Shown here piece by piece: positions 1-26,008 of a stretch of DNA of 26,008 nt (the stretch's first letter is position 1; each line of letters opens with the position of its first letter). Made by a program: the position numbers and the translations under genes. Source of the DNA: an uncultured archaeon (lineage in GTDB: Archaea > Asgardarchaeota > Heimdallarchaeia > Heimdallarchaeales > Kariarchaeaceae); assembly GCA_964645535.1 (NCBI GenBank), contig CAZYCQ010000032.1, positions 10,858 to 36,865 on the forward strand. Reading direction: 5' to 3'. The notes below the pieces were generated by a model that saw nothing but the letters and a program-made list of their open reading frames with translations, searched no databases and had not been told where the DNA came from.

Positions 1-823
1 ATTGCTCAATATTTGACGTAGAAAATTCATTTTGATTTAATTTCACAGCCAGAACGTAATCCTTGTTTCGCTGGATGGGAAGCAGTAAATCTTTGCCATA
101 TTTCAAAAGTGTATCTGTGTTCAGGAAAATTCTCTGTTGAGTGAAGAGGCCTCCAAAAACACCCTGTTGAGAAGAATCAGTGATTGTTGGGTAAATTCCA
201 GTAATTTCAACATTTTTCAGTTGAAGGACATAGCTTCTAAGATTATAAATGGAAGAAGTATCAAGGGCAGTAATGTTAAGGATGGGAATGCTGTCTCCAA
301 CTTCTAAAGATAGTTTTCTTGCGACAGTATCGGGGATCACAGTCTTATTTCCGACTAAATCAAATTTTCCTTTAAATTCACCTGAAGAAAACAATCTTTC
401 ATAGATAGCGGTCTTTGTGAAATTTTTCCGGACGAACACAGGGGTGAAAAAGGAAGGGGTTTCAGCCCCCGATTCCAATTCGGTCGAAAATGAAGCACCT
501 AAAGTCAATCCACCGCCTTGAAGGAGGGTTTTGGATTGTGTAATAAATACAGTTGACGATTCAATTCGAGGATCTGATGAAATTTCTCTAGCCAAATGCC
601 ATAAATCGCTTTCATTTCCAGATCCTTCTATGGTAAAACTTACCTCATATGGAGCATTTTGTATAATTGAATTGTAATTTTCTTCTTGTAATCTAGAGGA
701 AAAAATCAATAGACTTCCCACTACCAAAGTGGAAAGCATGATTCCAGTGAAAAAGGAAAGAGAACGACGTTTATTTTTTGATATGGAAAGAAGAGGCAGA
801 AACCAACCAATTGAAGATGGCAT
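1..823 (-). CDS. ABC transporter permease, FtsX/MacB family (3' end runs off window)
   Basis: Read by hand, not in ORF track: ATG at 823, MPSSIGWFLPLLSISKNKRRSLSFFTGIMLSTLVVGSLLIFSS... Basic KRRS patch, one TM helix, then a large polar domain, as in MacB/LolE permease N-termini. Divergent from a LolD-like ATPase. Confidence 0.75.
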   Translation of the reverse strand, partial: MPSSIGWFLPLLSISKNKRRSLSFFTGIMLSTLVVGSLLIFSSRLQEENYNSIIQNAPYEVSFTIEGSGNESDLWHLAREISSDPRIESSTVFITQSKTLLQGGGLTLGASFSTELESGAETPSFFTPVFVRKNFTKTAIYERLFSSGEFKGKFDLVGNKTVIPDTVARKLSLEVGDSIPILNITALDTSSIYNLRSYVLQLKNVEITGIYPTITDSSQQGVFGGLFTQQRIFLNTDTLLKYGKDLLLPIQRNKDYVLAVKLNQNEFSTSNIEQ

Positions 824-933
824 GATTTTTGAACGTAGTGGAAATTAAAAATGTTTAAATCCGTTTTGGAACTAATGATAAATTTGTCATTGAAGAGTAA
901 ATGTAATCAATAGATGAAACCTTTCTGTGATTT

Positions 934-1629
934 GTGGTTGAAAAGATTTTGAGGACAGTTGAACTTCATAAAAGGTTTCGTATTGGAAACCAAGAAGTTG
1001 AGGTTCTCCGAGGGATAAGTATTGAGGTTTTTACAGAAGAAATTGTGGCATTGATGGGAAAATCAGGGTCAGGAAAAACAACATTGTTGAATATCATTGG
1101 AGGATTGATAGAACCAACTTCAGGAAAGGTTTTCATTAAAGGAATGGATGTTTTTTCAATGTCCAGGGCTTCTCGAGCTGAATTCAGACGCAAAGAAATA
1201 GGATGGGTATTTCAAGATTTTAATTTGATAGACAATTTAACAGCTTTGGAAAATGTGATGATACCATTGTTGCTTTCCGGAAAAGGAACTCCAAAGCAAG
1301 CGGCCCAAGAAGCCCTTGAAAAGGTGGGTCTCAAGGATCGTCAGGATCATTTCCCAGATCGTCTCTCAGGAGGTGAAAGGCAAAGAGTAGCCATTGCCCG
1401 GGCAATTGTAACAAATCCACAATTGATTCTTGCAGATGAACCCACAGGGAATCTTGATTCAAAAACTGGAAATGAAATAATGAATCTTTTCAGGGACATC
1501 TCAAGTCATGCAGGGATATTGATGGTTACTCACGATAAGAATTTAGCGTCCAAGGCAGACAGAATATTATTTTTAAGAAATGGAAAAATAGAGAGAATCA
1601 AAGATGGAATAGAAGAGCTTTTGGTCTGA
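934..1629 (+). CDS. ABC transporter ATP-binding protein, LolD/MacB subfamily
   Basis: Walker [11 protein letters not shown]-loop VFQDFNL, signature LSGGERQR, Walker [13 protein letters not shown]-loop VTHD. Confidence 0.95.
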
Positions 1630-1706
1630 TAGTTTAAAACCGGTATTTTTTAGGAGAATAGTGTCTGATTCATAGAATTATTAAAGTCAATTATCAATTA
1701 TGGTTT

Positions 1707-4037
1707 ATGACTGAGACACTAAACCCAGAATCACATACGGAATTTGCAAAAGAACTGGGGCTTAAGGAAGCTGTTTCAATTGCAGTGGGAGCAATGATCG
1801 GAGGAGGAATTTTTTCAGTTTTAGGTCGTCTTGCAAGGATGGCAGGACCCTCTGCAGTGATAAGTTTCTTTTTGGGAGGAATTATTGCATTATTGACAGC
1901 AACATCTTATTATAAAATCGTTGCCAAATATCCATCAGCGGGAGGAGAATTTGTCATTCTGCGAAAAGGGTTCAAAGACAAGCCTTTTTTTGGCAATATG
2001 GTAGGAATGATGCTTTGGTTGGGATATTCAGTCACAATTGCCCTTTATGCCTTTACATTTGGCCTATATATGAGTAGTTTCATATTCAGGTTCACAGGAA
2101 TTGAATTTTTCAATATAGAGTATGAGGGAATGATCATCAATGGGTTCAACACACATTTAACAGGTAGAAGAGTTCTAGCTTTCTTTTCAATTCTATTGTT
2201 TATGATAATCAATTTAAGAGGGGTTAAGGAAACCGGCACCATTCAAAATCTAATAGTATTGTTTAAAGTGTCTGTTCTCATGTTTATTGCAGTCGTAGGA
2301 TTTGCTCTTTTCAAACCAGAGAATTACCAACCTTTTTTCATAGACACAAATCCATTGAATCCGGAGAGTGGAACAGTAGGGATGTTTGGGGGGTTCAGTG
2401 GGATGATTATTGGAAGTGCAGTAATATTTGTCAGTTATGAAGGGTTCCAGGTTATCGCAAATACGGTAGAGGAACTAAAAAATCCGGCGAGAGATGTCAA
2501 GATAGGCATGATCATTTCTATTGTTGTGGTAACGTTCACATATTGCGCTGTAACTATTGCAACATTCAGTTTGGTAGAGAATCCTCACCACATTACAGAA
2601 GATGCACTTATTGAAGCTGTGAAATTCATGGGAGATTGGGCCGTTGCGTTAGTGGCTTTTGGTGCAGCTGCAAGTACAACCTCTGCCATCAATGCCACAT
2701 TGTTGGGTTCTTCACGACTTGCATATGTTATGGCAGATTATGGTGCCTTTCCGAAAAACATCGCAAAGATCAGTAAGAAAAGCAAGGTGCCCTATATGGC
2801 AATTATCATCACAAGCAGTGTCAGTTGGTTCTTTACCTTTTTTGGAAACGCTGAAGAAATAGCAGAAGTGGGATCAATTATTTTTCTTGGAATTTTCCTC
2901 TCCATCAATATTGCGGTCATTCAAGTTTTCAAGAAGGAGAGACCAATCATTCCTTACATTGCAAGTTTCCTGATTGCTTTTTATCTCATTCTTGTGTTTA
3001 TTTTCATACGAGCAAATCTTGAACAGTCAAAACTTACCTTATCTGTTCTTTTCGTCTTTCTTGCAATTTCTTTGGTAACCCATCTATATTACAGCAAGAA
3101 GGGTGGAATAAAGGGAGATGAATTAAAGAAATACGACCTAGAACCGTTAGGCAAGGAATTGATTCAGGAGTTCAAACCAATGCAAAGGAGATCAGATGAA
3201 TTCTTTGTTGACCTAGAAAGAATGTTGGTACCGATATCGGGAGAACTATTCGAATCAAAGGCATGGCAAATTGCAGCTACCATTGCAAGAAAATATAATG
3301 TAGAGGTTGATGTTTTGCATATCGGTGACACCACAGATGACTTAACTCGACCATTGGAAATATTCAATGCGTTTAGGATTAAGTACAGGGTCATTGTCAA
3401 GAAAGGAAAAAACATTGCAAAAACAATTATAGACAGTTATAACGAAGGGAACTATCAATTAGTTCTTCTTTCCTCCAAACGAAGAAAAGGATTGTTTGAT
3501 CGGCTAATTACAGAAAGTGTTTCAAAAACAGTAGTTGATGAAATTGGAGCCACTGTTCTTCAAGTCCATCCACCCAGCTATGGAACACGAAATACAGAAA
3601 TCGGAGACCTTTTCATTTTGATGGATGGATCAGAAAGAGATGCGTATTTGGCGAGATGGGCTAGCATCATCTCTTCAACAGGTCCAAAAAGTCATGTATA
3701 TGCCTATCATATCATTCAAATTCCCCAAACAATTTCATTGGAAGATGCTGCTGATTTTCCAGAGGTAAAAAGAAGTTCCAATGAGTTTGAGAAATACGCA
3801 AAAGAGCTTTGTGAACAAGTAGGGTTGGATGTCACGCCAATCCTTTTGTATGGTCATAATTTTGTCAAAGCCTTGGTTCAAGCAACTGAAAAACGCGAAC
3901 CCGATGCAGTTCTGATTGGCCATACAAAAGATGAGGGGTTGCTTAAGAGATTCAAGAAAAGATTAGCGTATCGAATAATGGAAAAAGTAAACAGTGCCGT
4001 TATCGTCCACCACACCCCTGAGGAAAACAGAAATTAA
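1707..4037 (+). CDS. APC-family amino acid permease fused to two C-terminal universal stress protein (USP)-like domains
   Basis: TM1 motif GAMIGGGIF, PSAGGE, TM6 SYEGFQ, about 12 hydrophobic segments. C-terminal ~280 aa has two USP-like repeats (RMLVPISG...ITESVSKTVVDEIGATVLQVH; LFILMDGS...IMEKVNSAVIVHH). Confidence 0.9.
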   Translation: MTETLNPESHTEFAKELGLKEAVSIAVGAMIGGGIFSVLGRLARMAGPSAVISFFLGGIIALLTATSYYKIVAKYPSAGGEFVILRKGFKDKPFFGNMVGMMLWLGYSVTIALYAFTFGLYMSSFIFRFTGIEFFNIEYEGMIINGFNTHLTGRRVLAFFSILLFMIINLRGVKETGTIQNLIVLFKVSVLMFIAVVGFALFKPENYQPFFIDTNPLNPESGTVGMFGGFSGMIIGSAVIFVSYEGFQVIANTVEELKNPARDVKIGMIISIVVVTFTYCAVTIATFSLVENPHHITEDALIEAVKFMGDWAVALVAFGAAASTTSAINATLLGSSRLAYVMADYGAFPKNIAKISKKSKVPYMAIIITSSVSWFFTFFGNAEEIAEVGSIIFLGIFLSINIAVIQVFKKERPIIPYIASFLIAFYLILVFIFIRANLEQSKLTLSVLFVFLAISLVTHLYYSKKGGIKGDELKKYDLEPLGKELIQEFKPMQRRSDEFFVDLERMLVPISGELFESKAWQIAATIARKYNVEVDVLHIGDTTDDLTRPLEIFNAFRIKYRVIVKKGKNIAKTIIDSYNEGNYQLVLLSSKRRKGLFDRLITESVSKTVVDEIGATVLQVHPPSYGTRNTEIGDLFILMDGSERDAYLARWASIISSTGPKSHVYAYHIIQIPQTISLEDAADFPEVKRSSNEFEKYAKELCEQVGLDVTPILLYGHNFVKALVQATEKREPDAVLIGHTKDEGLLKRFKKRLAYRIMEKVNSAVIVHHTPEENRN

Positions 4038-4072
4038 CACAGGATATAAATTGACATCAGCTTCAAGATTAA

Positions 4073-4795
4073 TTGATGCAACAATCGCCATATACCGAAG
4101 ATGAAATTGTTGAAATGATTAATTCAGATAATTTGGAAGATATTTCAACAGGAGCAAGAAATTTGTGGACCTTTTGGGATCAATGGGAACATAAAGAGAA
4201 ATTTGAAGGACTTGGTGAGCGGCTTCTAACACTTTTGAAATCAAGTATTGAAGCGCTGCCAAAAGGATTTACAGGATCTTATCGACCGGTTTGGCATTTT
4301 CTCCTATCATTAGGGGTTCTCCAGTATGAGCCAGCCCATGATTACATTTTTTCGCTTTTGGTAGACACACAAATTGTGGAAAATGTCCGAGGATTTGCAG
4401 CAGATGCTTTGTCAAGATATCCTCCACAAAAGTTGAAAGATGAACAGCTTGAAAGAATTTGGGAATTGGCAGAAAAAGATGAGTCTTTGCCGGTACGTGT
4501 GAACTGTATTAGAGCAATAGCAAATAATTTCTACAATTCGAAATCGGATGATGTCGCAAAGCGATTGTGGGAAATGATGAAACGACAGACAAATCCAGCA
4601 ATCAAGACTACGATTATGGGGGCAATAGGGGAAATAGGAAGTATGAGTGTAGTACCGGATTTGATCCACACTTTAATCACGCGAAGAACACCAGCATTGA
4701 AAAAAGATGCAGGATTGACCTTAGATCGAATTGCAGAGCTCAATGGGATGAATAACAGAGATGATTTAATCAAATCGTTTTCGAATGTTGATTAG
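4073..4795 (+). CDS. HEAT/PBS-lyase repeat protein
   Basis: Repeated helical units ENVRGFAADALSR, LPVRVNCIRAIAN, PAIKTTIMGAIGEIG, ALKKDAGLTLDRI. Confidence 0.8.
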   Translation: MMQQSPYTEDEIVEMINSDNLEDISTGARNLWTFWDQWEHKEKFEGLGERLLTLLKSSIEALPKGFTGSYRPVWHFLLSLGVLQYEPAHDYIFSLLVDTQIVENVRGFAADALSRYPPQKLKDEQLERIWELAEKDESLPVRVNCIRAIANNFYNSKSDDVAKRLWEMMKRQTNPAIKTTIMGAIGEIGSMSVVPDLIHTLITRRTPALKKDAGLTLDRIAELNGMNNRDDLIKSFSNVD

Positions 4796-5091
4796 TTAAG
4801 TAAACCAAGATCGTCCCCATTCTCGTTCAAAGTCAGACCATCTTTGATAACAAGTCCAACAAAGGTGAAAACAGCAATAAGGAGGAAAGTAATGGAAACA
4901 GCAACTAATTCTTGTGTATTGTCCTCTAGGTTGGAAATGGTACCATCAGGAATACGCCAGAGATGAATTTGCCACCCATTCTCCGCAACACCAGAGGCAA
5001 ATGCCTGAAATGCATTAGCCCAGATTCCCGTCAATAGGAAAAATAAGGGAGCGAGAAAAAGATATGCAACGATCGGGATTGTTTTTTTCAT
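4792..5091 (-). CDS. Small hypothetical membrane protein (2 hydrophobic segments)
   Basis: 99 aa with two TM-like stretches, upstream GGTAGGAT RBS-like motif, and a 4-nt convergent stop overlap with the HEAT gene. Confidence 0.7.
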   Translation of the reverse strand: MKKTIPIVAYLFLAPLFFLLTGIWANAFQAFASGVAENGWQIHLWRIPDGTISNLEDNTQELVAVSITFLLIAVFTFVGLVIKDGLTLNENGDDLGLLN

Positions 5092-5170
5092 AATCCTACC
5101 ACGAGATATGAGTTATAAATTTATCATTCGTGGCGTAAGAAGGGGGAAAAATTCAGAAAATATGCTTGCA

Positions 5171-6160
5171 CTATGTCCTATCTGGAACAGCAATTCCATA
5201 CAGAAAATGCTGTTGCGGTTTATTTTGAAGAATTTCCTCAATTTGCTGGATAATATCATTTGATAATATGATTTCACTTGCAGCAATATTTTCCATGAGT
5301 TGATTGATTGAGGTTGCCCCGGTTATTGCTGAACTAATCCTTTTGTCTCTCAAAACCCAAGCCAATGCAAGTTGTGAAGGTTTTATTTCCAGTTCTTTAG
5401 CAATGTCAGTTAGCTTTCTTACCTTTTCAAGATTCTCTTCAGTCAATTCTCGTTTCAAAAATTCGGATGTTTTGCCCCGACTGTTTTCAGGAATGCCAGA
5501 ATTGTATTTTCCCGTCAATATTCCTTGGGCAAGGGGTGACCAGACTGTCAATCCCAATCCGTGATAAGCAGCCACATCCATTATTTCAAGTTCAATAAAA
5601 CGATCAAGCATATTATAGCGAGGTTGTTCGACAGCAGGAAGATGTGCGCCAATTTCCTTAGCTATAGAAACAGCACGTTCAAGTTGAACAGCAGACCATA
5701 CGCTAGTTCCCCAATATCTGATAAAGCCCTCCCGAATCAAGTCATCCATTGCTTCTATAGTTTCTCGCAATGGTGTAAAATGATCATAACGATGGCAATA
5801 ATAGATATCCAAATAATCAGTTTCAAGTCTTTTGAGAGAGCCGTAGATTGAATCAAATATATGTTTTCGAGAAAGACCAACATCATTGGGATTATCAGAC
5901 ATGGGCCAGAAGACTTTTGAAGAAATCACTAGGTCTTTTCGGGAATATGATTCTTCGGAAATAATTTCTCCGATGGTTTTTTCTGCATTTCCTTTTGAAT
6001 AAATATCTGCAATGTCAATAAAGTTTATTCCTTCCTCAATAGCCTTAGTTACAATTTCTTTGGATTTTGCCTTATCAACCGACCCGCCGAAGGTAAGCCA
6101 TGCTCCCAATGAAATTTCAGAGACTCTAATACCATGATTCCCCAAATACCTGTATTTCAT
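5171..6160 (-). CDS. Aldo/keto reductase (Kv-beta/YajO-like clade)
   Basis: Start revised to ATG 6160 (MKYRYLGNHGIRVSEISLGAWLTFG). Catalytic motifs DIADIY, SSK, YYCH; also GLSRKHI and WSPLAQGILTGKY. Confidence 0.93.
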   Translation of the reverse strand: MKYRYLGNHGIRVSEISLGAWLTFGGSVDKAKSKEIVTKAIEEGINFIDIADIYSKGNAEKTIGEIISEESYSRKDLVISSKVFWPMSDNPNDVGLSRKHIFDSIYGSLKRLETDYLDIYYCHRYDHFTPLRETIEAMDDLIREGFIRYWGTSVWSAVQLERAVSIAKEIGAHLPAVEQPRYNMLDRFIELEIMDVAAYHGLGLTVWSPLAQGILTGKYNSGIPENSRGKTSEFLKRELTEENLEKVRKLTDIAKELEIKPSQLALAWVLRDKRISSAITGATSINQLMENIAASEIILSNDIIQQIEEILQNKPQQHFLYGIAVPDRT

Positions 6161-6232
6161 AAGATAGCCATTGGGAAGAAAATATGAATAAATTGATTGG
6201 GGCAACAAGTCAAACCACAAAAGGTTATTATG

Positions 6233-6249
6233 TAATCTTAATTAGATTA
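6233..6249. promoter_or_regulatory. Inverted repeat TAATCT-N5-AGATTA, candidate operator
   Basis: Perfect 6-bp arms in the divergent AKR/wHTH intergenic region, just upstream of the GGAGG RBS of the wHTH gene. Confidence 0.4.
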
Positions 6250-6260
6250 AACGGAGGCCA

Positions 6261-6581
6261 ATGGGAAAACGAGACCGAAGTCAATTGAAATTCCTCATTT
6301 TGCTGTATCTTGCGGAAAATGGGTTAGGAGTCTCGAAATATAGATTGAAAAAGGATTTGAATATTCCCACCTCAAAACAACTCAATAAGTTGATTGAAGA
6401 CCTTCTATCATACAATTTCATAAGACAAGAGCAGGTTTATGTTCATAAGGAGGAAGGAGGCGTAACAAATCTGTTTTACTTAACAGAAAAAGGACAGGAT
6501 TTCATTTCCAGGGCTGAAAAATTGTTACTTGATTTTTTCAACCTTTCTCCAGATTATCTAGATGATTCCGTAAATCGTTGA
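6261..6581 (+). CDS. Winged helix-turn-helix transcriptional regulator (PadR/MarR-like)
   Basis: LILLYL...SKYRLKKDL...QLNKLIEDLLSYNFI...FYLTEKG wing motif; GGAGG RBS. Confidence 0.8.
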   Translation: MGKRDRSQLKFLILLYLAENGLGVSKYRLKKDLNIPTSKQLNKLIEDLLSYNFIRQEQVYVHKEEGGVTNLFYLTEKGQDFISRAEKLLLDFFNLSPDYLDDSVNR

Positions 6582-7164
6582 GATTAGCTTCAATTTCAGT
6601 CAAACGAAATTTCAGTTGATCAATAATCTTTCCGAGAATCCCCAAAAGGAATACAAGGGGATAAGAAAGAAAGAAAATTTGATCAAAAGGCCGATGTGTT
6701 AGAATAATAACTATCAAACCACCAAAAGCCATAATTCTAACAATTTCCAATATCAGAAGAAATTTTTGCACATTTGACAGAAGAAATTCTATGTCAAAAT
6801 AGGTTGAAAATTTTGTTTTTGAGGAAAATTGATCAGAATATTCTAAAAATTTCCATTTCCTTATTGAGAAAATGAAAAGAGCCAGCAATCCAAAATAGGA
6901 CAAAATGAAAGGAAAAGAAGAGAAATTAAGATCCAATGAGGAAGAAGAATCTTCCATTGTAGCTTGAGGGAGATATGAAACAACTTGAGTAGCCTGTTGA
7001 GTATCTATAGCCTGAGTTTGTTCGGTTGTAGCTTGATGTAAAGTTAGTGGTGTTGTGTTATCAGATATTGAGAAAAATGTTATTACGAAAGGAAAGACGA
7101 AGCAACATAAAACTAAAACAAAAACACGAATATTGATCATTGGTATCCTTACTCTTACATACAT
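6538..7164 (-). CDS. Hypothetical membrane protein (about 4 TM, Q/T/S-rich loop)
   Basis: N-terminal hydrophobic segment, low-complexity linker with QAT repeats, three more hydrophobic segments and a C-terminal helix. Confidence 0.7.
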   Translation of the reverse strand: MYVRVRIPMINIRVFVLVLCCFVFPFVITFFSISDNTTPLTLHQATTEQTQAIDTQQATQVVSYLPQATMEDSSSSLDLNFSSFPFILSYFGLLALFIFSIRKWKFLEYSDQFSSKTKFSTYFDIEFLLSNVQKFLLILEIVRIMAFGGLIVIILTHRPFDQIFFLSYPLVFLLGILGKIIDQLKFRLTEIEANLNDLRNHLDNLEKG

Positions 7165-7257
7165 CTTTGCATTAATAAATGGAAGAGATGGAAATGATTC
7201 CCCATTTACTTGTTAGGAATGAAAAGAGAAATTAAAGGAGACACCATATGAGATGTA

Positions 7258-7425
7258 ATGGCTGAGAAAAAGGAAATAAGTGAAAGTGTTGGCCAAGGGG
7301 CGCATAAAATCCCTTCAGATAAAAATTCTGTTGATTTTCTATCATTTATTATTAAATTTGCAACGCCGATTGGATTAATTCTGTTTTCATTGGGAACATT
7401 GATCCAGATCTTGACAAGAAGCTAA
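7258..7425 (+). CDS. Small C-terminally anchored membrane protein, 55 aa (not in ORF track)
   Basis: MAEKKEISESVGQGAHKIPSDKNSVDFLSFIIKFATPIGLILFSLGTLIQILTRS*. Fills an otherwise empty gap and ends in a 4-nt convergent stop overlap with 7422..7823. Confidence 0.55.
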   Translation: MAEKKEISESVGQGAHKIPSDKNSVDFLSFIIKFATPIGLILFSLGTLIQILTRS

Positions 7426-7823
7426 TTGTCAGATGAATGCAGTCGTTGAAGGGCGATTTCAGCAGATTCAACCACATCAGGATGTTCATGATTGAGAAGT
7501 TTTTTCAATGGCTCTTCTGCCCTCATATCCCCTAATGTCGCCAGTGCCAATGCAGCCTCATGAACCACGAAAATATTGTCATCGGTCTCCAGAACCTTGA
7601 TTAGGTTCGGAACGGCTCTTGGGGACGCGGTTTCACCTAATGAAAATGCAATTTCGTGTCTTACGATCGGACTTGGTTCAGAAAATAAGGCCTGTATTAG
7701 ACAATCAACAGCTTCTTCGCTTCCATCATTCATAAGAGCAAAGCTTGCCTGAATACGATTTTCTTTTGTTTCATTCATGTCAAAGATAATTGATTTGGCA
7801 TTTTTTCTAATTCTTTCGTTCAC
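7422..7823 (-). CDS. HEAT-repeat protein with two His-Glu motifs; half-length deoxyhypusine hydroxylase (DOHH)-like
   Basis: RIQASFALMNDGSEEAVDCL / IVRHEIAFSLGE / AVPNLIKVL / VVHEAALALATLG / VVESAEIAL match, in order, one repeat half of eukaryotic DOHH (comparison from memory). Confidence 0.8.
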   Translation of the reverse strand: MNERIRKNAKSIIFDMNETKENRIQASFALMNDGSEEAVDCLIQALFSEPSPIVRHEIAFSLGETASPRAVPNLIKVLETDDNIFVVHEAALALATLGDMRAEEPLKKLLNHEHPDVVESAEIALQRLHSSDN

Positions 7824-7866
7824 AAAATTAATTTCTTAGTTTAGTTTATATTGATTGTTTTTGTTC

Positions 7867-8016
7867 TTAATCGCACTCTGAAAAGATGAAAGGACCGCTA
7901 ATAATGCATCCTGAAGCATTTAGAATGCTAACAACGGATATTCCCAAGATTGCGGGCAGTAGTGCGATTGCAGTTTTCTTCAGAGAGAGTTTGAAAAGGT
8001 TCATGTTTGTCTTCAT
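7867..8016 (-). CDS. 49-aa secreted or lipoprotein-like peptide (not in ORF track)
   Basis: MKTNMNLFKLSLKKTAIALLPAILGISVVSILNASGCIISGPFIFSECD*. Upstream AAAGAGGTAGGAT is identical to the 13-mer in front of atpB; TATA-like TTTAAATA at 8063-8070 (minus strand). Confidence 0.65.
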   Translation of the reverse strand: MKTNMNLFKLSLKKTAIALLPAILGISVVSILNASGCIISGPFIFSECD

Positions 8017-8123
8017 GATGTATATCCTACCTCTTTGAGGCGGTATACAGTATAAAATATCTTATTTAAAATCAGATGCGAATTTTCAAATAAATAAGGA
8101 GATGAATTTGTTGTAATCAATTT

Positions 8124-9584
8124 TCAATGATGGAAGGTTGAACCCATCTGCTTCAAATGTTGTCTAGTGGGTGTTTCCCCATCTACCAATCCATCCCTTT
8201 CCCATTCCAATTCCACTTCCCAAAGGGGAATATGAGGAACCAGCTTGTTGATAAACCAGTAAAAGAATATGAAGAAAGCCACTTGCGCAATTGTAATGGC
8301 TATTTCCCCTTGAGTAGGATTGTAGGGGTATATTCCTTCGGATTCATCAATAACGGGAATTCGTAAAGTAGGAACAAGAATAACATATCTTTTAAGCCAT
8401 GCCCCTATATTAACAAGGACTGAAGAAATAAAGGCATACCAATATACTTTGGTTTTTTCCTCTGGTTTCATCGTATTGATTTTGAGTCCCATGACGAATG
8501 GAATAAACATAGTCCCAATGAGGATGAACCAGAAGGTAGGTGCCAAATCACCATAGAAAACCTGGTAAAGAACCTCCATTTCATGCCCTTCACGTTTGTA
8601 AGCGGGAATAAGATATTCATTCAGGGTGAAATATCCGTAAGCGAAGTTTGTGGCCAGGAGGATTTTATTGGCTGATTGAATATGAGAAACAGTAATATAG
8701 TCATCAAGCTTGTAATACCAAGTAAAAACAACTAAAGCGGTTACTAAAGCAGCAGTACCGGAGAATATTGCACCAGAAATGAAGTAAGGTCCAAAAATAG
8801 TGGAATTCCAGCCAGGTCTCCAAGTCACGGCAAATATCCAACTTACAACCGTGTGTACTGAAAGAGCAATGGGAAGGATAAACCATTTGAGTCGTTCCAT
8901 GATGCCATGTTCAAGTTTTTCAAATTGTTCAGGAGTACCTTTCCAATTTAATGCCAAAATCTTATAGATTTTCTGGCGAATTTTATGCTTTCTAGGATCA
9001 AGATTGTCTCTATAATAGGCAAAGTCAGGAATGATGGGAGTATAGAAAAAGATCAGACTTCCAGTCAAATAGAAAGTGATGGAAATAACGTCCCAAACCA
9101 AAGGAGAGGTAATGTTGCCATAAATCACGATATGCTGAGCACGATCCAACCGACCCATGTCAATGAGGACTGAGGCCGCACCCATCACTAAAGAAACAAT
9201 GGTAACTTCTTCTGCAATACGGGTAATGGGGGTTCTGAATTTTGCATCCAGAATTCGTAAAACCGCGGATATAAGCATCCCTACATGGGAAACACCAATC
9301 CAGAAAACAAAATTGGTAATGTAGATACCCCAAAATACCTTTTGGGTCAAGTCAGTGATTGTAAGACCATCAATCAATTGTTTTACTACCCAATAACCAA
9401 ATCCCCAAATCATTAGCCCAACCAACAAGACCATTACAAGGGCTTCGCCAGGTCTAGTGGTGAGAAAAGCTCGTTCAACAATAGCCCTTCGACGGCGGAC
9501 TTCTTCTTCGGTCATGGGATTGCCATCAGGGGTATAAAGACTCTTTTTTGCAGCTTGTTCAATGTTATGTGTTGCTGTTGCCAT
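8124..9584 (-). CDS. NrfD/PsrC-family quinol-interacting membrane subunit, ActC-like
   Basis: About 10 TM. Motifs WGIYITNFVFWIGVSHVG, RIAE, DMGR, SPLVWD, SVHTVVSW, PGWNSTIFGPYFISGAIFSG, WLKRYVI; GAGGTGA RBS. Confidence 0.92.
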   Translation of the reverse strand: MATATHNIEQAAKKSLYTPDGNPMTEEEVRRRRAIVERAFLTTRPGEALVMVLLVGLMIWGFGYWVVKQLIDGLTITDLTQKVFWGIYITNFVFWIGVSHVGMLISAVLRILDAKFRTPITRIAEEVTIVSLVMGAASVLIDMGRLDRAQHIVIYGNITSPLVWDVISITFYLTGSLIFFYTPIIPDFAYYRDNLDPRKHKIRQKIYKILALNWKGTPEQFEKLEHGIMERLKWFILPIALSVHTVVSWIFAVTWRPGWNSTIFGPYFISGAIFSGTAALVTALVVFTWYYKLDDYITVSHIQSANKILLATNFAYGYFTLNEYLIPAYKREGHEMEVLYQVFYGDLAPTFWFILIGTMFIPFVMGLKINTMKPEEKTKVYWYAFISSVLVNIGAWLKRYVILVPTLRIPVIDESEGIYPYNPTQGEIAITIAQVAFFIFFYWFINKLVPHIPLWEVELEWERDGLVDGETPTRQHLKQMGSTFHH

Positions 9585-9590
9585 ATATTG

Positions 9591-10544
9591 TCACCTCGTA
9601 TTTGCAGGAAGGTAAAATACTCGCGGGCGGGTTCCTTCCTCTTCCTTCCATCGGAAACCTTTCCTTTTGGCAATGGTTTCGTCAACAAGAATTGTTTCAC
9701 CATGGTTATTAGTCACTGCATTTTCCAAAAGGTTACCAAAATAGAGAGCCCCCTTATGACATGATGCCACGCAGTGCGGAAGCTTTCCGAGGAATTGATT
9801 ACCACAAAAATCACATTTTGCAATGACTCCTTTTTGTTTAACTATGGAGAAAGGCATTTGCATCTTGAAATCTTTCACAATCTGGGAATCTTCTGTGGCA
9901 TTCTCAAATCGATGGTTCTCTTCCCAGTGGAAGAAACGAACCTCATATGGACATCCAGCCATACAGAGCCTGCATCCGATACATCTTTCTTGGTCGACCA
10001 AAGTCAACCGATCTCCAGATCTTTGCCAAGCAGCCTGAACAGGGCATACATGGACACAGGGAGGATCAATGCATTGCTGGCAGGGTCTTGGGAAGAAATA
10101 GGGTTCAGACCAAGGATTGTCTTTAACTTCAAAGACTTTAATATATTCATGAACTGTTTGGGGATCCTTGGGGTTCTGCCAAGTACCACCTTCCTCAAAG
10201 CCATAGCCCTTGACAGGAGCATAATGACCTTCTTGGCATGCAGAAGTGCAACGGGGGGGTCGACCTTGGGAAGTTAAATCAACACATCCGTCACATTTTG
10301 CGAGATCAATGACCATTCCCCAAACAGTATTTTCCATTCTCCATTGATGATATCTTCTGCCACGATCTCTTTTCTCATCTACCTCAAAGTTGGGCAATCT
10401 GTCCTTCAGAACAAAGTTTCCAGTGAAACCATATACAGTAGCCCCACCGTAGGCCAATAATTTGACCATTGTCCTCCTAGTAGGAGTAATTGTTTGTGAT
10501 GTTTCGACTAAGCTTTCAAATAAGCCTTTATTTTCTTTACTCAT
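9591..10544 (-). CDS. Tat-exported 4x[4Fe-4S] electron-transfer subunit (NrfC/DsrO/QrcC-like)
   Basis: Start revised to ATG 10544 (GGAGGA RBS). Twin-arginine TRRTMVK plus h-region. Four Cys groups: CDGC-x11-CTSAC, CQQCIDPPCVHVCP, CIGCRLCMAGCP, CDFC-x10-CVASC. Confidence 0.92.
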   Translation of the reverse strand: MSKENKGLFESLVETSQTITPTRRTMVKLLAYGGATVYGFTGNFVLKDRLPNFEVDEKRDRGRRYHQWRMENTVWGMVIDLAKCDGCVDLTSQGRPPRCTSACQEGHYAPVKGYGFEEGGTWQNPKDPQTVHEYIKVFEVKDNPWSEPYFFPRPCQQCIDPPCVHVCPVQAAWQRSGDRLTLVDQERCIGCRLCMAGCPYEVRFFHWEENHRFENATEDSQIVKDFKMQMPFSIVKQKGVIAKCDFCGNQFLGKLPHCVASCHKGALYFGNLLENAVTNNHGETILVDETIAKRKGFRWKEEEGTRPRVFYLPANTR

Positions 10545-10546
10545 TT

Positions 10547-11731
10547 CTAGTCCTCCGTTTCTTCCATTCGCTTCCCAACAAAGGAAATGTATGCCAGTTT
10601 CATTATTGCAGCTACATATTCCCAAATAAGCATAGTGATTATGAGCATTAAGAGATATATGAAGACTGCACCAATCAAATGTCCAGAGTTATTGAATAGA
10701 TCAGGATTAATTAGGAAGCGTTCGGGGTCATCAAATTCAGGATCTGCCACAATGTTATGGACATAAATTTCTTCAAATCTATCATTAAGTCCATTAACAA
10801 TAGTACTTTTAGTTGCGCCGGTAAATCCTTGTTGCGGATAGATAATTGCAACCAATTCTCTTTCCTCAAATGTCGCAATAGAAAGATCAACAACCAATTC
10901 AGCGACCCCGTTGCCATCGGTGGTGTTTGTCCCTAGCACAACTCCACCGAAATTGGTAACCATCCTGAATTCAACCTCGGTTCCAGCAGGAGCATTCTTT
11001 ACAGTTGCTTTGAGAAGGTATGTTTCATCTTCAATTTTCGAAACTGTAAAGGAATCAATGCTTACAGTTTGTGGAAGAGGAATATTACTTGGCAACAGAG
11101 TAGCTTTCAAATTACGAGGCGTATGATAAGTATGGTATGTCAATTGATCGCTAGAATTATGAGCAGCCATAAAGAAGCCATATGTACCTCCAACTTGCCA
11201 ATTGTAGTTTCCACCATGTGCAGTTCCATTGAGGGGAAGAAGAAATTCTACGGTCGTTCCAGTTGCATCTTCATTTACGGCAACGGAACCATTGAAATCT
11301 TCTAAGAACATAAGAAAACTAGGGAATTGATTTCCTATACCTCTCCATACAGAGGGTTGGAATGGAGTTGTCCCTTCTGCCCCAGTTGTCACCAAGGTTG
11401 AATTAAGCATTCCATTATCGCCAAAGCCAAAACCCACCCATCCGAATAATTTAGATCGTATTCCAATTTTCAGATGAGTGGAGTTATGAATAAAGGAAAC
11501 ATCAACGAAGTTGAAACCATCCACAGAAGTTAGAGAATTAGTTTCAGGATATTCATTGGGATTTATTGACCCATCAACAGAGCTCATGTCAATTGAACTA
11601 GAATAAATATAGTAATTGAAAGTCTCCCGTTGATTGAGTGCAATTTGTCCAGAAACGGTGTTCAATCCCCATAAATGGCTTGAGAAAAGAAACACCAACA
11701 TTAAGGTCAAAAAACACCATCGTTTTTTCAT
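10547..11731 (-). CDS. Secreted, C-terminally anchored DOMON (heme b-type) plus Ig-like domain protein
   Basis: Sec-type signal. DOMON motifs GWVGFGFG..GM, TTVEFLLPL and LTYH (Met/His ligand positions). Ig-like TTDGNGVA strand, C-terminal TM helix, AGGTGA RBS. Confidence 0.75.
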   Translation of the reverse strand: MKKRWCFLTLMLVFLFSSHLWGLNTVSGQIALNQRETFNYYIYSSSIDMSSVDGSINPNEYPETNSLTSVDGFNFVDVSFIHNSTHLKIGIRSKLFGWVGFGFGDNGMLNSTLVTTGAEGTTPFQPSVWRGIGNQFPSFLMFLEDFNGSVAVNEDATGTTVEFLLPLNGTAHGGNYNWQVGGTYGFFMAAHNSSDQLTYHTYHTPRNLKATLLPSNIPLPQTVSIDSFTVSKIEDETYLLKATVKNAPAGTEVEFRMVTNFGGVVLGTNTTDGNGVAELVVDLSIATFEERELVAIIYPQQGFTGATKSTIVNGLNDRFEEIYVHNIVADPEFDDPERFLINPDLFNNSGHLIGAVFIYLLMLIITMLIWEYVAAIMKLAYISFVGKRMEETED

Positions 11732-11841
11732 TGCAAAACTTCACCTATTCCAAGTGATTCTTAACCCTTCCATAATGTAAGTATCTTTATACCATTCGAT
11801 TGTTTTTGCAGATTATGAAAATTATATCCCGTATTATTTAT

Positions 11842-13092
11842 CTATTCAAGTTCTTTTTTTTCATTACCACTTGATTCGAGGGAGATATCAGCAGAGCCGT
11901 CAGGATGAATCCGAACTGATTTTATTGAAGAAGTTCCCCTTTTGATTTCTTTAAACACCTCATTGGTGAACCATTGTGAAAAAGGAGTGCCATAATATAT
12001 TTGATTCCAAATATCGTAAATTCCAGGAACTTCATTTTTTTCAATGAGTGTTCCGATAATTAGCTCAACTTTTTCTGGATCACCATCTGCCAGATCTGCA
12101 ATTTTGCCCAATTTGGCAGTTTGCCACGGAGGAGTGGAGATCAGAATCCTTTTCACAGAATTGTATAGACGGACTCTTTCAAGCGTTTCAGGATCCAACC
12201 CGATCTTATTTTCCTCAGTGGCAAAAATTTCGTCTACTTTGTTCTTAAGTTCATCTCTTTTTCGGTATAGTATATCTGACTGTCGGGCACTCAATATCTC
12301 TCGCGCTCTTGCGCGAGCCTTCTCCATTTCCGAGGGTTCATCGGTAGAAGAAACAGGTTGCACCATAGTTTTTTTTCGTGCCTCATCCAACGAGGCTTTT
12401 GTTAAGATTTTTTTGTAAAGCAGAGGAAGTTCCAATGCGATGGTATTTGCAGAGGAAAATTCCATATAAAGCAAAACACCACTAGCCACTAATGAGACAA
12501 TAATAAGGGTAATTGCATCAATAGAAGAAGATAAGCCAGGGATATGGACAGCCGTAGTCTCAGTTGAAGTATCCCATAAGGAGAGTACGGAGAAATAAAT
12601 TGCCGTTATATGGATGAGTGTGGTTAATGGGGAGGGGACCACTAAAATTTGAAACCAAGATACATTCTCATTGTTGTGGCCAGAAATTACAAAACGCATT
12701 TGATAGATATTTTTTATTTCGAATTCAAGACCTGAATCGGTATCATCAGGTGCATTTCCATGAAGGGACCGATTTATTTTTGATATGATGTCACGATCGA
12801 GAGATGGAACATCAAGAGGCGTAGATTCAACCCTAACCCCCAATCTTCGAAATATGTTGAGATGGAAAAAGAGTGTTAAAATCAATAGAATTGTTTGAAA
12901 TTCAGAATAGCCAAGATCAAATGCAAAAAAACCAACCTCAATCGCACCAATTGAAATTACAAATAAAGAATAGGTGCGTAATGGCAATGTGGAAAGAGAT
13001 TCCTTCCCAAGTAATTGATGAAGTACAGGGAAAATCAGAACATAGGTTAGAAGTATAACATGCCAAAATGCCAGACGAAAGAAGGTTTCCAT
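11842..13092 (-). CDS. Multi-pass membrane protein with coiled coil and C-terminal PCI-like winged helix
   Basis: Likely start METFFRL (13092). About 5 TM, charged helical linker, then KLGKIADLADGDPEKVELIIGTLIEKNEVPGIYD. Confidence 0.7.
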   Translation of the reverse strand: METFFRLAFWHVILLTYVLIFPVLHQLLGKESLSTLPLRTYSLFVISIGAIEVGFFAFDLGYSEFQTILLILTLFFHLNIFRRLGVRVESTPLDVPSLDRDIISKINRSLHGNAPDDTDSGLEFEIKNIYQMRFVISGHNNENVSWFQILVVPSPLTTLIHITAIYFSVLSLWDTSTETTAVHIPGLSSSIDAITLIIVSLVASGVLLYMEFSSANTIALELPLLYKKILTKASLDEARKKTMVQPVSSTDEPSEMEKARARAREILSARQSDILYRKRDELKNKVDEIFATEENKIGLDPETLERVRLYNSVKRILISTPPWQTAKLGKIADLADGDPEKVELIIGTLIEKNEVPGIYDIWNQIYYGTPFSQWFTNEVFKEIKRGTSSIKSVRIHPDGSADISLESSGNEKKELE

Positions 13093-13150
13093 CAATCTAT
13101 TACAGGAAAACTGGGCAGAAAAACTTACGCTTTGGTCTCTTTGAATTTGA

Positions 13151-14182
13151 TTATGTTGTGATACCACCAAACATTTCAAGATATCGGCGAGTTTCGATTT
13201 TCAAAGACCACAATATGATCCCCTCAATTACCAATACCATAGGCAATGAAAGTACCACCATACTTACCATGGTAGGATCAGGAGTGACAACTGCTGCAAG
13301 AGCAAACACACCAAAAATCATTTCCCTTCGTCTAGAATAAATTTGCTCTGCTTGGATCAGATCAAGTTGGACAAGAGCAACCAAAATCATAGGAGAAGCA
13401 TACAGAACTCCGGCACCCACGGTACCCCAAATCAGAACTGCCAAAACTGCTTGCAAATCAAACCACGGCTGGACATTTTCAACAAAGGTTGAAGTTAAGG
13501 AGAGAATTTTGAGAGTGATTGGAATTATTGTTGTGAAGGAAATTGTAGCCCCTAGAAGAAATAAAAACACCCCAACAAGTACAACCTGTCTTAGAACTTC
13601 ATCCTCCCTTTGGGTTAGACCCGGACGAATATATTCATACAATTCACGGACTGTCAAAGGGAGGGAAATTAAAAGAGCGATTGATCCAGCAAAATTAATA
13701 TAAAGAGTAACAGGAGCTATCGGAGTTCCAACATAGACCGTTATTCCCGCGGCACCTTTCTGTAATGATGTCACACCGTATGATACAATGTAATTTAATA
13801 AGTCAAGTACAGCAGGACGGTAAGGAGAAAGAGTGAAATGACCATTTTCATATGATGGAAAGACCATCACAATCACTGTTAAAAGAAAAACCGTTCGAGC
13901 AACTTTTCGAAGCCGAGTCCAAAGTTCAACAAGATGATCTTCAAGCGGAAGAGGACCACCATCGTATTTGAGGCGGAGCAAAGGGTCTTTACTCAGAGAA
14001 GGAGTGGTCATGCCAAACAAGGGGTCAGGCTTCTTGCTTTCTTCCAAAAATTCCTGAACGAATGAAGGTAAGGTTTCTCCAGGAGCAGAAGTCAGAGCAA
14101 TCTCTTCCGCTAAAGCCCTTGCTGTTGCTTGACCTTCTTTCATCCACCTTGGAACGTATGGTTGTTTGTCAGACGACATCAA
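13151..14182 (-). CDS. tatC: Twin-arginine translocase subunit TatC
   Basis: PLEDHLVELWTRL, YIRPGLTQRE and AAVVTPDPTMVSM motifs; 6 TM; ~70-aa N-terminal extension. Confidence 0.95.
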   Translation of the reverse strand: MMSSDKQPYVPRWMKEGQATARALAEEIALTSAPGETLPSFVQEFLEESKKPDPLFGMTTPSLSKDPLLRLKYDGGPLPLEDHLVELWTRLRKVARTVFLLTVIVMVFPSYENGHFTLSPYRPAVLDLLNYIVSYGVTSLQKGAAGITVYVGTPIAPVTLYINFAGSIALLISLPLTVRELYEYIRPGLTQREDEVLRQVVLVGVFLFLLGATISFTTIIPITLKILSLTSTFVENVQPWFDLQAVLAVLIWGTVGAGVLYASPMILVALVQLDLIQAEQIYSRRREMIFGVFALAAVVTPDPTMVSMVVLSLPMVLVIEGIILWSLKIETRRYLEMFGGITT

Positions 14183-14188
14183 TCATCA

Positions 14189-14491
14189 TCAAGAGGAATT
14201 GAGTAAATCCTGAGCAATAGCTTCAATGGAACGGTGCTCTGTCGGGATTCCCTTTGCTTTTGCGGCACGTATAATCTCCCTTTCCTCAGGAGTTAAGGCC
14301 GGATCTAAACCATCCTGCGGTTCTGTCAAGGATGATTTGACTTGGTTTAATCCCTCCTTATATTTTGCATGAGCCTGTCCCAAAGCTTGGGCAAATTGCG
14401 GAATTTTTTGAGGTCCGAAAAGTAATAATGCAAGACCAACGATTAGAATAACTTCTTGTCCACCAATTGCCATATTCTCACTCTCGTTCAT
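14189..14491 (-). CDS. tatA: Twin-arginine translocase subunit TatA
   Basis: GGQEVILIVGLALLLFGPQKIPQFAQALGQA hinge motif. Alternative start at 14473 (MAIGG). Confidence 0.95.
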   Translation of the reverse strand: MNESENMAIGGQEVILIVGLALLLFGPQKIPQFAQALGQAHAKYKEGLNQVKSSLTEPQDGLDPALTPEEREIIRAAKAKGIPTEHRSIEAIAQDLLNSS

Positions 14492-14522
14492 GATAAGTGA
14501 GGCTAAGAAAAATTAAAAACAT

Positions 14523-14597
14523 TTAGTTCAATCCATTTTAGTTCAACCAACCATTAAGGAAAAAGAAGATAAATAAATATAGGCATCCTTAGTTCAA
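14523..14597. repeat. Three direct copies of TTAGTTCAA in the tatA/hsp20 divergent promoter region
   Basis: Exact 9-mers at 14523-14531, 14538-14546 and 14589-14597. Confidence 0.6.
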
Positions 14598-14694
14598 CAA
14601 TGAAGGATTTGGATCAAATCAGATTACACACAACAGACAAATATTTATATGAGAGAGAGAATGAAAATATGTATAATACATAAGATATAATAGA

Positions 14695-15339
14695 GTGATG
14701 CCGATGGATTTCGATGAAAATGATGACTTCAAAGAGTTAGACAGATTTGCAAGGCAATTTTTTGGAATGTCATTCAAGGAACTAATGGAAAGACTCCAGA
14801 ATGATTTATCAAAACTGTTTGGACAAGGAGGGATGCCAGACTTCAACCATCCAGGTTTTGCGGAATTTTTCAACATGTTGGGAAATATCGATCCAAATTC
14901 CTTACCCAATGTCAAGTCATTCAGGTTTGTCATGAAGGACGGGAAACCATATTTTGAATTTGGAGGAAAACAATTCAATCCTTTTGAAGGAATGGGTCCA
15001 ATTCCCCAACCCCAACCAACTGAAAAGATGAACCCTGACGGCACCATTGAACCGTATACTGAGACCTCCATTATGGAAGGAGTCACAACAGTTGTTGCAG
15101 AGCTTCCAGGAGTTGAAAAAGGAGGCGTTCAAGTAAAGCTAAAACAGGATGGACTCTTCATAAAAGCAAGAACAACAACCAATGATGTTGTTTATGCCAA
15201 ACTTGTTCCAATTGACCATGTTAAACAATTGGACAAAAGCAAAATCAAAGCAAAAATTACCAATGGAATTCTTGAAGTCAAAATGCCCCATCTTCCGGGA
15301 GCACAAATTGATGAAGATTTTATCATAAACATAGATTGA
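14695..15339 (+). CDS. hsp20: Archaeal small heat-shock protein (Hsp20/alpha-crystallin)
   Basis: F/M/G-rich N-terminal arm, DGKPYFEFG, VVAELPGVEK, AKITNGILEVKMP, C-terminal IxI (INI). Confidence 0.92.
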   Translation: MMPMDFDENDDFKELDRFARQFFGMSFKELMERLQNDLSKLFGQGGMPDFNHPGFAEFFNMLGNIDPNSLPNVKSFRFVMKDGKPYFEFGGKQFNPFEGMGPIPQPQPTEKMNPDGTIEPYTETSIMEGVTTVVAELPGVEKGGVQVKLKQDGLFIKARTTTNDVVYAKLVPIDHVKQLDKSKIKAKITNGILEVKMPHLPGAQIDEDFIINID

Positions 15340-15380
15340 TAAGAGAGAAAAAATAAACAGCAAAAATAAGACTGGAAAGA

Positions 15381-17561
15381 ATGAAAAAAAAAGTTAAGCT
15401 CAGGGTGGAAGAGGCTTCCAGAGGCGACATTGGAAGGCAAATTGCAAGGATTCCTGCAGACATAGCAGAATTGATGGGGATCAAAACCGGTGACGTTCTC
15501 AAGATTAGAGGGACACGGGACACATTTGCACAAGCATGGAGATCAAATCAGGATACTGGAAGGGAAATAATCAAGATTGAAAGCTCAATTCGAAGAAATG
15601 CGGGAGTTGCACTAAATGACATGGTTGAGGTAATGAAGGTTACTAAGGTAAATACCGCAAACACTGTGCTTATGGGATTTTCAGAACATGTCCCGCCAGA
15701 ATTTGTAGGACAAGTCAGTAGGGCATTAGGAGGAAGAATAATCGGAATTGGTGATATATTCCCCATTAGCATAGGATTTGGAAAGTATGTTTCAGTGAAA
15801 ATCCTAGATGTAAAACCTGAACCACCTGCAATTATTTCTCCCTCAACAAAACTTACCTCGACAAATCTTGAGAATGAGGTTGAGGAAGGGGAACTTCATC
15901 AAGACAGGGTAAGTTATGAGGATATTGGAGGTCTTGAAGAGCCAATTAGGAAAATTCGAGAAATGGTCGAACTTCCTCTGAAATATCCAGAAATATTTGA
16001 ACATTTAGGAGTTACTGCACCAAAAGGTGTTTTAATGTACGGTCCTCCAGGAACAGGAAAAACATTACTCGCAAAAGCAGTAGCATCAGAAACGAATTCA
16101 CATTTCATTTTAATTAATGGCCCTGAAATAATGTCAAAATATTATGGAGAAAGTGAAGAAAAACTTCGTAACATCTTTTCTGAAGCAAAGAAAAAATCAC
16201 CGACGATAATTTTCATTGACGAAATCGATGCCATTGCACCAAAAAGAAATGAGGCGGGAGGAGAAACGGAAAGAAGAATAGTAGCCCAATTATTGACATT
16301 AATGGATGGACTCGATGAACGGGGACAAATAGTGGTCATCGGAGCGACGAACAGACCAAATTCGATTGATGAAGCCCTCAGAAGAGGAGGGAGGTTCGAT
16401 AGAGAGCTTGAGATCGGAGTTCCAGATAGATCTGGAAGAGAAGAAATTTTGGAAATTTTGACAAGGGGTATGCCACTTAGTAAGAATGTAAAGCTGAGGG
16501 AAATTGCAGAAAATTTGCATGGATATGTCGGTGCGGATATTGCAATCCTAGTTAAGGAAGCTGCGTTGATTAGCTTAAGGAGGTTTATTCCTAGATTAGA
16601 GATGAAAGAGACCAAAAGAATTGACCCTTCATTTCTCAACCAAATTGAAGTGACTATGGAAGATTTTCAAAAGGCCATGGATGAAATACGACCTTCCGCA
16701 ATGCGAGAGGTATTCATTGAAAAGCCAGACATAAATTGGAATGATATTGGAGGACTTAAACATGTGAAGAAAGAATTGATACGGGCAATCGAGTGGCCAA
16801 TAAAATTTCCGAACATCTATAGGGATTTGAGGATCAAGACGTCTCGAGGGATTCTTCTGTATGGACCACCGGGATCAGGAAAAACATTACTCGCAAAAGC
16901 AGTGGCTGGTCAAATCCAAGCAAATTTTATTTCAATTAGAGGACCTGAACTATTAAGCAAATATGTTGGTGAAACTGAGAGAGCCATCAGAGAGGTATTT
17001 GAAAAAGCACGACGAGCAGCACCAGCGGTAATTTTTTTTGATGAGATAGATGCTATTGCCCCATCAAGAAAGGTAAAGGGAGACCAAGACATTACTCAAC
17101 GAATTGTCAGCCAGTTATTAACGGAAATGGATGGAATAAAGGAATTACAAGGAGTTTTTGTTTTGGCTGCGACAAACAGGCTAGACATTATTGATCCTGC
17201 TTTAAGACGCCCGGGAAGGTTTACCAAGGTGATAGAGATTCCCTTGCCAAACCAAGAAGAAAGAGAGGAAATTTTCAAAGTACACCTTGATGGAGTTGCC
17301 ATTGGAAAAGACATTGACTTTCAAATGTTGGGATCAATGACAAAAGGGTTCACAGGAGCAGAAATTGCTGAAGTCGTAACCATTGCAAAGGAAGAGCTAA
17401 TCAAGGAGTTAATTGAAGAAAGAGATCCACACACCGCAAAAGCCCATATCAGCCGTCCGATACAATTAAAGCATTTAAAGGTTGGATTGGCGAATGTTAA
17501 GCCCAGTGAAATAAGGTACACACTTAAACCGCCGAAAACTGGTGAAATGGATTATGCCTAG
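15381..17561 (+). CDS. cdc48: Cdc48/VCP/VAT-family AAA+ ATPase
   Basis: N-domain. D1: [25 protein letters not shown]2: [22 protein letters not shown]-terminus ...MDYA. Confidence 0.97.
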
Positions 17562-17864
17562 TTACTCCTTTATAGCGTCAAGTATATCGGAATCACCTGG
17601 ATGAATAATGGTGACGGCAGCAGTCAAATGTGGGCGACCACAAACAACACCTAAATCCTGGGATGTTTTAGGGTATTCGATAATCGGAACACCAGAAAGT
17701 CCAGCATAGTATTCCAAATCTTCCCGAAGTTCCTTTGGGGCATTGGCAGCAACGACAATAGCTTTTGCTTCCTTCAACTTTGCTGCCTGAATTGCATATT
17801 TCATTCCAAGCTTGGTTTTACCAGATTTTCGTGCCACACTAATACTTGTTTCTAAATCGACCAT
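17562..17864 (-). CDS. rpl30e: 50S ribosomal protein L30e
   Basis: KSGKTKLG, IVVAANAP, LEYYAGLSGVPIIEY, DLGVVCGRPH, PGDSDIL. ATG 17864 preferred over GTG 17873. Confidence 0.95.
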   Translation of the reverse strand: MVDLETSISVARKSGKTKLGMKYAIQAAKLKEAKAIVVAANAPKELREDLEYYAGLSGVPIIEYPKTSQDLGVVCGRPHLTAAVTIIHPGDSDILDAIKE

Positions 17865-17940
17865 GGGGATCACGTCTTTTTATTTTATTCCCAATTACGT
17901 CCAATTTAAATTTATAGAAAGAGTTGAGCAAAGAAGGCTC

Positions 17941-19080
17941 CTATTTATCGATTACCTCACGAGAGATAACAACTCTTTGAATTTCGCTGGTTCCTTCGTA
18001 AATTGCAGTAATTTTTGCATCCCTATAGTACCGTTCAACGGGAAAGTCACGAGAATATCCTGCTCCACCATGGATTTGCAAAGACATGTCCGCAGTTCTA
18101 ACGGCTGCTTCAGAAGCATAAAGTTTTGCCATAGCTGCCTCCTTGGTGTACCTTTTACCTTGATCTTTCATTTGAGCTGCCTGAAAGGTCAGTAATTTTG
18201 CAGCCTCCATTTCCATCGCTGCATCGGCAATCATCCATCTTAAACCTTGAAATTTGGAAATGGGTCGGCCAAATGCATGGCGTGTATTTGCATATGAAAC
18301 AGCTGCATCCAATGCGGCAAATCCGATACCTAGTGCTTGAGCAGCAATACCGATTCTTCCACCATCTAGTGTTGTCATCGCTATTTTGAAACCTTCTCCT
18401 TCTTTCCCAAGAAGGTTCTCTTTAGGAATACGACAGTCATCAAAAGTTAGAGGGGTTGTTGGGGATGCACGAATTCCCAACTTCTTTTCCTTAGGACCTA
18501 TTTCAAAGCCAGGAGTTCCCTTTTCAACAACAAATGCAGACATTCCTTTATGTTTAAGTTCAGGATTTGTTTTGGCGAACACTACATAGACATCTGCCAC
18601 ACCACCATTGGTGATCCACATTTTGCTACCATTCAGAACATACTCATCACCATCTAAAACAGCAGTTGTTCTTCCACCCGCCGGATCACTTCCAGCATCA
18701 GGTTCCGACAATCCAAATGCGCCAAGCTTTCCACCTTCAGCGATCATCCGAAGATATTTATCTTTAATGTATTCAGATCCGTATGTTTCCAAAGGATATG
18801 CAGCAAGAGAGTTATTTACGCTCATCATCACACCTGTGCTTGCGCAGGCTTTGCTAACTTCAATCATTGCAAGAACGTAACTTATTGTGTCCAATCCTGC
18901 ACCGCCATAATCAGGGGATACCATCATTGCAAGGAAACCTGCATCTCTTAAAGCTTCAAAAGATTTTTGAGGAAATTCTTCGTTTGCGTCATAGTAGGCA
19001 GCATTCGGCGCGATGATATCCTCAGCAATTTCCTTTGCAGTCTGTTGGATAAGTTTGTGGTCTTCCGTGAGATTCAACAT
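17941..19080 (-). CDS. Acyl-CoA dehydrogenase (short-chain/butyryl-CoA type)
   Basis: FGLSEPDAGSD, NGSKMWITNG, LDGGRIGIAAQALG, QIHGGAGY, IYEGTSEIQR (catalytic Glu). Confidence 0.96.
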   Translation of the reverse strand: MLNLTEDHKLIQQTAKEIAEDIIAPNAAYYDANEEFPQKSFEALRDAGFLAMMVSPDYGGAGLDTISYVLAMIEVSKACASTGVMMSVNNSLAAYPLETYGSEYIKDKYLRMIAEGGKLGAFGLSEPDAGSDPAGGRTTAVLDGDEYVLNGSKMWITNGGVADVYVVFAKTNPELKHKGMSAFVVEKGTPGFEIGPKEKKLGIRASPTTPLTFDDCRIPKENLLGKEGEGFKIAMTTLDGGRIGIAAQALGIGFAALDAAVSYANTRHAFGRPISKFQGLRWMIADAAMEMEAAKLLTFQAAQMKDQGKRYTKEAAMAKLYASEAAVRTADMSLQIHGGAGYSRDFPVERYYRDAKITAIYEGTSEIQRVVISREVIDK

Positions 19081-19143
19081 ATCGAAATATTCTCTTGCAG
19101 TTCTTCAAAATTTCCCTAATTCGGTGGATATTTGGAATTAAGA

Positions 19144-20919
19144 CTAAATAGTAATAATTTCGAAGTTTGATGGAGAAAGTGCCTTAATTTGGTCATTAAG
19201 TTTCTTTAGTTCATCAATGGAGGCCTCATATTTCATTCGCGGAATTTTGTCAAAAATTTCGTCTGCAAGGATATCCTTGAAGTCCACACCTGCATCAAAC
19301 AATTCACGCATTTTGTCATAAAGGTCGAAAATATTTCTTAGCATCCAAGACTGCTTTTCAGGAGAGCAGTAGGAATCCACCGGATGGAATGCGTTTTGTT
19401 GGAGATAATCTTCTTTAAGCATACGAGCGGCTTCAAGAGTAATTCTTTCTGCGGGGGATAAAGCATCGGGACCAACAAGCTGAACGATTTCTTGTAAGTC
19501 ATTGTCCTCTTGAAGGAGGCGGAATGCACGGGTTCGCAATTCATCAAAGTCTTCGGAGAAATGTTCCCGATAATAGTCCTTTAGTACATCCCAATAGAGG
19601 GTATAGCTTTCCAAATAAGAAATGGCAGGGAAATGGCGTTGCTCAGCCAGCTTTTTGGTAAGAGCCCAGAAAACCTTAACAATACGGAGTGTATTTTGGG
19701 TTACAGGCTCTGAGAAATCGCCACCAGGAGGGGAAACAGCACCGATGATAGAAACTGAACCGGTCTTTGTTTCCTTGGAATTCAAGATTTCAACTCTACC
19801 CCCGCGTTCATAGTACGCCGCAATCTTTGATGCAAGATAAGCAGGATAACCAGCTTCACCAGGCATTTCTTCCAGCCGGCCGGAGATTTCTCTCATAGCC
19901 TCCGCCCATCTAGAGGTGGAATCTGCCATCATTGCAACATCATATCCTTGATCTCGGAAATATTCTGCCATAGTGATTCCAGTATAAACAGAAGCTTCAC
20001 GGGCAGCAACAGGCATATTTGAGGTGTTTGCAATCATAGTTGTACGAGCCATGAGCTTTAGACCAGTTGTCGGGTCATCAAGATGTGGAAATTCCTCTAG
20101 GACATTGGTCATTTCATTGCCCCTCTCACCGCACCCAACGTAAACAACCACTTGAGCATTACAGAATTTTGCCAATTGATGTTGACTGACTGTTTTTCCT
20201 GTGCCAAATGGACCAGGGATAGCCGCGACTCCACCTTTGGCGATTGGGAAAAATGTATCGAATATCCTTTGACCAGTGATTAACGGTTCATCAGAAGCAA
20301 GCCTTCGTTTGAAGGGGCGAGGAATTCTCACAGGCCATCTCTGATAACCTAGAATATTGTGACGAGTGCCATCTTCACTTTCTACAACGGCAAGAACTTT
20401 TTCGATAGTGTACTTTCCAGATTCCACAATTTCAACTATTTTTCCAGAGATGTTAGGAGGAATAAGGATTTTGTGGAGAAAAGCCGGGGTTTCCTGTACA
20501 GTGGCAATAACATCACCACCCGAAACCATATCACCCACTTTGGCAACAATTTCAAAGTCCCATTCTTTCTTCAAATCCAATGCAGGTGTTTCGACACCTC
20601 TGTTGATAAACGCACCAGTAACTTCCTTAATTGCTGGAAGGGGTCTTTGAATTCCATCATAGATCTGAGACATTATTCCAGGCCCTAACATAACAGAAAG
20701 GGGTTCACCAGTACCAATAACGGGTTCCCCGGGTTTAATCCCATCGGTAATTTCATAACATTGGATGGTCGCAATGTCACCATCCACCTGAATGATTTCA
20801 CCGATCAATCCAAGTTCTCCAATCCTTGCTACATCATACAGTCGTGCACCAAGCATGCCTTTTGCTTGAACGACAGGACCAGAAATTCGAGTGATTGTAC
20901 CTTTGATTTGTGAGCTCAT
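19144..20919 (-). CDS. atpA: A/V-type ATP synthase catalytic subunit A
   Basis: P-loop [54 protein letters not shown]; GGAGG RBS; no intein. Confidence 0.98.
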
Positions 20920-21017
20920 TTACTAACCTCCAATGGAAGATCAGTTTAATAATTACTTCCATCGATTCGCTTAAGGTTTGGCAAGATTCAATTCTTTAAA
21001 GCATAGTGTTAGTTTTT

Positions 21018-21026
21018 AAAAAAAAA
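21018..21026 (-). terminator. Oligo-T (T9) archaeal terminator candidate after atpB
   Basis: Run of 9 A on the plus strand, about 34 nt downstream of the atpB stop. Confidence 0.45.
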
Positions 21027-21059
21027 GGTGAAAATCAGATGTTAATTTAGGAAACAACA

Positions 21060-22496
21060 TTATGCATTAACATCGTGATAGTTATAATTGGGATCTCGGT
21101 TGGAGGGATAGTATTTATCAATGTATTTTTCATCAATCCGTTTCAATTGTCGTTTGGGATTGGGGAAAATCGTTAGCAATTCCCAACCCAAATCGAGAGT
21201 TTCGAAGATTGTTCTATCTTCTTCATAACCTTGTGAAATAAACTTATCTTCGAAATCCTGAGCAAATTTCAGATAAAGACGATCCTCGTCGGAAAGTGAT
21301 TCTTCACCCACAACTGCAACAAGATCTCTAAGCTCTCGTCCTTTTGCATAAGAGGCATATAGCTGTGATGATAAGGCAGCGTGATCCTCTCGTGTTGAAC
21401 CTTTACCTATGGCTTCCTTCATGAGCCGTGAGAGAGAAGGAAGTGGATTGATTGGAGGATATACACCTTTTCGATGGAGGGCCCGATCAATATAAACTTG
21501 TCCCTCCGTGATATAACCAGTCAGATCGGGAATTGGATGGGTCAAGTCATCATTGGGCATTGTTAGAATGGGAATCTGAGTAATTGACCCCTTCTTTCCG
21601 ATGATTCTTCCCGCCCTTTCATAGATTGTTGAGAGATCAGAATAAAGATAACCTGGAAAACCACGTCTTCCAGGAACTTCCTCTCTTGCTGCGCCGATTT
21701 CTCGTAGAGATTCACAATATGAAGTCATGTCAGTAAGAATTACCAAAACATGGTAATCTTTTTCAAATGCGAGATATTCAGCAACGGTTAATGCAATACG
21801 GGGGGTGATTATTCGTTCAACAGCAGGATCATCCGCGAGATTCAGAAACAGAACAACCTTTTCCAATGCTCCAGTTCTTTCGAAGTCAGATTGGAAAAAT
21901 CTTGCCTCTTCTGCGGTAATACCCATTGCTGCGAAAACCACCGCAAATGATTCCCCTTCACCCAAAACTTTTGCTTGCCGTGCAATTTGGGCACCTACTT
22001 GATTATGAGGAAGTCCAGATCCAGAAAATAATGGAAGTTTTTGTCCTCTAACAAGGGTCAAGAGTGCATCTATTGTTGATATTCCTGTTTGGATAAATGA
22101 ACGAGGATATTCACGGGCAACTGGATTTAGAGGATTACCGGAAATGTCCCTTTTTTCTTCACTGATAATTTGAGGTCCGCCATCAATTGGAATTCCACGT
22201 CCATTGAACACTCGTCCAAGCATTTCTTCAGAGACGCCTATTTCTAAGGTTCGGCCAATGAAACGAACAGAAGTGTCCTTTGTGTCTAGACCGCTGGTTC
22301 CCTCAAAAACCTGAACAACTGCAAGATCGTTGGTAATTTCGAGAACTTGACCCCGTCTTCGTTCACCGAAGCTTGTTTCCACTTCACATATTTCACCATA
22401 ACTGACACCACCTTTTCCTTGGAGGTCAACAAAAAGTAGTGGGCCAGAAACTTCTCTTACTGTTTTGTATGATTTTAATTCATTCTTGACTGTCAC
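21060..22496 (-). CDS. atpB: A/V-type ATP synthase subunit B
   Basis: [56 protein letters not shown]; GTG start with GAGGTAGG RBS. Confidence 0.98.
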
Positions 22497-22594
22497 GATC
22501 CTACCTCTTTTTTATTTGTTATTTATGTCATATACCTTAAAATCCTTTGATTGAAATCGAAAAAAATCTAACCAATCATACGGAAAACTTCCAC

Positions 22595-23080
22595 TTAAAA
22601 TTCTCTCTTGAATTCCCCATATCCACAAACATCACATTCATTCATGTTTCTTCCATTATTATATCCACAAGCCTTGCAAATATAGAAGTATTTTCTTAAT
22701 CTGGCTTTTTTCTTGAATTTGGAGGATTGAGTTTTGATTTTCAATAGTCGTGCCACATTTTGAATGGAGAAATCATCTGAAATCAAGAGTGGGTCATTCA
22801 TTTGATGATCGATTGCAAGAGCTATTGCTGAAATATCGGCGTCTGAGAGCCTATGTTCACCTAATTGTTGTGCGGCTGCGTTTGCCTTTAAAATCCCTGT
22901 TTTTGATGGTTTCAGTACTTCTACCTGAGATTCAATGGTAGCCCAAATTGTCCGCGAAAGGGAAGACCGAATCTCTTTCACACATGATTCAGAAATTAGG
23001 ATCTGAATGGAGTGGCCAAGGAAATTCCTCAATGAATGTATGTTCATGAAAACAGAGGAATCAACAATTATTACCATCAA
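22595..23080 (-). CDS. nob1: Nob1-family PIN endoribonuclease with Zn ribbon (16S rRNA maturation)
   Basis: IIVDSSVF, LSDADISAIALA and LISDDFSIQNVA PIN motifs; CKAC...CDVCG zinc ribbon. Confidence 0.9.
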   Translation of the reverse strand: MMVIIVDSSVFMNIHSLRNFLGHSIQILISESCVKEIRSSLSRTIWATIESQVEVLKPSKTGILKANAAAQQLGEHRLSDADISAIALAIDHQMNDPLLISDDFSIQNVARLLKIKTQSSKFKKKARLRKYFYICKACGYNNGRNMNECDVCGYGEFKREF

Positions 23081-23229
23081 TTTTTATGGGAAATAAATAT
23101 TTAATTGCTCTTTCATTGTTTCAGTTTCAATCAATTCCACAAAAAATTATTGTTGTTATTGAGACAACATCGATGGAGTTAAATGTAGATGAGAGAAAGA
23201 AGGATTGGAAGGGCGGATTGCATTTCATT

Positions 23230-23314
23230 GCAGGGGTCGCCCAGCCTGGTCAACGGCGCTAGGTTGAGGGCCTAGTCCTTTAGAGGTTCGTGGGTTCAAA
23301 TCCCACCCCCTGCA
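23230..23314 (+). tRNA. tRNA-Leu(GAG), intron-less, CCA not encoded
   Basis: Acceptor GCAGGGG/CCCCTGC plus discriminator A. Anticodon arm CTAGG-TTGAGGG-CCTAG (GAG at 23266-23268), long variable arm, T-loop GGTTCAAATCC. Confidence 0.96.
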
Positions 23315-23319
23315 TTTTT

Positions 23320-23598
23320 ATGAAAGTGAAAAAGCAAAAAATCAATGAAATATTTCAAGGACCAGTACATGTACGTATTGGGAAGGAAGGAGTGAAAAAA
23401 GGAGTACTCAGAGAAATTGCCAATCAACTTGAACACCTCAAAATAATTAAAGTGAAGGTTATTGGAGTTGACACTAAAAAGGAATTTTTGGATCTCATTG
23501 CCGATTTGGAAAAACGAAAGCTTATCCAGAGACTGTCAACTCGAGGCCGGACGTTTGTTTGCGGTCGAGGAGAAAAGTATAGGGAATTTCTCCAATAG
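23320..23598 (+). CDS. yhbY: YhbY/CRM-domain RNA-binding protein
   Basis: Start revised to ATG 23320. PVHVRIGKEGV, EIANQLEHLKIIKVKV and RGRTFV motifs. Confidence 0.88.
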   Translation: MKVKKQKINEIFQGPVHVRIGKEGVKKGVLREIANQLEHLKIIKVKVIGVDTKKEFLDLIADLEKRKLIQRLSTRGRTFVCGRGEKYREFLQ

Positions 23599-23721
23599 TT
23601 ATTGGGAAGATGATGAGATCACAAAATAAGCCAAAAGAACAAAAAAGTAAGTCACGAGAAAAATACAGATAATTATTAGGCAAGCCATGATAAAGTAGAA
23701 AAAAGATGCCTTGGATTTCAT
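23599..23721 (-). CDS. 40-aa single-TM peptide (not in ORF track)
   Basis: MKSKASFFYFIMACLIIICIFLVTYFFVLLAYFVISSSSQ*. Its stop abuts the yhbY stop with no gap. Confidence 0.4.
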   Translation of the reverse strand: MKSKASFFYFIMACLIIICIFLVTYFFVLLAYFVISSSSQ

Positions 23722-23795
23722 AAGGAATTATCATGGAGAAAGTATAAAAGCACGTATTCTGAGTTTTTATAGGGTATTATTGAAGAATAATCAGA

Positions 23796-23945
23796 ATGGG
23801 AATTGCTGAAGAAATTGGGATTGTCTTGCTGTATGCAGCATTATTGGCCATTTTTGCAGTTGCATTGTTTAATTTGGCAAATGTGGCTATCGAAAGTATT
23901 GGAGACCTCCAATGTCTTTTTGGAATGAAAGACACCTGCCCATAA
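23796..23945 (+). CDS. 49-aa single-TM, pilin-like peptide (not in ORF track)
   Basis: MGIAEEIGIVLLYAALLAIFAVALFNLANVAIESIGDLQCLFGMKDTCP*. Confidence 0.6.
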   Translation: MGIAEEIGIVLLYAALLAIFAVALFNLANVAIESIGDLQCLFGMKDTCP

Positions 23946-23976
23946 GCTATTAAATGTTGTTAAAATAAAATAAGAT

Positions 23977-24684
23977 GTGAGAAAAGGGAAGGCCGAAACA
24001 AAGTTATTGTTTAAGGTAAATTCAAATGATGAACTCCAATTCTTTTTGGAATTGGTGCAGAAGATTCTGAAAAACAAAGATTCAATTGTTGAAACAAAGC
24101 TGAATTCAATCAACATTAAATTATATGGAAAAAGAGATGAGGTTGAATTACTCTCAACACAGTTAAAAAATGCACATGGATTAGTCAAATCCGCTTTTCT
24201 TTTGAATAGAGATGGGATAAGCAAGATTGATATCACTCTTCTTTCTTGGATTACAGGATATCACGTGGATAAAGAGTTTTTTTCTACAATGTTGTCAGAA
24301 TTGAATGTAGGTAAGTTGGATCAAGGGAGAATTATATCTACCACTCTTAGTCTTAAAGACCTCATTCAAAAATATAAAGAAGTGCACCTGACATTTACAT
24401 CCGTTTTACCTCAAGAACATAAAGATATACGAAAAGTAATTACAATACTGCTAATTTTATTTCCAAGATCAACAGTAGAAGATCTTGTACGTTTCGGAAT
24501 AGAAAATCATCTTCTAGAAAGGAAAAATGGAAAATTGATTTTTCGTGCAGATAAAAGTAGGATCATACATACATTTAAGCAGGAGTATGTTGATTCTCCG
24601 AAGAAAACCACAGTATCAGAATTGAAGAAGGATGATAAATTAAATATTCTTGATGGTGGGAAGATAATTTTCAAACAAATATAG
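23977..24684 (+). CDS. Conserved archaeal protein, DUF2067-like
   Basis: N-terminus LLFKVNSNDELQFFLE...NSINIKLYGKRDEV resembles the DUF2067 consensus as recalled. Confidence 0.6.
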   Translation: MRKGKAETKLLFKVNSNDELQFFLELVQKILKNKDSIVETKLNSINIKLYGKRDEVELLSTQLKNAHGLVKSAFLLNRDGISKIDITLLSWITGYHVDKEFFSTMLSELNVGKLDQGRIISTTLSLKDLIQKYKEVHLTFTSVLPQEHKDIRKVITILLILFPRSTVEDLVRFGIENHLLERKNGKLIFRADKSRIIHTFKQEYVDSPKKTTVSELKKDDKLNILDGGKIIFKQI

Positions 24685-24690
24685 GTTTAG

Positions 24691-24855
24691 TCATGTGATC
24701 CGTAAATTAATAGTGTCAAGAATTTGGGAAATCTCCTGATGGGAAGGAGAAAGGAGGCAAGAAATACTGAAAAAAAGTAAAGCCATACTAATTGTGAAGA
24801 AAGAGTAAAATATTATTTGTGAGAACAACATTTCAACAATACGCATGATCTCCAT
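24691..24855 (-). CDS. 54-aa single-TM peptide directly downstream of the secretion ATPase (not in ORF track)
   Basis: MEIMRIVEMLFSQIIFYSFFTISMALLFFSISCLLSPSHQEISQILDTINLRIT*. Starts 11 nt after the ATPase stop on the same strand. Confidence 0.5.
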   Translation of the reverse strand: MEIMRIVEMLFSQIIFYSFFTISMALLFFSISCLLSPSHQEISQILDTINLRIT

Positions 24856-24866
24856 TAAAAGTTAGA

Positions 24867-26008
24867 TTATAAAAGTTCAGACCCAAGTGAGGAAAATAAT
24901 TCAATGATCTCTTTCTTATGATGGATCGAAGCAACATTCAATATTACTCTTCCTGTCTCGTCAATATCTCTAGAAGTGAACACAATGACATCAATTTGGC
25001 TAATTAAATCCAATGAAAGCTTGTGACTGTATTTCCAGCGAATTAGTAGAGTTTTGAGATTTGTTGAATGGGTTGTAACAATCCCCCGTAAGCCTGAGGC
25101 AATTCCTTCGAAGACAATTTTTGAATCAATTGGAGATTGAATTTCACCAAATATGAAATAATCAGGGGAATTTCTCAATGAAAATGCAATAATGTTTGAT
25201 TTTTGTTCATTGATTGCCTTTGAGTTGATTCGAATTTGAGGAGTAGATAGTCGATCTACTAACGGGCTATCCATTTTTATTTCTTTCGTGTCTTCTAGAA
25301 TGACGACCCTCCATGTTTGTGGTAGTTGCAGCAGAAGGGCATTTAATAGTGTAGTTTTTCCTGAACCGGGTTCGCCAGCAATTACAATGTTTTTTCTCTG
25401 TCTCATCGAGAGAATTAGCTCATGAGCGTATTGAGAGGATATTTGTCCTTGATCAATTAGAGTCTCCAAGTTGAGTGGTTTTGAAGGAAGTTTTCTAATA
25501 ACAATACTTTTTCCAAATGGAGGATGTTTCATTGTAACTCGTAAAATTCCCAATCCACTATTGAGGTTGCCGATCAGTGAAGGATTCCAAGAAGTCAATA
25601 ATTCATTGGTTTCTAATTCAAGTTGGATTCTTAAAGAATCAAAAAATGTGTCATCATGGATTTGGGGATGAAAGTGCAAATATTTTCGACCCGTCGACCA
25701 ATCAGAAATTGCAAATCCATTAGTATTCCAAAACAATTCAAATGCAGTTGGAATGAGTTTGAATATAATTAATGGAAATAAACCTAACGCATTTAATGCC
25801 AATTCTAATTCGTAACCTTCTTGGATTTGTCTTGCAAGGAGTTTCAATTTTGAAAGTATTTTGCTAAAAGGGAGTAAGGAACCCCCTTCTTTTTTCCGTT
25901 CTTTCAAGTATAGTTCTTTCAACTGATAGGTGAAATGGTTAAAATTTTTCATTGGCACATCTATGAAAATTGGCTCATTATTTCGTTTAGAGATTAAAGT
26001 GGTTTCCA
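24867..26008 (-). CDS. Type II/IV secretion or pilus ATPase, VirB11/CpaF(TadA) family; probably 5'-truncated by the window edge
   Basis: Walker A GEPGSGKTT, Asp box ILEDTKE, Walker B PDYFIFGEI, His box TTHS. The frame stays open upstream of GTG 25958 to the window end (ETTLISKRNNEPIFID...). Confidence 0.88.
   Translation of the reverse strand, partial: ETTLISKRNNEPIFIDVPMKNFNHFTYQLKELYLKERKKEGGSLLPFSKILSKLKLLARQIQEGYELELALNALGLFPLIIFKLIPTAFELFWNTNGFAISDWSTGRKYLHFHPQIHDDTFFDSLRIQLELETNELLTSWNPSLIGNLNSGLGILRVTMKHPPFGKSIVIRKLPSKPLNLETLIDQGQISSQYAHELILSMRQRKNIVIAGEPGSGKTTLLNALLLQLPQTWRVVILEDTKEIKMDSPLVDRLSTPQIRINSKAINEQKSNIIAFSLRNSPDYFIFGEIQSPIDSKIVFEGIASGLRGIVTTHSTNLKTLLIRWKYSHKLSLDLISQIDVIVFTSRDIDETGRVILNVASIHHKKEIIELFSSLGSELL

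Follow-up and report, generated by a model that had tools for sequence, protein, structure and literature searches.

Pairs of NrfC-type iron–sulfur (FeS) proteins and NrfD-type membrane proteins usually anchor a catalytic partner (PMC8076601). Some described complexes depart from this pattern. Alternative complex III (ActABCDEF; PDB entries 6btm, 6f0k, 6lod, and 8k9e) has no catalytic site; it places a Tat-exported four-cluster FeS module atop an NrfD protein, ActC, and uses a one-electron haem carrier as its outer-face output, with ActA and ActE as c-type cytochromes. The NrfD–FeS–multihaem clusters of Methanoperedenaceae and metal reducers likewise lack a catalytic subunit; described as ‘menaquinone:cytochrome c oxidoreductases’, they provide an archaeal precedent for such a pair (PMC7327174). 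The Qrc and DsrMKJOP complexes of sulfate reducers also combine an NrfD/NrfC-type pair, again without a catalytic subunit, with haem proteins on the extracytoplasmic side. A haem-b DOMON exit module is not listed in the 2021 review of the NrfD family (PMC8076601), and our literature search found no paper describing a DOMON–NrfC–NrfD complex.

For Heimdallarchaeia, a culture-based study states that every Cox-bearing member is without a route for electrons to Cox (10.1101/2025.02.26.640444). The qcrABC genes for menaquinol–cytochrome c reductase (complex III) have been reported from several Heimdallarchaeia MAGs (10.1101/2024.07.04.601786), and a preprint describes an Asgard oxidase that works as a quinol oxidase and is inactive with cytochrome c (10.1101/2025.11.07.685452).

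Here, we describe a gene cluster in a 26,008-nt stretch of DNA (the window) from a member of the Kariarchaeaceae (Heimdallarchaeia; assembly GCA_964645535.1, contig CAZYCQ010000032.1, positions 10,858 to 36,865). Our main reading, to which we give a probability of roughly 0.6, is that three of its genes encode a quinone-linked electron-transfer complex that faces the extracytoplasmic side and passes electrons from quinol to an outside partner via a DOMON haem b.

Locus organization and conservation

The ORF coordinates gave the minus-strand order tatA, tatC, X445, DOMON gene, NrfC gene, and NrfD gene (Table 1). The spacing between tatA and tatC is 6 nt. The last three genes are tightly coupled, with the NrfC start 2 nt past the DOMON stop and a gap of 6 nt between NrfC and NrfD, in agreement with the first-pass annotation of this DNA. 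The same annotation placed the triplet downstream of tatA-tatC; the order is correct, but X445 intervenes between tatC and the DOMON gene. Its remark that no multihaem cytochrome, molybdopterin enzyme or hydrogenase lies next to the triplet also held: the cluster genes contain no CxxCH motif, PF00384 was unmatched in the window, and no NiFe hydrogenase was found in the genome.

Table 1. Features of the cluster; positions refer to the window
Feature	Length or residues	Position (nt)	Strand	Basis or remarks
tatA	100 aa	14189..14491	-	Pfam TatA_B_E, E 5.6e-10
tatC	343 aa	13151..14182	-	Pfam TatC, E 9e-36; TIGR01912 TatC-Arch, 113 bits
X445 membrane protein	416-445 aa	11842..13179	-	About 6 TM and a C-terminal soluble part
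DOMON-Ig-TM protein	394 aa	10547..11731	-	Sec signal, DOMON, Ig-like, linker, TM anchor
DOMON domain	40-214	11090-11614	-	AF2 fold and structural matches
Met108, candidate haem ligand	108	11408-11410	-	At least 90% conserved, 53 homologues
His200, candidate haem ligand	200	11132-11134	-	At least 90% conserved, 53 homologues
Ig-like domain	221-315	10787-11071	-	
TM anchor	352-390	10562-10678	-	Best conserved segment
NrfC/DsrO-type Tat-exported ferredoxin	317 aa	9591..10544	-	16 Cys, four cubane clusters predicted; Fer4_11, E 2e-23
ActC-like NrfD membrane subunit	486 aa	8124..9584	-	Pfam NrfD, E 1e-25

We assessed the conservation of the triplet by searching with a DOMON alignment against genome contigs (one locus) and with a closer alignment against metagenomes (three loci). 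The full set comprised 15 loci from two metagenome contigs and 11 Asgard genomes, the latter spanning five families or genera. The DOMON gene was directly upstream of NrfC-NrfD in all 15 loci, at DOMON identities down to about 25%, and the triplet was the only gene set common to all of them. No catalytic Mo or NiFe gene was detected near any of the 15 loci. Genes for LanC-like, thioredoxin-like, and Cytochrom_C_asm proteins were located near the triplet in some lineages only, and none of these was found in the source genome. A 49-aa downstream ORF and a HEAT protein were rejected as members of the module, as the neighbourhood of the triplet is not conserved for either.

NrfD and NrfC subunits

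The NrfD protein scored 91.5 bits against PF03916 (cut-off 25.8), and its only strong matches in the PDB were four ActC chains. These (6btm_C, 2.4e-55; 6f0k_C, 1.2e-51; 6lod_C and 8k9e_C) spanned E-values from 2.4e-55 to 8e-46, with alignments covering NrfD residues 52-458, whereas PsrC was not matched at E ≤ 1. ActC is thus the nearest membrane subunit. The ten TM helices given in the first-pass annotation are implied by this near full-length alignment and were not counted directly. Using the quinone-site residues of ActC in R. marinus numbering (PMC8076601), we found that the equivalents of Ser164 and Asp169 are kept, while His139 is replaced by Asp, as in DsrP and QrcD, and Asp253 by Ile. 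The site thus retains a protonatable residue besides Ser and Asp. The sole other NrfD copy in the genome belongs to a psr-like locus on contig C33; neither ActD nor the second NrfD of alternative complex III (ActF) has a counterpart in the triplet.

The NrfC protein starts at an ATG at 10544; a longer form from a TTG at 10625 was unsupported by orthologues. The first-pass annotation called it a twin-arginine polyferredoxin, and both elements are present: an RR motif (TRRTMVKL) and four groups of Cys residues, each kept in orthologues. The best NCBIfam scores were 128 bits for DsrO (cut-off 200), 98 for QrcC, and 93 for NrfC, all under the cut-offs, and the DsrO, DsrP, and QrcC models were reached by none of the triplet proteins at their cut-offs. 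As no equivalog cut-off is reached, these profile scores do not make the NrfC-like protein an orthologue of any named subunit. Against the PDB, it scored about 72 bits with ArrB/PsrB and about 52 bits with the FeS domain of ActB, and is thus nearer by score to DsrO, PsrB, and ArrB than to ActB. The 317 aa hold ferredoxin domains only, with the B1-type molybdopterin-like domain of ActB absent.

DOMON protein

The anchored DOMON protein of the first-pass annotation was recovered with the architecture signal peptide-DOMON-Ig-TM, its fold being supported by an AF2 model and by the Pfam matches of homologues. As a single sequence it matched Pfam DOMON (PF03351) at E 3e-4 and 21 bits, under the 32.7 cut-off; the family was matched by 53/53 aligned homologues (best 9.5e-19), and four relatives matched the CDH cytochrome family. 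The AF2 model (pLDDT 88) confirmed the DOMON fold. The TM anchor is 85-94% identical, versus 54-89% for the other domains.

Foldseek results for the full-length model were dominated by Ig-like matches, and VIA-align wide was used to single out the DOMON domain. On the AF2 model, the best structural matches were EbdC (2ivf_C; Z 17.4, rmsd 2.7, 168 aligned residues) and NxrC (7b04_C; Z 15.1), both gamma subunits of the type II DMSO-reductase family. The cytochrome domains of CDH/PDH followed at Z 12-13, and non-haem DOMON-like folds, including CBM9 and a carbohydrate-binding protein, at Z of about 13. A DOMON-family sequence profile searched against the PDB matched Ig-domain structures only and reached no solved haem DOMON.

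EbdC and NxrC carry haem b and bind to a beta subunit with four clusters, a homologue of NrfC. The enzymes to which they belong contain a Mo alpha subunit but no NrfD. No gene for a type II alpha subunit (Mo-bisPGD) was found at any triplet locus or in its vicinity, and NrfC gave low scores with the type II beta models (NarH 54 bits, EbdB 47 bits). Relative to EbdC/NxrC, the Ig stalk and TM anchor are additions of the Asgard protein, and the EbdC axial ligands are Met and Lys, while the conserved pair in the Asgard DOMON is Met108 and His200. These two residues are near-invariant across the 53 homologues, which average about 20% identity. The fold and the two conserved residues suggest that the domain probably binds haem b.

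Genome inventory

We searched the source genome for possible partners of the triplet; as this genome is 89% complete, absences are provisional. The check for an orphan catalytic partner, recommended with the first-pass annotation, returned no free Mo or NiFe subunit that co-occurs with the triplet. The NarG and PsrA-like enzymes are already supplied with dedicated FeS and membrane subunits, and narG is present in only 4/10 triplet genomes of the class, so NarG was rejected as a partner. A YdeP-like Mo enzyme (contig C5) was rejected because it has no Tat signal and is cytoplasmic.

Two haem-copper oxidases with complete CuA motifs are encoded. No cytochrome b, bc-type Rieske protein, cytochrome bd, blue copper protein or cytochrome c maturation (Cytochrom_C_asm) gene was found in the source genome, and the search for NirK was negative. 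The sole Rieske protein is small and soluble and lies in a suf-type context, and was dismissed as a link. Two short tethered DOMON paralogues (37-38% identical, with the same Met/His pair) flank narGHJI-narK, and in five genomes narG is immediately preceded by a DOMON paralogue.

COX1 was detected in 10/10 triplet genomes of the class compared to 24/83 genomes overall, these being relatives and not independent samples. The triplet was missing from 14 of the 24 COX1 genomes, and in one genome (G397) the triplet occurs twice without COX1. The association between triplet and oxidase is therefore weak.

Proposed function and alternatives

The first-pass annotation proposed a minimal module resembling alternative complex III in which DOMON takes the place of cytochrome c. 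The ActC-like NrfD, the EbdC/NxrC-like fold, and the conserved triplet all favour this proposal. The two findings that would have overturned it according to that annotation, a strictly co-occurring catalytic Mo or NiFe subunit and a DOMON gene not conserved beside the pair, were both looked for and did not turn up. Points on the other side are the Ile at the Asp253 position, the non-haem folds at Z of about 13, the weak association with the oxidase, and the Asgard quinol oxidase that is inactive with cytochrome c (10.1101/2025.11.07.685452). In such a complex, the NrfD subunit would bind (mena)quinol near the outer face, and NrfC, exported by Tat and seated on NrfD, would conduct electrons along its four FeS clusters. 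The conserved C-terminal helix may keep the DOMON protein in the complex, with the Ig-like stalk raising the DOMON domain, whose putative Met/His-ligated haem b would accept the electrons and hand them on to an external partner beyond the membrane. The working likeness is to the ActB2-ActC core of alternative complex III, to Qrc, and to the archaeal menaquinone:cytochrome c oxidoreductases, with a b-type DOMON instead of a c-type cytochrome. The c-type ActA and ActE of alternative complex III are absent from the triplet, and its predicted exit haem is of b type on an Ig stalk rather than c-type. The complexes of the Methanoperedenaceae and Qrc/Dsr types use multihaem c-type cytochromes that need maturation, whereas a single non-covalent haem-b DOMON is predicted here. 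The cluster encodes no acceptor; the leading candidates would be the CuA sites of the two haem-copper oxidases, reached either directly or with the small tethered DOMON paralogues, or else a cupredoxin resembling Cox2, as go-between.

Two alternatives deny the triplet this role as such. A DOMON module of the sugar- or ligand-binding, CBM9-like kind would carry no haem, and hence there would be no such electron exit. The sub-threshold Pfam score of the single protein, the carbohydrate-binding folds at Z 13, and the failure of sequence profiles to reach a solved haem DOMON all point that way, yet haem-b subunits top the structural list, the Met/His pair persists in highly divergent homologues, four relatives resemble CDH cytochromes, and the gene position beside the FeS protein gene is fixed; we consider a haem-free DOMON highly improbable. 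The least probable alternative is that NrfC-NrfD anchors a catalytic subunit of the Mo, W or NiFe type whose gene lies at another locus, with DOMON as an accessory. NrfCD pairs usually serve as such anchors (PMC8076601), and a partner gene could be missing from an incomplete assembly. However, the Mo enzymes found are all self-partnered or cytoplasmic, there is no NiFe hydrogenase, narG is patchy among triplet genomes, no catalytic gene lies near any locus, and ActC-type NrfDs serve non-catalytic complexes.

The other two alternatives keep the electron transfer and change its direction or destination. Reverse flow, in which reduced metal, humics or a partner enzyme on the extracytoplasmic side feeds electrons to the DOMON haem and the complex reduces menaquinone in a Qrc-like manner, would agree with the Asp at the ActC His139 position, with DsrO, DsrP, and QrcC as the best NCBIfam matches, and with the triplets of G397, a genome without any oxidase. 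We nevertheless judge it unlikely. The characterised DOMON b-haems (CDH, EbdC) are of rather high potential, which would be awkward for menaquinone reduction; moreover, the cluster is linked to no donor enzyme, and all genomes of the class that carry the triplet have high-potential acceptor enzymes. Nitrate respiration, with quinol electrons passing to the short DOMON paralogues around narGHJI-narK for an extracytoplasmic nitrogen-oxide step, draws on the Met/His paralogues flanking the nar operon and on the recurrent paralogue upstream of narG. It appears quite improbable, as narG is absent from 6/10 triplet genomes (two of them 93-94% complete), NarGHI itself draws quinol electrons, and a search for NirK found none.

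If quinol oxidation with exit through DOMON is correct, the NrfD family of energy-transducing complexes gains a haem-b DOMON exit module, and this conserved, cytochrome-c-independent module from quinol to the outer face is a candidate for the missing link to Cox in Heimdallarchaeia. More speculatively, and with considerable doubt on our part, DOMON b-cytochromes might be a general substitute for cytochrome c in Asgard archaea of the Heimdall group. The triplet would then be the missing, possibly proton-motive, ‘complex III’ feeding CuA oxidases, and the related DOMON proteins that accompany cytochrome b or the nar operon would represent additional arms of the same haem-b wiring.

Tat genes and X445

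The triplet often adjoins tatA-tatC-X, with the Tat adjacency occurring in two different gene orders. The tatA of the cluster is one of two copies genome-wide, and the adjacent tatA-tatC(-X445) most likely would export the folded FeS subunit. X445, which probably begins at Met30 (nt 13092), had no Pfam or NCBIfam match, and its residues 308-410 bear a weak resemblance to a PCI-like winged helix. In each of the two Tat loci of the source genome, tatC is succeeded by an X445 gene, and the same order is present in G053, G054, G055, G047, G049, G051, L057, and L058.

Gene organization and conservation of the triplet

The genome (3.6 Mb, 89% complete) to which the window belongs, on contig C32, carries six consecutive minus-strand genes at this position (see table). 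Judged by its relatives and their database names, it is an Asgard archaeon of the Heimdall group, probably of the Kariarchaeaceae. Coordinates agreed with the first-pass annotation, which had described three closely packed genes downstream of tatA-tatC: the gaps within DOMON-NrfC-NrfD (the triplet) were 2 and 6 nt. The order of the genes stood as well, except that X445, a membrane protein gene between tatC and the DOMON gene, had been overlooked. Family searches upheld the identities of NrfD, the four-cluster ferredoxin, TatC and TatA, and yielded no family match for X445. The DOMON gene was preceded by an AT-rich spacer of 110 nt, and a T-rich stretch was found 3' of the NrfD gene.

Genes of the cluster in the window and molybdopterin enzymes of the same genome
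Feature	Location	Strand	Description
tatA	14189-14491	-	first in order
tatC	13151-14182	-	second
X445	11842-13092/13179	-	third; ~6 TM helices
DOMON protein	10547-11731	-	fourth
NrfC-type ferredoxin	9591-10544	-	fifth
NrfD	8124-9584	-	sixth, last
narGHJI with narK	C61		molybdopterin enzyme 1, cytoplasmic-type
psrB-psrC-psrA-like set	C33		molybdopterin enzyme 2, own NrfD and own tatA-tatC-X443
YdeP-like protein	C5		molybdopterin enzyme 3, cytoplasmic

The triplet recurred in the same order in other genomes. Within the genus it was found in three more species (G053, G054, G055), and elsewhere in the family in four genera (G052, G047, G049 and G051), G051 carrying it three times. Outside the family it was present in two species from a second family of the class (G069 and G070, with a double DOMON), in one genome from another family of the phylum (G397, two copies) and on two metagenome contigs. 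When neighbours were compared all-against-all, it was the only gene set common to all loci. The tatA-tatC-X445 genes were located 5' of the triplet in five lineages and 3' in G049; the association with Tat genes is thus maintained despite rearrangement.

In every case tatA-tatC was followed by a gene of the X445 family (window 11842-14491; C33:26416-28984), whose product combined about six TM helices with a C-terminal part weakly resembling a PCI-type winged helix. Just two trios of this kind were counted in the genome, both next to a module of NrfCD type, and X445 could represent an as yet undescribed Tat accessory in these archaea. LanC-like, thioredoxin-like and Cytochrom_C_asm (CcsA/CcmF-type) genes were detected near the triplets of G051, G069 and G070 (L045:2969-7396; L052:969-6716; L051:14109-16585), with two CxxCH proteins of 330 aa besides in G051; none of these was found in the 89% complete genome studied here. 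Elsewhere in the window (19144-22496), A-type ATPase B and A genes stood alone, in reversed order and apart from other ATPase genes, an arrangement kept across the genus.

Characteristics of the three subunits

A comparison of NrfD with the whole PDB sequence set gave real matches (residues 52-458) only to the ActC chains of four solved alternative complex III (ACIII) structures (E 2.4e-55 to 8e-46); PsrC was absent even at E<=1. Quinone-site residues listed for ActC by Calisto and Pereira (PMC8076601) were located through the alignment of NrfD with the ActC chain from R. marinus. Equivalents of Ser164 and Asp169 were kept, Asp253 was replaced by Ile, and His139 by Asp, the residue of DsrP and QrcD. 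The best NCBIfam models of the ferredoxin were DsrO, QrcC and NrfC, every one under its cut-off; it carried TRRTMVKL and 16 Cys in four groups, and orthologues kept both the twin-arginine motif and the cysteines.

The DOMON protein on its own scored below the Pfam DOMON cut-off. An exhaustive profile search yielded 83 representative clusters, from which 53 homologues were aligned: all 53 matched Pfam DOMON, four also matched the cellobiose-dehydrogenase cytochrome family, and many carried Big_1 or Big_3_5 Ig domains. Named members came from Heimdallarchaeota, Hodarchaeales, Thorarchaeota and Geothermarchaeales; their annotations went no further than DOMON-domain protein or hypothetical protein. 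In the AlphaFold model (pLDDT 88), a signal peptide precedes a beta-sandwich (40-214) and an Ig-like domain (221-315), from which a linker modelled with low confidence leads to a long C-terminal helix (352-393). In an all-against-representatives structural search, the top match was ethylbenzene dehydrogenase gamma (2ivf_C; Z 17.4, rmsd 2.7, 168 residues), followed by anammox NxrC (7b04_C; Z 15.1) and, at Z 11.5-13.1, the pyranose and cellobiose dehydrogenase cytochrome domains; Z values of ~13 were also obtained for CBM9, a further carbohydrate-binding protein and the DOMON of dopamine beta-hydroxylase. Met108 and His200 were conserved in at least 90% of the 53 sequences, at a mean column identity of 20%, and are the candidate axial haem ligands, the pair that a DOMON cytochrome of the Met/His type would be expected to use. 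No CxxCH motif was present in the protein or its orthologues. The anchor helix was the best conserved part (85-94% identity among close orthologues vs 54-89% for other domains), from which we infer that it packs specifically inside a membrane complex. In some bacterial relatives of NrfD (P0149, P0164, P0180), an extension at the C terminus included an Ig-like (Big_1/Big_3_5) domain of the type seen in the DOMON stalk.

Proposed electron path and search for a catalytic partner

Quinol would be oxidised at the ActC-like site of NrfD; the ferredoxin, exported by Tat, would relay the electrons via its four clusters to a haem b in the tethered DOMON protein, from which they would reach an external acceptor. 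EbdC and NxrC, the haem-b gamma subunits closest in fold, bind to beta subunits that are homologues of NrfC, and by this analogy the putative DOMON-ferredoxin contact has a structural precedent. The same logic applies to the ACIII core, Qrc and the NrfD-FeS-multihaem clusters known from Methanoperedenaceae (PMC7327174), from which the triplet would differ by its b-type DOMON head. Our literature search found no paper joining NrfD with DOMON in one such complex, and the NrfD family review does not list one (PMC8076601).

The alternative, that a Mo or NiFe catalytic subunit encoded elsewhere strictly accompanies the triplet, found no counterpart in this 89% complete genome. Its three molybdopterin enzymes either had their own subunits or were cytoplasmic, no NiFe hydrogenase scored above cut-off, and narG occurred in just four of the class's 10 genomes with the triplet; the strict co-occurrence that would have refuted the first-pass reading was therefore not seen. 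The psr-like set (L007, C33, 5565-10277) encoded a 968-aa Tat-signal catalytic subunit with weak molybdopterin Pfam scores and was followed by the second tatA-tatC-X443. Flanking narGHJI-narK were two short DOMON paralogues (L039, C61, 4676-5458 and 13482-14240), each of which had a signal peptide, a hydrophobic tail at its C terminus and the conserved Met/His pair; in five genomes, spread over three genera, a paralogue lay immediately 5' of narG.

Respiratory context

The genome check suggested by the first-pass annotation identified two haem-copper oxidase operons, with the full CuA motif kept in both subunit II proteins. Cytochrome b, cytochrome c assembly protein, blue copper protein, cytochrome bd and NirK were not found in this 89% complete genome, and its sole Rieske protein was small and soluble, in a suf-type context. 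COX1 was detected in 24 of the 83 genomes of the class, including all 10 with ActC-like NrfD, and cytochrome b in four. The triplet-oxidase link is nevertheless weak, because 14 COX1 genomes of the class lack the triplet, related genomes are not independent samples, and G397, with two triplets, has no COX1.

The literature on the electron route to the oxidase in Heimdallarchaeia is split. Imachi, Nobu and colleagues stated that members with Cox have neither complex III nor a discernible route to Cox (10.1101/2025.02.26.640444); Appler and colleagues reported qcrABC (menaquinol-cytochrome c reductase, complex III) in several MAGs (10.1101/2024.07.04.601786); and a recombinant Hodarchaeales oxidase, noted to have conserved CuA ligands, is reported to oxidise ubiquinol, not cytochrome c (preprint 10.1101/2025.11.07.685452). 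In three genomes (L062:3240-5180, L063:6231-8127, L064:3288-5097), a secreted, C-terminally anchored protein was encoded immediately 5' of cytochrome b. It was a distant DOMON-family relative (hhalign 98.3%, E 2e-14) in which the Met ligand was not obviously kept. This arrangement could account for the 'partial complex III' that has been reported in these archaea. A 127-aa Cox2-like cupredoxin encoded just 5' of the second oxidase operon (L056, C6, 7501-7884) could serve as a small electron carrier; it has CxxxCxxxH but lacks Met at the position of the CuA Met.
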